Shown here: positions 1-64,000 of the stretch, piece by piece
How the letters are laid out: each line of letters starts with the position of its first letter
Numbering within the stretch: position 1 is the stretch's first letter
NCBI GenBank assembly: GCA_014728035.1
Contig: WJMJ01000059.1
Coordinates: forward strand, 224,001 to 288,000
DNA length: 64,000 nucleotides
Source: Promethearchaeota archaeon
GTDB lineage: Archaea > Asgardarchaeota > Thorarchaeia > Thorarchaeales > Thorarchaeaceae
Direction of reading: 5' to 3'
Notes under the pieces: generated by a model
Databases searched by the model: none
Seen by the model: the letters and a program-made list of their open reading frames with translations, nothing else
What the model was told of the DNA's origin: nothing
Translations under genes and position numbers: made by a program

Positions 1-147
1 GATAAATACTGAAATCCAAATTGAGAGTAATGACTAGTTTTTTCTTGAATTTTAAGGAAAAGTAGCTAGAATTTTCGCTGTATTTTGTTCGCTCTCCATG
101 GATATTACTACTTAGAATAAAGACAATTCAAAGGAGACAAACAAAAG

Positions 148-186
148 ATGAACTTTCCAGAGCCACATCCCGACGGACCTTGGTAA
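148..186 (+). CDS. Possible 12-aa Pro-rich micro-ORF (MNFPEPHPDGPW)
   Basis: AAGGAG at 131-136, ATG at 148, TAA at 184-186, followed by a palindrome and T-tract; very short and may be chance. Confidence 0.2.
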   Translation: MNFPEPHPDGPW

Positions 187-201
187 CCAACTATTTCAAT
201 G

Positions 202-233
202 GATGTCTTGATATCAAGACATCTCTATTTTTT
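202..233. terminator. Perfect 22-bp palindrome plus T-tract (terminator-like hairpin or binding site)
   Basis: GATGTCTTGATATCAAGACATC (202-223) is self-complementary; T6 at 228-233; lies just downstream of the convergent peptidase stop. Confidence 0.55.
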
Positions 234-260
234 CTTGAATCTAAACGTAGATGGATTTAA

Positions 261-2318
261 CTATATTTCAAGGTTAATCCTGTGCCAATATAATTCCACT
301 AACCAGAAATCAATCCATTCGTTCATTGTCATTCCTCCTACATGACCCGTTTGTTTCCGAACCCATAAAATAATTGGAGAATCTGAAGATAGTCTACTTG
401 CTTTCTCTTGAAGATGTGCCAATAATTTTGTTGTGTGCATCAAGTTTGCTCTTGCATCATTCTCTGCTACATAGAAGAGTGTTGGAGGATATTCTACAGA
501 TTCTGATACGTTATGATATGGTGAATATGAATGGAGGTAATGAAACTCTTCAGCTTTCGATGGGTCTCCGTACTCATTAATCCAATATGAAGCGATTGGA
601 TCTCTGGTGTATCTTATCATGTCTGCAAGTGGGGCTGAGGCATATACTGAACCAAAACACTGTGGTTCTTTCATCATTGCTGATAAGACCATCAGTCCAC
701 CATTGCTTGACCCACGAATTCCAATCATCTCATGTGTCGAATATCCCTCATCTACAAACCATTTCGCTGCATGAATCACATCTTCTATGACATTCATTTT
801 GTTCTCGAGCTTTCCATCTCTGTGCCATTTTTCGCCGAATTCACCTCCACCTCTAATATTAGCGATTGCATAGTAACCTCCTAATTCATTCCATAGCACA
901 TGAAACGGTGAATAAGTTGGATGCTGTGAAATGCCGAAGCCTCCATAGACATGTATGATAGTAGGATGTGGGACACTGGTATCTAGGTCTCGGCGATACA
1001 TCAGAAACATCGGGATTTCTGTTCCGTCAAAGGATTGGAACCAGACCTGTTTGCACACATATTCTGTTTCAATCAAGCTTATTTTTGGCTTGAAGAATGA
1101 GCTTACTTTAGTTAAAGGCGAGTAAGCTTTGTATTGAATTGGTGAATAGAATGAATTCACCCCGAACATGATAATCTCTTCACCATCAGTGGAAAGATTG
1201 ACAATTTGTGTGATTTCTTCGTTACCAAATATAATCTCAGATTGATGTGTATTCAGGTCGAACTTTGTAAGGAGCGAGTGCACATTTTCTGTTTCAGCTA
1301 TAATCAGTGATTCGTTAAATGGAATAAGCAAATCAATTGGGTTCTTTGTTTTGTATGGTATTGTCTGCCGTTGTATTACGATATCTTCTGAAGGAGAAGG
1401 TAATGCATAATGACTGATTTGTTGTCCCGATTCTGGGGATTCATGGGCGATGTAGAGTGAATTTTGATACATATATGGGATAATTTTCGATTGATTCTCT
1501 AATAGTACAATTATTTCAGAGGCGCATTCAGGATGAAAGACAACCAGATCAATAGATACTCCTTGGTTTCTTGTGTATACCAGCCAGCTAGAATTTTCGC
1601 ATCCATATAATTCAACACGTTCGGGTTTTCTTCCCTCTCCTGATATCATACAGATATCGTCCTCATAATTCGTACCAATTCTATGGTAAAAGATACTGCC
1701 AGCAAAACGGCCATTTTCTTCAGGAGTGAATGAAGTGAAGGGATAGTAAAATCCAGAGTTGTCTTTATTCCAAATAATCGTTGCATATAGAAGATTCGGG
1801 ATGATGTCATCCAGATGTTCGGAATTGGCAACCTTGACTATACGAAGTGTCGATTTTTCACGTCCGCCTTTCGAGTAACCATAAGCGACATATGATCCAT
1901 CCCATGATGGAGAAAACCATTCTATCTTTATTGTTCCATCTGCAGCAATGCTAACTGGATTAACCAAAGTAATTCTATCTCCAGTAATTCCATCTTGATA
2001 ACAAAGACGCATCTGTGGATCATTCTGATATCTGAATAAATAGAAGAAACGATGGTCTTTTCTTCTTTTCCTAATAACAATCCCTTGTGTTGACATCGAG
2101 TTAAATAGCGATAATTCACTCAGTCGTTTTTGGATATCTTTTTGTTGTGAATACCCAGAGAGAACACGTTTGCCTAATTCATCCTGTTCTTCTAACCATT
2201 TTTGCACCTCTGGATCCTCATTGTTCTCTAACCACCTATAGGGGTCTCGAACCTTGACTCCATGAATTGTTTCGACTATATTATCACGACGCGTGCTCGG
2301 ATATCTTATCTTGCCCAT
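261..2318 (-). CDS. Prolyl oligopeptidase (S9A family)
   Basis: N-terminal HGVKVRDPYRWLE, YGGFG, ANIRGGGEFGEKWH, nucleophile GSSNGG, Asp in ENDAR, His in TGHVGG. Confidence 0.93.
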   Translation of the reverse strand: MGKIRYPSTRRDNIVETIHGVKVRDPYRWLENNEDPEVQKWLEEQDELGKRVLSGYSQQKDIQKRLSELSLFNSMSTQGIVIRKRRKDHRFFYLFRYQNDPQMRLCYQDGITGDRITLVNPVSIAADGTIKIEWFSPSWDGSYVAYGYSKGGREKSTLRIVKVANSEHLDDIIPNLLYATIIWNKDNSGFYYPFTSFTPEENGRFAGSIFYHRIGTNYEDDICMISGEGRKPERVELYGCENSSWLVYTRNQGVSIDLVVFHPECASEIIVLLENQSKIIPYMYQNSLYIAHESPESGQQISHYALPSPSEDIVIQRQTIPYKTKNPIDLLIPFNESLIIAETENVHSLLTKFDLNTHQSEIIFGNEEITQIVNLSTDGEEIIMFGVNSFYSPIQYKAYSPLTKVSSFFKPKISLIETEYVCKQVWFQSFDGTEIPMFLMYRRDLDTSVPHPTIIHVYGGFGISQHPTYSPFHVLWNELGGYYAIANIRGGGEFGEKWHRDGKLENKMNVIEDVIHAAKWFVDEGYSTHEMIGIRGSSNGGLMVLSAMMKEPQCFGSVYASAPLADMIRYTRDPIASYWINEYGDPSKAEEFHYLHSYSPYHNVSESVEYPPTLFYVAENDARANLMHTTKLLAHLQEKASRLSSDSPIILWVRKQTGHVGGMTMNEWIDFWLVELYWHRINLEI

Positions 2319-2482
2319 TGCAAAATTCCTACCATGATTTTGAATATGACTTATAGAAACTCTATCTTAATAGTGATTTTGGTGCTAGAAATAATTTGAT
2401 ATTCTGAACACGAAATATTCTGAATCTTGTTGGATATACCATAAAAGAAGAATTAGAGAGGCTGCCTATGCAGCCTATTAGT

Positions 2483-2671
2483 TTAACCACGTACACGAGT
2501 GCCGTGTACTTTCTTGTGCGCCCAGCTGTACTTACGCATTCTCTTGGATGCTCCATAGCCACATGCGGCGCATCGCTTTTTCCGTACATGGTATGATCTT
2601 CTTCCGCATCTTCGGCATCTGATATGATGAGGGTTATTCTTCTTACCCTTTGCTGGGGTTCCCTTTCCCAT
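2483..2671 (-). CDS. rpl37e: 50S ribosomal protein L37e
   Basis: MGKGTP...[25 protein letters not shown] zinc-finger signature; follows Sm gene as is usual in archaea. Confidence 0.97.
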
Positions 2672-2685
2672 TGATTATCTACTCC

Positions 2686-2946
2686 TTATTTTGGGGGTTT
2701 TGGTGGTGGTGATACTAATACCACATTGTCGCCTCGGACAATCACAGTCTGTATTTGTTCAACGACCTCTTCTTCACTTTCTAAATCGAATGTGAACTCA
2801 TCAGCGTTCTCTAGGATTAAATTCAGGTGTTGGTCGTAACCACGGAGTTTGCCTTTGATTTTTCTGCGTCCTTTTAGTTCAACAAGAACCTGTTGACCAA
2901 TCGCTTTTGATAAGAGTTCCATGGGTTTACCTGCGTTCAATGACAT
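2686..2946 (-). CDS. Sm/Lsm archaeal protein (SmAP)
   Basis: Sm1 motif VLVELKG...GKLRGYDQHLNLILENA and Sm2 motif VIVRGDNVVLVSP. Confidence 0.96.
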   Translation of the reverse strand: MSLNAGKPMELLSKAIGQQVLVELKGRRKIKGKLRGYDQHLNLILENADEFTFDLESEEEVVEQIQTVIVRGDNVVLVSPPPKPPK

Positions 2947-3103
2947 TCACCATCAGAAGAGGCGTCGAGCATGATGTGCCCGTACCGCTCGGCCTAGTCT
3001 TTTTACTGGACTTTTAAAGCTGACGATGGTACTATTGCATTTTATTCATCAGGTACATGTGATTTCGTAGCTTTCAAAAGGGAGTCGTCTTTCTGTTAGC
3101 AAA

Positions 3104-3607
3104 ATGCCAAAGATTGAACGAATTAAAAAACGGCACTTTCTGAAAAAAGGAGATCAACGTGACCTCTTGGATTATATTGAGAACACTCTTGCTACAGAGG
3201 TAAATCTTGACTCCAAAGCTAGATTTGAAGAGGGAATACTTGATGATGGGTCAAAAGTTATTCTTCTTGATGATGAGATAGTATTCATCGAGATGGAGGG
3301 AAGAATCTTTCCCACCCTTAAAGCACTTCTTCAAAAAATCATCTCTATCCCCTGCATCACGGTAGATATGGGGGCTGTTCGATTTGTTGCCAACGGTGCA
3401 GATATTATGCGTCCTGGGATAACTAAAATTGATGAGGGTATTGAGAAAGATACCATTGTTGCAGTAGTTGACGAACGCCATGGGAAACCTCTTGCAATAG
3501 GAATATCTACAATGGATACAGAAGCACTTCGTGCTGCTGATTCGGGTAAGGTCATCCTATCAAAACATTACGTTGGGGACGACCTTTGGGAATATGGAAA
3601 GGTCTAA
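3104..3607 (+). CDS. PUA-domain RNA-binding protein (DUF1947/PUA, MCT-1/Tma20-like)
   Basis: FPTL, VDMGAVRFVANGADIMRPGI, GKV...HYVGDDLW. Confidence 0.92.
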   Translation: MPKIERIKKRHFLKKGDQRDLLDYIENTLATEVNLDSKARFEEGILDDGSKVILLDDEIVFIEMEGRIFPTLKALLQKIISIPCITVDMGAVRFVANGADIMRPGITKIDEGIEKDTIVAVVDERHGKPLAIGISTMDTEALRAADSGKVILSKHYVGDDLWEYGKV

Positions 3608-6282
3608 TCATCTCTGTCCATTTGTGCTCTTACATGTGACAGAGCTGCCTTGTATATCTCCTTGGCGAAATCTGTTTCAAAACCAGAATTCTTTGCGAAT
3701 CGATCTCTAGCGAGACCACGTTTTGAAGGGTCGATATCCTTCCTGACAATTTCAGAAATAGAATGATATCCGTTTTCATAGAGAGTTCTTACTTCTTCAC
3801 GACTGAGTCGTCGTGAAATAGAGGTCTCATTTTCTGGAATTATAAGTTCCAGCATATCGGTACGTGCGATATCCTCTTTTACTCCAAAACGAAACTGTCT
3901 GCTCAATATGTGTAATCTCTCAGCTAGATTGTCTTTACCCATTTCTTTGAAGAAAGATGAGAGGTCATTAGCTGTTTCGCTGCAAAATGCCACCAAGGTT
4001 CCAAGGTCACCATCATCAATATTCATCCCTCTAACTTGGAGATTCTTTGCCGTATCTTTTGCGAGTGTTAGCACGTCAGCTACTGGATTCTCACGAATCC
4101 AATGTTCAAGCACCTTCTGCTTAACAATAGCTCTTCCCTTTGCTAGATTGATATACCATTCTTCGGGGGGATCCAAATCCATTGCTTCTAATTCTATATC
4201 TGTTGGTATCAATGATCGGGGTCTCATTGCTTGAGGTAATCTAAATCTCAGAATAAGCTGCACCAATTCGTCTTCTTTGGGGTTGTCCATTGCTTGGAGC
4301 ACATCCCGAATCTTCACGTACTGAATAAGGTCGAATCCCGATTGTACCGCGTGTTTGGCACTTTCCGAAATCTTGTATCCCTCCGTTATTTCAACAAAGG
4401 CTCCGTTTTTCACGAACCAATCAAACAGAATTGAAAACATCCTTTTAATTCTATCAACACATCCTTCTACAGTCTTACAACGTAGAGTTCGAGATGCGAT
4501 TTCAACTAATTCTTCTTCTAATTTTCTTTTTTGAAACTCTGTCTTATTGATTGGTGATCTGGTCATGAGATTAGCCATAAGTGACGGATAGAGTTCTCCT
4601 GGTCTTAGTGGTTCTAGTGGCCGATGAAGTAGCTGTTCTTCCATCTGTTCTGCATTTTCAAAACTTCTTGTGGGTGATTCGAATATTATGTATACTCTCC
4701 CTCCATGTTCTGCAAGATGATATTCTCCAATCCTACCAGCTACTTGCATATATCGAGACCTTGCTTCTAAATAGTACATGCTTGAGCCAAACAAAATAAT
4801 CACACAATCAAAGGGAAAACTCATACCAGATGTAATTCCCGTGGTTGAAACAACCGTTCTCACTGTCTTTTTCTTGATATTTTCTTCAAGCTTGTCTCTT
4901 ATTGATTCATGCAAGCCCGAATGATGAAATGCAATGCCTTTTTCTAAGACTTTCTTAAGTCTCTGTGCGACTGGCATATCTGCAACTTCTCCAATGATTT
5001 GAGAAACTAATTTTTCCGAAATTTCCCGTGGATGGCTCTCCGCAAGCCTTCTTGTGTAGTATTCTGCATCATTTCGCGAACCAGCAACTATCAAAACAGA
5101 CTTTTTATCGTAGTCGCCTAAATGGTCTATAACAGCTCTAAGCATATTATCAGATTCAAGTGTGGAACTTTGAGTTCCATCACTGCTGTGAATATACACC
5201 ACATCATCATCATGAGTGACAATGAACTCATCTGGGCGCAATCGCACACTCGGCCTAAAAACGTCTGCGTCAAGCCATTCAGCAATCTCATCTGTTTCTC
5301 CGAATCTTGATGAAAGAGTTATAATCTGTGCAGTTGGCTTCAGTAATGCTATGAGGTAATCCAGATTAACACTTCTGTCTGTACCCAGAAATGCTGCTTG
5401 GGCATGCTCTCTTGGAGAATCCAGTTCTGTAAGCTCATCAATTACAAGAAGGCCTATTTCATTTGTCCATGACTTTCTCTCATGAAATGCGGATGCGAAT
5501 GACTCGTAAGTAGCTACTATGATGTCAGCTGAATCAAGCTGTTCCTCTGTAGCTCGACTCTGTCCATCCTGTCTTACCATTGAAAATTCCAGATCCTCAA
5601 AAATGTCTTTGTATTCATCGATTACCTGCCCATTAAGTGATGTATATGGACTTAGATAGAAGCTCCTCTTCCCCTTCTGTAATGAAATTAGAATCAGAAT
5701 CATAGCTAGGAATGTCTTTCCTGATCCCGGAGGCATTTGAATGACAAGATTTCTGGAAAAGTCTTCAATCTCTCTCAGAAAGAGGTCTTGTGCTGGCAAT
5801 AATCTAATGAAATTTTTATGGCGAAGCAACAGTTTTGCAGTTTGTTGTATCTCAGTATCCTCTCTTGTTGGACCTATCATTCCAGTTAGAGCCGCTAATG
5901 CGAGTCTTCCATCATGTGTGATTACAAACTGCCGGTTCTTTTTTCCTCGTTTTCCAATTGCGGTGACAAATCCAGCTTTCACCATTTTAGTCATGGATTC
6001 ATATATGGTTCCACCTGAAACCAATGATTTGCGTTCCGATTCATACTTTACTTCTTTCTGAGTTTTTTCTTTGCTTCTTCTTTCGGGCGGCTTGTCAATA
6101 CCTTTCAGGTGGAGCATACCCTCTACTATTTCATCCCACCCCATACTCTGAATAACTTCACCTGCATCTGGATTAAGCACTTGTAATATTTCTACAGCAT
6201 ATCTGTTGCTTAGTGCTTTCAGTTGCTTTCGAATCAAGTCAAGTCTTGATTCGTCAAGGCCACCTTTTGTCATCGTACTCAC
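3604..6282 (-). CDS. Ski2/Hel308-like SF2 helicase with N-terminal winged HTH and atypical motifs
   Basis: Walker A MPPGSGKT, motif II IDELT, GIAFHHSGL, motif VI QVAGRIG; N-terminal ArsR-like wHTH (LKALSN...EILQVL...TIYESMTKMVKAGFV...ITHDGR). Confidence 0.8.
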   Translation of the reverse strand: MSTMTKGGLDESRLDLIRKQLKALSNRYAVEILQVLNPDAGEVIQSMGWDEIVEGMLHLKGIDKPPERRSKEKTQKEVKYESERKSLVSGGTIYESMTKMVKAGFVTAIGKRGKKNRQFVITHDGRLALAALTGMIGPTREDTEIQQTAKLLLRHKNFIRLLPAQDLFLREIEDFSRNLVIQMPPGSGKTFLAMILILISLQKGKRSFYLSPYTSLNGQVIDEYKDIFEDLEFSMVRQDGQSRATEEQLDSADIIVATYESFASAFHERKSWTNEIGLLVIDELTELDSPREHAQAAFLGTDRSVNLDYLIALLKPTAQIITLSSRFGETDEIAEWLDADVFRPSVRLRPDEFIVTHDDDVVYIHSSDGTQSSTLESDNMLRAVIDHLGDYDKKSVLIVAGSRNDAEYYTRRLAESHPREISEKLVSQIIGEVADMPVAQRLKKVLEKGIAFHHSGLHESIRDKLEENIKKKTVRTVVSTTGITSGMSFPFDCVIILFGSSMYYLEARSRYMQVAGRIGEYHLAEHGGRVYIIFESPTRSFENAEQMEEQLLHRPLEPLRPGELYPSLMANLMTRSPINKTEFQKRKLEEELVEIASRTLRCKTVEGCVDRIKRMFSILFDWFVKNGAFVEITEGYKISESAKHAVQSGFDLIQYVKIRDVLQAMDNPKEDELVQLILRFRLPQAMRPRSLIPTDIELEAMDLDPPEEWYINLAKGRAIVKQKVLEHWIRENPVADVLTLAKDTAKNLQVRGMNIDDGDLGTLVAFCSETANDLSSFFKEMGKDNLAERLHILSRQFRFGVKEDIARTDMLELIIPENETSISRRLSREEVRTLYENGYHSISEIVRKDIDPSKRGLARDRFAKNSGFETDFAKEIYKAALSHVRAQMDRDD

Positions 6283-6425
6283 TCACTATTTCCGAGCGTC
6301 TTTGATATACCTTTTTCCTTGTGCTTGATAATCAATCTCTTTGCGATAATGTGATTTACTAGATAATACTCGCCCTTTTCTTTAACGTTGACATCACAAT
6401 ACTTGAAAACAGAAGGTGTTTCCAA

Positions 6426-6824
6426 TTGCGATTCTTCTCACGGAAAAAAGAAACAGATGATGAAGACCATAGTGATGAGTCTAGTAGTTCTTTGACAAGT
6501 CTTGGGATATTTGCTCCTGGTATTGAGGTCACACAATCAGACCCTGTTAGAGAACATAGAAGAATGAGAGAACTAGATCAAATTTTCATTCGCTCGAAAA
6601 AACTCGAGTCTCTTGAAGATGTACCTTATGTTGTTAATCAAATATGCAATGGAAATATTGTGCTTCTTGATATCACTCGTTTGAATGATGGAAAAGAACA
6701 AAACCATCTTGCTCTCAAACGAATTATTGAACGTATTCGCGGAGAAACTCGTGGTTACAATGCAGAGATTGCATTAGTCAATGATGGTTGTATGATCGTA
6801 ACACCAGATTTTGTCAAGTTCTAG
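6426..6824 (+). CDS. sepF: Cell division protein SepF
   Basis: N-terminal amphipathic MRFFSRKK; C-terminal SLEDV...GNIVLLDI...LKRIIERIRG...MIVTPDFVKF matches the archaeal SepF core. Confidence 0.85.
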   Translation: MRFFSRKKETDDEDHSDESSSSLTSLGIFAPGIEVTQSDPVREHRRMRELDQIFIRSKKLESLEDVPYVVNQICNGNIVLLDITRLNDGKEQNHLALKRIIERIRGETRGYNAEIALVNDGCMIVTPDFVKF

Positions 6825-6827
6825 TTT

Positions 6828-8741
6828 TTATCGGAGCTTCATACTCTCGGTAACCATTAGTGCTTTGGTTTCCACTTTTAGAACCTTATGGATTGTCGAT
6901 GCTAAGTTCAAGCATTTTGACGCCTCTCCATGGCATGTGAGAACGACTTCAGGTGTTGGATTTACTCTCTTGACAAAGTTAAGGATTTGTTTTCTATCGG
7001 AGTGGCCTGAAAATCCTTCTACTGTTGTCACATCAAAGTTCACAGGAACGACTGTTGTTTTTCCATCTCGAGTACGCATCTGGACTTCTTTCCATCCTTT
7101 CTGAACTCTTCTTCCCAAAGTACCTTCTCCTTGGTAGCTTACAAACATCAGCGTATTCTTTTCATCGGGGGCTAACATTCTGAAGTAATCTACACTCGGC
7201 CCTCCGGCTAGCATACCAGAAGTTGCCATGATTATACACGGCTCTCCTTCAACTATCTCTTGTCTTTGATCCGGATTATCAACTTGTACGAATATATCGC
7301 TGAGAAACGGATTCACTCCCTGGTGAAAAATCATTTCCCTGATTTTTTTACTCAAGGCTTCAGGATGTGTTGTGTGTATTGCTGTAGCTTGGGCAATCAT
7401 TCCTTCAATGTAGACTGGAACCTTTGGAATCCTCTTTTTACTTACCAAATCTTCCAACACAATCATCATCTCTTGTGCTCGTCCAACTGCTAATACTGGA
7501 ATGAGGACTTTGCCATCACGTTTTATCGTTCGCTTAATGATTGATGCAAACTTCTTTTCGACCTCTTGACGTGGTGGCATCTTATCATTTGGATGTCCGT
7601 ACGTGCTCTCTACCATTAGTGTTTCTAGCCGTGGGAACGTAAATGTCGCAGGTTCTAGTAATCTGGTTCTTCCAAATTTGAAATCTCCCGTATATGCTAG
7701 ATTGTAAAGTCCGTCTCCGATATGTAAATGAATTATTGCTGAGCCAAGAATATGCCCTGCATTATGTAATGTAAGACGAACATCTGGTGCGATATCTGTC
7801 ACTTCTCCGTAATTGAGGGTGATTGTGTGAAGGATTGCTTCTTTTACATCTCTATCTCTATATGGTCTGAGTTTTCCTTCCCGTTCTGCAACATCCAGAT
7901 AATCCAGCTGGAGCAATGTTGAAAGATTGAGTGTTGGTGCAGTCATGTAGACTGGACCTCGATATCCATATTTGAAAAGAAATGGGACCATTCCACAGTG
8001 ATCCAGATGTGCATGACTGATAATCACAGCATCAAGTTGATCAATTTTAAATTCAGGCATATCTAATCGTGGAAATGCTTTAGTTGGAGTTCCAACATTC
8101 ACTCCACAATCCAATAGAATATTACTTTCTGAGGTCTGGATGAATATACATTGTCTTCCTACCTCTCTAAATCCGCCAAGCGCAGTAATTCTAATCCATC
8201 CATTATCGATAAGGGGTGGTCTATGAATTCTTCTTCCAATTTCTCGGAAAACTTTGTTTCGGGTGGCTGCTTCTGATTGAATGATATATCTGATTTGCTT
8301 AATCAATTTACTTTCAATTGGCGGCGTACGAATAACATTAGGTCTCCAGAAGGTTTGACGGGTTATTTCGCGGAGCGTTGAACCACTTCTGCCTATCACT
8401 AGACCTGGTTTCTGTGCTTCGATAATGACTTCCCCTCTGGATTCATCAAAATCAATAGATGTGATTTCTGCATCTTCAGGCACAAGCTTGCGTACGGTCT
8501 GTTCAGCATCCTCATGAGAGAGCCTAACTTCAGGTGCTGACCGTACAACAATTCTCTTTCGCATTTTTCTGGCAAGCGCTTTAATTTTATCTCCGTCATC
8601 AAGCAGGATTTTGGGTGCTTTGGAATATATCGCTATTTCTGGGCCTTCGTATTCTACCGAGCTAATTGCAGCAGAACGTGGTAACGCTTTCATTACCATT
8701 TCGCGAGGGTCAGTCTCATCATTATTCAGTTTTTTACCCAT
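6828..8741 (-). CDS. fttA: Beta-CASP ribonuclease aCPSF1 (transcription termination factor FttA)
   Basis: Two N-terminal KH domains ([17 protein letters not shown]), SHAHLDH, AGHILG, FSGHSD; 637 aa; adjacent to psmB. Confidence 0.96.
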
Positions 8742-8874
8742 CTAAAATCACATCACAATCCTACGATTACATGTTAACCTTCTAACTACTTAGATACAAC
8801 TTACCCAGAGGGTGTGAATCTATTGAGTCTAGAACTCGGTCAGGCTCTCTGACCATTACTTCGACAAGATTTGT

Positions 8875-9519
8875 CTATTGCTTCCAAATCTTCATGATAG
8901 TGTCTTTGTCGACTTCCTGATATCCGTCTTTGTCAATGACACTCACAAGAATTGAATTACCTGAACCAGCATCACGTTCAATTGCTGCTGCAACAGCTGA
9001 TATAGCAAGCTCAATGGCCTTCTTCTTGGTGAGTCCGTCTTTGTACCCAGCTTCAAGCACACCCAAAGCTACAGGAGATCCTGAGCCTGTTGCTGCATAT
9101 GTATCTGGTAAAACGGAACCAATATAGTCGCTATAGAAGACCTGTGGGCCTTTGTCATCAAATCCTCCAACAAGACATTGAAGTAGGTATCCACCTCTCG
9201 CTTGAAACATGATGTTACTGAGTTGAGTTGTTAGTGCCTTAACTCGTATTGGACGGCCCCTTTCAATCTCATACAGTTTAGCTATTACTTTCAGCCAATC
9301 CATAATTGCTTGGGCATCAGCAACAGACCCTGCAATGGTCGCACCAATTCTATCTGTAATCTTGAAGATTTTCTTGGCGCTTTTATTTGCAATCAAATAT
9401 CCCATTGTTGCGCGTTGGTCACTTGCTAAGACTACACAGTCTTTTGCAATCAAACCTACAGTCGTTGTTCCTGTCTTTAGTGCCTCTATGGGGGCTTTTT
9501 GTTCATGTTCCATAGCCAT
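8875..9519 (-). CDS. psmB: Proteasome beta subunit
   Basis: Propeptide ending KTG then TTTVGL, ASDQRAT, AGSVADAQ, ATGSGS, RDAGSG. Confidence 0.97.
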   Translation of the reverse strand: MAMEHEQKAPIEALKTGTTTVGLIAKDCVVLASDQRATMGYLIANKSAKKIFKITDRIGATIAGSVADAQAIMDWLKVIAKLYEIERGRPIRVKALTTQLSNIMFQARGGYLLQCLVGGFDDKGPQVFYSDYIGSVLPDTYAATGSGSPVALGVLEAGYKDGLTKKKAIELAISAVAAAIERDAGSGNSILVSVIDKDGYQEVDKDTIMKIWKQ

Positions 9520-9682
9520 TGTTGAATAACTCCATACGAATAAGAGTTGCCTTGGAGAACTAGTGACGAAATGAAATCATGAGTAATCTATTAAAAGGTT
9601 TTCTCAGTGACACTTTTCATCCGAAACTATATTCATTTTCCCGTGTTTTCTATTGATTATTAATTCTTTGAAATACGACATT

Positions 9683-10450
9683 TCAAGTCTGATTTTCTTC
9701 AGGTCTGTCAAAGACGGTGCAAATTTTCACTTTCTTTGCTTCTTCATACATTTTCAAAGCATCCGATGCAATTCCAACTTCTCCGAAAGCGATATTTTCA
9801 ATGTATCTAGTTTCTTTGGGAAGCTCTATGTTGATCACTTCACCATCGATAGTTACATTTACTCTTCCATCTTCAAGAACTGGAATCCTTCTTTTAACTA
9901 CAGCTTGCAGTCGTTCTAACGGGTCGACAATTATCTCTTTTACTTCCACATTGAAAATCAGGGTCTTTCCTGCCAATGGGCTATTGAAATCGACCCTTAC
10001 AGTCCTACCCATTACCGCCGTAATGACTCCACGCTCTCTTCCAAATGTGATTGATTCTCCTTTTATTGGACGGTCACCATGTTTTGCAAGCTTGGTCTTT
10101 GATATTGTCTTAATCTTTTTAGGGTCTGGAAATCCAGCTCCTTTCTCTGGAGGAATTTCTACTTTCTTTTCTTCGCCTAATTTCATTCCCACAATTTCTT
10201 CTTCAAGAGCCTCTAGAAGCCAATTCCATCCTAGAGCAACAAGCATTGGTTGATACCTTTCTTTCTCCTTGTATATTCCATGCTCTTTAGCTACCTCTTC
10301 CTGTGTTGTATCAAATACGGTGCTATCTTCTTTTGTCATTGCTGTGTAATCAATATAGATAACACTCTTTTCTTCAACAGTATCGGTTTTTTTGGACTTC
10401 TTTGCTGCTGACTTCTTCTTAGTCTTCTTGGCTGGCTCTTTGTCAGACAT
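9683..10450 (-). CDS. Long-type archaeal FKBP peptidyl-prolyl isomerase (SlyD-like)
   Basis: IDYT...VFDTT, LEEEIVGM, IPPEKG, VRVDFNSPLAGKTLIF. Confidence 0.9.
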   Translation of the reverse strand: MSDKEPAKKTKKKSAAKKSKKTDTVEEKSVIYIDYTAMTKEDSTVFDTTQEEVAKEHGIYKEKERYQPMLVALGWNWLLEALEEEIVGMKLGEEKKVEIPPEKGAGFPDPKKIKTISKTKLAKHGDRPIKGESITFGRERGVITAVMGRTVRVDFNSPLAGKTLIFNVEVKEIIVDPLERLQAVVKRRIPVLEDGRVNVTIDGEVINIELPKETRYIENIAFGEVGIASDALKMYEEAKKVKICTVFDRPEENQT

Positions 10451-10513
10451 AATACATCCCTTTTGGACTTTGACTCAGCGGCTCAGCCCTGCAGCTGCAT
10501 AAAATTATTTCCA

Positions 10514-11119
10514 TCAGGCCGTTAGTTTACCTTGAATAAGGTCAACCCGCTCCATGAAGAATATTCTGTGCCCTATCGATTGAACTTCCAAACCCCGTTC
10601 CTCCATTATCCTGATAATGTGGTCTGGATTTGAGTGAGATGATACAATAACATAGATTGTACTGTTCTTCTCAATGTGTTTACATGCCTGAGCGATATAT
10701 CTCTCACTTACTTCCGTGCCCGTTATACCCCCTATGAAAGCATGATCCATGGAAGTTTTGTGTTCATCTGCAGGCAGATACGGTGGATTGAAAACAATAA
10801 CTGAAAATTTTGCAGATGAATGAAATGCAGTAAGCAAATCCGATTGTATTACTGAGTTGTTCACTAGACGAGTGTTCCTTCTCAAAGTATCCATTGTATT
10901 TCTAACCGCTTCTAACGAAATATCGACAGCAATTGCTTTTTTGACTATCTTGGACGCCATAGCAGTTGCCAGTCCTACTCCACAACCAATCTCAAGAAAA
11001 GTGTCTGTCGGCTTTAATTCTATAGCATCTAATACAAGATACGAGTCCATTGCAGGTGAATATACTCCTTTATGTACATCAAAATCAATCTTATCTCCCT
11101 TGAAAGAATGCTCATTCAT
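10514..11119 (-). CDS. HemK2/PrmC-like release-factor glutamine methyltransferase
   Basis: VYSPAMDSYL, LEIGCGVG, FNPPYLP; conserved position after ksgA. Confidence 0.9.
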   Translation of the reverse strand: MNEHSFKGDKIDFDVHKGVYSPAMDSYLVLDAIELKPTDTFLEIGCGVGLATAMASKIVKKAIAVDISLEAVRNTMDTLRRNTRLVNNSVIQSDLLTAFHSSAKFSVIVFNPPYLPADEHKTSMDHAFIGGITGTEVSERYIAQACKHIEKNSTIYVIVSSHSNPDHIIRIMEERGLEVQSIGHRIFFMERVDLIQGKLTA

Positions 11120-11976
11120 AAATTTGGCATCCTCCCCTCTTGTATGAGGTCTGCTATTGTATTTGAAATTCTTATCAATGATTCTTGGGGTATTTCTCTC
11201 AGTCTCTCATTCCCCTCAATTCCAGCTGTGTTCTTTAGAATCAATCTACTCAAATCCGAATTCAAATCAAGTCTTTCTAACCATATTTTTAGAGCATTTC
11301 CGAGTTGCTTCTTTGGATACGGGTAGATTCCATGAACGAGTTTAAAAAATACATCTTCACTTTTTACAAACATCTTTTCTTCTCTTTTAGTTATCTTGAC
11401 AACTGTTGAGGTTACAGCTGGCTCTGGATAAAATGCATTTGATGGTACGTCCATAATCTTTTCAGCGTGGGCATAGTATTGAAAATCAATTGTCAATCTG
11501 GAATATTTTCTTGATCCGGGCTTGGCTACTAAACGGTCGGCAAATTCTTTCTGGTACATAAGTATAGCTACCTCAAAATCTATTTTTTTCAATATCCGAA
11601 AAGTGATTTCGGAAGAAATAGAATATGGCAGATTTGCTACTACTTTGTTTATTCTGGGGAAATCCACCTCAAGTGCATCACCTTCAATTATTGCAACATG
11701 ATTTTGGTGTTCAAATAGATCCTTAAGTGCTTGTACAAGACCAGTTTCTATCTCAATAATGAATAATTTTTGAGCGTATTTTGCCAACCACTCGGAGAGA
11801 ATTCCTAACCCTCCTCCAATTTCAAGGACAATATCACTATCAGAAATTTTGGCAGCATCAACTATTTTTTTAGCTACATATCTATTTGTTAGAAAGCTTT
11901 GCCCTCGTTTCTTATCTGGTCTGACTGAATATTTTTGTAGCAGAGAATATATCTCTTTTTTTGACAGGAAACTCAC
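11116..11976 (-). CDS. rsmA: 16S rRNA m6,2A dimethyltransferase KsgA/RsmA
   Basis: KKRGQSFL, VLEIGGGLG, VANLPYSISS, QKEFADRL, FYPEPAV. Confidence 0.96.
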   Translation of the reverse strand: MSFLSKKEIYSLLQKYSVRPDKKRGQSFLTNRYVAKKIVDAAKISDSDIVLEIGGGLGILSEWLAKYAQKLFIIEIETGLVQALKDLFEHQNHVAIIEGDALEVDFPRINKVVANLPYSISSEITFRILKKIDFEVAILMYQKEFADRLVAKPGSRKYSRLTIDFQYYAHAEKIMDVPSNAFYPEPAVTSTVVKITKREEKMFVKSEDVFFKLVHGIYPYPKKQLGNALKIWLERLDLNSDLSRLILKNTAGIEGNERLREIPQESLIRISNTIADLIQEGRMPNL

Positions 11977-11984
11977 CTTGCAAT

Positions 11985-12590
11985 TTACCGTCTAGCAGCT
12001 TCTTCTATTCGCGGAGGGGGGCGAACAAACAGATATCTCTTTTCTTCTTCTCGCAGCTCTTTCATAATTCTTGAAATTATGACCTTCTTTGGGTCTTGCA
12101 GTTTCGTCCGGTCCGCAATATCATCAAAACTTTTGAAGGGCATATTCTTCCTCTCTTCGAGTATTGCCCACATCAATGTCGATCCTATTCCGGGTAGAAG
12201 TTGAAGTGAATGCATTCGTGTGGTAAGAGGTTTTGCCTCGTTAAAAAATTGAACAAATTTTTGCTCATGTTTTGTAACAATAATTTCAACAACAAGAGGA
12301 AGCTCGGCACCACTCTCGGGAGATAAATCTTCAAATGAGATTCGCCTCTTAACATGGTCTATCTTACTTTTTACATCACGCTTTAAAACAACTCTTTCAT
12401 GTGGCCGCAGTTTTTTTCCTCTTTTTGGAGCAAGTTCTAATAGTGTGAAATGGGATTCTCCTACTGCTTGAATTACAGTTTCACCTCTAGGCCTAGAATC
12501 ACGTAAGAATGTTTTAGGTGCGACAACTGCCAAAATATACGCGTGTGACTCTAACATCCTGTTTTGAGATTCGTCCATTCTTTTTAACAC
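11985..12590 (-). CDS. DUF655 RNA-binding protein (HhH)
   Basis: QAVGESHFTLLEL, FFNEAKPLTTRMHSLQLLPGIG; sits between rpo4 and ksgA as is usual. Confidence 0.9.
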   Translation of the reverse strand: MLKRMDESQNRMLESHAYILAVVAPKTFLRDSRPRGETVIQAVGESHFTLLELAPKRGKKLRPHERVVLKRDVKSKIDHVKRRISFEDLSPESGAELPLVVEIIVTKHEQKFVQFFNEAKPLTTRMHSLQLLPGIGSTLMWAILEERKNMPFKSFDDIADRTKLQDPKKVIISRIMKELREEEKRYLFVRPPPRIEEAARR

Positions 12591-12686
12591 ACCTTACGTT
12601 TTCAGGCCACATTATGAACTATGTATACTGTTTCGGATAAAAAGTATCCGGCTTACGAAAGCTATTATTCCAGTACAGATTAAAAA

Positions 12687-13019
12687 TCAGGTTTTGCTTG
12701 CCATAATCTCAACAATTTCAGCGTATTGTTCATCAGTGAGTTCGACACTTCGGGGATCCAGTATTGTCTTTAGTTCTTCTTCAGTAGTAGGTGCAAGATT
12801 GATTACCTGAACAGCTTGAGAGCGGGTGATCTCGTAGTTTTTCATGAGGCGTTCTACCAATTTGACTGATTCTACCGGTGCAAATTTTGAAAAAGTTGAA
12901 GAGTGTTCAAGTGTTATCGATTGCTGAAACGATAATTCTCCATCTTTACTCCTCTTTGAGAGAATCTTCTTTACCATTGGTAATGGAATTTCTTCCTTGC
13001 TAATTATTTCCCTTGGCAT
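12687..13019 (-). CDS. rpo4: RNA polymerase subunit Rpo4 (F)
   Basis: ELSFQQSITLEH...FSK, AVQVINLAPTTEEELKTIL; synteny with L21e. Confidence 0.9.
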   Translation of the reverse strand: MPREIISKEEIPLPMVKKILSKRSKDGELSFQQSITLEHSSTFSKFAPVESVKLVERLMKNYEITRSQAVQVINLAPTTEEELKTILDPRSVELTDEQYAEIVEIMASKT

Positions 13020-13029
13020 GTTGTATGAT

Positions 13030-13326
13030 TCAGCCCCTATTAGGTCTTAGATGTTCTGGTCTTATAATTAGTTTCTTCATAGCTTTGCCAAGACTGACAT
13101 CAATCTCATATGCTCTTCCTCTTTTACCAGTGATGACTCCTGTTCTTCCGTGATATCGTCGATGGGGCATTCCCTTGTGGAAGCCTGGATCTATCACTAT
13201 ATCTACTCTCTGACCAATCTCATAATCGATTAGCACGTTGCTTAGAGGTTGAAGACCTCTGCTACGTACTTTTTTGCTCATCAGACTTCTTGTTCTTGCA
13301 CGGAAACCATGACTTTTCTTGACCAT
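13030..13326 (-). CDS. rpl21e: 50S ribosomal protein L21e
   Basis: SHGFRARTR, KGMPHRRYHGRTG, RPEHL; start placed at ATG 13326 behind an AGGTGA SD. Confidence 0.97.
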   Translation of the reverse strand: MVKKSHGFRARTRSLMSKKVRSRGLQPLSNVLIDYEIGQRVDIVIDPGFHKGMPHRRYHGRTGVITGKRGRAYEIDVSLGKAMKKLIIRPEHLRPNRG

Positions 13327-13413
13327 GGAACTCACCTGTCTTGGCTATTGAGTTGGCCTTTTCAAAATAGTAGTTTGAGAGACCAAGTCCTGAAAAACCT
13401 CCGGGGTCAACAC

Positions 13414-14784
13414 TTAAGCATTATGGTCTGGTTTGCCAGTGTAAATTGCAGTCACATTTAGTTCTGTACACAGACAGGGTGTTTCTAATACCTCTGTTAG
13501 TGATGGCTTTGTTCTTCCCTCGTCTCCTGAGATTAGCTCTTTGATGTACGTACCACCTTGCACTTTGAAAGAACCTTCAAGAAGTAGTTTTTCTTTTCTT
13601 TTCAGTTTTATTTCATATACATGTTTGACCCGAACAAGGTCACTTCTCCGGTGTGCCACTCTATTTGGTGTACGCTGTTCTATTTCTATATCTTTGAATC
13701 GTTTTTCTGCAATTCTCAGTAGCTCTTCTGATATCTCTTTTTCAGTTGAGATTGATGCAACATACTCTTTGATATTTTCAGAAGCATCTTTCTTCAAGTC
13801 TTGGGCTCGTGACCTTTCAGAAAACTCAAGGTCATGCACCTCTATCTTACCATATGCTTCTTTGTTGATTTCATGTGCAAGAACTTCAAGATTCAATTTT
13901 CGTTTCTTTGGCTCTGAAAGCTCTAATACAAAAGGTCTACCATCACCTAGCATTAGCGCATCGATGTCTTCTCGTCCTGCAGCATGAACTTTGAATCGAG
14001 CTGCGTGGGCAATTTTTACAGCAGGTTTTCCGATGTATTCAGATACAGAGTCCAGATACCTACGTCCCGTTCCATCACATTCCTCACATCCTTTTCCTTT
14101 GCATTCACCGCAATCCCACCTACTTTGTGGTATTCCTCTTTCCAATTTACGGTATTTTCCAAAAATGAATAAGGGATTCACCTGTAGACTGATTTGATCT
14201 TTCAACATGTCGTAGATAACAACTATTTCCGGCTTTGAGAAGTCGACTTCTCTTTTCAGCTTTTCAAATAGTTTCTTTCCAAATTCTCGATTGAATGATG
14301 ATTTCAATGGTTCGCTATTCAGAAGGTTGTATCTTGCGCATATTTCATCCTGCCTTTCTACGAGTTGGGGAAATGGGACACTCCCAACCAAAAATGTGTC
14401 AAACTCGTAATCTTGCAGAATCTCATCAACTTCATTTGTTATTCTTGGAATTCTCTCAAATACCGAGTCATCTTTAGTACAAAGATGACAGGTTTCTTTC
14501 AGCTCAAATGGAATGCCTGCATCCTTAGCTAATCTTCGGGCCGATTTCATCATACCATTTCCTGCAAGAATCTGGAGATATTCTGATGCCTTTTTTCTAT
14601 CTCCTCCTCTCAGAAATTCGTCTCCTATCATTAACAGAACCAATTTGATAGATCTTCCTCTTTGGATATTGGTTGTTCCAGTTGCTAACCATGCGAATAA
14701 TCTCCCCAAGCATTCATTGCAGAGTGGATATTCATTCAGAATGGTCTTCGAAACATCTATCATCGTATCGGTCATTTCATCCAT
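13414..14784 (-). CDS. pus10: tRNA pseudouridine(54/55) synthase Pus10
   Basis: N-terminal LCNECLGRLF, GKYRKLERGIPQSRW, AAGREDIDALMLGDGRPF, GGTYIKELISGD. Confidence 0.96.
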   Translation of the reverse strand: MDEMTDTMIDVSKTILNEYPLCNECLGRLFAWLATGTTNIQRGRSIKLVLLMIGDEFLRGGDRKKASEYLQILAGNGMMKSARRLAKDAGIPFELKETCHLCTKDDSVFERIPRITNEVDEILQDYEFDTFLVGSVPFPQLVERQDEICARYNLLNSEPLKSSFNREFGKKLFEKLKREVDFSKPEIVVIYDMLKDQISLQVNPLFIFGKYRKLERGIPQSRWDCGECKGKGCEECDGTGRRYLDSVSEYIGKPAVKIAHAARFKVHAAGREDIDALMLGDGRPFVLELSEPKKRKLNLEVLAHEINKEAYGKIEVHDLEFSERSRAQDLKKDASENIKEYVASISTEKEISEELLRIAEKRFKDIEIEQRTPNRVAHRRSDLVRVKHVYEIKLKRKEKLLLEGSFKVQGGTYIKELISGDEGRTKPSLTEVLETPCLCTELNVTAIYTGKPDHNA

Positions 14785-14840
14785 TGGATACAGGCCCCAG
14801 AAAAAACAGCGGTGTTTCCTTCATAAAGGCAGTTGTTTGA

Positions 14841-16043
14841 CTAGAGGGGAATTCTTAGATAACGAATTGCCTTCAGTCCCGCAAGGAACGTTTTAGGGTT
14901 TCCTAGTAATTTTGCTATCACTCTTCCTTGCCTATCCATATCGCCCTCTTTTTTCACGGTGCTTACAAGTCCTAAATCAGCGGCATCACCAATTAGAGAA
15001 TCCAGTCCCTTATTGGAAAGTGAACCTATCAATTTCTGAACCAAATACATTAATCGTAAATCATTCATCAGAGATTTTCTCCATATTTTTTCAAACTTCT
15101 CTAGATGTGTCTGCCCTCCTGAGTCAGCTTCTAGGGATTGAGCAATGTGTTTCCCAGCCAATCTAGCTACTTTACCGCCCAAAATCACACCCCCTCCTGT
15201 AGTTGCTTTAACAATTCCTGCAGCATCTCCAACCACAACAAAATTACTTCCTATTGTTTTCTTGATTGGTTTTCCTACTAATACTATACCTCCAAAACCT
15301 CTTTCAACTGTGGCATTTCGAAGACGCTTCTTTAAAATCGGGTGATGCGAAATTGCAGATTTTAGTCTTATTTTGCTATAATCTCTAGCTGCCAGTCCAA
15401 CTCTAGCTCTTCTTTCTCCAAGTGGAATTAACCAACAGAAGAATCCTGGTGCTACACGATTGTCATAATACATTTCGACCAAGTCTTCATGAGCATCGAC
15501 ATTTTTCAACTCAAATTGATATGCTGGCATTTTGCTTTTTCTTGGGACTGAATAAAAACCGATAGATCTTGATATGTAACATCTTACACCCTCCGCATTA
15601 ACGACTCTTCTTGAAGATATCTTTTCTTTTGATTCCTTTTGCTTAATATGTGCAATCCACTCAGTTTCATTGTTAACAATCTTTGTGACTTGAGAACTGG
15701 TTTTAATTTGTACACCTGTATGATGTGCTTTATCAGCTAGCCATCTATCAAATGCAATACGATCCACAACAAAGGCTTCTCGCTTTCCTCTTTCGATTAA
15801 TATTGATTTTCCAGATGGTGAAAATATGCGTGCTCCTGATACATGATTCTGAATTACATCTTTAGGCAGCTTGAGACCGAGTTCTTGTATACCGGATGTA
15901 CTAAGGAGACCTGCACAATGGTCCGGTTTACCTATTGCTGGATGCTCTTCGAAAATCAATACTTTGTGTCCTCTACTTGCAGCATCGATTGAGGCAAGGA
16001 TACCAGCAGGTCCAGCACCAATGACTGTTACATCAGCTTTCAG
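14841..16043 (-). CDS. Geranylgeranyl reductase family flavoprotein (probable CUG start)
   Basis: Frame extends past the track start to DVTVIGAGPAG (FAD-binding GxGxxG); PDHCAG, WLIP, VGDAAG..KATTGGG; in-frame TAA just upstream leaves CTG at 16043, with GAGGAG 6 nt upstream. Confidence 0.88.
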   Translation of the reverse strand: MKADVTVIGAGPAGILASIDAASRGHKVLIFEEHPAIGKPDHCAGLLSTSGIQELGLKLPKDVIQNHVSGARIFSPSGKSILIERGKREAFVVDRIAFDRWLADKAHHTGVQIKTSSQVTKIVNNETEWIAHIKQKESKEKISSRRVVNAEGVRCYISRSIGFYSVPRKSKMPAYQFELKNVDAHEDLVEMYYDNRVAPGFFCWLIPLGERRARVGLAARDYSKIRLKSAISHHPILKKRLRNATVERGFGGIVLVGKPIKKTIGSNFVVVGDAAGIVKATTGGGVILGGKVARLAGKHIAQSLEADSGGQTHLEKFEKIWRKSLMNDLRLMYLVQKLIGSLSNKGLDSLIGDAADLGLVSTVKKEGDMDRQGRVIAKLLGNPKTFLAGLKAIRYLRIPL

Positions 16044-16124
16044 TTTTTACTCCTCAAATCCTCCTCGATAAGACCCTTTTTATCTGTCACCACTGGTGAA
16101 ATACTGTTTCTGGAGAATCACGTT

Positions 16125-16493
16125 ATGCCAAGACATCAATTTACGTACAAACAAGTCATTGTCGTACGAACTGATTTGGATATGAGTAAAGGTAAGACTG
16201 CTGTACAGGTTGCTCATGGGTCTTTGAGTGCGTCTGAGCGTGCACGTGGAAAAACAAATGATATTTGGAAAGCATGGTTTCGGGAGGGCCAGAAAAAGGT
16301 CGCACTAAAAGTTCGTTCTGAAGACGATTTAAAGACATTAATATCCCAAGCGATACAGGCTGACTTACCATATGCAATGATTAGAGATGCTGGAATGACC
16401 GAACTACCTCCTGGTACGGTTACGGTTATTGGTATAGGCCCGGCACTAGCAGAGAAAATAGACAAAATCACAGGCGATCTCAAGTTATTGTGA
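16125..16493 (+). CDS. pth2: Peptidyl-tRNA hydrolase Pth2
   Basis: KQVIVVRTDLDMSKGK..QVAH, GQKKVALK, DAGMTELPPGT. Confidence 0.97.
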   Translation: MPRHQFTYKQVIVVRTDLDMSKGKTAVQVAHGSLSASERARGKTNDIWKAWFREGQKKVALKVRSEDDLKTLISQAIQADLPYAMIRDAGMTELPPGTVTVIGIGPALAEKIDKITGDLKLL

Positions 16494-17857
16494 GTGGAAA
16501 TACGTTGAAAGAAGCAAACCCCTTTGAAAAAACTCTAGGTATAGAACTATATTCTACTGATTTTCCAGGCATGAATGGTAGAATAAAAAGTTGTTATGAA
16601 GATTTCATAGTGACAGAAATTTCTCCCGAGGAACGTACACTTCGAATCAAGAATATGGAAACTCTCAATGATTGGCACGGTGCAATTGATACACTAATTG
16701 AAGGAGAACGAGACCGTTTTGTTCGATTTATTATGCAAAAAAGTGGATTGTCCACAATGGATGTCGCCCATATATTGGCATCCGAACTGAATATCCCTCG
16801 ACACTTGATTAATTATGCTGGATTGAAAGATAAACGAGCTGTCACAGCACAATTCATGTCGATTCCTGCAAGCAGTGCTGAAATGCTGCCCAAATGCAGA
16901 TTATCCAGAATTCTCATTAGAGAAATGGAGTATACTCATCATCCAGTAAATATTGGCGACCTATGGGGAAACCGTTTTAAAATCCATTTTAGAGAAATTG
17001 ATTCTCCAATCGAAGAAGCTATGGAGCATGCTAGTTCTCTTTCTACTACGCCTCTCTTAAACTACTTTGGTGTTCAACGATTTGGCGTCACTCGTCCTTT
17101 CACACATCGTGTTGGAAAGGCTTTGATAAATAGAGATTACGAAAAAGCTGTAATGATAATGTTGACTGAAACCAGCAAGTACGAGCCTGTTGAACTAACT
17201 GAAACTCGAACAAAACTTGCAGAAGACTTCACCCCCTCAGAGGAATTGCTAGATGTGTTTCCCAAGAGCCAAAGATATGAGCGTAGGATTATCAAGCATT
17301 TAATCAAACATCCTAATGATTTCAAACGTGCAATATTGAAAATTCCACCACGGATTTTGACAATCTTCATCCATGCATATCAGTCATACTTGTTCAATCG
17401 GTTAATTAGTCAACGTGCAAGAAATGAAATGCCTTTGGAATTTCCTATTGTTGGCGATTTCTTGATACGGCTCGATACTACTCACTCAGGACGTGACTCG
17501 TGGATTTTTGTAACAGAAAGAAAACTTGAATCATGTATGGATCTTATCGCATCTGGTGAATATGGATTAGCAATGCCTATTCCTGGATATGCAACTAAAA
17601 CACCCCCGTCTGAACAAACTGATATGCTTAAGACTCTCCTGAAATCTGAACAGATTAGCCTGATTGCTTTTCGCAATCCCGAACATCGCTCATTAAATTC
17701 TCCGGGTGGTTTGCATCTATTATCTGTTCACCCACTTCAATTGAATGTCGAAGGAGTAGATAATCAACTTATTCTTGAGTTTTCACTTCGAAAAGGCTCT
17801 TATGCAACAATTGTTATGCGTGAACTGATGAAAAATCATCCAATTAATCGAGTATAG
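16490..17857 (+). CDS. truD: tRNA pseudouridine(13) synthase TruD
   Basis: EDFIVTE, YAGLKDKRAVTAQ, GDLWGNRF, NYFGVQRFG, AYQSYLFN, GSYATIVMRE. Confidence 0.96.
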   Translation: MSGNTLKEANPFEKTLGIELYSTDFPGMNGRIKSCYEDFIVTEISPEERTLRIKNMETLNDWHGAIDTLIEGERDRFVRFIMQKSGLSTMDVAHILASELNIPRHLINYAGLKDKRAVTAQFMSIPASSAEMLPKCRLSRILIREMEYTHHPVNIGDLWGNRFKIHFREIDSPIEEAMEHASSLSTTPLLNYFGVQRFGVTRPFTHRVGKALINRDYEKAVMIMLTETSKYEPVELTETRTKLAEDFTPSEELLDVFPKSQRYERRIIKHLIKHPNDFKRAILKIPPRILTIFIHAYQSYLFNRLISQRARNEMPLEFPIVGDFLIRLDTTHSGRDSWIFVTERKLESCMDLIASGEYGLAMPIPGYATKTPPSEQTDMLKTLLKSEQISLIAFRNPEHRSLNSPGGLHLLSVHPLQLNVEGVDNQLILEFSLRKGSYATIVMRELMKNHPINRV

Positions 17858-17861
17858 ATTC

Positions 17862-18443
17862 TCAAAACCGTCTTCGGCTGGCAAACTCTTTCATTTTTTC
17901 ATCAAAAGCATCTTCAGGCTTCTCATCCGTTTGCACTCTTTCGTCTTGATACTGAAATATCACAGATTGTCCCATTATAGCGGATACAATCTTTCGCAAG
18001 TCGGATTTGGTGTAATCAATTCTATCTCTATCTTCAGTCCTGAGCATAACGATACTCTCTTTCTCACCGTTTGGAAGATAGAGGCTATTAACACCCACTT
18101 CAACTGCGGGATAGATTAATTCGCGAACAAGAGATCTCAGCTTGACCGGGCCTTCAAAAATCATAACCGATCCATATAGATTTTCCATTTCGCCAATTAG
18201 GTCAATCTGGTCTTTAAGTTGCTCAGCCTGTTTTTTCTTCACAATAATGATTATTTTACCTGCTGTCTTGATAGCTCTTCTGAAGGATAAATCTTCAATC
18301 TCTGGATAATCTTCAACTCTCTCTAATATCCATTTTGAGAAATCTATATCGAATTGAGTAATCTCTCCTCTATCTAATTTCCCTTGGCAGTTTGGACACA
18401 ACATATCCGTTTCGAGATCAAACTTACAGACTGGTAAACGCAT
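17862..18443 (-). CDS. Archaeal NusA-like/KH protein with N-terminal Zn-binding motif
   Basis: LPVCKFD...LCPNC..KL..GEI, LIYPA...GVNSLYLPNG; usual neighbour of pth2/truD. Confidence 0.7.
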   Translation of the reverse strand: MRLPVCKFDLETDMLCPNCQGKLDRGEITQFDIDFSKWILERVEDYPEIEDLSFRRAIKTAGKIIIIVKKKQAEQLKDQIDLIGEMENLYGSVMIFEGPVKLRSLVRELIYPAVEVGVNSLYLPNGEKESIVMLRTEDRDRIDYTKSDLRKIVSAIMGQSVIFQYQDERVQTDEKPEDAFDEKMKEFASRRRF

Positions 18444-18512
18444 TTCAAAGGCCTCGTTGAACGATTGTTCCTATTTCTGTTGGTTCGTTCAATTAACCAT
18501 ATGAAATTTGTG

Positions 18513-18839
18513 TTAGTCAACTTTTGCCAATGTAATATCTATGGTACTTACGTTCAAATCGCTACCCTTGTCTGTTTTGACAGTAGTAGTGTCGATTATT
18601 ATCTCCTTTACTTCGAGGTCTGTAATGAATCTATGTCGTGTTATTTCTGCCACATCAACAGCACGACTTATCAGTCGTCCTCTTGCCTTGATGACTACTT
18701 CTTCCGCTCCTTTGTTGAATAGTGTCACACACGCTAGAACATAACTCATTACGTTCTTGTTACCTACAAGTATTACGTTGCCATTTCTGTCGTCTTTGTC
18801 TGATTTTGATGTATCTTTGTTTTCTGTTTCTGGTGTCAC
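18513..18839 (-). CDS. albA: Chromatin protein Alba
   Basis: [39 protein letters not shown]; start uncertain (GTG 18839 or TTG 18842). Confidence 0.95.
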
Positions 18840-19028
18840 CAATAGACTCTCCGCACACTCGCTCGCAATCTCTCTCCGGTCTAACACAAAGATAGAATTA
18901 TCAGATATAGATTTCGCTTAATATATTGTATTATCTTTTTATTAATTGGAGAAATACGTTTTAGCTTTCTGTCATTCAGTAATGTTTTTGTGGTTTATGA
19001 TTGGGTTTCTTGGTGGATGTATTATTAG

Positions 19029-20297
19029 ATGGCACAAATCACCTTTTTGGGATCAACCAGGAATATAGGACGTGCTGGATTTTTCATAGAAGAAAATGAT
19101 GAAAGCATGCTAGTAGATTATGGTGTACAGTTTGGAAATCCTCCTACTTTTCCTGACATGATACCTATCGATGGTCTACAGGGTGTAGCTCTTACACATG
19201 CTCATCTCGACCACTCGGGTGGTCTTCCTATTGTTCTATCTAAGGACCGAGGAATTTCATTATTTTGTACGCCTGCAAGTCGAGACCTCACGATTCTATT
19301 ACTTCGTGATATGATCAAAATATCACGAGGTCGATTACCATATGATAGAAAAGATGTTACAAAGGTTCGTCGCCAATGCCAAGCGACTCCATATGAAAAT
19401 ACTGTGCCTCTAGGGCGACATTTTGAAATGACCCTTTTCAATGCAGGACATATCCCTGGCAGTGCAATGGTTTCTGTACGTGTTGATGGGAAACGCATCT
19501 TATTCACTGGCGATTTTAATGCTACAGAATCACAGCTTACACCCGGAGCAAGAGTCAATCTTCCAAAACATGATGTTGTGGTAACCGAAAGCACCTATGC
19601 TCAACGAATCAATCCCGATCGTGAAGAGATTGAAAAATCATTGATTGATGCCACTATTGAAACACTCGAACGTGGTGGAACTGTATTGATTCCTGCATTT
19701 GCAGTTGGGCGCAGCCAAGAAATAATGTGTATATTGGAGAAACACAAATTACCGAATAAATATCCGATTTATGTTGACGGAATGGCTAGGAAAGTGAATG
19801 ATATTCTTGTTCGTCATCCTGAATATCTTCAGAGTCCTCAGGCATTTTCACGAGCTGTATCTCGAACTCATGAGATTCGTGATAATAGGGATCGAAATCG
19901 CGCAATGAATGCTGGTGGTGTAATTATCTCTCCAGCTGGAATGCTTAAGGGTGGTGCATCTCATGTGTATTTCAAACGTCTGCATGATGACCCTCGAAAT
20001 TCAATTATTTTAGTAAGTTTTCAAATTCCTGGAACTCCTGGTGCTGAATTACTCGCTACTAAAACAGTAGAAGTCGGAAGAAAACGATTCGATGTCAAAG
20101 CTGATGTGCAACAGTTCCATTTATCCTCTCACTCGGATTCTAAGGGTCTAGTCAAAATGCTCACAAATATTCCTGGAAATCCAGAGTTCTATTTAGTTCA
20201 CGGAGAATCTGAATCCTGCGACATCCTTGCTGAAAATCTGCAGAAAATGGGACGAAAAGCAACAGTGCCCGAGAAAAACGAGGCTTTTGAGGTTTAG
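19029..20297 (+). CDS. Second beta-CASP/MBL-fold ribonuclease lacking KH domains (aCPSF2-like)
   Basis: THAHLDHSG, AGHIPGS, TGDF, ESTY, PAFAVGRSQE, LSSHSD, VHGE. Confidence 0.9.
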   Translation: MAQITFLGSTRNIGRAGFFIEENDESMLVDYGVQFGNPPTFPDMIPIDGLQGVALTHAHLDHSGGLPIVLSKDRGISLFCTPASRDLTILLLRDMIKISRGRLPYDRKDVTKVRRQCQATPYENTVPLGRHFEMTLFNAGHIPGSAMVSVRVDGKRILFTGDFNATESQLTPGARVNLPKHDVVVTESTYAQRINPDREEIEKSLIDATIETLERGGTVLIPAFAVGRSQEIMCILEKHKLPNKYPIYVDGMARKVNDILVRHPEYLQSPQAFSRAVSRTHEIRDNRDRNRAMNAGGVIISPAGMLKGGASHVYFKRLHDDPRNSIILVSFQIPGTPGAELLATKTVEVGRKRFDVKADVQQFHLSSHSDSKGLVKMLTNIPGNPEFYLVHGESESCDILAENLQKMGRKATVPEKNEAFEV

Positions 20298-20509
20298 ACC
20301 TCTTCAGCCTTGGTTCGAGCTTCAATAATTTGGCACTTGACTTGTTGAAGCACTTCTTCGGCTTTCTGTGGTTCAAGGACCAGAGTATAAAGATATCTTG
20401 CTGTGCGAAGTTTGAGCTTTACTTGATCGCTTGTCCTTCTCACACGACATTCGACGGCATCCTCCGTCATTTCAAGGAACTTGTCAACATCATAGATTTG
20501 TTTTGGCAT
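20294..20509 (-). CDS. rpl38e: 50S ribosomal protein L38e
   Basis: MPKQIYDVDKFLE...VKLKLRTARYLYTL matches eL38. Confidence 0.93.
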   Translation of the reverse strand: MPKQIYDVDKFLEMTEDAVECRVRRTSDQVKLKLRTARYLYTLVLEPQKAEEVLQQVKCQIIEARTKAEEV

Positions 20510-20553
20510 GATTCGGGCCTCTTGTATTGATTAGCGTCTATGACCAGGATTAG

Positions 20554-20658
20554 TGGGCCGGGCCGGAGCTTCAGTCACGGTGTGATTCACCCAGACTTTT
20601 GAACCAGCGATCCCCGCCGTGTGAAGGCGGTATCATAGCCGAGCTAGACCACCGGCCC
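20554..20658 (-). tRNA. tRNA-Val(CAC) with 30-nt intron at position 59/60 (intron 20568-20597)
   Basis: Reverse strand: acceptor GGGCCGG/CCGGCCC, anticodon arm CCGCC-TT-CAC-AC-GGCGG, T stem GCTGG/CCGGC, T loop TTCAAA[intron]T, discriminator A; CCA not encoded. Confidence 0.95.
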
Positions 20659-20680
20659 TGATTGCTGGTGCTATTACTGA

Positions 20681-20839
20681 CTATTGCTTCTTTCGACGCT
20701 TTGGTCTGAGGTCTTTGTTTTTGCATTTTCTGCACTTCTTAGCATTCATTGGATTTGTAGCTCCACAGGTGCGACAAACTTTCTTGTATAGTAAGTAATG
20801 CTGTGCAAGTCTGCGTTTTTCTATGTCAACAACTGGCAT
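20681..20839 (-). CDS. rpl40e: 50S ribosomal protein L40e (52 aa, absent from ORF track)
   Basis: [52 protein letters not shown]; GAGGT SD upstream; no ubiquitin fusion. Confidence 0.95.
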
Positions 20840-20900
20840 CTTAAGACCTCGTATCTTAGTAAGCTGACTCTATTGAAAAAGTCTGCTCAGGGCAACCATT

Positions 20901-20947
20901 CAGGTGAGATTTTAAACCTTGTGTTTGCACATCTAAAATCTCACCTG
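20901..20947. repeat. Perfect 14-bp inverted repeat between sucD and rpl40e
   Basis: CAGGTGAGATTTTA (20901-20914) and TAAAATCTCACCTG (20934-20947), 19-nt spacer. Confidence 0.8.
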
Positions 20948-20963
20948 TGCATTCTTTGAAAAG

Positions 20964-21833
20964 TTACATCACATCTTTCAGTAGGGTTGCAACGTCACTA
21001 GGTTTCTCAGCAACTGGAATTCCAGCTTTGTTGAAGGCCTCAATTTTTGCTTTCGCAGTTCCAGTACTTCCACTGATAATTGCTCCAGCATGCCCCATTC
21101 TTTTTCCGGGTGGTGCAGTTCTACCTGCGATGAATGCCACAACAGGACGGTCGTAATTCTCTTTAATATAGGCAGCAGCACGTTCTTCAGCGTCCCCTCC
21201 TATTTCTCCAACTAACACAAGAGCTTTGGTCTTTTTGTCCTCCTTGAAGAGCTTGACACCCTCAGCAGGGGTTAGTCCAACACAAGGGTCTCCTCCAAGT
21301 CCTATGGCTGTAGAAATTCCAATACCCGCATGGGTCATTCCAGCTGCGATTTCATATGTGAGAGTTCCACTTCTCGACATGAGACCAACATCTCCTCCAG
21401 AAAACACATGACCCGGCATTATTCCTAGTTTCTGTTTATCTCCAGGAGTGATGATTCCAGGAGTATTTGGCCCAATAACTGTAATCCCTTTCTTCTTAGC
21501 AGCATGGATGACTCTGATTTCATCTTTGACCGGTACATGTTCTGTAATCAATACGACTGGATTCAGATTGGCAGCAATCGCTTCCATGGCGGCATCGCCT
21601 GCGAATGGTGCTGGCACGAAAATTACGGATGCAGTTACATCGTGTTCTTCTTTTGCTTGTTTCACACTATCGTAAACCGGAACTCCATGGATCTCTTCTC
21701 CACCTTTTCCAGGTGTCATTCCTGCAATAATTTTTGTACCGTATTCTAACATTGCTTCAGTATGGAATGTTCCCTGAGAGCCTGTTATTCCTTGGATTAT
21801 CACTTTAGTATCTTTATCAACTAGTACTGGCAT
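20964..21833 (-). CDS. sucD: Succinyl-CoA ligase alpha subunit
   Basis: QGITGSQGTFH, GPNTPG, SRSGTLTYE, GEIGG, RMGHAGA phospho-His motif. Confidence 0.97.
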   Translation of the reverse strand: MPVLVDKDTKVIIQGITGSQGTFHTEAMLEYGTKIIAGMTPGKGGEEIHGVPVYDSVKQAKEEHDVTASVIFVPAPFAGDAAMEAIAANLNPVVLITEHVPVKDEIRVIHAAKKKGITVIGPNTPGIITPGDKQKLGIMPGHVFSGGDVGLMSRSGTLTYEIAAGMTHAGIGISTAIGLGGDPCVGLTPAEGVKLFKEDKKTKALVLVGEIGGDAEERAAAYIKENYDRPVVAFIAGRTAPPGKRMGHAGAIISGSTGTAKAKIEAFNKAGIPVAEKPSDVATLLKDVM

Positions 21834-22979
21834 CTATTTTCCCTCCTCGACAAGACCCACAACTTTTTCGGCTGCTTCTTCCATTGTCTTGAGGAATGGT
21901 ATTCCTGCGTCATTCAAAATCTTCTGTCCCTCTTCTTCGTTTGTTCCTACCATTCTTATGACCATAGGCACCTCAATACCATATTTCTCTCTGGCTGCTA
22001 AGATGCCATTGGCTACGTCATCACATCGTGTGATTCCTCCCATGATATTGACGAGTATTGCCTTCACATTTTCGTACATCTGTGCTATTTTTATTCCCAT
22101 TTCTACTCTCTCTGCATCTGAGCCACCACCAAGATCCAGAAACGTGCTTGCACTCCCTCCGTAGAGTGACACTGCGTCAAGAGTTGCCATAGTTAATCCT
22201 GCACCATTACAGATACATGCAATATCTCCATCAAGTTCTACATATGCCATACCATGATCTGTAGCAAGTTGCTCCCGTTCGTTTTGTTCAACTGGCTCAC
22301 GTTCTAGTTTTTCAATTAGTTTTTTGTGTCGATAGAGAGCATTATCATCTATATTCAATCTTGCATCAGCAGCAAAAAAGATTCCATCTTCAGTCAAAAT
22401 TAATGGATTGATTTCAGTAAGCTCCACATCGTAGCTGTCAACGATTTGCCATAGTTTTAGAAAGAATCCAGCTAGCTTATTGATTGCTTTCCCAGTGAAT
22501 CCCATAGCTATTGCCATCTGTCTTGCCTCGAAGGGTTGGAAGCCTGTATCGGGATTCACATGCATCTTGATGATTTTCTCAGGGCTTTCTTCTGCAAGCT
22601 CCTCGATTGACATTCCACCTGCTGAACTTCCAATCACCACATACTTTCTTGTATTTCTGTCAATTGTAATTCCTGCATAGATTTCTTGTTTAATGTCCAA
22701 TTTTTCTTCAACGAGCACTGCCTCAACTGGAAGGTCGTTTATTTTCATAGCGAGAATCTCTTTTGCAAGCTGTTCTGCTTGCTCTGGAGTATCCGCGAAT
22801 TTCACTCCTCCTGCTTTACCTCGTTTTCCTGAGAGCACTTGTGCCTTAACTACTACTGGTTTACCCACTTCAGTAGCACGCTTCTTTGCCTCTTGAGGGG
22901 TCTTTGCTACACCACCTGGTGGGAGTGGCATACCAAAGGCTCGGAAGATATCCTTTGCTTCATGTTCAAAGAGTTTCAT
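21834..22979 (-). CDS. sucC: Succinyl-CoA ligase beta subunit
   Basis: MKLFEHEAK, KAQV..GKRGKAGGV, EINPL, NGAGLTMATLD, GGITRCD. Confidence 0.97.
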   Translation of the reverse strand: MKLFEHEAKDIFRAFGMPLPPGGVAKTPQEAKKRATEVGKPVVVKAQVLSGKRGKAGGVKFADTPEQAEQLAKEILAMKINDLPVEAVLVEEKLDIKQEIYAGITIDRNTRKYVVIGSSAGGMSIEELAEESPEKIIKMHVNPDTGFQPFEARQMAIAMGFTGKAINKLAGFFLKLWQIVDSYDVELTEINPLILTEDGIFFAADARLNIDDNALYRHKKLIEKLEREPVEQNEREQLATDHGMAYVELDGDIACICNGAGLTMATLDAVSLYGGSASTFLDLGGGSDAERVEMGIKIAQMYENVKAILVNIMGGITRCDDVANGILAAREKYGIEVPMVIRMVGTNEEEGQKILNDAGIPFLKTMEEAAEKVVGLVEEGK

Positions 22980-23058
22980 CGATTTTTACCACCGCAGTAC
23001 GGGGCATCATATTTAGCCCCTAAACTCGTTGCGACAGCCTAAATAATCCATAAAAAGA

Positions 23059-25269
23059 TTAACTTATTGCGGCTAAAATTATACCTAGTCTTTCATCTAA
23101 TTTCTTACAATCTTCCAGAAGATGGGTGTGGATATCAGATTCTATAAGGTTCAGCAAAATCAGATTCACATATTGTATTTCTTCAATACAATTTTCAATC
23201 ACACCCGGAAGATCATTTTCACAGGCAATATTTTCAATACTTTCAGACCCAATCGACTTCAAAATACGTGAAATCATCTCATTAGGTAATCCCGTTCTTG
23301 ATTTTACAAGTTTCTCCAGTATTAAATTCAGATTTTTCTTTTTCTTTTTTAAAGCTCTTAGTACAACTTTTGCATCCCGAACAGGAACACCCAGTAACGA
23401 TACACTTTCTCCTAATTCTGTACACTCTATCTTCTTTCCCTCTCTGTAGACCAACCCTTCTCGTTCAAGGTCTTCTAGAATTTCCATCCCTCGGAATGCT
23501 TGTTTGATTACTCCCGGTGCATATGGTTTGGTTTCATCATTAGCTAATATGAACCTAGAAAACTTCACTAAATGTTTACAAAGTCTCTGGCGTTTCACTC
23601 CCTGATATTTCCAAGACTCGCACGAACAAGACACCCCCTCTTTACTTTTCAATGTGACAAAATGCCATAGGTCTCTACTCTGACTTCTCACAAGTCCTTC
23701 TATCTTGTATGGTGTTACTGAAACTAAACTAACCATCTTATCTTCAATTTCTGAAGCTCGTTTTTGTGTGCTTTTGGTTGATTGAAGGCCAATAAGTTTC
23801 TCGATGTCTATTCCCTCAGATGGAAAAACTCTCTTGGTGATGTCTGTTGTCCGATTTATTGATGCCCAAAAAGTACGATAAAGAACACTGAATGGGTCTT
23901 TTTCTTCTACTCCTGATTGACACATCTGATTTAGAATTAGATCTTGTATATTCTCACGGGTGTCCATGAGACTATCTACTTCACCTTTTACTGGAAAGAT
24001 ATAACCATCCTGGTTTTGAACAAAATATTTTGATAATATTCTTCTTCGTTCTGTTTCGTTATCAACTACTACTGTGCCAAATCCCTCATTATCTAAACCA
24101 ATTCTACCTGCAGAATGTAATGCTTCATCTAATTCCCATTCGGTTAGCATGGTCAAATTTTCTTCTCCAGATAGCTCCATACCAATGCCTTGCATAAATA
24201 CTCCCATCAGGAATACAACTGTAGCCTTCATTCCACTTGCAATAGAGAATCTTGTAGGCATTACTAACACTGGGATAATTCCTTCTGACCAAGCTTTTGA
24301 AATTGCTCTTCGTTGAGCTGATGCTACTCCTTCATGAATAAATGGAACACCCATTCTTATTGTTTCAGCCAATTGTTGAGTCATGGTACACTCAGCATAT
24401 TTTTTCATAACTTCATTTGATACTTCTATTAGTCTATCTTTATGTTCTGGCTTGAGTCGTAGATCCAACTTGTCATCAGGATTTGATCCTAATCCAGAAA
24501 GTTGCATTGCAATTCTTTCACATGTGGAAGTATTGGGACAAAGAATTAGAGTCAATCCTCGTGAGTAATGAATGTATTCTGTAAGGTCTTTGAATTGTTT
24601 ATCAATACCCTCAAATTGTTTCACGCTAAATATGCGTTTCAAATCTGGTTTTGGATCTTCTACGATTGTTGCTTGTAACCATTCTGCTAGTTCTGTAATA
24701 TCAGCTACAGAGGGACATATCGCGAGATACTGAATCTTTTGACCTAACCCCATCATTTTGACAATTATACTTTCAAGTCTTGGGCCAATGCTCGTCCTTC
24801 CAATTAGGTCCATTCTCTTAATAACTACACATCTCAGATTCTTGAGGATTTCGGGATGTGTTCGAATTGCAATACTGAATGCTCGATATGTAGCAACAAT
24901 GACTCTTCCTATATGCAAGTCTGATTGGATAGCTTTTCTTCGTCTATCTATAAGGGTTGCTTCTACACCTAACCGGAGACATTTCTGCCCAATACTTTTT
25001 AGTGCTTGATTTGCAGAATGGGGATTTGGACATAGAATTACTCCTTTCGCTCGAAAGTCTGTTGCTATTGTACTGAGGAGACTTATTTCTGAAATTTGGT
25101 ATGCTTCTTCATAGTCGTAGGTTACAAGAATTTGGTTTTGTTTTCTAAGGATTCCTTTTTGAAGCGCATTCATCTGAAAGTCTGTAAGCTTGTCCATCCC
25201 TTCTCTTCTAAGAATCTCAAGAAGCCGAGGGGATCTCATTTCGAGTTCCAGCTCACGTAATGCACTCAT
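23059..25269 (-). CDS. Inactive Ski2/Hel308-like helicase with SWIM zinc finger
   Basis: Q-motif LTDFQ, ATY, GPRLE, GVPFIHEG, AGRIG, TELG retained; no GKT or DExH; SWIM CSC-x13-CKH at 23572-23628. Confidence 0.72.
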   Translation of the reverse strand: MSALRELELEMRSPRLLEILRREGMDKLTDFQMNALQKGILRKQNQILVTYDYEEAYQISEISLLSTIATDFRAKGVILCPNPHSANQALKSIGQKCLRLGVEATLIDRRRKAIQSDLHIGRVIVATYRAFSIAIRTHPEILKNLRCVVIKRMDLIGRTSIGPRLESIIVKMMGLGQKIQYLAICPSVADITELAEWLQATIVEDPKPDLKRIFSVKQFEGIDKQFKDLTEYIHYSRGLTLILCPNTSTCERIAMQLSGLGSNPDDKLDLRLKPEHKDRLIEVSNEVMKKYAECTMTQQLAETIRMGVPFIHEGVASAQRRAISKAWSEGIIPVLVMPTRFSIASGMKATVVFLMGVFMQGIGMELSGEENLTMLTEWELDEALHSAGRIGLDNEGFGTVVVDNETERRRILSKYFVQNQDGYIFPVKGEVDSLMDTRENIQDLILNQMCQSGVEEKDPFSVLYRTFWASINRTTDITKRVFPSEGIDIEKLIGLQSTKSTQKRASEIEDKMVSLVSVTPYKIEGLVRSQSRDLWHFVTLKSKEGVSCSCESWKYQGVKRQRLCKHLVKFSRFILANDETKPYAPGVIKQAFRGMEILEDLEREGLVYREGKKIECTELGESVSLLGVPVRDAKVVLRALKKKKKNLNLILEKLVKSRTGLPNEMISRILKSIGSESIENIACENDLPGVIENCIEEIQYVNLILLNLIESDIHTHLLEDCKKLDERLGIILAAIS

Positions 25270-25434
25270 TATTATCACTCATTTCCAAATGCGCAATTAC
25301 TTCTTACATCTATTATTCACTAAATAAACTAATGGTTTTCAATATATCGAGCTATTGTACCAAAAATGGAGCATTTTTTGGTTGTTGCGAATAGTTTAAT
25401 GGGGATTGAGCTAGACTGCAGCTGGTGATGTGCT

Positions 25435-26100
25435 ATGGAATTAGCAAGGTCTATCAAGTGCAAGGAATTGATGAAGCTCGACGTTGTTGATGCTGATGGG
25501 AAAGAAGTAGGCCACGTCGGTGATTTCACATTTGCCTTTAAAGATAAATTAGAGCTCCGCCAATTTGTCTTGGAAGGTTCGGCTTGGGAGGAATTTCTTG
25601 AGTCAATTAAAGTAAAACCGGACAGAGATCCTGTATTTGATGCATCAACAATAAAGAAGATCGATAAGAAACTATACTTATCTACTAATACTGATGAATT
25701 AAAGACTACTTGTGAAAACGATTGGATACCTGAAGATGAATACAGACTATCCGAACTTGAAAAGATGGATATTATTGACCGAGCAGGTATCAAAGTTGGT
25801 CGAATCATTGATGTTCATTTTGATGTTGATGGGTCTGCCTCATTGATAGTTGGAGGCGGCTTTTTTGAAGAAGCTCTTGAAGCAATTGGTCTGAAAGAAG
25901 ATGTTGACTTCGTCGTTCCAGGAGATGTACTTACTTGTCTTGGTGACAAGGTTCAGCTTGCTGTTACAAAAGACGAGTTAGGAACGACCATGGAAAAAGC
26001 TTTGAAGGAAAAAGCTCCTGATATCGAACGAGTGAAATCCAATAAAGCGGTTACTCGTGATATTGGCAAAGTCCGACTTTTCACACACCGCCCTATCTAA
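25435..26100 (+). CDS. Tandem PRC-barrel domain protein
   Basis: Two copies: ELMKLDVVDADGKEVGHVGDF and ELEKMDIIDRAGIKVGRIIDV. Confidence 0.85.
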   Translation: MELARSIKCKELMKLDVVDADGKEVGHVGDFTFAFKDKLELRQFVLEGSAWEEFLESIKVKPDRDPVFDASTIKKIDKKLYLSTNTDELKTTCENDWIPEDEYRLSELEKMDIIDRAGIKVGRIIDVHFDVDGSASLIVGGGFFEEALEAIGLKEDVDFVVPGDVLTCLGDKVQLAVTKDELGTTMEKALKEKAPDIERVKSNKAVTRDIGKVRLFTHRPI

Positions 26101-26108
26101 TCTCAATT

Positions 26109-26140
26109 ACATAGCCATTTTTTGGCTATGTCATTTTTTT
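26109..26140 (+). terminator. Hairpin plus T-tract terminator after the PRC-barrel gene
   Basis: ACATAGCCA-T5-TGGCTATGT then T7, starting 9 nt after the stop. Confidence 0.7.
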
Positions 26141-26269
26141 ACCTAGCATTACCTACCGCTTATGCTGATACATATAAACAAAGAAAAGGCAGCCCTGTCT
26201 TGATGATACTGTTCAAGTAATGACGTGTGTATACTAAAAACACATACGTTTGCTTCGAGGTATGATGAA

Positions 26270-27013
26270 ATGGCATTTGTGTCTACACGAGACTCCTCAT
26301 TCAAGATTATATTAAAAGATGATTTCAAAGTAAAGCCCGGTTCCACTTTTGTCTGTGGATTTCATGGTTTGGGTGAAGTTGGTTTTCTAAGTACTGCTCA
26401 TCTTACCCGTGCACTCGATACAGAGAGAGTTGGATATATCAAAAGCGATATGCTTCCTCTATTTGTGTCTATGGAGAATGAGAATCTTGTATTACCTTTC
26501 GAGATTTATTCCTATGATGAAAAGAATATGATTTTCTTAGTTCCACGATTTCAACCACACCAAAGTGAGCAATGGAGTTTCATAGACCATCTTGTAGATT
26601 GGATTTGTGAGAATGAATTCAGTGAAGTCTTACTACTTGGAGGGCTCGATGCTAGTTTCAAAGAAGATGACGATGATATGCGTTGTGTGCCCACCTCCGC
26701 CTATAAGGACAAACTTGAGAAATGGAATGTGCCTCTTCTTGAGGAGGGTCTTTTTGTTGCAGGGCCATTGGCCTTATTCCTTGCCGAATTGGAGATGCGT
26801 GAAGCTCCCGGAGTAGGTCTACTCACATATGCTACTCGTGGTAGGCCCGATCCCCGTTCAGCTGCATCCATGCTACAACGAATCAACCAGGTATATGGTG
26901 TTGAAGCTAATGTTGATCAGCTGATTGAAGAGTCAAAGGAGATTGAACGGCTCGAAAAGATGCGAAAGAGTATAGAATCTGATAGTGACCGAGCCCACGA
27001 TATGTATATGTAG
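26270..27013 (+). CDS. PAC2-family proteasome assembly chaperone
   Basis: GFHGLGEVGFLSTAHL, LLGG, GPLALFL, PDPRSAA, C-terminal HbYX-like MYM. Confidence 0.9.
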   Translation: MAFVSTRDSSFKIILKDDFKVKPGSTFVCGFHGLGEVGFLSTAHLTRALDTERVGYIKSDMLPLFVSMENENLVLPFEIYSYDEKNMIFLVPRFQPHQSEQWSFIDHLVDWICENEFSEVLLLGGLDASFKEDDDDMRCVPTSAYKDKLEKWNVPLLEEGLFVAGPLALFLAELEMREAPGVGLLTYATRGRPDPRSAASMLQRINQVYGVEANVDQLIEESKEIERLEKMRKSIESDSDRAHDMYM

Positions 27014-27020
27014 ATGATTT

Positions 27021-27560
27021 CTAACCCAGTCTTCGAATATACCATCCTATGTCCACAAGGTTCTTTGCAACAAGCTTGTCTGAACCTAGTCGGTCAAGCT
27101 TGTTGGCATCAACAGATAATATAGCAATTCCAAGGCATTCTTTTTCTTCATTGAGTACAAGCACACGTTGGTTTCTGGATAGATTTTCAGGGAGTTCAAC
27201 AACAGACTCTCTTAGAATACTATTTCCATAGGTAAATGCTTCAGCAGCATGTGAAGAAACAATCAGATACGCTGCAGTGTCCAGTGCAATTTTCTGAGCA
27301 GCTATAAGACTTATTCTAAAATCACTTCCATCATATTCTCCCAACCATAATCCCATTGATTGAATCTCAAAAGTATTTATTTTATCAAGAATCTCTATCC
27401 AATCTTCTGGAATCAGATATACTGAGAGATATTTTTTCTTCTCAATTGAAACAGGTATTCGATTAAGTGAGATCTTTCTTGTTATATCATGACCAAAATC
27501 CTGATCAATTATATTTGAGATTGTTTTCCATAGTTCGGAATCTAACAGTTCAGCACTCAT
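27021..27560 (-). CDS. Nip7-like PUA protein
   Basis: SMGLWLGE...FRISL, AEAFTYGNSIL, VLVLNE..ECLGIA, NLVDIGWYIRR; adjacent to Nop2. Confidence 0.85.
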   Translation of the reverse strand: MSAELLDSELWKTISNIIDQDFGHDITRKISLNRIPVSIEKKKYLSVYLIPEDWIEILDKINTFEIQSMGLWLGEYDGSDFRISLIAAQKIALDTAAYLIVSSHAAEAFTYGNSILRESVVELPENLSRNQRVLVLNEEKECLGIAILSVDANKLDRLGSDKLVAKNLVDIGWYIRRLG

Positions 27561-28541
27561 CTATTTTACCCCCTCTTCTTTGATTATTTTTGCAACGAAG
27601 AAACCTTCAGTACCATCTCTATGAGGAAGAAATCGCTTGGTTAATTTCAGTGATTCATCAAGGTCAACTCCGTATGGATTGACTATTCCTGGGGTGCCAA
27701 AATCCAGTGATATCTTTGAAAGTTTTATTTCATGATGTTTCCTTAAAATATTATCAAGCACAAATTCATTTTCTTCTGGAGCTATGGAACATGTTGCATA
27801 GACTAACACCCCACCTGGTGCTAGAACTGAGATTGCTTCTTCTAGCATCTCTTCTTGTCTAGTTGCACAGTACCTTATGTCTGCCATGGATTTACTGGTT
27901 TTTCTTGATGAATCAATTGGAATCAATCCCTCACCCGAGCATGGCGCATCCAACATAATTTTGTCTGGTCGTAAGCCGAGCTCGCTTATTTTTCTTGCAT
28001 CTCCTCTTAATACAATCGAATTTATTACTCCACATCTTAGTATGTTACTTTCAAGACTTGTAAGTCTAAGTCTATCTTGGTCTATTGCAAATAACTTTCC
28101 AGTATTTTCCATAAGCTGTGCAATATGAGTACTCTTTCCCCCTGGTGCGGCAGCCAAATCTATTACTACTTCATTAGGTTTTGGATCAAGTACTCGCGAT
28201 ACTGTCATAGAGGGAACACCTTGAACATAGTAGTAACCCAACATATGCTCGAAGAGTGCACCAGGAGAGTAACCACCAAAATCTGCCCAGAATCCCTCCT
28301 CAATCCATGGGATTTGTTTTAGTTGCACATCTTTCTTTTCTAATCTCGAAATGAGTTCTTTAATAGGTATTCTCAATTGATTTACTCTAATCGCAGTCGG
28401 AATTGGTTTATCACAAGATTCTAAGAATTGATATGTTTCATCTTCACCCCATAGTGAAAGATATCTTTCAATCATATATGGAAGATATCCATATTTTTTA
28501 GCAATCTTCTTAGCTTTTTGTCGCAATTCCTTTCTATCCAC
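27561..28541 (-). CDS. RsmB/Nop2-family RNA m5C methyltransferase
   Basis: IRVNQL, GYYYVQ, DLAAAPGGKS, LDAPCSGEG, YATCSIAPEENE. Confidence 0.95.
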   Translation of the reverse strand: MDRKELRQKAKKIAKKYGYLPYMIERYLSLWGEDETYQFLESCDKPIPTAIRVNQLRIPIKELISRLEKKDVQLKQIPWIEEGFWADFGGYSPGALFEHMLGYYYVQGVPSMTVSRVLDPKPNEVVIDLAAAPGGKSTHIAQLMENTGKLFAIDQDRLRLTSLESNILRCGVINSIVLRGDARKISELGLRPDKIMLDAPCSGEGLIPIDSSRKTSKSMADIRYCATRQEEMLEEAISVLAPGGVLVYATCSIAPEENEFVLDNILRKHHEIKLSKISLDFGTPGIVNPYGVDLDESLKLTKRFLPHRDGTEGFFVAKIIKEEGVK

Positions 28542-28559
28542 TCGTTTTCCTTCCTCTTC

Positions 28560-29816
28560 TCAATCGTATTCTCTCACTGCTTCAAGTAATTTTTCTAGAC
28601 TTTGTGATATTACAGGAGTCTTTGGGATTAATGCTTTGATTAAGTGCAAATCTTTGAAACCTGAACCAGTTATCGGAACAATAATCTGGTCTTGTTTATC
28701 AATGGTACCATCTTCAATCATTTGCTTTAATCCTGCTAATCCGGCTACTCCACTAGGTTCACCAAATATCCCTTCATATTTTCCTAGTTCTACTAGACAT
28801 TTCTTTATGCTGTAATCTGAAACTGATATTGCCATACCTTTTGCATCTTCGAGATAAGTCAACGCTGCATCACCATCCCATGGAAATGGATCTGCCAGTC
28901 CTCCCGCACAGGTGTCGACATTTTCAGCTGGTTCTATCTCTGTTGGTTTCTTGCTTTTTTGAAAAGCCTCGACTAATGGTGAACATCCTGTTGGCTGAAC
29001 TACTACCGGTTTTGGTATTTCTTCAATCAGTCCCAACTCCTTGAACTCATAGATGCCTTTCATGGTACCTGACATCAATCCACCACTACCTGTTGGGAAA
29101 AACACCCAGTCTGGAGTTTTCCACTCAAATTGTTCAGCAAGCTCATAACCAATTGTTTTGTTTCCTTCATATTGGAAACAGTTAAACGGGCCAAATGACG
29201 GTATTGGTGTCCAATCAAGTTCGGTATATGCTTCTTGCAAAAGTGCTGTCGTTGGGTCTACATTTGGCACAGTGGGTTTGACTTGAATTACTTTCGTTCC
29301 TAAAACCAATAGATGAATCAATTTGCCTGATGGAACTTTTTCTGGCACAAGTACAATTGTTTTAGTACCTGATCTAGCAGAGTATGTGGCTAGTGATGCA
29401 GCTGCATTTCCAGAAGATGCAGATATAACGACACTTGCTCCATCTTCTATAGCTCTGCTTAATCCCACACTTATCGGTCTATCTTTGAAAGACCCCGATG
29501 GATTCATTGTTTCAATCTTCAAAAATAGATTATCGAGACCGTATTTTTTCCCTAGTCGGTCTGCTTTAATCAGTGGGGTTCCGCCCTCACCCAATGTGAT
29601 GATACTTTCTTTCTTCCTGATTGGGAGCAGTTCAAAGTATTTCCAATGTGCTGGATTGCGGCTAGATAATTCTTCTTGAGTGATGGTTTCTTTCAATAGT
29701 TCCAGGTCTGGGGTGATGTCTATTCTGCCTCCACAGCCATCATTTGGAGGTACATCATCATCTGAATATACTTTGCTGCATTTTGCACATTTGTACATAA
29801 ATCTTCTATGACGCAT
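28560..29816 (-). CDS. thrC: Threonine synthase (fold-type II PLP enzyme)
   Basis: LGEGGTPL, NPSGSFKDR (PLP Lys), ASSGNAAAS, EGNKT, PTGSGG, TGSGFKD; start placed behind a GGGGTGA SD. Confidence 0.9.
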   Translation of the reverse strand: MRHRRFMYKCAKCSKVYSDDDVPPNDGCGGRIDITPDLELLKETITQEELSSRNPAHWKYFELLPIRKKESIITLGEGGTPLIKADRLGKKYGLDNLFLKIETMNPSGSFKDRPISVGLSRAIEDGASVVISASSGNAAASLATYSARSGTKTIVLVPEKVPSGKLIHLLVLGTKVIQVKPTVPNVDPTTALLQEAYTELDWTPIPSFGPFNCFQYEGNKTIGYELAEQFEWKTPDWVFFPTGSGGLMSGTMKGIYEFKELGLIEEIPKPVVVQPTGCSPLVEAFQKSKKPTEIEPAENVDTCAGGLADPFPWDGDAALTYLEDAKGMAISVSDYSIKKCLVELGKYEGIFGEPSGVAGLAGLKQMIEDGTIDKQDQIIVPITGSGFKDLHLIKALIPKTPVISQSLEKLLEAVREYD

Positions 29817-29919
29817 TTTACAATCACCCCTGCCAAGTGGCAGCTTCATCATTGATTTTCTTAATCCATGTTATGAAAACATCTAAGAGGTACTTCTAAT
29901 AGTATCGATTGAGTGAAAT

Positions 29920-30486
29920 ATGACTTCCGAGATTGAGGTGGAAATGAAACTCCCAATTACAGATATTGTTTCATTACAAGATAAGTTGGAACTCCTTAAT
30001 GCCCAACGCCTTGGTATATCTATTCAATCTGATATGTATTTTAATCATCCCTGTCGTGATTTTAGTTCAACTGACGAGGCAATTCGAATTCGAGAAAGTA
30101 TTGATGATGCTGATTCTGGTAAAGACAAGACCATCGAATTAACCTATAAAGGGCCAAAGCTCAGCAGTGGCACAAAAACCCGAGTTGAAACATCAATTGA
30201 ACTGAAACGCATGCATAATGCTTCTTTGCTTTTGCTTCAACTAGGTTTCAAGCATGTTCAAACTGTCAAAAAGACACGAACTTCCTATAATCTAAATGGA
30301 ATTACTCTTACAATTGACCAAATTGATGGATTAGGTGCATTTGTTGAGGTTGAAAAGATTGTTGAAAGCCACGAAGATATTCCTAGAGTTGAAAAGCAAC
30401 TCAACAAGCTTCTTGATAAGCTTGGTCTTGATCCATCTACGACCATCCGTGTTTCATATCTTGAAATGTTATTAGAACTGAGCTAG
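29920..30486 (+). CDS. cyaB: CYTH-domain protein (class IV adenylate cyclase CyaB-like)
   Basis: EVEMK, QSDMYFNHPCRDF..TDEAIRIR, LTYKGPK, GLGAFVEVE, SYLEML. Confidence 0.9.
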   Translation: MTSEIEVEMKLPITDIVSLQDKLELLNAQRLGISIQSDMYFNHPCRDFSSTDEAIRIRESIDDADSGKDKTIELTYKGPKLSSGTKTRVETSIELKRMHNASLLLLQLGFKHVQTVKKTRTSYNLNGITLTIDQIDGLGAFVEVEKIVESHEDIPRVEKQLNKLLDKLGLDPSTTIRVSYLEMLLELS

Positions 30487-31070
30487 ATTTCCAATTCAGA
30501 ATGAATTTCTTTAACAAACAGGTCAAGAATATTGTGTCTATTTTTAGCCATTTTCTTAGCGATATCAGTATACATCAGATTGTGTAATCTGAGCAATTTT
30601 TCTTGTGCATGCTTAAGGAATCCTTCAAGTCCAACTCCTGTTTCAACAGCATGAGCAATTGTTCGATATATTCCAATTGCGCCTATAGCATCTAGTTTAT
30701 CTGCGTCGCTAAGAATTTGACCTTCTAATGATGTTGGTGATAGTCCTTCACTAAATCTATGTGTTCGTATAGTTTCTTTCACTTTTTTGGTTTCTTCTTC
30801 TGTGAAATCAATTGACCTGAGGAATTCACTACTCATCTCACCAGATAATATGGAATGTGAAACACCTGTACTTTTCTCTCTGACTCTTCCGATATCATGT
30901 AGTAATGCTGCAGACAATAGAATTTTCATATCAGCTCCAAGCTCAGCTCCTATTTTTTCTGCAATAGAATACACTCTTCGAGAATGATCTAGAGCATGAG
31001 CTCCTTTTGGAAATGGACTAAATATCTCTTCAATGAATTCTTCTATTTTTGAGAGGTACACTATTATCAC
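30483..31070 (-). CDS. HD-domain phosphohydrolase
   Basis: HALDHSRRV, AALLHDIGR, HRFS, DADKLDAIGAIG. Confidence 0.93.
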   Translation of the reverse strand: MIIVYLSKIEEFIEEIFSPFPKGAHALDHSRRVYSIAEKIGAELGADMKILLSAALLHDIGRVREKSTGVSHSILSGEMSSEFLRSIDFTEEETKKVKETIRTHRFSEGLSPTSLEGQILSDADKLDAIGAIGIYRTIAHAVETGVGLEGFLKHAQEKLLRLHNLMYTDIAKKMAKNRHNILDLFVKEIHSELEI

Positions 31071-31278
31071 ACATTCTTGAAATTCTGTTTGTATTAATAC
31101 TTGTAGATGGTATCACCGGAATTTTCATTTATCGAACGCGATTCATATAAAACGAGAATGTATCGCTGAGAAAGCCTTATGTTTTTCCAACTATTATCTT
31201 GAGTATTGGTACGTAGTATATCCCATAAATGCCAATAACTAAATTCCCAACGCCTACTAAACAAGAGGGATTACACTA

Positions 31279-34200
31279 TTGAGCGATTCCACAAGCACAT
31301 CTCGCCGCAAAATTGGATTCACCACTATCGTGAGTTCAATATTTCTGATTGCAACACTTGTGTGGGGTACAACCACACTAATTATGATCCAAACAGGTCA
31401 AGGAAGAATTCAGACCCCTCATGAACCTTATACAGAAATTGAGGACTGGGCATATAACATTCCCTGGGCTGGCGGCCGTGCATCTTGGTTCGATAACATA
31501 AACTATACCGACCTGCCACTTGACCAACCTCTTCCAGAAGATCTAATGAATCAGTTGGAAAATGTGATATTCATTGCAGAACCCTCCGATCCTCTGCAGT
31601 TGTGGCGTGCTAGTGCATTTGACTCGTATGATGGCTCGGGATGGAAAAAATCAAGCATCGCAGAATATAGTGTATCAACCACCTCTCTTGCTGATGCAAC
31701 AGCTCAAGGAAATGAAATCTATACGGTTTATCTGAATTTAACAGCTGGGTCAAGTGTAGGTGAAGTCCAGCTACCTATCATCTTTCCAGACCAGCAAATC
31801 ATCACGGACTCATTCACTACCTACCCCTCTGGTCGGCTTTTGAGCTATACGTTGACAACTGATGATTATGGCACTGTCTTGTTGGGTCCGACAGTTCAGG
31901 GCGACCCTGGTGAAAATGTTTTGTTTAGTTATCAGGTAACTTATTCTACACAGGATTTAGAAAATATTGAATCAACTGCTATTGAAGATGCAAATGCTGG
32001 ACTGAATGCACCTCCATCAATCCGTAATTTATATTCGGTATTGGATATACCTCTTTCACAGCGTGTTCAAGATAACATATCACAATTTGACACGCTTAAT
32101 GCTTTTGAGAATTCTAGCGCTTTAGATGTCGCTTTATACGTAGAACAATATTTCAAGAGCACTTTTGACCTCATGATGGATCCTGATGAATACTCGGAGC
32201 GCCCATCTGATGGACAGGAAGTGACTGATTGGTTTATCGAACGTGGTGGTGGTCTTCCAATGGATTTTGCTACAGCATATTCAGTCTATATGAGAAGTCT
32301 TGACATTCCTGCACGAGTAACAATGGGTTATGCAGTTGGTGATCAAGATGGTGACCAACGAATCATTCGTGTTCGCCATATGATGTTCTGGGCGGAAGTG
32401 TTCATCCCTACAAGTGATGGTGGAGATTGGATTCAAGTCATTCCATTCTCACTAACCCCTGATATGGGTGGGGGGCAAACTCCCGAAAATGTTGATGAAA
32501 CTAGTATCGAATTATACGCTTTTCCTGCTGATTTGGACTTTCCATATGGTGTGATTGGTGAAGATGCGTATATTGGTGCAGCAATGAGTGCCGAAGGTTT
32601 CTTTATTTCCCAACCAGAAACTATCACCTTTTATGATCATACCGATGAGGTTGTTATGGGATCCACAACAATACAACCTGGGGAGTTGTTCCCACTTGCT
32701 AATTTGACCTATGTATTTCCCGAAGGATCCTTTATTGGCCAACATAATATTTCGGCAACATGGACCGGTCCTGATTTTTCCGTTTCCAATTGGACCTATA
32801 TCACAGTTGGTGGTTCAGCTTCACCAGTTAGCCTCCCATCTATTAGTGCTATTGATGGATTTATCAGAGACACACCTGATGTTATTGATCCAAAGACGGT
32901 CCAAGTTAACATTGCGAATGGGTTTGACAATCATACAGCATATTGGGATGACACGATTTCTGTTCAAGGTGTTTTAACAGTAGGTGGTTCTCCAGTTAAC
33001 GGGTCTACTTTGGAAAACGACCAAGTTCAGATTATGTGGGATAACGTATTTTATGCTAATGCTACAATTGCTGAAGACGGTTCTTATTCACTTGATATTT
33101 TTGTAGACCCATTTGATTTTGTTAGAATGACTGTTGGAGGACATGAGATCAAGTCGTATTATGCTGGAGAATTTACGGAAAGCAATGTTATTTTTCCTGG
33201 AGAGTCTCAACCCTCAACCGTTACAGTGCAAGGCATTGTTAGTTTCACATACTCTGTAACTCCCACCCTTACTTTCCGTGGTGATGTTATAGAATTCGAA
33301 GGTGTTGCTCAATTAAGAAATGGCACTACATTAGATGGTATTACAGTTGGAATCATTTTCGATGGTGTTTTGGTAAACACCACGACAAGCAATTCTTCTG
33401 GAGGATTTTTAGGATATTACACAATTCCTGGTGCAACCCCTTCCGGTTCTTATCCCGCATCTGTAAATTGGACCTCACCAGGCTCTGGTATTTACGCTAA
33501 TATTAGTGGTGATACGAGTACTGAAGTCTTTATAGATGTACAGACAGGAGCAACTGACTTGACTATTCAGACAAATCCCATAGCTCCAGGTCCTATTCAT
33601 ATTTTCGAATCAGTAACGGTATTTGGTAATCTTACTGAAACTGAAACTGGTAACGGTATAGTCGGTCGTGAAATTACAATATATTGGGAATCCGACTCTG
33701 TTATCAATTTAGGAACAGTCACTACCGGAACAGGTGGATATTATGAACTAACATTTGGAGTTCCAGATGGCTACCTTGGCAATGTTACTATTTGGTCCGT
33801 ATTTGATGCTGTTTCCGACCCAAGCTACTTGCCTACTGAATCGTTCAACCGGACAATGACTGTAGTAAAATGGCTTACTCAGGTGCAAGTATCCGTTGAC
33901 CCAAATCCTGTTCATCTATTAGAGGATCTCTCTATTGATGTTCGAGTATATCTACCTGAGAATGGAAGCTATTTGTCTAATGCTCCAGTTACAATATGGT
34001 GGCAAAACAGCACAACTACTCATAACCTTACAATTGAGATTACGAACTCAACTGGCTGGATTCATTATCAATATACAATTCCTATAGACCACTCATTTGA
34101 AATAGTAAACATAACCGCTCAATTTATCTCTCCCGCACTTGCCTATTCTGATAATGTATCTAGCTCATATTTTGTACAAATAACAAACTATCTTACAACA

Positions 34201-37200
34201 TTGACAATTAACTCAAACTCAACAGTTTATCATTTGAATGAGACTGCTTTCATATGGGGCTATTTGGAACATGAGAATGGAACCGGCTTATCGGGACAAT
34301 CCATCACAATCAATTGGGACTGGAATAATGGAACTGTGGATGTAATCCCTGTCGTAACAAATTCAACTGGTCATTTTGAGTATATCTATTCATTTTCATT
34401 AGCCGATGGTGAAGGAACAATTGACATAAATGCGACATATACAAGCCCCACAATTCTATACAATGGTTCTGTAGCTTACTTGATGCCATCGATGATTCAT
34501 CAGCTTTATCAACTTAGTCTTACTGGTGATTTTGATCAAACTCCTGCTGAGTATCATCTTGATGAATCATTCATATTCTCTGGCTCTCTCAGTTTTGTCG
34601 AGAATGGTAATCCCATATCTGGTGCAACAATTGTAATTAGCTACCTGAATAGTTCGGGAGTATTTACCTTCGATAAAGTCACTAACTCATCTGGTGGATA
34701 TTCTTTCCAGTACAATTGCACACTTAATGATGCACTTGGTGCAATTTACGTTTGGGCATCTTATCTTAGTACTGATCCTTTGTGGGAGAATGCCCAGTCT
34801 GTAAATAGAACCGCAGATTTAATTCTCTATCAAATGTCATTAACTATTAACACAGATACCAGCTCATACTTCCTTGATGAGATAGTTACCGTGACTGGAC
34901 AACTAACCTTCCAAGATAATGGAACTGAATTAGCTGACAAACCTATCCGGGTATGGTGGAATAATGGGTCTGCGTATGCTTTTGAATGGTATATAACAAA
35001 TAGTACTGGACACTTTACCTTTCTATACAATCTTTCTTTAGATGATGCTACTGGTATGGTTGATATTTGGGCTGAGTTTGAAAATACAATTCCTTTATGG
35101 GATAATGCAACCTCAAGTACGGTACAAATTCTACTCGAACTTTACCAATTTGATTTGACCATCTCAACGAATAGTTCTTCATATTTCTTAGATGAAGTTG
35201 TTTATGTAACTGGGCAGCTAGTATTCTCTCACAATAGTACTCCAGTAGAAAATGGTGCAATTCGTATCCTTTGGAATAACGGAAGTGTGTTTCAGTTCCA
35301 GTGGTACTATACTGATAGTTCTGGACAATTCGACTTTTACTATAACCTTTCAACATCGGATGCTACTGGTACTGTTCTTATTCAAGTGGAATTTGAAAAC
35401 ATTAATCCATTATGGAACAACGCATCATCAAATTCTGTATCTATTGATTTAGATTATTACTCGTTCACTCTAGGTATTGCTACAGATGCTGGATTCTACT
35501 TCTTAGATGAAGTTGTACATGTATATGGACAATTAACATATACGCACAATGGCACTGAATTGGTTGGTGCACCTATTCGTATCTCTTGGAATAATGGATC
35601 AACATGGTTCTTTCAGTGGTATTATACAAACAGTACTGGGTACTATAACTTCTATTACAATCTCTCCCCCTCCGAAGGTGAGGGAAACATCGATATCCGT
35701 GCATATTTTGAGAATACCAATCCTTTGTGGAATAATGCTACTTCACTTCTGCACTCGATTAGTATTGGTAAATATTCGACAACTATGACCGTCATGTTAT
35801 CGCCTAATCCAGTTTATCTTAACGAGACCCTGACAATTTACATATATCTCCAGTTTAGTCATAATAGCTCGGGAGTTTCTGCTCAACAAGTCAATCTTTA
35901 CTGGAACAATGGGACTGAATTTTTCATAGCCTCCATCATTACTGATGCAAATGGTGAATACTGGTACACCTATTCGAAGATGGATGAAGATACAATCTGG
36001 ACCGGAATAACTATTCATGGAGAATATGCCGGAAATGCTCTCATCGCAGGGGTGAATTCAACAGGACAAGGATTGACACTACAGCAGTGGCCAACAATAT
36101 TCACAGGTGTCAATACTGGTGGAATTACTATCTATCACCTCACTGAAACTATCATAATATCTGGAACTTTGTATTATGACACCAATCCCGATGTCGTATT
36201 TGGCGGTGCAACTATTGATTTATTACTTGATGGCTGGCTTGCAAATCAAACCGTGACCGGGTCCGATGGATCATTTACGGCCTATTGGTATATCAATGAA
36301 TCAGTTTCCTATAGTACTTACACTCTTACCGTTCGATATCTGTCCGGTGTCAATTGGATTGCCGATGCAAGTGATTCGCTATTTATTTCTATTACAGAGA
36401 ATGCACTATCTTGGATATTCACAGTGTCACCTACTCCTGTTAATTTGGGTCAATCTGTTAGCATAACTGGCACTCTACTCTTAGAAAATGGAACTGGGTA
36501 TGCTGGTGCAAGCGTGAATCTATATTGGCGTCATGAATCTGGCCCCGATATCTTCATCACCTCTGTAGTTACACTTGGAGATGGTTCCTTTAGCTACAGC
36601 CATTTTATCGATTTATCAACTCCTCTCGGTGACAGCGATTTCTGGGCAAACTGCACCCCTGCAGACTCCCACATTGCAGCTGGTCAGTCCCCAATTCGTA
36701 CAATTCTAATTCAAACCATTGCAGTGGAACTAACTTGCTCAACAGATACAGGGTCTGACTATCGAGGTAGTTCCGTTACAATTTCTGGATTATTGACCTT
36801 TTCAAATGGGACTCCAATGTCAGGATATAACATTGGTATATTTTGGAATGGTGCATTGCTCACGAATAGAACCACTGATGGTTCTGGCTCTTACTCTTAT
36901 TCTTTCATAATTGGTTGGACTGTTCCTGTTGGGACAATCTCCTATTATGCAGTATTTACACGTCCAGATGCGTCCTATGCGCATGCACAAAGCCAAACAA
37001 GGAATTTCGACATTCGTGACCTCATTCAACTAACTTTGTATCCACAGACAATAACCGAGATTACTGCTGGCGAAGAACTCGCCGTTTCCGGTTATGTTAC
37101 AAATGGAAATAATAGTGTTGAAGGGGTTTTCATCCAAATTGTGTTTGATTCTTCTCTGCAATCTGAGGGGGCGACAACAGATTCTATTGGTGAATTCCTT

Positions 37201-38106
37201 ATTTCCTACACAATACCCACCTCTACTGCAGTAGGTGACCATACGATAAGCATTGGGGTAGTTTCATCGTACTATGACCTGTCCAGTACTCCAGACTCGT
37301 GGATCATTTCAGTGCAGGCAGACTCTGAAATCGAGGTGGAGTTTGTTAGCCTCGCTGACACAATGGTTGGCGAAACTATCACTTTTCGATTCCATGTACA
37401 ACGAACGAGTGGTGAGCTAATTACCAATGGATCAGTTACAATTGAGCTGGGAAATACCGTAATCGGCACCTATTCGATTGCGTCTAGCACGTGGACAGAA
37501 CACGCCTTTACAATACCTCTCTCTTGGTCTGAAGGAAGTGGGTTATTCACTCTGCATGCAATTTACTCAGGTATAGCCGACATCGCTGGGTCCGAAGCAG
37601 AATCCGATGATTCAATACACATATTCTCACGGGATGTTGTTTTTGATACAAGCCAGACTCTCTCGGTAGTAATTCCCGGGCAACCTCTTGTGATTACTGT
37701 TATACTTACAGATGACTCTACCGAACCAATTCCGATTAAGAATAGGGATGTTCGAATTGACCTTAACGGAACCGATTCTGTTCGACTCACAACAAATGAT
37801 GCAGGTAGAGTTAGCTATACTGCTTTCGAAGCAGCTCCAGAAGGTCAATTTAATTTTACCATAGTTTTATTGTCCACAACGATAGATGTCCAGTCTGATA
37901 CACAAATAGTCCAAATAGGAATAGTACCTATTCCTGGATTGGACACCGCACTAATTATTATGTGGGTTGTTATCATTGCTATCGAGGTGGTTGTTGCCAT
38001 GATTATCTTTGCTAGATATGGTGCAGCAATCTCACGATGGACAAGACGTTTCCGTTTCCGGATGTGGGATGGAACAAAACTCAGTCAATACATAAAACAC
38101 GGGTGA
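31279..38106 (+). CDS. Giant membrane-anchored surface protein: transglutaminase-like domain (catalytic residues lost) plus many Ig-like repeats
   Basis: N-terminal TM; LWRASAFDSYDGSGW; GLPMDFATA...RSLDIPARVTMGY...WAEVF; many ~100-aa beta-rich repeats rich in N-x-S/T; C-terminal TM. Confidence 0.88.
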   Translation: MSDSTSTSRRKIGFTTIVSSIFLIATLVWGTTTLIMIQTGQGRIQTPHEPYTEIEDWAYNIPWAGGRASWFDNINYTDLPLDQPLPEDLMNQLENVIFIAEPSDPLQLWRASAFDSYDGSGWKKSSIAEYSVSTTSLADATAQGNEIYTVYLNLTAGSSVGEVQLPIIFPDQQIITDSFTTYPSGRLLSYTLTTDDYGTVLLGPTVQGDPGENVLFSYQVTYSTQDLENIESTAIEDANAGLNAPPSIRNLYSVLDIPLSQRVQDNISQFDTLNAFENSSALDVALYVEQYFKSTFDLMMDPDEYSERPSDGQEVTDWFIERGGGLPMDFATAYSVYMRSLDIPARVTMGYAVGDQDGDQRIIRVRHMMFWAEVFIPTSDGGDWIQVIPFSLTPDMGGGQTPENVDETSIELYAFPADLDFPYGVIGEDAYIGAAMSAEGFFISQPETITFYDHTDEVVMGSTTIQPGELFPLANLTYVFPEGSFIGQHNISATWTGPDFSVSNWTYITVGGSASPVSLPSISAIDGFIRDTPDVIDPKTVQVNIANGFDNHTAYWDDTISVQGVLTVGGSPVNGSTLENDQVQIMWDNVFYANATIAEDGSYSLDIFVDPFDFVRMTVGGHEIKSYYAGEFTESNVIFPGESQPSTVTVQGIVSFTYSVTPTLTFRGDVIEFEGVAQLRNGTTLDGITVGIIFDGVLVNTTTSNSSGGFLGYYTIPGATPSGSYPASVNWTSPGSGIYANISGDTSTEVFIDVQTGATDLTIQTNPIAPGPIHIFESVTVFGNLTETETGNGIVGREITIYWESDSVINLGTVTTGTGGYYELTFGVPDGYLGNVTIWSVFDAVSDPSYLPTESFNRTMTVVKWLTQVQVSVDPNPVHLLEDLSIDVRVYLPENGSYLSNAPVTIWWQNSTTTHNLTIEITNSTGWIHYQYTIPIDHSFEIVNITAQFISPALAYSDNVSSSYFVQITNYLTTLTINSNSTVYHLNETAFIWGYLEHENGTGLSGQSITINWDWNNGTVDVIPVVTNSTGHFEYIYSFSLADGEGTIDINATYTSPTILYNGSVAYLMPSMIHQLYQLSLTGDFDQTPAEYHLDESFIFSGSLSFVENGNPISGATIVISYLNSSGVFTFDKVTNSSGGYSFQYNCTLNDALGAIYVWASYLSTDPLWENAQSVNRTADLILYQMSLTINTDTSSYFLDEIVTVTGQLTFQDNGTELADKPIRVWWNNGSAYAFEWYITNSTGHFTFLYNLSLDDATGMVDIWAEFENTIPLWDNATSSTVQILLELYQFDLTISTNSSSYFLDEVVYVTGQLVFSHNSTPVENGAIRILWNNGSVFQFQWYYTDSSGQFDFYYNLSTSDATGTVLIQVEFENINPLWNNASSNSVSIDLDYYSFTLGIATDAGFYFLDEVVHVYGQLTYTHNGTELVGAPIRISWNNGSTWFFQWYYTNSTGYYNFYYNLSPSEGEGNIDIRAYFENTNPLWNNATSLLHSISIGKYSTTMTVMLSPNPVYLNETLTIYIYLQFSHNSSGVSAQQVNLYWNNGTEFFIASIITDANGEYWYTYSKMDEDTIWTGITIHGEYAGNALIAGVNSTGQGLTLQQWPTIFTGVNTGGITIYHLTETIIISGTLYYDTNPDVVFGGATIDLLLDGWLANQTVTGSDGSFTAYWYINESVSYSTYTLTVRYLSGVNWIADASDSLFISITENALSWIFTVSPTPVNLGQSVSITGTLLLENGTGYAGASVNLYWRHESGPDIFITSVVTLGDGSFSYSHFIDLSTPLGDSDFWANCTPADSHIAAGQSPIRTILIQTIAVELTCSTDTGSDYRGSSVTISGLLTFSNGTPMSGYNIGIFWNGALLTNRTTDGSGSYSYSFIIGWTVPVGTISYYAVFTRPDASYAHAQSQTRNFDIRDLIQLTLYPQTITEITAGEELAVSGYVTNGNNSVEGVFIQIVFDSSLQSEGATTDSIGEFLISYTIPTSTAVGDHTISIGVVSSYYDLSSTPDSWIISVQADSEIEVEFVSLADTMVGETITFRFHVQRTSGELITNGSVTIELGNTVIGTYSIASSTWTEHAFTIPLSWSEGSGLFTLHAIYSGIADIAGSEAESDDSIHIFSRDVVFDTSQTLSVVIPGQPLVITVILTDDSTEPIPIKNRDVRIDLNGTDSVRLTTNDAGRVSYTAFEAAPEGQFNFTIVLLSTTIDVQSDTQIVQIGIVPIPGLDTALIIMWVVIIAIEVVVAMIIFARYGAAISRWTRRFRFRMWDGTKLSQYIKHG
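34828..35772 (+). repeat. Three tandem 315-bp (105-aa) intragenic repeats
   Basis: YFLDE codons start at 34867, 35182 and 35497 (exact 315-bp period); shared GQL, IRxxWNNGS, YNLS, FENxxPLWxNA. Confidence 0.9.
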
Positions 38107-38114
38107 TATAATAA

Positions 38115-38558
38115 ATGCAACTTCAAATAATCCTTCCAGCAGCAGCTCTTAGTGGTGCAATAGTCGTTGTACTATTGTACCTCTATCTGGTCAAAGGTAT
38201 GTTCAGAAGGCCTGTAAGTCCAACAGGTGTGGATATTCCTGGAAAGCTGAGGAATATCAAAAAGCTCGCAAATGCTGGAAAGTATGGTGCAGCAATTACT
38301 TTAGCGTATCGAACGTTCGAACAGATGTGTGGAGCAAGGATTGGCTCAGAAAGAGCTAACTCCGAAACAGCTCGTGAATATCTTGAACGTGTGCTTAAGA
38401 CACTTCCATTGGACACAGCTACTTTGGAAGAGTTTGTTGATACATATGAGGAAGCGCGATTCTCAAATCATGAGATGTCTCAAGATCGATATGAGTATGC
38501 AATTAGGGTGTTTACTGACATCTATCCAAAAATCGATTCGACTGCACGTGTAGAATGA
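38115..38558 (+). CDS. DUF4129-domain membrane protein
   Basis: N-terminal TM; SETAREY and YEEARFS signature. Confidence 0.88.
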   Translation: MQLQIILPAAALSGAIVVVLLYLYLVKGMFRRPVSPTGVDIPGKLRNIKKLANAGKYGAAITLAYRTFEQMCGARIGSERANSETAREYLERVLKTLPLDTATLEEFVDTYEEARFSNHEMSQDRYEYAIRVFTDIYPKIDSTARVE

Positions 38559-38581
38559 ACAGTAATTGGTGGAAGTAGTAA

Positions 38582-39973
38582 ATGGGCTGGAAAGAAGTTC
38601 TTCAAATAATCGTATTCGCTCTGGCATGGTTTCCTGTGGGTATACTGGTGAGTACCAGTGTATCTGGAGGTGAAGAAATATACCAACATGATTTCAGTAT
38701 TTATAATGACGCTTACGACGGGTTAAGCCAATACCGTCTTGCCATTGAGAATGTAAATTATGATGTAGAAACTATACAGTCCTCCATGAGTGTAATTTCA
38801 AGATATAATGGGTCTGCTGTTTTGGTAATAATGGGTCCGGTCCAGGATTTCACTATTGATGCAGTCTTAACAATATTCAACCATTTACAAGCTGGTGGGG
38901 GTGTTCTTATTGCAGATGATTTTGGTACTGCCAATCGTTCATTTGGTTTGCTTAACACACTCTTAGATGGAATATTTACGGGCCAATTACCAGTTGATGT
39001 TCAAGGTTTCTTATCATATACTGATGGAGTCCTTTTAGATTTGGATTCATATGATAGATCCCCAAAGCTCCCAGTGATTCGTGACCTTCGAATTGGACTT
39101 GATGGTGGTGCGTTAACCCAAGGAGTTTCAGAGCTCCGTCTTAATTGGGCGACCGCAATAAATCCAAGATGTTTGATTGGAGCTGCTGGTATTGCATTTA
39201 CTACTATCAGATCTTGGTGTGAAACAGACATTGAAGACACCAACCCTGCACCTGATGAACACGAATGGGCTGGAGCTCTTCCTGTTGCTGGTGCTATTGA
39301 TTTAGGCGCTGGTGGATTAAGTGGTCGTATCGTTGCTGTTAGTGACCCAAGTATGTTCAATAATGATATGTGGGGCAGATCCCCAGGAAATCGGCAGTTC
39401 GGCATGAATATTGTTAATTGGTTATCACATGGAGATAATTCTATACCCGTGGTCTTCAGTGAGAATCTTCTAGCTGTACCTGTCAATTCTCCCGAATGGT
39501 TTTTTGGTGCCTATCTTAGTAGAATTCTTTGGATGAGTACCAATCCTATACTAGCTCCAATTTATCCACTTATGACCGCAATAGGAATCAGAAAGTATCT
39601 GCCAGACATGAAGAAGGTTGAGGTCAAATCAGTTTCAGAAGTTTTCCTTCGTCGTGGACAGACCTATTTCAGTGAGCGAATGGCGTACTACAGAACCGAG
39701 GGAAATTATGCAAGAGTAGTCAAGTTATTGTATCGAAAACTTCGACGAGACCTACGTAGAAAACAACACATGACTGAATTCAGTCCTGAAAAGACATGGG
39801 AACTTATCAAACATATAGATAGTAAGATGAAAAAACAAGAATTCTTCAAAACTTTTGAACGAATTGATGAAATCGCATCTGATCCGGGTAAAAAGATCCG
39901 TGAAAGTGAGATGATGGATTTGTTTTTCTTCCTTCGTACTATCACATCACAATTAATTGACTCAAAAAGTTAA
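38582..39973 (+). CDS. DUF4350-like (GATase-like fold) membrane protein
   Basis: FSIYN..YDGLS, GGGVLIADDFG, GRIVAVSDPSMFNN.M...N; usual position before moxR. Confidence 0.8.
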   Translation: MGWKEVLQIIVFALAWFPVGILVSTSVSGGEEIYQHDFSIYNDAYDGLSQYRLAIENVNYDVETIQSSMSVISRYNGSAVLVIMGPVQDFTIDAVLTIFNHLQAGGGVLIADDFGTANRSFGLLNTLLDGIFTGQLPVDVQGFLSYTDGVLLDLDSYDRSPKLPVIRDLRIGLDGGALTQGVSELRLNWATAINPRCLIGAAGIAFTTIRSWCETDIEDTNPAPDEHEWAGALPVAGAIDLGAGGLSGRIVAVSDPSMFNNDMWGRSPGNRQFGMNIVNWLSHGDNSIPVVFSENLLAVPVNSPEWFFGAYLSRILWMSTNPILAPIYPLMTAIGIRKYLPDMKKVEVKSVSEVFLRRGQTYFSERMAYYRTEGNYARVVKLLYRKLRRDLRRKQHMTEFSPEKTWELIKHIDSKMKKQEFFKTFERIDEIASDPGKKIRESEMMDLFFFLRTITSQLIDSKS

Positions 39974-39987
39974 GGTGGAACAAAAAG

Positions 39988-40974
39988 ATGACATTAGAAG
40001 ATAGTGGATTAGGTCAGTCTGGTGGAATTGCACCGATGACCATAGATGAGGTGCACGAGCTCTCATCTGAAATCATCCGAGAATGCGGACGAGCCGTAGT
40101 TGGAAAAATCGACATCCTCCGAGATGTGCTGATTGCCTTTCTCTCAAACGGCCACGTTGTTCTTGAAGGTGTACCTGGCCTTGCAAAAACCTACATGGCG
40201 CGTACATTCTCATCCATTCTTGGTTGTGCTTTCAAGAGAATACAACTCACCGTTGACACACTTCCTGCTGATATTCTCGGAAGTAATGTGTTTAATCAAA
40301 AAAGTGGTGAGTTCTGGTTTAGGAAAGGACCTGTATTTGCCAATCTCGTTCTAGCTGACGAGATTAATCGTTGCCCTCCTAAGTCACAAAGTGCCCTCTT
40401 GGAAGTAATGGAAGAACGCCAAGTTTCAATTGAAGGAGTGACTAGAAAGCTTCCTAAACCATTCCTGATTATTGCAACACAGAATCCTGTTGAACAGGAA
40501 GGAACTTATCCTCTGCCTGAAGCACAACTGGACCGGTTCATGTTCCGATTGATATTAGATTATCCGACTGGCGCTGAAGAAGCTGAAGTCATCCGCAGAA
40601 AACATGTTGGCGACATAACCGACCTTCGTGTGCTAGCGGACCCAAGTACCCTTATTCGTATGCAAGAAGCATGCAAACAAGTATTCCTGGAAGAAGATAT
40701 CATCAGCTACATCCGTGATATAGTTATTCGGACTAGGAATGACCCACAGATCCTGTTAGGAGGCTCCCCACGTGCATCTTTGGTGCTCATGAATGCGTCC
40801 AAGACTAGAGCAGCTATGCATGGTCGTGATTATGTTATTCCTGAAGATGTTCGCAAACTCTGTGTTCAGACCTTGAATCATCGGCTTCTACTCAAACCCG
40901 AAGCCGAACTCGAAGGATTGACCGTTGAACGAATTGTATCCAAGATTCTTGGTGAAGTTGATTGTCCAAGATAG
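39988..40974 (+). CDS. moxR: MoxR-family AAA+ ATPase
   Basis: GHVVLEGVPGLAKT, LADEINR, ATQNPVEQEGTYPLPEAQLDRF, SPRA. Confidence 0.97.
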   Translation: MTLEDSGLGQSGGIAPMTIDEVHELSSEIIRECGRAVVGKIDILRDVLIAFLSNGHVVLEGVPGLAKTYMARTFSSILGCAFKRIQLTVDTLPADILGSNVFNQKSGEFWFRKGPVFANLVLADEINRCPPKSQSALLEVMEERQVSIEGVTRKLPKPFLIIATQNPVEQEGTYPLPEAQLDRFMFRLILDYPTGAEEAEVIRRKHVGDITDLRVLADPSTLIRMQEACKQVFLEEDIISYIRDIVIRTRNDPQILLGGSPRASLVLMNASKTRAAMHGRDYVIPEDVRKLCVQTLNHRLLLKPEAELEGLTVERIVSKILGEVDCPR

Positions 40975-40993
40975 TTGATTGAGGTAGATTCAC

Positions 40994-42316
40994 GTGATTA
41001 CTCAGAGAGGCTTTGTGGTGCTATTTGGAGGAATTCTTTTACTTACTAGTGGGTTTTCCTTCTATAATTTCTATTTGACTCTGTTAGGGGTCTATCTAAT
41101 TGTAGGGCTCGTTGTCACCTTGCCCCTCTTTGCAACCACCGCTAATATCGCTGGCATCGAGGTCGAACGTCGCATTAGCAAAGTGAAAGTCTTCTCTGGC
41201 GACTTCCTCCGGGTTCGAGTCACTGTGAAAAACACCTCTAGAAGGCACTTCGATTTCATCGAATGCTGGGACCGCTTTCCAGAAGTTTGGACGCTTGCAA
41301 TTGGTGAAAATTTCATTGCATCTCGGATTGAGCCGAACAGTAGTATAACCTTCTCGTATATACTCCAAGTTCGGATGCGTGGTCGGTACTATCTTGGTCC
41401 GACAGAGATAATCCTTCGAGACCGTCTGGGACTGCACTATTATCGACGTATAGTATTTGAGAAAACTGAGATTCTTGTGTATCCTACTTGGAAAGATGTT
41501 CGCCGTTTGGAATCGATGGGAAAACAGAGGCAGCTTGGACTCATGTTTGGCGCACACAGAACCAAAATCATTGGGATGGGTACTGACTTTGCAGGATTTC
41601 GAGAGTACCAGCCTGGAGACTCGTTCCGTTCTATTGACTGGAAGAGTAGTGCAAAACGGGGCGAGATGATGATTCGTCAATATGAGATGGAGAAGAACAT
41701 CCAGGTCGTATGTATGGTTGATACAAGTGGTAGTATGGGTAATGGATATCCCGAGAATACGAAATTGGAATATGCAATTCGAGCTGCGGTTCTATTGACT
41801 CATATGGGTCTCGAAAGAAAGGATCTTGTCGGCACATGTGTATTCAGTGAACTTGTTCATTCTTATGTTCCACCTTCAACACGACCAAATCACATGTACG
41901 ATGTTCTAGAAGCACTAGCAATGGCTGAGCCTTCTGGTTGGAGTGATTACGAATCTGCTATTTCCTATGTTATTTCCCAGACGCAAAAACGATCCTTTAT
42001 CATATGGCTTACTGATTTAGAAGAGAGTCCTGCTCCACTATTGAACGCTATGAAGACACTTGTTGCAAATGGGCACAAAGCTATGGTGATAAGTCCCTTT
42101 GGACCTTGGTTTGAAGCTCCTGTAGGACAATTCGGTCCGGTTGACAAAGTCTTAGCTGAAGCAGTTTCAGAAGAGTTATGGGAGCGAAGAACAAAGATTG
42201 CTAAAGCTCTGGCTCGTTTTGGTATTTCAGTAGTAAATGTTGGACCTGAAGACTTTCTTCCTACAATTATCAAGCAATATGAAACTGCTAAACAAAGAGG
42301 AGTTGCTATGTTTTGA
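40994..42316 (+). CDS. DUF58 protein with vWA/MIDAS motif
   Basis: Two N-terminal TMs, ILVYP, REYQPGD..RSIDWKSSA, DTSGS MIDAS. Confidence 0.93.
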   Translation: MITQRGFVVLFGGILLLTSGFSFYNFYLTLLGVYLIVGLVVTLPLFATTANIAGIEVERRISKVKVFSGDFLRVRVTVKNTSRRHFDFIECWDRFPEVWTLAIGENFIASRIEPNSSITFSYILQVRMRGRYYLGPTEIILRDRLGLHYYRRIVFEKTEILVYPTWKDVRRLESMGKQRQLGLMFGAHRTKIIGMGTDFAGFREYQPGDSFRSIDWKSSAKRGEMMIRQYEMEKNIQVVCMVDTSGSMGNGYPENTKLEYAIRAAVLLTHMGLERKDLVGTCVFSELVHSYVPPSTRPNHMYDVLEALAMAEPSGWSDYESAISYVISQTQKRSFIIWLTDLEESPAPLLNAMKTLVANGHKAMVISPFGPWFEAPVGQFGPVDKVLAEAVSEELWERRTKIAKALARFGISVVNVGPEDFLPTIIKQYETAKQRGVAMF

Positions 42317-43686
42317 AAGTCGTCACTTGGGTTCTTCGAATTCTCTCTATCGCTGCATTCGTGTATATGGCATATCTTGTCTATAGTATTATGTCTGCTC
42401 TCGGAGTTTGGGATTGGAGTGCTCCGTACGATTACATAGTTACCGTATTTCGATTGCTATCACTAATTGTATTCTTCATATCGATAGTAGTGTTTTCAGG
42501 AATAATTGCTTCAGTGCTAGGGGCTATACCAGGCGGACTTGTTTCAGGATTGTACAATACTCTCGTGCTACGATTATGGTATCTACAACCATACCGTGTT
42601 GACGGCCCCCTAACTGATGTAAATGCCGCTTTTGCTCAGTTTCTAAATAATATCATGGACCTTGCGACCTATCTCTTTGAAACTACTTTCATCTTTCTGT
42701 ACTTCCTCTGTGCAGGTGTTGGCATTGCATTGTTTCTGCAATCTCTTGTTAGAATGGAACACAAATACGTTGCTGGAGCTTTTATTTCAATACAGGTCAT
42801 TCTTATTCTAGGTGCCTATAAGGGATTAGAAGTTATAGATATGAATCCGGTTCCAGTTGATTTTGTCACATTTATTTTTCAAAGCGCACAAATATTGGCT
42901 TTGGTGTCTTTTGCTTATCTTGAGATTAGTTATCAAATGATATACAGTTATTCTGTTGGAAAACCTGTTGAAGATCGCGAAGAAACCCTCAAAAAACAAC
43001 TTCTGGCTTTAAGAAAAGCTACCAGAAAACAGGATGCAATTGAAAGAGAGAAAATCTCGTCGAGTGGAATGAGTAGGTCTTCGGGAGCAACAGTCTTTTC
43101 TTTTGTGCGAGAGGCAATTGAGAGAAAGACAATTGGAGAACAAGATGCCTTAGAAAATTTGGATGCGATTTCTGATGTACGGCGTCTTCAGATATTTGTT
43201 GATGAGCTTCTATCTTCAGACCCTGATGCTCGTGATGAGCTTACTGCAAAAGCAGCTGCCCCCTCATCTTTCTATGTTATATCTTCAACAATAATGGGAT
43301 CTGCTATCAGATTCGTTAGTGTCCTTGCTTTATCATTTCTACTAATCAATCCTCAATTCATTATGGATTTGCTGAACCTGACCCCAGGAATACAAAATAG
43401 TGCTGAGTTGAATCAACCTGAAATAATCCTTCTGTTCCTTGTTCCGCTTATTCTACTCTTCCCCTTTGTTGCTATGGTTATCAGCTCGTTTGTGAATACT
43501 GAAGAAGAAAAAGAAGAATTAACCCCTGAAGAGAAAGAAGCAGAAAAAGAACGCAAACGTAAGCTGAAAGAATTGAAGAAAGAAGCTGAAATAGCACGAA
43601 AAGAGCGAGAAAAAGCTAAACGTGGGAAAAAGAAGGGTGAGGGTGATGAATGGGATCGAGCTCTTGAAGAAACCTACGGTGTCTAG
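42313..43686 (+). CDS. Multi-pass membrane protein of unknown function
   Basis: About 8 hydrophobic segments, a charged internal loop and a Lys/Glu tail; overlaps the DUF58 stop. Confidence 0.75.
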   Translation: MKVVTWVLRILSIAAFVYMAYLVYSIMSALGVWDWSAPYDYIVTVFRLLSLIVFFISIVVFSGIIASVLGAIPGGLVSGLYNTLVLRLWYLQPYRVDGPLTDVNAAFAQFLNNIMDLATYLFETTFIFLYFLCAGVGIALFLQSLVRMEHKYVAGAFISIQVILILGAYKGLEVIDMNPVPVDFVTFIFQSAQILALVSFAYLEISYQMIYSYSVGKPVEDREETLKKQLLALRKATRKQDAIEREKISSSGMSRSSGATVFSFVREAIERKTIGEQDALENLDAISDVRRLQIFVDELLSSDPDARDELTAKAAAPSSFYVISSTIMGSAIRFVSVLALSFLLINPQFIMDLLNLTPGIQNSAELNQPEIILLFLVPLILLFPFVAMVISSFVNTEEEKEELTPEEKEAEKERKRKLKELKKEAEIARKEREKAKRGKKKGEGDEWDRALEETYGV

Positions 43687-43697
43687 GGGATGGCATA

Positions 43698-44675
43698 GTG
43701 ACTGAAGACGCAGTTATAGTTTCTCATGGAGATTTGGATGGAATCACATCTGGTGCGATTGCTCTCTGTGTTTTTCCAAGTGCCCACTTTTATTTTTCGA
43801 AACCTTCTCAGATTGCTAACGATCTGTATCGAATTGCCAAATACAGACCTTCTGTTGTTTCTGTTAGTGATATAGCTGTGAATGCAAAAAGATTTGATAC
43901 TCTACTAAGAGCATTAGATAGATTTCCCACTTCTACCAAAATTCACTGGATTGATCACCATCCAATTAAGAGCAGTATGAAAAAGGAGCTTTCACAAAGA
44001 GTAGATGTTTTCCATGAAATTGGTCCTTGCGCTGCAGAACTGGTTTATCGTCGTTTTCAATCCAGTTTGACTGACCATGCAGCCCGTCTTGCATTATATG
44101 GGGCGATTGGCGATTACTGTGATAATACTCCCTTTGTAAAAGACCATCTGGAAGACTACGATAAACGGACATTGTATCTTGAAGCAGGAATTCTTGTTCA
44201 GGCACTTCAAGAAATAGATTATAGAAATGCATCAAAAGATTTGGTGCGGGAGCTCTCATTAGGTATTGAACCAAGCTCGATGAATGATATTGTTGCCTTA
44301 GCTATCAAAGCCACAAGAATCGAGCATGAAGTATTCAGATATGTGACGGCTAATTCAAGAAAAATAGGTCCGATTGGATACGTTCTAGACATTCCAATTA
44401 GTGGTTATCGTGGGAAGAGCGCGAAATTCTCCGCATTTGCAACCGACTCGCAAATTGGTATAAGTGCACGTTCTTCAAATGATGAAATTGACATGTCCAT
44501 TAGAAGAAGAAGATCCACAATAGATCTCAATAGTGCTCTTGATAATGTTCTATCCGATATTCCAAATGCGCAGGGTGGAGGCCATCCAGCCGCTGCGGGT
44601 GCGTCTATGGATAAATCTGACTTTCCAAAGTTTCTTCAAACGCTATCTGAATATGTTGACAAATTCTCTAAATGA
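43698..44675 (+). CDS. DHH/DHHA1 phosphoesterase
   Basis: SHGDLDG, WIDHH, GGGHPAAAGA. Confidence 0.92.
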   Translation: MTEDAVIVSHGDLDGITSGAIALCVFPSAHFYFSKPSQIANDLYRIAKYRPSVVSVSDIAVNAKRFDTLLRALDRFPTSTKIHWIDHHPIKSSMKKELSQRVDVFHEIGPCAAELVYRRFQSSLTDHAARLALYGAIGDYCDNTPFVKDHLEDYDKRTLYLEAGILVQALQEIDYRNASKDLVRELSLGIEPSSMNDIVALAIKATRIEHEVFRYVTANSRKIGPIGYVLDIPISGYRGKSAKFSAFATDSQIGISARSSNDEIDMSIRRRRSTIDLNSALDNVLSDIPNAQGGGHPAAAGASMDKSDFPKFLQTLSEYVDKFSK

Positions 44676-46881
44676 GTAGTATCATTGCGTTCCACATTAC
44701 CCAAATTACTGTAACGATAGCCTCTCCCGCTACAATTCCACTCATTATCCTGTTTGTCTTTTCTTGTTTTGCACTACATGTAGCTAAATCCACAGTTTCA
44801 GATTCTTCCTTCTTTTGTTTTTCAATTCTATATTGGATAAGCCCACCAAGCAACATAGTAACAGTTGTGGCCGGTGGCACAAGAAGTCCTACAGCAAGGC
44901 TGATTGAACTGAGATTCTTATTATTCAGATACCTCCCCATCATAAATCCTGATATTCCAAACGAGATTAAATATACGAAGCTCAAAAGGGGATGAACTCC
45001 TGGAAACTGACCTATTCCTGGCAGTTGGAAGTTCGTTAGTCCAGTAAGACTTGTTACAAGAAATCCAAATAGTTGAGCAGCAGGACTAGGAAATTCTGTT
45101 CCACCAAAACCATAAGAATCGAAGATGAAAAATGTAATCCAAGATCCAACAATCGTGCCTAATATAGCTCCAATAAAGACTGCTTTTAGTATGTCTCTTC
45201 CACGCACACCAGTAAGCCTTCCTAGTTTTAGATGGACCAAGACTGCAATTGCAGCGTCTTGAAGCGCACCTAACATTGACATGAAGGTTGTAATCGCTTG
45301 AAATGTGACTCTGAAGAAGAGTATAGCTGGAATCGCCATCATGTCGGAGATATATCCTGCTAACATGCCTGTTTCACTAATTGCACGTGCAGTGAAATAT
45401 GCAGAAACCATTGCTACAGGAGTTCCTAGAATGAAGAGGAGCCAGTGGATCTGGAGATTTGAAAAAGGGGTAATTATTGAGAATATTATTATCCCCACAA
45501 TGATAAAGATTGATAATGAAACGAATGCCACCCAAGGAGGTAGTTGCCCCCTTCTACTTCGCAAATACTCTCGTGGGTTGGAAATCATTTCTTTGATTTC
45601 TGCTCGAAACATGTCAAACGAGAATAAATGCTCCTGGACTCTTGCAAGTTCTTTTACACTGCTGACCTTATGCGGACGTTCAATGATGAAGTGATGTCCT
45701 TCCGCTGAACCCCCTATCACTTGTTGTTCAGCTATTTTCTCAAAATCTTCAGGATTTATTTCATCTGCCCTTGTTGAGAGTACATCTCCAGCAATTACTG
45801 AAGCAAAAACTCCTAATGCGATATATAGTATCTCTGGTCTCCTGAGATGCTCATCATATAGAACACTTCCACTGGCCCCCTCTAAGAATATCCAGATTAG
45901 AAGTGTAAGCACACTACCTATTGCCATAATTGCTGTTCTTTTCCAGCCTACGAAATAGCCTATCCCAGCAATCAGAGGGGAATTTGACAATCCAATCCAA
46001 TCTGGAACCATACTACTTCCTGGGATTATTGGAGCAAGTGAATGTGGGATTGTAGAAATATTATTTCCGGTTGACATTTCAACAAGCTTCATTGTACCAG
46101 TCCATGTTGTTGAGCCTGCTAATCCTATAATGACCGATTTTCTTGCATTAACATCTGATCCCAGAGAAGTGATACATTGTGCTTGAGGAATGACTTGTGG
46201 CCATGGGTCATTTTCAAATCTTTCTCGAAAGGGTAGCAATAAGACCAAACCAAAAAACGCACTAACTCCCGTTACAAATACAATAAACGGATATGTGATC
46301 AAGTCAGCTGCAACTTCAGGTCGAAAGATTGCGATTGCTGGGAACGTTATCAACACGCCCAATGAAATCATACTAGACCCATTTGCAATGGTTACCACTA
46401 TTGTGTTTTCTTCAGGAGTATATTGTCCAAAAAGACTCAATACCAAGAATCCCAATAGCTCAGCCCCAACAAAATATACAATTCCAATCTTCAGTGCTAG
46501 ATAAATTCCAAGAAATGTCATCACAACACCGACAATTAATCCCGTTCCCATCGCCCTTTTAGTAAGTGGGAACTTTGGCACACTCATCAATAACCCGTAG
46601 AGCATAAGCCCTCCACATGCCATAATTACTACTTCCGAGAAAACCCCAAATACCCACATAGCTGAAAAATATAGAATAATCAAGGATAGAATGACTACAA
46701 GTCCTCTTTTTGTTATGGGGTCATTAAGTAGTGCACCATAAAGTAATCCTAGTGTACTAAGTATTGCAATCGCAATACCAATGTCAAATCTTGAGTTAGC
46801 AATAACAAATACTACATAAATCAATCCCGCCACATAGAGTCCTGCCAATAGAGTCCTTGTGGAATTAGGGACCTGATTCAT
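44668..46881 (-). CDS. OPT/YSL-family oligopeptide transporter with extra N-terminal TMs
   Basis: YLALKIG, TPEENTIV, FPAI, FPSPAA, SGIVAGEAI; many TMs. Confidence 0.78.
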   Translation of the reverse strand: MNQVPNSTRTLLAGLYVAGLIYVVFVIANSRFDIGIAIAILSTLGLLYGALLNDPITKRGLVVILSLIILYFSAMWVFGVFSEVVIMACGGLMLYGLLMSVPKFPLTKRAMGTGLIVGVVMTFLGIYLALKIGIVYFVGAELLGFLVLSLFGQYTPEENTIVVTIANGSSMISLGVLITFPAIAIFRPEVAADLITYPFIVFVTGVSAFFGLVLLLPFRERFENDPWPQVIPQAQCITSLGSDVNARKSVIIGLAGSTTWTGTMKLVEMSTGNNISTIPHSLAPIIPGSSMVPDWIGLSNSPLIAGIGYFVGWKRTAIMAIGSVLTLLIWIFLEGASGSVLYDEHLRRPEILYIALGVFASVIAGDVLSTRADEINPEDFEKIAEQQVIGGSAEGHHFIIERPHKVSSVKELARVQEHLFSFDMFRAEIKEMISNPREYLRSRRGQLPPWVAFVSLSIFIIVGIIIFSIITPFSNLQIHWLLFILGTPVAMVSAYFTARAISETGMLAGYISDMMAIPAILFFRVTFQAITTFMSMLGALQDAAIAVLVHLKLGRLTGVRGRDILKAVFIGAILGTIVGSWITFFIFDSYGFGGTEFPSPAAQLFGFLVTSLTGLTNFQLPGIGQFPGVHPLLSFVYLISFGISGFMMGRYLNNKNLSSISLAVGLLVPPATTVTMLLGGLIQYRIEKQKKEESETVDLATCSAKQEKTNRIMSGIVAGEAIVTVIWVMWNAMILLI

Positions 46882-46941
46882 CTTGACTTCTCCAAATTAT
46901 TTGTAATAATTTATAATTGATAGCAGATGTTGAATGGATAT

Positions 46942-47250
46942 TTATTGTTTATGAACTGATTTGACGATAGATAGCACTTCGCCTGCACTCATTCCAAATA
47001 TTTGTAGTATCTTCTCTCTTGAACGATGCCCTCTAACAAGGAGAATCTCACTTGACGAACGGCCAAGAAGTTTTGAAAGACGTTTTACTAACTCGGTATT
47101 TGCTTTACCCTCTCTTGCAGCAGACTTGAGATTAATTACAATCCATTTTTGTTCTATTTCTGCAACTAGATTCTCTTCTCTTGATTTTGGTTTTACAACC
47201 ACACGTAAGAAACAGCCTTGGTCAGAATCCCATGTTATACTATCTTTCAT
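46942..47250 (-). CDS. DUF167 (UPF0235/YggU) protein
   Basis: VVVKPKS, AAREGKANTELVK.L, GHRSREK. Confidence 0.92.
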   Translation of the reverse strand: MKDSITWDSDQGCFLRVVVKPKSREENLVAEIEQKWIVINLKSAAREGKANTELVKRLSKLLGRSSSEILLVRGHRSREKILQIFGMSAGEVLSIVKSVHKQ

Positions 47251-47389
47251 GATGGTGATTAGAGAAACATCCTATTTGAGTATGTTTGGATGTATATAAT
47301 GAAAAGGGGGGAGCTATTCGGAATTGTTTTTTATGTTCCTGACATATAGGATTACTTAGACCGTATTTCAAAGACGGGGTGAAATGAAA

Positions 47390-47770
47390 ATGAGCGACCC
47401 AGTAATGGATGCATATACTCAAGCATACGAGGCATCTGGTCAGATGGTCCAAGCGTTTGGAGTCATCACGACAGGTGGACAGGTACTATGGCAAAGCGAT
47501 AACTGGGACCTTACTGCTGATGCCCAATCCCTAGCCGGTGCTGTTGGAAAGGGTGTTGCCAGTGTTACACAAAATGAGGTCAAATATAGTACCATTCGAT
47601 CAAGCCCAGAGAGCCTAGTTGCTCGAAGTGTTTCTGGAAATGGAACTCTAGTACTTGCCAAGATTGAAGATGGGAAGTTTGTGATTGCATGGGCTTCTCC
47701 TGATGCGGCTCCTGACGGCGTCTATGTAGATGTTGATCGTGCCGCAAAAGCACTGAAAGGCAAGGTTTAG
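47390..47770 (+). CDS. Asgard-type profilin (copy 1)
   Basis: GQVLWQSDNWDL...VKYSTIRSSPESLVA...GNGTLVL resembles Loki profilin QTENW...IKYMIVE...GKGHVL (recalled, not searched); GGGGTGA SD. Confidence 0.82.
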   Translation: MSDPVMDAYTQAYEASGQMVQAFGVITTGGQVLWQSDNWDLTADAQSLAGAVGKGVASVTQNEVKYSTIRSSPESLVARSVSGNGTLVLAKIEDGKFVIAWASPDAAPDGVYVDVDRAAKALKGKV

Positions 47771-47787
47771 TTGAATATATTCGGAAC

Positions 47788-47818
47788 AGGACATGGGCCA
47801 GGAAATATGCCCTGTCCT
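47788..47818 (+). terminator. Intergenic hairpin between the two profilin genes
   Basis: AGGACA-T-GGGC / GCCC-TGTCCT with a 10-nt loop, starting 18 nt after the stop. Confidence 0.5.
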
Positions 47819-47852
47819 CTCCAAGGTTTTTGATTCGTTGGTGAATTGGATA

Positions 47853-48227
47853 ATGGATGATATAATAAATCAAGAATGGCAGTATCTCTATTCATACAAT
47901 CCTAAGATTAAGGCATTTTGTGTCTGTAAAGGCTCTGAAGTCATTTGGCAGACATCTAATTGGGATCTTGTTTCAGATGCGCCAACAATAATACGTGCTC
48001 CACGTGAAAGTGCTCAAAAAGTTGTGGTAAATGGAGTAACGTATAATCGTGTAGACTCAAATGCTGAACGCTATATTGCATCAGCAACTGGAGATCAGGG
48101 TCATCTAATTGTGGCTCTAATTGAACTTGATAATTGGGCGATAGCTTGGGCAACTTCTGATGCTGTTCCTGAGCTGGCAGGTATTGATCTGGCTTATTCC
48201 GCAATACAACTTGTTGGAAATCTATAG
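47853..48227 (+). CDS. Asgard-type profilin (copy 2)
   Basis: VIWQTSNWDL, VNGVTY, GDQGHLIV, IAWATSDA.P align with copy 1; ATG 47853 behind GGTGA. Confidence 0.8.
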   Translation: MDDIINQEWQYLYSYNPKIKAFCVCKGSEVIWQTSNWDLVSDAPTIIRAPRESAQKVVVNGVTYNRVDSNAERYIASATGDQGHLIVALIELDNWAIAWATSDAVPELAGIDLAYSAIQLVGNL

Positions 48228-48303
48228 AATCTTTACTCAACTTTCAAAAGTAATTGGTTCTATTTTCTATAAAGAGTATCAGTTAATTCAGGTCGGAAAT
48301 TGT

Positions 48304-49194
48304 ATGCGCGAAACAACCCACGATGATGTAAAAGAATTATACAAGAAAGGTATTCAGTATGAACGATTTGGCGAGCTTAATGCCGCAGAAGAGGTTCTAC
48401 AAAATGCTGTAGCAATCGATGAACAATTTTCTGATGTTTGGAACTTGCTTGGAATTGTGTATAAAAAGAAGAGAGACATTGAAAAATCTAGACATGCATT
48501 GAAAAAAGCGGGGTCTCTCGATCCAGATTGGGCTGAACCTTGGATGCATCTGGGACTATTAGAACTCGATAATCATCAATTTGAAGATGCGATTTCCGCA
48601 CTGGAAAAGTACGTTAGCTTAGGAGGGGATGATACACACGTATTGATTCGTTTAAGTAGGACGTATAGTGATAGGAACGATTGCGAATCAGTCATCAGAA
48701 TAACAAAGAAAATTTTGAAACTTGAGCCAAATAATACTGAAGCTTGGTCATTACGTGGTTTGTGTGAAAAGAAACTCTCTCTAGAAGACGAAGCCCTCGA
48801 AAGTCTGAGCAAATCCTTGGAATTGAAATCCAATCAAGTTACTGTTCTTGACGCTATAGGCGCGATTTATTATGATCGTGGAGACTTCGAGAAATCGTTA
48901 GAGTATTACGGTCCAAGTCTAGAGATTGAGCCAATTAATGTGCCAGTTCTTTTCAGATACGGTACATCTCTGTGGTTTACAGGTGATTGGCAGAGGGCCT
49001 TGGACTATTTGCAAAAATATGTAGAATTATCTCCAGATGATGCAAAAGGATGGAATAATCTTGGTGTGGCATATCGAGAAAAGGGGGAAGTGAAACGAGC
49101 TTTGGAGTGTTTTAAGAGAGCTATAAATCTAGCTCCAAATATGGAAACCGCACAAAGTAATCTTGATATGGGCACCAAACATGCGCTTCCGTAG
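48304..49194 (+). CDS. TPR-repeat protein
   Basis: About 8 34-aa repeats, e.g. WNLLGIVY, WNNLGVAY...ALECFKRAINLAP. Confidence 0.92.
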   Translation: MRETTHDDVKELYKKGIQYERFGELNAAEEVLQNAVAIDEQFSDVWNLLGIVYKKKRDIEKSRHALKKAGSLDPDWAEPWMHLGLLELDNHQFEDAISALEKYVSLGGDDTHVLIRLSRTYSDRNDCESVIRITKKILKLEPNNTEAWSLRGLCEKKLSLEDEALESLSKSLELKSNQVTVLDAIGAIYYDRGDFEKSLEYYGPSLEIEPINVPVLFRYGTSLWFTGDWQRALDYLQKYVELSPDDAKGWNNLGVAYREKGEVKRALECFKRAINLAPNMETAQSNLDMGTKHALP

Positions 49195-49198
49195 CCTG

Positions 49199-49954
49199 TT
49201 ATCCAAATATTATCTCGCGCATTCTTTGTTGAATCTCTTGAAACTCTGATAACCCACTAGCTCGAAGTCTTACTAACCAATCATACAGCTTTAGAGCTTT
49301 TTCGTCTGCAACATCTCCCTTTACCATTTTGATGATTGGTCTTCTATTATCAAAATAGATTTCATCGGTTTTGACTAATAGTTCTACAAGTTCGCTCTCT
49401 TTCTCTTCAGAGAGTTTAATTCCGAATACTTTTTCCAATCTTTCAATACTGGCCTTTGCGCTCTTGACTATTTCTGCCCTTTTCTGTGTGCTGTGAACTG
49501 TGACAACAAACCCTTTTGCAGTTCTTCGATAATAGTGTGTTGTACGTTTTCCAGTTTCAACCTTACCGTATTCTATGATATATCCCGCATCGATTAATTT
49601 TGGTAAATGATGATAGACCTGATTCTTGGTAATCTCTTCTACTCCTTCAAGGACCTCAGACTGATTCACAATCTCTACTACCGATAAGGCATATCGTTGT
49701 ATTTTTTTCACTCTGATAATTCGTTCCCCAGTTTCTTCATTGAACTCCTCTGTGGTTTGAGTGTCTTCTTTTCCTTTTCGTAGGATTTTAATGATACTCA
49801 ATCTTACTGGATCATCCAGCATTTGTGCTCGCTCGTCATCTTGCACAAATTCAATCTCTTTCATCTCCTTTTTTCCTTCTTCAGTAAGTTCAATTTCCTT
49901 TAGTGTGTCTGTGAGATTATCACTCATTGTTTGATCTTCCATATTCCTTTTCAC
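49199..49954 (-). CDS. ArsR-like winged-helix transcriptional regulator
   Basis: LDDPVRLSIIKIL, LSVVEI, ITKNQVYHHLPKLIDAGYI, YYRRTAK; start uncertain (49954, 49942 or 49927). Confidence 0.88.
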   Translation of the reverse strand: MKRNMEDQTMSDNLTDTLKEIELTEEGKKEMKEIEFVQDDERAQMLDDPVRLSIIKILRKGKEDTQTTEEFNEETGERIIRVKKIQRYALSVVEIVNQSEVLEGVEEITKNQVYHHLPKLIDAGYIIEYGKVETGKRTTHYYRRTAKGFVVTVHSTQKRAEIVKSAKASIERLEKVFGIKLSEEKESELVELLVKTDEIYFDNRRPIIKMVKGDVADEKALKLYDWLVRLRASGLSEFQEIQQRMREIIFG

Positions 49955-49982
49955 ACATACATCTTATGATTTTCCATATTAA

Positions 49983-50100
49983 AGTTTTGTTAACCAAACC
50001 ATTTTTAGACAAATACTTTATAATTTTTAGTTTGTAAAGCAAACCTTTATATTGATTTGAGTATACACTATAATTGTAAGATGGTTTGTTTTACAAACCA
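49983..50100. promoter_or_regulatory. Divergent promoter region with three copies of a 19-bp palindromic operator TGGTTTGT-N3-ACAAACCA
   Basis: 49983-50001 (13/16 match), 50028-50046 (13/16), 50082-50100 (16/16); TATA-like TTTATAT at 50046-50052 (+) and TTTAATAT at 49976-49983 (-). Confidence 0.8.
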
Positions 50101-50112
50101 AGGTGATTAACA

Positions 50113-50214
50113 ATGGCAGAAACAAAACAACAAGACTGCGATACCAAGAAGGAAATCCACGCAAAGGCCCCAAAGGCATTGGCGTTGTATCATGCATATA
50201 AATATCGGAGGTAA
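50113..50214 (+). CDS. Small basic peptide 1 (33 aa, MAETKQQDCDTKKEIHAKAPKALALYHAYKYRR)
   Basis: AGGTGA SD at 50101-50106; downstream of TATA and operator; similar to the next ORF. Confidence 0.65.
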   Translation: MAETKQQDCDTKKEIHAKAPKALALYHAYKYRR

Positions 50215-50219
50215 ATCTA

Positions 50220-50306
50220 ATGGCTCAAGAGAAAAATAAGACTGATAGAAAGATTCGAAGAGACATTTCGACTAAAGCAATCGGTTACTCATATCAATAC
50301 AGGTAG
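50220..50306 (+). CDS. Small basic peptide 2 (28 aa, MAQEKNKTDRKIRRDISTKAIGYSYQYR)
   Basis: GGAGGT SD at 50207-50212; shares MAxxK start and KA...YxYR end with peptide 1. Confidence 0.62.
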   Translation: MAQEKNKTDRKIRRDISTKAIGYSYQYR

Positions 50307-50432
50307 ATGAAGATGACAATTAGTCAAGATTCCCATAGATCTGGTTTGAGTGAGCCTTGCCAGCAATCTGTTGAAAAACAGAATTGTCGAAATCTCAATT
50401 GTGATGAAGTGCTCATGCTGGAATGCACATGA
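50307..50432 (+). CDS. Possible third small ORF (41 aa, 4 Cys)
   Basis: ATG directly after the peptide 2 stop, second ATG at 50313; no similarity to the other two. Confidence 0.25.
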   Translation: MKMTISQDSHRSGLSEPCQQSVEKQNCRNLNCDEVLMLECT

Positions 50433-50437
50433 GCACT
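50408..50437. terminator. 10-bp hairpin between convergent units
   Basis: AGTGCTCATG / CATGAGCACT with a 10-nt loop, followed by T-rich sequence. Confidence 0.6.
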
Positions 50438-50443
50438 CACCAT

Positions 50444-51241
50444 TTATTTTTTAAAAACTAACTGATAGAAAGTTCCATTATAGATATAATCAACCTCCAC
50501 ATCTTTTGCTTTTTCAGGTATTTGTTCGAGAGGTGGTTTTGCTGCAAATAACGCGTTTGCCTCAACAATTGCCTTACCTCTATCAGTCCCTCGTACCTTT
50601 GGTGATAGACCTTCGTCAATTACTAGAATTGTCCCCTCCGGTTTTGCTACACGTAACATCTCCTTCAGTGCTTCCGAGATGTCTGAGAAAGTGTTAATTC
50701 CACCTGTATGAATGACTAAATCAAACTGGCTTTTTCTAAAAGGCATGTTGAATACACTTGCGTGAAGTAAAGCTACTGGAAGTTTTAGTTGGTTCATTTT
50801 ACTTTTTGAAACCTGTAACATCCCTGTGGACAAATCAATTCCATACAAATCAAATCTAGGTTCATTCTTTCTTATATGTGGTGCTAGAGCCTCAAAATTG
50901 GCAGCAGTACCTATACATACATCAAGTATCGAAACCGAACTCTTTTTCGGGATGAATTTTAGCAAATCTTCTCTTCCACTGGAAATGTCCGCTCCTAGAA
51001 AATCATCGTATTGTTTAACAAGGTCATCATATTTTGGAGCGAGCTCATCATATTCATCTATCCATCTCTTATCTTCTTCAGAGATTGGTGGATATACACA
51101 CGAAAGAATCTCTCCTTCCATATTCCAGACATGTCCTTTCTTGCATGCTATTTCAGCATCAATAAGTTCTGTGTTTGGAGGTATAATGATTTGATTCTTG
51201 CATTTCGGGCATCTTAGTTTCTTCAACATATTCGATTTCAT
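50444..51241 (-). CDS. Class I SAM methyltransferase with N-terminal Trm112-like Zn motif
   Basis: LRCPKC...CKKGH, ILDVCIGTA, GIDLS.GML, MPF...FDLV, EMLRVAKPEG. Confidence 0.88.
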   Translation of the reverse strand: MKSNMLKKLRCPKCKNQIIIPPNTELIDAEIACKKGHVWNMEGEILSCVYPPISEEDKRWIDEYDELAPKYDDLVKQYDDFLGADISSGREDLLKFIPKKSSVSILDVCIGTAANFEALAPHIRKNEPRFDLYGIDLSTGMLQVSKSKMNQLKLPVALLHASVFNMPFRKSQFDLVIHTGGINTFSDISEALKEMLRVAKPEGTILVIDEGLSPKVRGTDRGKAIVEANALFAAKPPLEQIPEKAKDVEVDYIYNGTFYQLVFKK

Positions 51242-51365
51242 TTCTCTACGTCCTAGGTCATGATATCCTATCATTATAGTATTCTTTAGTAGTATATGCA
51301 TTGGAGCAGATATATTGGAGGTCAACTTTGAAATATAATGTCTGTGAATCATACCAACAATGAAC

Positions 51366-52205
51366 CTATCCTTTTGCTGGAGACCCTATTGCATATTGAA
51401 ATGGCGAGTCGCTGAAGTAAGTATGGTCTCCCCTTCCCATTCTGAACGAATAACTACTGAGATTAAATCCCACACTTTCAAGAATACTTATCGCTTGTCT
51501 GTTAGTTTCTAATACACCTACACGAACTTTTTCACGGACAAGCGACCCGAAATGTTTCAGTAAATCAATTACTAGTTCTGATTTCTCACTGCAAACGATT
51601 GGTCCCAGTCTAACAACATTTGCTCTTTTACTCCCCATCGCGTATCCGACTATCTCCTTATTCCTTTCAGCAACTAGACAAAGCTCTGGAAAGTTCTCAA
51701 ATATGTTTTGTAAAAAGTGTGTACGATTTGCATTAAATGCGGAATAGTCCAGAGAATATACAATTGATTGATCCTCTTTTTCCATTTGTCTAACATTGCA
51801 TGAACGATGGCCCTCAATCTTTGTCTTGAATCGTAATGATTTGCAAAAAACTTGAAACCCTAAACTTTCATAAAGTGGAACTGCATCAGCCACTCCATCC
51901 AGCATAATGAGTGGAACTTTTAGCTTTTCAAGATAACTGATTGCAAAACTCATAAGATGTGTTCCAATGCCGTTTCCACGGTGTTGATTTGTGACAATGA
52001 GACCTCCAATAAATCCGAACTTGTCATATGCAACAGCACTAACCATTCCTACCAAGTGATTGTTGATTTCAGCAACAAATGCTGCATTTGGATTGTATGT
52101 AATAAAAGCATACCAATCATCGTAGATATCTGTCCAACCTTCATTCTTTGTTTGTTCTAATGCAAATGAGATCTCATCAATGTGCATCTTTCTGATTCTA
52201 AGCAT
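51366..52205 (-). CDS. Tandem GNAT N-acetyltransferase
   Basis: IVTNQHRGNGIGTHL acetyl-CoA motif, PLYESLGF, second degenerate GNAT half (RLGPIV). Confidence 0.9.
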   Translation of the reverse strand: MLRIRKMHIDEISFALEQTKNEGWTDIYDDWYAFITYNPNAAFVAEINNHLVGMVSAVAYDKFGFIGGLIVTNQHRGNGIGTHLMSFAISYLEKLKVPLIMLDGVADAVPLYESLGFQVFCKSLRFKTKIEGHRSCNVRQMEKEDQSIVYSLDYSAFNANRTHFLQNIFENFPELCLVAERNKEIVGYAMGSKRANVVRLGPIVCSEKSELVIDLLKHFGSLVREKVRVGVLETNRQAISILESVGFNLSSYSFRMGRGDHTYFSDSPFQYAIGSPAKG

Positions 52206-52268
52206 GAATTTGGTTCACCAACTATGTATGAACTAGTACTAACTAACAACAATTGAAGTAAACAACAT

Positions 52269-53264
52269 TCACTCTTTTATTTCAACTGTGCAGTCCTCTG
52301 TAAGCTTATCCTGTTCTGATATAGAATCAAATTCGAAGATTGGGTCTTTTGCCCAGCTAATAAAACCGATTGCCGATGGTACAAACGATATTGATAGCAA
52401 AATCAATGAGAATGATATAATTCGTACTGTGTCTATTCCTACCAGTCCAAACATGAAAATAAGTACGCCTTCACGAATTCCTAGTCCCAATATTGTTATT
52501 GGAATTGCAGTTAGCATCAGTACCACACTGAAAGAAATTGCGAGATGAAACCATGTTATTTCCAAATTCATAGCATATGCTAGAACAAACCACTGAAGGG
52601 TGTAAAACAACCAAGATCCCAATGAGAGAAGTAAAGAAACTGCCAGTCGTTTCTTACCGATTTTTTTAAGATTATCTCTCAATGTGAATAGTAGCTCTCC
52701 TGAAATTCCGGTGTTCAATTTTTGTATACGGGCTTCCAAAAACCAGGGCCAAATTGTGCTTCTAATTATTTTAAATACCACATATCCTCCAAGTATCCAA
52801 ATAGCGGGAATAATTATGGTGTCCCACTCTAAGGGAATGTTGAAGATTTCAATAATTGCTAAAACTGCAACTGTATATGGGACAATTACTGATATCGTTG
52901 CGTCGATGAATAGACTAAGAATCGACTGGTCTGTAGGATTACCCCGACTGGTAAGATAGGGTACTCGAACAAAATCCCCCAAGCTACCTGGGACTATCAG
53001 ATTTGTCATCTGAGCTAAACACAATGCATCTACTGCTTCTACAGTAGATAGACGTAAATTTAATCCCCTACTGATTACTTGCCATCTTGCCCCTTTTAGA
53101 AACAGAATTGGAATCATCAATGCTATTAGGATTACTGTAAAAATCGGATCTATAGATAGTGCAAAAAAGAAAACTGACTGAAGGTCTATCTGTATCATTA
53201 TATATATGAACCACGCCACTCCAATCAATCTAATAGCATGTTTTACAAATAATCTCTTATCCAC
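52269..53264 (-). CDS. UPF0104 / lysylphosphatidylglycerol-synthase TM (flippase-like) protein
   Basis: KGARWQ, NLIVPGSLGDFVR, IPITILGLGIREG. Confidence 0.88.
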   Translation of the reverse strand: MDKRLFVKHAIRLIGVAWFIYIMIQIDLQSVFFFALSIDPIFTVILIALMIPILFLKGARWQVISRGLNLRLSTVEAVDALCLAQMTNLIVPGSLGDFVRVPYLTSRGNPTDQSILSLFIDATISVIVPYTVAVLAIIEIFNIPLEWDTIIIPAIWILGGYVVFKIIRSTIWPWFLEARIQKLNTGISGELLFTLRDNLKKIGKKRLAVSLLLSLGSWLFYTLQWFVLAYAMNLEITWFHLAISFSVVLMLTAIPITILGLGIREGVLIFMFGLVGIDTVRIISFSLILLSISFVPSAIGFISWAKDPIFEFDSISEQDKLTEDCTVEIKE

Positions 53265-53505
53265 GTGACCCCCTCGCTGATTGTTTTTCAGCAAGATGCT
53301 TTATTCAATGCAAACTGGGATGGTAACAATGCCTATTCATCATTTTATACTCGAAGGCTTTGAACGCCCTTGCAAATGACTCCGTAACTCATCTCAATTT
53401 AGATTCTTTTTGGATGTATCGTTTCCGGATTATCTTTCTGTTAATATTCTATCTTGGTGCCGATTTGTGATATCTTAATAGTTAAGATTTGTAACTTTTG
53501 TTATT

Positions 53506-54864
53506 ATGACGAAAAGCAGATTGAATTGGATCGAGATACATAGATACATTTCATGGACACTGGTTATTGCATCCATTGTACTCATTTCAACTGGTTATGC
53601 TGTTTCTCGTGGATTGAGTCCATCCTATTATTATCAGCTAGCTCTGTTTCACCGAATCTTTGAGATGTTCTTTATTCCTCTACTGATACTTCATATGAGT
53701 ATCACAATTCGGTATTATCGTATCAATTGGAGAAAAACAATATCTCTGCTTCGTCAAAATCGTGGTTCATCAATACATAGTATGAGGCTTCTGCAAAGAC
53801 TATCGAGTTGGCTTATTGTGTTTTTCGCAGTCTTAGTAATAATCCCCGGGCTTAATGGGTATGATATTTTCGCTGAAGCTACAGGCGAAGCTATCCCATT
53901 CAGTTTACATCGTTTTTTTGATGTGTTTCTTGTTTCTTTGATTATTATTCATAGTATTATTGGAGTTCGTTTTGTTATGATGCGAAAACGAATACGCTGG
54001 AGATTTACTAACCATCTATTATCCTTTCTAACAATTGGTTTAGTCTTAGCTGTTGTTCTGGTTAACGTACCTCAAGCATCCGTTAAGGAAACGGAGTATT
54101 CTGGTACTGTTATTATTGGTTCTGAGGAGTTTAGTTTCCAAGCTTCCGATATCGACTCTCTCCGACCTGACATTTTTACAGAGGGACACTTTTCAATGTT
54201 TGATATTCTTGTTCACATTTCTAATCATGAAGGTATTGAACTGGAATATCATTTCAATGAAACAATGAATACTTTTGTTGTGGAGTCTATTAATGGAGAA
54301 CCGCATTGGTGGTATCGTGTTATCTACAGTGGTGGATGGCCAGAAAACAATGTATTCAGAATGGATCACTATCCTTGGAAGCCTGAAACTGAGATAACAT
54401 TCTACAAGGTGTCCAAAGAAAGGTTAGATGAAACTTATGCTATCTTTAGGGAAGAAATTGAACGCAAACTTGTTAATGATGGAGAACTCATTATCCCTGA
54501 AGTTACAATTCGTGGAAAGTCCTTTTATTACCGTGCAGAAAATGTTTCTGTGACTGCACATAATTTACGAAATGATACGTTCCAAACTGGTGTAATTACG
54601 GCGATTGATGTAATCATGAGTCTTGGTGACAAAGGGGATATTTTCTATGATATTGCATGGTTCGAATCAATTGGCGATGCTGATGTAGTGCAAAATTACT
54701 ATATTGTTCAAATCAATTCAGACCGACAAGCTGGCACATGTGGTTTTGTCTACGAATCTGGTGACCTTGAGAATCAGGGGCTTCTAAATCATATTCATCT
54801 TCCCTCCGATTCGCGTGTATTGAACGCACCTGAATATGTGACATGGTATTGGATATGTCTTTAG
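53506..54864 (+). CDS. Membrane protein: His-containing cytochrome-b-like TM region plus two beta-grasp (DUF4430-like) domains
   Basis: Two 3-TM repeats (HRYISW..HRIFE..LH / QRLSSW..HRFFD..IH); FVVESING..WWY and YYIVQINS...GFVY. Confidence 0.55.
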   Translation: MTKSRLNWIEIHRYISWTLVIASIVLISTGYAVSRGLSPSYYYQLALFHRIFEMFFIPLLILHMSITIRYYRINWRKTISLLRQNRGSSIHSMRLLQRLSSWLIVFFAVLVIIPGLNGYDIFAEATGEAIPFSLHRFFDVFLVSLIIIHSIIGVRFVMMRKRIRWRFTNHLLSFLTIGLVLAVVLVNVPQASVKETEYSGTVIIGSEEFSFQASDIDSLRPDIFTEGHFSMFDILVHISNHEGIELEYHFNETMNTFVVESINGEPHWWYRVIYSGGWPENNVFRMDHYPWKPETEITFYKVSKERLDETYAIFREEIERKLVNDGELIIPEVTIRGKSFYYRAENVSVTAHNLRNDTFQTGVITAIDVIMSLGDKGDIFYDIAWFESIGDADVVQNYYIVQINSDRQAGTCGFVYESGDLENQGLLNHIHLPSDSRVLNAPEYVTWYWICL

Positions 54865-56003
54865 TATTCAAAGATCATTTCGGATTCTGAACTCTTATCT
54901 GTGATTTCATTGTTTGTATATCTGAAGAATACGAAACCAATTGTTGACATTACTGCTGCGAAGATAATGATTGGAAGGTATTGATTTGGCCATATCGTAA
55001 TCAAAATTCCTGCAAAAATCGGTCCCAATACACCAGAGATTGACATGATTGATGTAAGCAATCCTGATGCGGTTGAACGTTCTTCATTTCTATCATTAAG
55101 GAATGTTAATGCACCTACATATAGACAGGCCCAAGAAAAACCTAGGAGTATTTGTGCTGGAATGATATCAATGATTGTTTTTGCGAAACTAAACCAAAGA
55201 AAGGTTACTGCAGATGAAACCAATCCCATTTGTATTAATTGAGTATCTTTGAATCTATCTGTAATTCCAACCATGAATACTACTTGTGAAACTGAATTGG
55301 TCGCTTGGACAATTCCAATCATAATTAATAGCTCTCCTTGTGAAAATAGAGTTCCACCAAGGTCTGACAAAAATAATGGCCATAATGTCCAAAGAGCAAA
55401 CGCACTACTATGACGAATTAGTACTGCACCATAAACGGAAAAATTCTTGGTAAGAGTATCTTTTGGAAATAATGGTACTGCTATCGAATCTCTTTCAATA
55501 GTTGGTAGCGTCATTGCAGTACCAAATGCTGCAATGAAAAACACTGTTGAAATCATAAATGCCCAGTGAATTCCGAAACCTGCTGCATATCCTGCAATAA
55601 TCGTGCCAACCCCCCATCCAACAGCGCCAAATGAGGCGAAACGTCCCATCTTCATATGGGACTCGTAGGCGAAAGCTGCCAAAGCTCCCGGATAAATACC
55701 GATACTGAAACCATTAAGCAATCTTACTATAAAGAGAACTTCTAATGAATTTGAAAAAATGATTAACCCAAAAGACAATGTTGATAGAAGTAATCCGAAT
55801 CGGAGTACAATTCTTCGACCGTAGATATCACCTGCTCTACCAAAGATATAGCTTGATACAAAACTTGCTACTGCATAGAACCCAACAAGTATTGTGACGT
55901 AGAAATTATCAGCACCCAACGCATCTCGTGCTAATATTGGGATATATGTGAAAGCAGACAATACTGCAGCACCTGCCATCACTTGAATTATCTCTGTCTT
56001 CAA
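54861..56003 (-). CDS. MFS transporter
   Basis: Motif A GRAGDIYGRR, about 12 TMs. Confidence 0.92.
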   Translation of the reverse strand: MKTEIIQVMAGAAVLSAFTYIPILARDALGADNFYVTILVGFYAVASFVSSYIFGRAGDIYGRRIVLRFGLLLSTLSFGLIIFSNSLEVLFIVRLLNGFSIGIYPGALAAFAYESHMKMGRFASFGAVGWGVGTIIAGYAAGFGIHWAFMISTVFFIAAFGTAMTLPTIERDSIAVPLFPKDTLTKNFSVYGAVLIRHSSAFALWTLWPLFLSDLGGTLFSQGELLIMIGIVQATNSVSQVVFMVGITDRFKDTQLIQMGLVSSAVTFLWFSFAKTIIDIIPAQILLGFSWACLYVGALTFLNDRNEERSTASGLLTSIMSISGVLGPIFAGILITIWPNQYLPIIIFAAVMSTIGFVFFRYTNNEITDKSSESEMIFEY

Positions 56004-56136
56004 ACCACGTCACTATCAGTTGAACATTTTATGCATCTAATTAACAGTCCGATTGAGGCCACATCTGACTTTTTCAGCAAACTTTTTGTCATTTCATGTG
56101 ATAGTATATTCAATTCTTAACATAATGGTGAAATGA

Positions 56137-56526
56137 GTGGTTTCAACAAAAGTCAAATTCATAGCAATAACAATTGATGAGCTAGTTCTGGTGCCTATAG
56201 TAATTGCCATTGTATACTTTTTCATTCCTGAGTTATTGGTTCCCCTCTCAATATTACTAATTGTTGGTGCAGCAATCTTCGTTGTGATCAAGTATTATCT
56301 GGTCTATCCTTCGTTGGAGGAATCAAGCTATTATCTGTATGATCTTGATGGTGCAATAGGAAAAGTGACCCAGACAGTCACAGCGCAGTCCGGAAAAGTA
56401 AAGGTTGGTCAGGAGATTTGGGATGCTCGTTGCGACGAGGGCCAAATATCTATAGGAACTGAAGTCCGGATAACTGCACGGGAAAGTATGCGCGTTAAGG
56501 TAGTGCCACGTGATGAGTATTCATAG
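56137..56526 (+). CDS. NfeD-like (OB-fold) membrane protein
   Basis: Two TMs then G..GKV...GKVKVGQEIWDAR...I..GTEVRI. Confidence 0.88.
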   Translation: MVSTKVKFIAITIDELVLVPIVIAIVYFFIPELLVPLSILLIVGAAIFVVIKYYLVYPSLEESSYYLYDLDGAIGKVTQTVTAQSGKVKVGQEIWDARCDEGQISIGTEVRITARESMRVKVVPRDEYS

Positions 56527-56527
56527 A

Positions 56528-57562
56528 TTATAGAAGTATTGCACGGACGAGTCTTATTGTTCTCTCAAGGTCATCAAGACTGATGGTTTCAAAGCTGCTA
56601 TGTGTATATCTACATGGAATTCCCAAGGCAGACACTCTTTGTCCCTGAGAAGCAATCTGGTAACCATCTGTTGTGTAGTTATGATATACTGCTCGCTGTA
56701 GTGGAATCTGTTCCCTTTCTGCTGTAGCAATAATTTCCTTGTTAAACTCATGAGAATAATGCATGTGATTATCTTTTATTACAAGTACTGGTCCTTCATT
56801 AAGAGAGCTACCTGCCATTCCATCGGTTCCTGGATAATCATCTGCAAGACCAACATCGATAATCAAAACTGCATCAACATCTAAATTGCGTGCAACTGAT
56901 GCTGCACCTTTAGCTCCTAATTCTTCCATGACAGTGGAAACAAATACTATTGTAGGCCTTTCTGATTTGGGAATCCGTGAAATCTCTTCTGCAATCTTGA
57001 TTAAGAGAACAAGTCCAACTCGGTCATCCATAGATTTTCCAACAACATTTTTCCCAATACATTCTATATCCGTTGCATATACAATAGGGTCTCCAATGTT
57101 GATTCCTTTCTCGCGAATTTCTTCTTCGGATGATGCTCCGATATCAATGAATATGTCCTCGTAACTGGGGAGCTTTCTCTTTTCTTTTGCGCCAGCAACA
57201 TGTGCGGTCTTGACACAGAAATACCCAGGGATAGAATCTGTATCTGTCAATATCTTTATTTTTTGCCCAGGAACCAATCGTAAATCTGGCATATACGATT
57301 GTGTGTTCCATTTCGCTCTAATGAACCCCTTACAGTCAAAACCACTTACGAGAAATCCCACTTCGTCTGCATGAGCAACGATTGCGTACCTCTTTTCCGT
57401 TCCTGGCATCGTAGCAATCAGATTTCCAATTTTATCTTCGATAATATCAAGATTGAGTTTTGCAAATCTCTGTTTCATGAACTCTTGAACTAGCTTTTCT
57501 CTTCCTACTGGACCAGGAATTTCACATAACTCTTTCAGGAGGTCAAATGTATCGTCACTCAT
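56528..57562 (-). CDS. M42-family metallo-aminopeptidase (TET-like)
   Basis: PGPVGRE, AHADEVG, KSMDDRVG, MEELG, IPCRYTHS. Confidence 0.93.
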   Translation of the reverse strand: MSDDTFDLLKELCEIPGPVGREKLVQEFMKQRFAKLNLDIIEDKIGNLIATMPGTEKRYAIVAHADEVGFLVSGFDCKGFIRAKWNTQSYMPDLRLVPGQKIKILTDTDSIPGYFCVKTAHVAGAKEKRKLPSYEDIFIDIGASSEEEIREKGINIGDPIVYATDIECIGKNVVGKSMDDRVGLVLLIKIAEEISRIPKSERPTIVFVSTVMEELGAKGAASVARNLDVDAVLIIDVGLADDYPGTDGMAGSSLNEGPVLVIKDNHMHYSHEFNKEIIATAEREQIPLQRAVYHNYTTDGYQIASQGQRVSALGIPCRYTHSSFETISLDDLERTIRLVRAILL

Positions 57563-57710
57563 TTTTCTCGGGTACAGGAATCATTTTTCTCCTCTTAAGG
57601 AGATTGTATCTATATCTTAGCACAATCAATTGATGATAAATGGCAATTTCAGATTCGACAAAACTCTTTTTTGTGCGAATGTCTTAAAATCAGTCAAGGT
57701 TAGGCTAGTA

Positions 57711-58691
57711 ATGATAATCACAGTTACTACTGTTGTAGTTCTTACTATTGGCATTTTATCGTTACTTTTAGCTTTGTATGGTGGATTATTAGCTAATTCG
57801 ATAGTAGAATTTGACTCTGATGATACTACTAAAAGTCAAACTTCTGAAGAGAGATACTATCTGTTGGGTATGATCGGTCTCATTGTTTTACTTTCCCGAA
57901 TTCTTATCATTCCGATTTTTTTCTGGATGTTACAATCCTTGGTTCCATATTGTCCTGGTGCTATGTGTGCATCTGGAGTAGTAAACGTATCAGCTCCCTA
58001 TTCTCTTCTAGCTATCGGCACAAAGATTTTCGTACCTTTTGCATATGGTCTTTGGCTAGTTTTAGAGATGACGAATAGAAAACAAGCTCAGTTACCCTTG
58101 ACATTAAACTTAGCAAGAGGATTTCTATATGTGCTACTCCCAATGTTATTCATTGATAGTGCTTTGGATTTGTTAGTTGTCGCATCTATTAGACCCATCT
58201 CTGTTCCCTGTTGCTCAAGCGTTTATGATGTCAATCCCCCATTTTCGCCTTCTTCTTTTCTTGGCCCAGAATTTGGCTTCTTGATTCTTGTCTTCGCAAT
58301 TGTTTCCACTTTGATACTTTCTGGAATTCAATGGATTGAAATGGACAATCCCAAAATTAAGCTTGCATCTGCTATACTAGCACCTCTATCCGCGCTCTTG
58401 TATTTTATTGCATTACACGATACCTATGCACCTATTGTGCTGGGCCTTTCAACACATCATTGCCCTTATTGTCTATTTCAGGAGTTTCCTGATACTGCAT
58501 TCTTTAGTATGTTATTTTGGATTGGAATTGCGACAGTGGTTTGGCGGTTAATTCTTGAGATGATTTCTGTACACTTTGAAATTTCAACTCAATCGATTTC
58601 TGGAATTCGCTCTATTCTTAGAAAAGTGTCATCTGTGTCTTTGCTATTTAGTATGGTTAGTATGTTAGCTCATCTTAGTATAGCTATCTAA
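57711..58691 (+). CDS. Cys-motif multi-pass membrane protein
   Basis: About 8 TMs with CPGAMC, PCCS and HHCPYC; start uncertain (57630 or 57711). Confidence 0.75.
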   Translation: MIITVTTVVVLTIGILSLLLALYGGLLANSIVEFDSDDTTKSQTSEERYYLLGMIGLIVLLSRILIIPIFFWMLQSLVPYCPGAMCASGVVNVSAPYSLLAIGTKIFVPFAYGLWLVLEMTNRKQAQLPLTLNLARGFLYVLLPMLFIDSALDLLVVASIRPISVPCCSSVYDVNPPFSPSSFLGPEFGFLILVFAIVSTLILSGIQWIEMDNPKIKLASAILAPLSALLYFIALHDTYAPIVLGLSTHHCPYCLFQEFPDTAFFSMLFWIGIATVVWRLILEMISVHFEISTQSISGIRSILRKVSSVSLLFSMVSMLAHLSIAI

Positions 58692-59362
58692 ACGATTTTC
58701 CCCTCATCCATCATGAACGTCTGATCAGCCCAGTCTAAAATGCGGGAGTTATGAGATGCAAGAATAATCGTCATCGCATCATCTTTAACCATTTTATCCA
58801 ATAACTTGAGAAGGTCCATTGTTAATTTTTTATCGATCGAGCTACCCGGTTCATCTGCAATCAGAATTTTCGGATTGTTAATTAATGCACGTGCAATGCT
58901 AACCCGTTGTTGTTCTCCTCCACTTAGCTCTGCAACTCGAAAACTGAGTCTATGTCCCAAATCAAGCTGCTCTAGTTTGTCTCTAGCTATTTTTTCAGCT
59001 TGCTTTCTTGGCACATCTGTACAGAGTTTTGGCAAAGCTACATTTTCTACTGCTGTTAGGTGTGGTAATAGGTAGTTTGCTTGAAGGATGAGACCAATTT
59101 TCTCACGTCTTATTTTTGCTCGAAAGACTTCAGAAATCATCGAAACATCTTCTCCTTCTATGAAGATTTTTCCCTTAGTTGGCGTAGTAAGCAGCATCAT
59201 TAATCCAAGAAGTGTTGTCTTTCCAGAACCACTTGGACCTCCCAGTGCAGTTTTTCTTCCTTTTAGAATCTCAATAGTAACATCTTTGACAGCATCAACT
59301 TTTCTAGATTCTTCCCTTCCAAAGGACTTCCACACATTCTTTGTTGTTATTATTGCATTCAT
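58688..59362 (-). CDS. ABC ATPase (LolD/MacB type)
   Basis: GPSGSGKTT, LSGGEQQRV, ILIADEP, ASH. Confidence 0.95.
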   Translation of the reverse strand: MNAIITTKNVWKSFGREESRKVDAVKDVTIEILKGRKTALGGPSGSGKTTLLGLMMLLTTPTKGKIFIEGEDVSMISEVFRAKIRREKIGLILQANYLLPHLTAVENVALPKLCTDVPRKQAEKIARDKLEQLDLGHRLSFRVAELSGGEQQRVSIARALINNPKILIADEPGSSIDKKLTMDLLKLLDKMVKDDAMTIILASHNSRILDWADQTFMMDEGKIV

Positions 59363-60574
59363 TCATATCCCCCTCAATACAACATCAGGATCGGTTAATG
59401 CATTTCGCCAGGCTGGAATCACTGTAGCTACCAATATAGGAATTATTGCCACTGTATAGATCACAAAAATTGTTATGCTTGAAATAGTAAGAGGAATTCC
59501 TCCATTGAGCAAAACCAAATTCCAACCGAGCAATAATCCTGCTAGTCCAGGAGCTCCAAGCAGAAATGTGTATATTATTGAAATGGAGATGCCAAAGCTG
59601 CTTCCTAGTAAACTTTGAGTCAGACTTTCAATCATTCTAATCTCCAGAACATCCACTGTGTCAAAGCCTAGTGCCTTAAGCAATCCTACTTCTCTTCGTG
59701 CTTCATCTGAGCCAGCACTCGAAACAGTAAACGCAAGAAGAAGAACTGTCAATAGGAGAATGGTCCAAATTAATGCGACAATTCCCGCTCTATCTCCATA
59801 GGTTCTGAGCATTGCATTATGTATTGCTTCTCGTGAAAGTACCCTTGCATCAACTAATCGGTTTTCAATCCTAAAAGCCACATCATTAAGATATGCTCCT
59901 GGAGTATTCCAAATGGCAATATCTGTACAAGTTTCATTTGAAATGCCAAATAACTCTCTAGCGCTTTGGATGTCTGTCATAATCATGTCATAACTGTATA
60001 TTTTTGATTTGCTACCAAAGATGCCTGCGACTGTGAACTCTATCAACGATTGATTGTATGAGATAAGCGATATCACTGAGCCTACCTCAATTTCAACGGG
60101 ATTTGAAGCGGTATTCATGAGGTCTACAATACCCTGCCCTATCACGATAGATCGCTCATTTCCAGTTTGTATGAATTCTCCCTCTTCTATCTCTGTACCA
60201 GTGGCACCAGGGATATCTTGGTAATCTGTCACATTGATGCCCATTACAGTTAGAAATCTTCCACTCCCAACATCTGCATATCCCCATACTCTAGGCATGG
60301 CAACTTTAACTCCTGAAACCTGTGAAATATTTGAAAACCAACTAAGAGGAATTGATTTCTGTCTACCGGCCTCAAGCTGTTGAACAACAATATCAGGCCC
60401 CTCCTCCAAAGAGTTCTCAATGTCTGTTAATACTCCTTGATGAATGAATTCTGTTGAACAAAGTAGAGTGGTTGAAACTATCAATGCAACCACTATTGCG
60501 GTACTTCTAAGTCTATATTTGAATAGGTTCCCTAGAGCATAACTAGCGAGATTAGTATGTTTTTGAAAGCCCAT
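59363..60574 (-). CDS. ABC permease (FtsX/MacB/LolE type)
   Basis: TM1, large external domain, RREVGLLKALG, PAWRNA..DP..VLR. Confidence 0.93.
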   Translation of the reverse strand: MGFQKHTNLASYALGNLFKYRLRSTAIVVALIVSTTLLCSTEFIHQGVLTDIENSLEEGPDIVVQQLEAGRQKSIPLSWFSNISQVSGVKVAMPRVWGYADVGSGRFLTVMGINVTDYQDIPGATGTEIEEGEFIQTGNERSIVIGQGIVDLMNTASNPVEIEVGSVISLISYNQSLIEFTVAGIFGSKSKIYSYDMIMTDIQSARELFGISNETCTDIAIWNTPGAYLNDVAFRIENRLVDARVLSREAIHNAMLRTYGDRAGIVALIWTILLLTVLLLAFTVSSAGSDEARREVGLLKALGFDTVDVLEIRMIESLTQSLLGSSFGISISIIYTFLLGAPGLAGLLLGWNLVLLNGGIPLTISSITIFVIYTVAIIPILVATVIPAWRNALTDPDVVLRGI

Positions 60575-60959
60575 AAGATTTTCTTCCCAGTATAATTATG
60601 ATCAGTATTGGAACTATTGCAAAAAGAATCGCAGTTATTATTACAATGGCATCAGTTTGCTGCATAGAAAAGACAGTGGGTCTTACCAACTGGACTGGAA
60701 TATTGAAAGTGTAATCTATGTAGCCCACCATCGCACCTCCAGAATATATCGAATAACCCCCTGGTATATCTCCAATTATACCAAATGGCGACTCTATGGC
60801 TGGTGCTCTGTTGTGATAGGAATCCTGCATAATAGCTGGTCCAATCTCCGGGAACATCCAATTTGGGGAATTAGCCCTATTCACAAGAATAACCATCGCC
60901 AAGCAATTAAGCAAGACCGATCCGATTAGACCAATAGTCAATAGTTTTTTTCTATTCAT
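60552..60959 (-). CDS. Two-TM hypothetical protein
   Basis: N- and C-terminal hydrophobic helices; overlaps the permease start; GGTGAG SD. Confidence 0.6.
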   Translation of the reverse strand: MNRKKLLTIGLIGSVLLNCLAMVILVNRANSPNWMFPEIGPAIMQDSYHNRAPAIESPFGIIGDIPGGYSIYSGGAMVGYIDYTFNIPVQLVRPTVFSMQQTDAIVIITAILFAIVPILIIIILGRKSYGLSKTY

Positions 60960-60970
60960 TTTCTCACCAA

Positions 60971-61435
60971 TTACCATTCATATGGGTTTGAAATTAGTGA
61001 CCCTCCATATTGATTTATGAAATGACTCTCACAAAGCTCTTGTCCATATGCATCTTCACAAAGAACTACAACTGTTGGTTCTCCAGTTGTTGGACATAGA
61101 TACTCTGGTTGATACACCCAGACATTCATTGGATCATTCCAATCCATCAGCATACCACACATAGCACAACGAACCTTTACATTTTGTAACTGGTCAATTT
61201 CTCCGCTATTCTTGATGGCCTCAAGTGCTTTCAGTGAAACATTGATACATGCATAATATTTGATTGTGCCATTACTGAACAAAAAAGAAACCTCATGCCC
61301 AAATCTTTCCTCTATTCTTAGACCTGTCCAATCACAATAATGGTACACTTCGAGGGTTGTAGTGTAGGTGTAAATGCTGAAGCATCCCAGAATGACAAGA
61401 ACTACTTGAATCATTCTTTTTTGTTCAGCATTCAT
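60971..61435 (-). CDS. Membrane-anchored NosL-like Cys-rich protein
   Basis: TM, then CDWTG...NGTIKYYAC...VRCAMCGM...VWV...CPTTG...F...YGG, following the NosL motif order. Confidence 0.55.
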   Translation of the reverse strand: MNAEQKRMIQVVLVILGCFSIYTYTTTLEVYHYCDWTGLRIEERFGHEVSFLFSNGTIKYYACINVSLKALEAIKNSGEIDQLQNVKVRCAMCGMLMDWNDPMNVWVYQPEYLCPTTGEPTVVVLCEDAYGQELCESHFINQYGGSLISNPYEW

Positions 61436-61462
61436 GAAAAACACCTCAAAATAAACTGATTA

Positions 61463-61654
61463 CTATTCTCCTAAGTTTAGATACATTCCAATGAATCCTA
61501 AAACGGCAACGATTGCTCCCAGTATTGTTTCAACGTCTCTTGTGAACCAGCATCGCATCTCTACACTGCAAACTGGTGCGAATGTCCAAGGTGCTATTGC
61601 TATTACAAGTCCAATAATTAGAACAACTAAGTTCATTATCACATTGATTTTCAT
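61463..61654 (-). CDS. DUF4418-like small membrane protein
   Basis: TM-APVC...MRCWFT-TM. Confidence 0.6.
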   Translation of the reverse strand: MKINVIMNLVVLIIGLVIAIAPWTFAPVCSVEMRCWFTRDVETILGAIVAVLGFIGMYLNLGE

Positions 61655-61666
61655 GCTATCACGTTT

Positions 61667-62074
61667 CTATGTTTCAATTTGGTATTGGAAAACTTCCGTA
61701 TCCGCAGAATTCTTGGTTGGCGAATCATCATATGCAGTAACATAAACCTGAACCTGATCACCTGAATCTACAGGATCAATACTGCCAATCCACCTTCCTC
61801 CAGCCAAACATAGGCAGGCGTAGAAGTTCATTTGGTATGTTTCCCAATCCTTACCATTAACAGATGCTCGGAGTTCGGCATTTGACACTCCTGAGGGATC
61901 GATACAATAAATTGTAACAGCTATACGGTCGCCTGCCATGGGCTCGACGGGTTGAATGTGGATTTCGTATATAGTTGGACCTTCAACATCGTCAACTATC
62001 AGTGTAGCGATTGTTCCAACTAATACAAGCATTACTACTGCTCCAACAAGCACTAGCTTCGTTTCGGTTCGCAT
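61667..62074 (-). CDS. Membrane-anchored Ig-like domain protein with CLC motif
   Basis: N-terminal TM, D.EGPTI, DPSGV, YACLCLAGG, VYVTAYD. Confidence 0.7.
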   Translation of the reverse strand: MRTETKLVLVGAVVMLVLVGTIATLIVDDVEGPTIYEIHIQPVEPMAGDRIAVTIYCIDPSGVSNAELRASVNGKDWETYQMNFYACLCLAGGRWIGSIDPVDSGDQVQVYVTAYDDSPTKNSADTEVFQYQIET

Positions 62075-62203
62075 AATTCGATATCAGCACCAGTATTCCG
62101 CGTTCGGTGGAATAGGCAGTAGTGATTCGTATCTAATAATATTTCCTTGGTGTCAAATGTGAATCAGGACTGTATGCCTTATGATTGTCTACAATTTGGT
62201 TTT

Positions 62204-63307
62204 CTAAATAACACCTATAGTTTGTAATGGTGTTTCTAGACAGAATTCTCTGTCCGTCTTCCAATCGTTCTTTGTGGAATCAAAGGTTTCTGCCCACAGA
62301 CCATATCTCTGCGAGTTCTTATAATCGATTATCAATAACTCATAGCTAGTTGATATTTTCCATACTAAAGAAACCAACTCTGAAAAATGAGCAGATGGCA
62401 TGCGTGCAGACCAGACAAATCCTGTGGTAGTTTGTCTAATACTAGAGCCAAATGGGAAATCTCCCATTTGAAGTCGTTCTATCAGTTTTTCAGTAACTTC
62501 TTGTTCTGCCTCGGCAATAATGAGTGGTGTATTGTACACATCGAAGTGATTCCAATTGATAAATACTCTATATGATTCAACAGCCTGGTTAATCTTTTTC
62601 AATCGTTTTGAAAAGTCCTGTTGAACTCCCATCTTGTTTTTATCAAGTCCGATTTCTTCTATTATCTCTGTATTTTTTTTCCGAGCATCTAGAGTAATGA
62701 CTTCTAATATTTTAGCGTCAGTCTTGTCTAATGGAATCAATCCTTTTGCATTCTCTCGTTCTTTCTCTTTTCTGTCTAATACCTCTGTTTTTTTTCTCCA
62801 CCAAGCATCCCAGTCGAAATTCCATGTCATCTTATTCGGATCCCATGCATCTAGTTTTGGCCTTGTGTATGTAGAACCATATACTGGATTTAATGTAGGA
62901 AGCTCCCGAATTCTTTTAGCATAACCTTTCGTTTTCAGAATTTCTAATGCTTCTTCCAAATGCTCTCTTGCTTCGTCAGGCTGTCTAAATTGCATGATAA
63001 CCCCTTGGTTAGAACCACCAAAGACTCTTGCACGATACAATGTATATGGATGTTTTTCACAAAACTGTTCTATTTTCCTGACTGCTTTATACGAGTCCAC
63101 TTCAATTAGAAAGTCATCCATCTCCAAACCTATACGTCTTACCCTTAGATTGGGTTGTACCCCTATGTACACTTGTTCACTCTTAAGAGAATCAAGCCAT
63201 GCCTTGGCGGTAGGGGGTGAGATATCTACTTCTTTTGCCAACTGAACAGCTGGCGCCATGGGATACTCTTGTAGCTTGAACAGGAGCTTAAGCCTATCTT
63301 GATTCAC
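62204..63307 (-). CDS. Lrp/AsnC-like regulator with two HTH modules
   Basis: LAKEVDISPPTAKAWLDSL and LDKTDAKILE...DARKKNTEI. Confidence 0.65.
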   Translation of the reverse strand: MNQDRLKLLFKLQEYPMAPAVQLAKEVDISPPTAKAWLDSLKSEQVYIGVQPNLRVRRIGLEMDDFLIEVDSYKAVRKIEQFCEKHPYTLYRARVFGGSNQGVIMQFRQPDEAREHLEEALEILKTKGYAKRIRELPTLNPVYGSTYTRPKLDAWDPNKMTWNFDWDAWWRKKTEVLDRKEKERENAKGLIPLDKTDAKILEVITLDARKKNTEIIEEIGLDKNKMGVQQDFSKRLKKINQAVESYRVFINWNHFDVYNTPLIIAEAEQEVTEKLIERLQMGDFPFGSSIRQTTTGFVWSARMPSAHFSELVSLVWKISTSYELLIIDYKNSQRYGLWAETFDSTKNDWKTDREFCLETPLQTIGVI

Positions 63308-63328
63308 GTATCGACAACCTTCTGTTAT

Positions 63329-63799
63329 TCAAAAATATGCTTTAACATCAGGTAGGCCGGGTCCTGCTCCAGTTGGGGGGTCAAAAATGAGTTGGTCAGT
63401 AATGTAGTATTTTCCATTACCTGTTCCCATAACTGATGCAAGCATGGTCACAGTATACCATCCACTCTCAGTTGCCATATTGAGTCCATCAATATTCAAA
63501 ATCGATTGAGCGGGTGCCCGATACACTGACACTCTTACGTTGTAGGTTAGACCTGAGGGCAATTCGATCCATATATTCAAGTCAACTCTAACTGAGTCGT
63601 CAGTGGGAAATTTGAATTCGAGTAGGATTTTGATATCATCCTCACAGTTGTCTCCATCAAGATCTGCATAGTATGCATCAATAATGGATATGTCTGTACT
63701 TTCTGACACAACTGTTCTGGGCTGAGCACTGGCAAGCGGGATAAGTGATAATAGAACAATCATAGATGCGGCGAGAATTGTTAGATTGGATTTTTGCAT
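63329..63799 (-). CDS. Secreted hypothetical protein with DxDxD Ca-binding-like loop
   Basis: Signal peptide ending ASA, YADLDGDNCEDD; ATG 63799 behind AGGTGA. Confidence 0.7.
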   Translation of the reverse strand: MQKSNLTILAASMIVLLSLIPLASAQPRTVVSESTDISIIDAYYADLDGDNCEDDIKILLEFKFPTDDSVRVDLNIWIELPSGLTYNVRVSVYRAPAQSILNIDGLNMATESGWYTVTMLASVMGTGNGKYYITDQLIFDPPTGAGPGLPDVKAYF

Positions 63800-63942
63800 T
63801 AGGCTCACCTAAATCAGATGCTTCTAGAAATACAAATTGATATATAAGGATATTTGAAATTAGAATTTAAAGCTATATTTATATATTAGTTTTTATTCCT
63901 AATGTGTTGTCCGACGATTGATCGGAAATTAAGGTGAATACC

Positions 63943-64000
63943 ATGAAACGCTTCGGCGCACTGCTCCTAATTGTAGGACTTGCTTTTGCCATGTTCGCAC
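63943..64000 (+). CDS. 5' end of a secreted protein (truncated by window edge)
   Basis: AGGTGA SD; MKRFGALLLIVGLAFAMFA signal peptide. Confidence 0.7.
   Translation, partial: MKRFGALLLIVGLAFAMFA

Follow-up and report, generated by a model that had tools for sequence, protein, structure and literature searches.

We identified a predicted operon of three microprotein genes, Y1-Y2-Z, in the window (the 64,000-nucleotide stretch of a Thorarchaeota genome analysed here), and comparison with related genomes indicates that it is maintained by selection and adjoins its own predicted DNA-binding regulator. The operon appears to belong to a multi-copy microprotein family with hundreds of members which, among the genomes sampled, is confined to the Thorarchaeota (Asgard archaea), and which is undescribed in the literature and databases searched. 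Its products would be two basic microproteins of 28-35 residues, each with a C-terminal helix rich in Tyr, and an acidic one of ~39 residues. The Thorarchaeota, uncultured relatives of the eukaryotic ancestor, have annotated proteomes from which genes this small are absent: gene callers miss what appear to be hundreds of microprotein genes kept by selection, with conserved promoters, predicted operators and terminators, and several of the few family proteins that have been called are mis-called with TAG as Gln. The copy in the window is the paralogue that lies with its regulator, and hence the best entry point for experiments.

The two Y genes lie on the forward strand. Y1 (50113-50214, 33 aa, basic with a net charge of +4, stop TAA) is preceded by an SD-like site, AGGTGAT, at 50100-50106 on the same strand, and its paralogue Y2 (50220-50306, 28 aa, net charge +5, stop TAG) by CGGAGGT, which is made up of CGG-AGG, the last two Arg codons of Y1. 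A preliminary description of this DNA, made from its letters and open reading frames, had reported both ORFs, and their coordinates, translations and SD-like sites are exactly as it gave them. The MAxxK start, basic N-terminal half and KA(L/I)..Y..YxYR end that it saw in both peptides are real, and the likeness of their 3' DNA is present as well. It had added the caveat that the terminal Arg codons double as the SD of the following ORF and might explain part of the shared ending. This caveat was borne out: the R/RR codons at the end serve largely as the SD for the cistron that follows (CGGAGGT, AGGAGA, AGGTAG), and therefore only the Y motif proper, S-T-x-A-I/L-x-Y-A/S-Y-x-Y, counts as free evidence of selection on the peptide. 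Y1 and Y2 carry no signal sequences and, judged by their sequences and those of their relatives, are conserved, real genes that arose as tandem paralogues.

Directly behind the Y2 TAG, and in the same frame as Y2, lies a third ORF, Z, which is absent from the preliminary description and forms part of the unit in most relatives. It occupies positions 50313-50432 of the forward strand, encodes 39 aa if started at the ATG at 50313 and 41 aa if started at 50307, is acidic (net charge -3) and ends in EVLMLECT. All three peptides are strongly hydrophilic and rich in N, K, R, S and T; with GRAVY values of -0.4 to -1.5, and opposite charges on the basic Y peptides and the acidic Z, they would be soluble. 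The three cistrons are probably chained in translation, with the terminal Arg codon and stop of one serving as the SD of the next.

To follow the cassette through other genomes we used the regulator as the anchor, as it is independent of the peptides, in 24 related genomes of the same family and then in public genomes. Most of the 19 relatives fetched carry one to three small ORFs on the divergent side of the regulator, ending in A-I/L-x-Y-A/S-Y-x-Y-R(R), and behind these an ORF of ~39 codons ending in EVLxW/LEAT was present in 14 of the first 20 loci. The scan of public genomes added 55 regulator loci, mostly from Candidatus Thorarchaeota, 51 of them usable, and the same divergent cassette was found at 43 of the 51, nearly always with Z. 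The check that the preliminary description had proposed, a search for small ORFs beside orthologous regulators, therefore came out in favour of its ORFs, whose recurrence there is, by these counts, far beyond chance. Across 146 distinct copies of the Y motif, the invariant Ala uses all four of its codons (third-position entropy of 1.7 bits), eleven codons occur at the Ile/Leu position, and the Ser is written both as TCN and as AGY. As the copies were picked by their motif, the evidence from the first two positions of each codon is partly circular; that from the third positions, which are free to vary, is not circular, and neither is the anchor-based recovery of cassettes. The codon tables show selection on amino acids and not on nucleotides.

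A hairpin terminator, overlapping the 3' end of the Z coding sequence, would end the operon. A terminator-like hairpin with a T-run extends over 50408-50449 on the forward strand, with a 10-bp stem at 50408-50437 and a fold of -19.6 kcal/mol (z -3.8); the stop codon of Z sits in its 3' arm, and the last eight codons of Z are hairpin as well as coding sequence. Across 46 loci, 81% of cells are paired, compared with 27-46% when the partner is slid, and compensatory changes are seen (Leu/Trp UUG-UGG versus Ala GCA-GCC; GCG/ACG versus AUG/ACA). RNAalifold returned no consensus for the Z ends because a few loci shift the hairpin, which was nonetheless revealed by counting of a stated structure. At three loci (L010, L014 and L015) the hairpin is made from other sequence and the Z peptide motif is retained despite this, so it seems that constraints on the peptide and on the hairpin both act; the ~30 variable codons of Z upstream of the last eight are open in every locus. 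We regard the hairpin as a covarying, terminator-like element that closes the predicted operon. The locus thus shows small ORFs, SD sites and terminator overprinted on one another.

The stop codons of the cassette are also biased. TAG ends Y2 in 44 of 61 distinct cassettes (genome share 32%) and TGA ends Z in 50 of the 61 (genome share 29%), and in 47 of them the two genes share a reading frame. The shared frame follows from the fixed spacing between SD and ATG, AGG-TAG plus 6 nt. The in-frame TAG between Y2 and Z might allow an additional, low-level read-through fusion product. Decoding of this TAG as pyrrolysine was rejected, as the window's own genome has no pylB and its best hit to TIGR03910 scores 25.7 bits against a cut-off of 348. 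Databases also hold apparent natural Y2-Z fusions of 68-90 residues. The two that we checked (P0030 and P0056) translate only if TAG is read as Q and come from contigs shorter than 2 kb, and are therefore gene-caller artefacts. More generally, very short contigs on which the junction is called as Gln give rise to spurious proteins (L065, L121, P0030, P0031, P0044 and P0046-P0061), and in one such public gene call the stop codon of Z is decoded too. Calls of TAG as Gln are a trap when databases are mined for recoded archaea.

The regulator gene lies on the reverse strand at 49199-49954, divergent from the operon, and encodes a predicted ArsR/PadR-like winged-helix protein of 251 aa. It matches PF03551 PadR with an E-value of 4e-6 and 27.1 bits, just at the cut-off of 27, and HTH_20, HTH_5 and HTH_34 below their cut-offs. 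Among solved structures PH1932 comes closest (1ULY; E 8.5e-4, residues 100-248), and this match together with that to PadR supports a winged helix-turn-helix domain. The regulator aligns with the ArsR-like archaeal PH1932 of Pyrococcus horikoshii (1ULY, 2CWE) in the winged helix and in the helical C-terminal region, and more loosely resembles regulators of the PadR family. A further point of resemblance is a palindromic site, a predicted operator recognised as a sequence motif, in the regulator's own promoter. Unlike PH1932, the regulator has ~90 extra acidic residues at its N-terminus. To the best of our knowledge, no microprotein cargo has been described for PH1932. The regulator is single-copy in its own genome and was found in 23 of the 24 related genomes of the family.

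Three operator-like palindromes stand between the two transcription units, as the preliminary description had stated, two of them exact and one imperfect. Site 1 (49985-49999) has one mismatch to GTTTG-N5-CAAAC on the minus strand; site 2 (50030-50044) is exact and lies between two divergent TATA-like boxes; and site 3 (50084-50098), also exact, comes just before the SD of Y1. Read from the sequence, the likely TATA-like box of the operon is at 50045-50054 and a second candidate at 50065-50075, both on the forward strand. The start site expected for the operon falls within site 3 and that for the regulator gene within site 1, a layout that suggests repression of the operon and autorepression by the regulator. 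The motif is exact upstream of 31 of 70 regulators and present with at most one mismatch upstream of 52 of 70, as against 3 of 70 control regions. The earlier proposal that the Y ORFs are the cargo of a promoter shared with the divergent wHTH regulator also holds, since the pairing is kept across the Thorarchaeota.

In the own genome as a whole, nine copies of the exact motif are present, and they are paired at only three places: in the window, at C8:60447/60494 before a Y-like ORF and an MFS-like gene, and before a DUF362 gene. The C8 locus (L122 1948-2833 = C8:60447-61334) holds two window-type operators, of which the one at C8:60447 is a 21-nt site identical to site 2, and directly downstream of them a second palindrome, GTCACA-N3-TGTGAC, with the promoter shared with other cassettes. 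Its Y-like ORF has 36 codons and ends in YYEYYRRLN, and the MFS-like gene that follows is cut by the contig end. At the DUF362 gene (L125 2424-2466 = C151:99423-99466) the paired sites flank a TATA-like box. In a sister genome, too, paired sites occur in this three-locus pattern, DUF362 included; in two further genomes single operator sites lie inside a Y-Y-MFS locus (G004) and beside another Y cassette (G015). Genome-wide counts of the operator pattern did not exceed those of a reversed-pattern control, and the evidence that links the regulator to these genes is therefore the placement of the sites and not their number.

Six-frame translation and searches with Y and Z HMMs recovered four more Y1-Y2-Z cassettes in the own genome, 86-96% identical to each other in DNA and ~46-50% identical to that of the window. 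They are dispersed among unrelated genes (PolX, luciferase-like, DsrE, TruB/Cbf5, DsbD and methyltransferase) and have in common a promoter region of ~100 nt with the other palindrome, GTCACA-N3-TGTGAC, which is exact in 25 of 43 loci. In the own genome this palindrome also precedes the MFS-like locus, a bactofilin-domain gene and the gene of a 290-residue membrane protein. The bactofilin-domain protein (L124 841-2073, contig C16) has 411 aa and matches PF04519 with E 1.8e-8, and the membrane protein (L123 737-1606, contig C10) has no Pfam match; both genes stand behind a GTAACA-N3-TGTGAC palindrome and a TATA box, as at the dispersed cassettes.

The Y profile matches 21 of the 24 related genomes, with 1 to 12 matches per genome. 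A phylum-wide sample gave matches in 67 of 76 genomes of this family and in none of the 224 that represent 29 other Asgard families. In 9 genomes, spread over 8 genera, one paralogue keeps its place behind PolX, and such stable synteny indicates old chromosomal genes and not mobile DNA. The greater likeness of copies within a genome than of syntenic orthologues points to homogenisation. Several contigs end inside or just after a cassette (L031, L032, L041, L055 and L059, in G004, G015, G010 and G021); near-identical copies would break assemblies, and copy numbers per genome are therefore lower bounds. There are also Y-only loci without Z, and at some loci Y-type ORFs come directly before MFS genes, with predicted Y-Y-MFS operons in other genera. 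The window copy is the regulator-linked paralogue, other members of the family being without an adjacent regulator.

The preliminary description had not recognised the system, and indeed no described family matches it in Pfam, NCBIfam, a PDB profile search, protein libraries or the literature. Neither Pfam nor NCBIfam gave a match at E-values up to 10, whether for the three peptides singly or for 23 and 14 family members, and a PDB profile search with the Y alignment gave none at E 10. A possible resemblance between ribosomal protein eL29 and the MA-SKN start of the peptides was dropped for want of support, the PDB profile search being empty. The ESM Atlas held no usable match to the peptides, Rfam returned only a chance miRNA match for 49800-50600, and our search for literature on the motifs and on small ORFs of Thorarchaeota found nothing relevant. 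Libraries of 5.8 and 1.8 billion proteins contain 44 representatives of Y and 2 of Z, the latter being the only called Z proteins in the 5.8 billion, and none is named where names are given. AF2, for which natural in-frame read-through fusions served as input, models the conserved C-terminal motifs as short helices (block mean pLDDT ~91 for Y2 and 76 for Z). The models of the fusions consist of isolated helices only, with pTM of 0.25-0.33, and lend no support to a compact Y/Z complex or fold.

We propose that Y1, Y2 and Z are trans-acting microproteins of a repressor-controlled, efflux-linked response, a function to which we attach roughly even confidence. The regulator would most likely repress both its own gene and the operon through the three GTTTG-N5-CAAAC sites, and as the same sites precede the Y-like ORF and MFS-like gene at C8, the microproteins may be switched on together with an efflux-type response. 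They would act as small soluble binding proteins and not as precursors for modification, and given their opposite charges Y1, Y2 and Z could form a complex. Action in trans and not in cis is argued by the convergent orientation of the next gene and by the stand-alone copies among unrelated genes. Against it, conservation falls directly before the stop codons, as would be expected of arrest peptides too, and some paralogues are in predicted co-transcription with an MFS gene, which suits leader or exported peptides. Signalling or anti-repressor roles, raised in the preliminary description, are possible. A bolder version, in which these Thorarchaeota-specific, multi-copy, tripartite microproteins feed back on their own repressor and together with the MFS pump and the bactofilin-domain protein make up a lineage-wide small-protein response, is speculative and unlikely.

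The peptides might instead be sensors that act in cis, their C-terminal residues arresting the ribosome at termination in the manner of SpeFL or TnaC; a ribosome held at the Z stop, in the 3' arm of the hairpin, would then prevent termination and let transcription continue. We consider this unlikely. Conservation does centre on the final ~12 residues together with the stop codon, the stops of Y2 and Z are biased as described, the Z stop lies inside the hairpin, and some Y-type ORFs lie immediately upstream of MFS genes. SpeFL and TnaC of E. coli are likewise peptides of ~34 residues with a variable N-terminal half, a conserved aromatic-rich C-terminus and Arg at the stop codon. Both sit directly upstream of the operon that they regulate. 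The window copy, in contrast, has no co-oriented gene downstream: the next gene is convergent there and at two other copies of the own genome, which leaves no gene to regulate, and a short ORF upstream of and co-oriented with a regulated gene is found only in the MFS-linked paralogues. The three chained ORFs and the four to six stand-alone copies per genome also fit such a role poorly, and the SD that the next cistron uses accounts for some of the conservation at the C-terminus.

A second alternative is that the peptides are exported or autoregulatory, like the phenol-soluble modulins with Pmt and PmtR or the leaderless multi-peptide bacteriocins, so that a co-regulated transporter would pump them out and they might release the repressor from DNA. 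In its favour, tandem paralogues of 20-40 residues without signal peptides, and a repressor linked to the peptide genes and to a transporter, are also found in psm-alpha/Pmt/PmtR of Staphylococcus aureus; both the regulator's operator and the shared cassette promoter precede the Y-like ORF and MFS-like gene, and the Y-Y-MFS operons predicted in other genera fit as well. However, the peptides of Thorarchaeota are hydrophilic and charged, neither amphipathic nor hydrophobic, their transporter is MFS-like and not ABC, and they have no homology to the modulins. MFS pumps rarely transport peptides of 30 residues. The leaderless bacteriocins aureocin A70, enterocin L50 and garvicin KS are likewise polycistronic, paralogous, cationic peptides of ~30 residues. 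These are hydrophobic and Trp-rich, with dedicated ABC export and immunity genes. Y1-Y2-Z differs in its several chromosomal copies and in having no export or immunity gene in the window, where an adjacent ABC exporter is also lacking, the MFS-like gene with both operators being elsewhere in the genome. Neither type of system has anything that corresponds to the acidic third peptide. We consider export an unlikely reading of the cassette.

A toxin-antitoxin-like module, in which basic Y peptides inhibit growth and acidic Z neutralises them, would account for the opposite charges, the tightly operator-controlled promoters (as predicted) and the multi-copy, lineage-specific cassettes with their variable number of matches per genome, but is highly improbable in view of the stable syntenic positions across genera, which are not those of mobile DNA, the Y-only loci without Z, and the lack of a known toxin fold or DNA-binding antitoxin (no Pfam or NCBIfam match for any of the three peptides at E-values up to 10, and no DNA-binding domain in the 39-residue Z).

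The preliminary description had also thought of RiPP-like precursors and had named the neighbouring methyltransferase and GNAT as candidate modifiers. We find it very unlikely that the Y peptides are precursors of RiPPs or peptide cofactors, with a Tyr-rich core that the methyltransferase or GNAT would tailor. In favour of this reading, several precursor-like genes stand in tandem and share a conserved C-terminal 'core', and a class I methyltransferase adjoins the cassette in 48 loci. In the window, however, this gene (50444-51352) is on the opposite strand, convergent with the operon and followed by the GNAT, and it is conserved no better than profilin, which is adjacent in 64 loci; GNAT is adjacent in only 6. 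With an adjacency about as frequent as that of profilin, the methyltransferase is there by plain synteny. Among the 164 neighbours of 43 cassettes (classes including PolX, URO-D, MFS, EamA, flavodoxin, GNAT, hydrolase, DsrE and TruB) no radical SAM, YcaO, ATP-grasp, lanthionine or protease gene recurs, and there is no RRE-like partner, so that neither the suggested precursors nor their modifiers withstood comparison.

The methyltransferase begins with a Cys-rich, zinc-ribbon-like segment and has weak matches to the 23S rRNA G745 methyltransferase RlmA (NF008300, E 9e-6) and to UbiE-type models. On the other side of the regulator, two tandem profilin-like genes occupy 47384-48227, the first of which matches PF00235 with E 0.0012. 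A profilin homologue stands beside the regulator in 64 of ~75 Thorarchaeota loci, which makes profilin, regulator, cassette and methyltransferase a deeply conserved block. The TPR gene at 48160-49194 is an insertion seen only in this and a few other genera.
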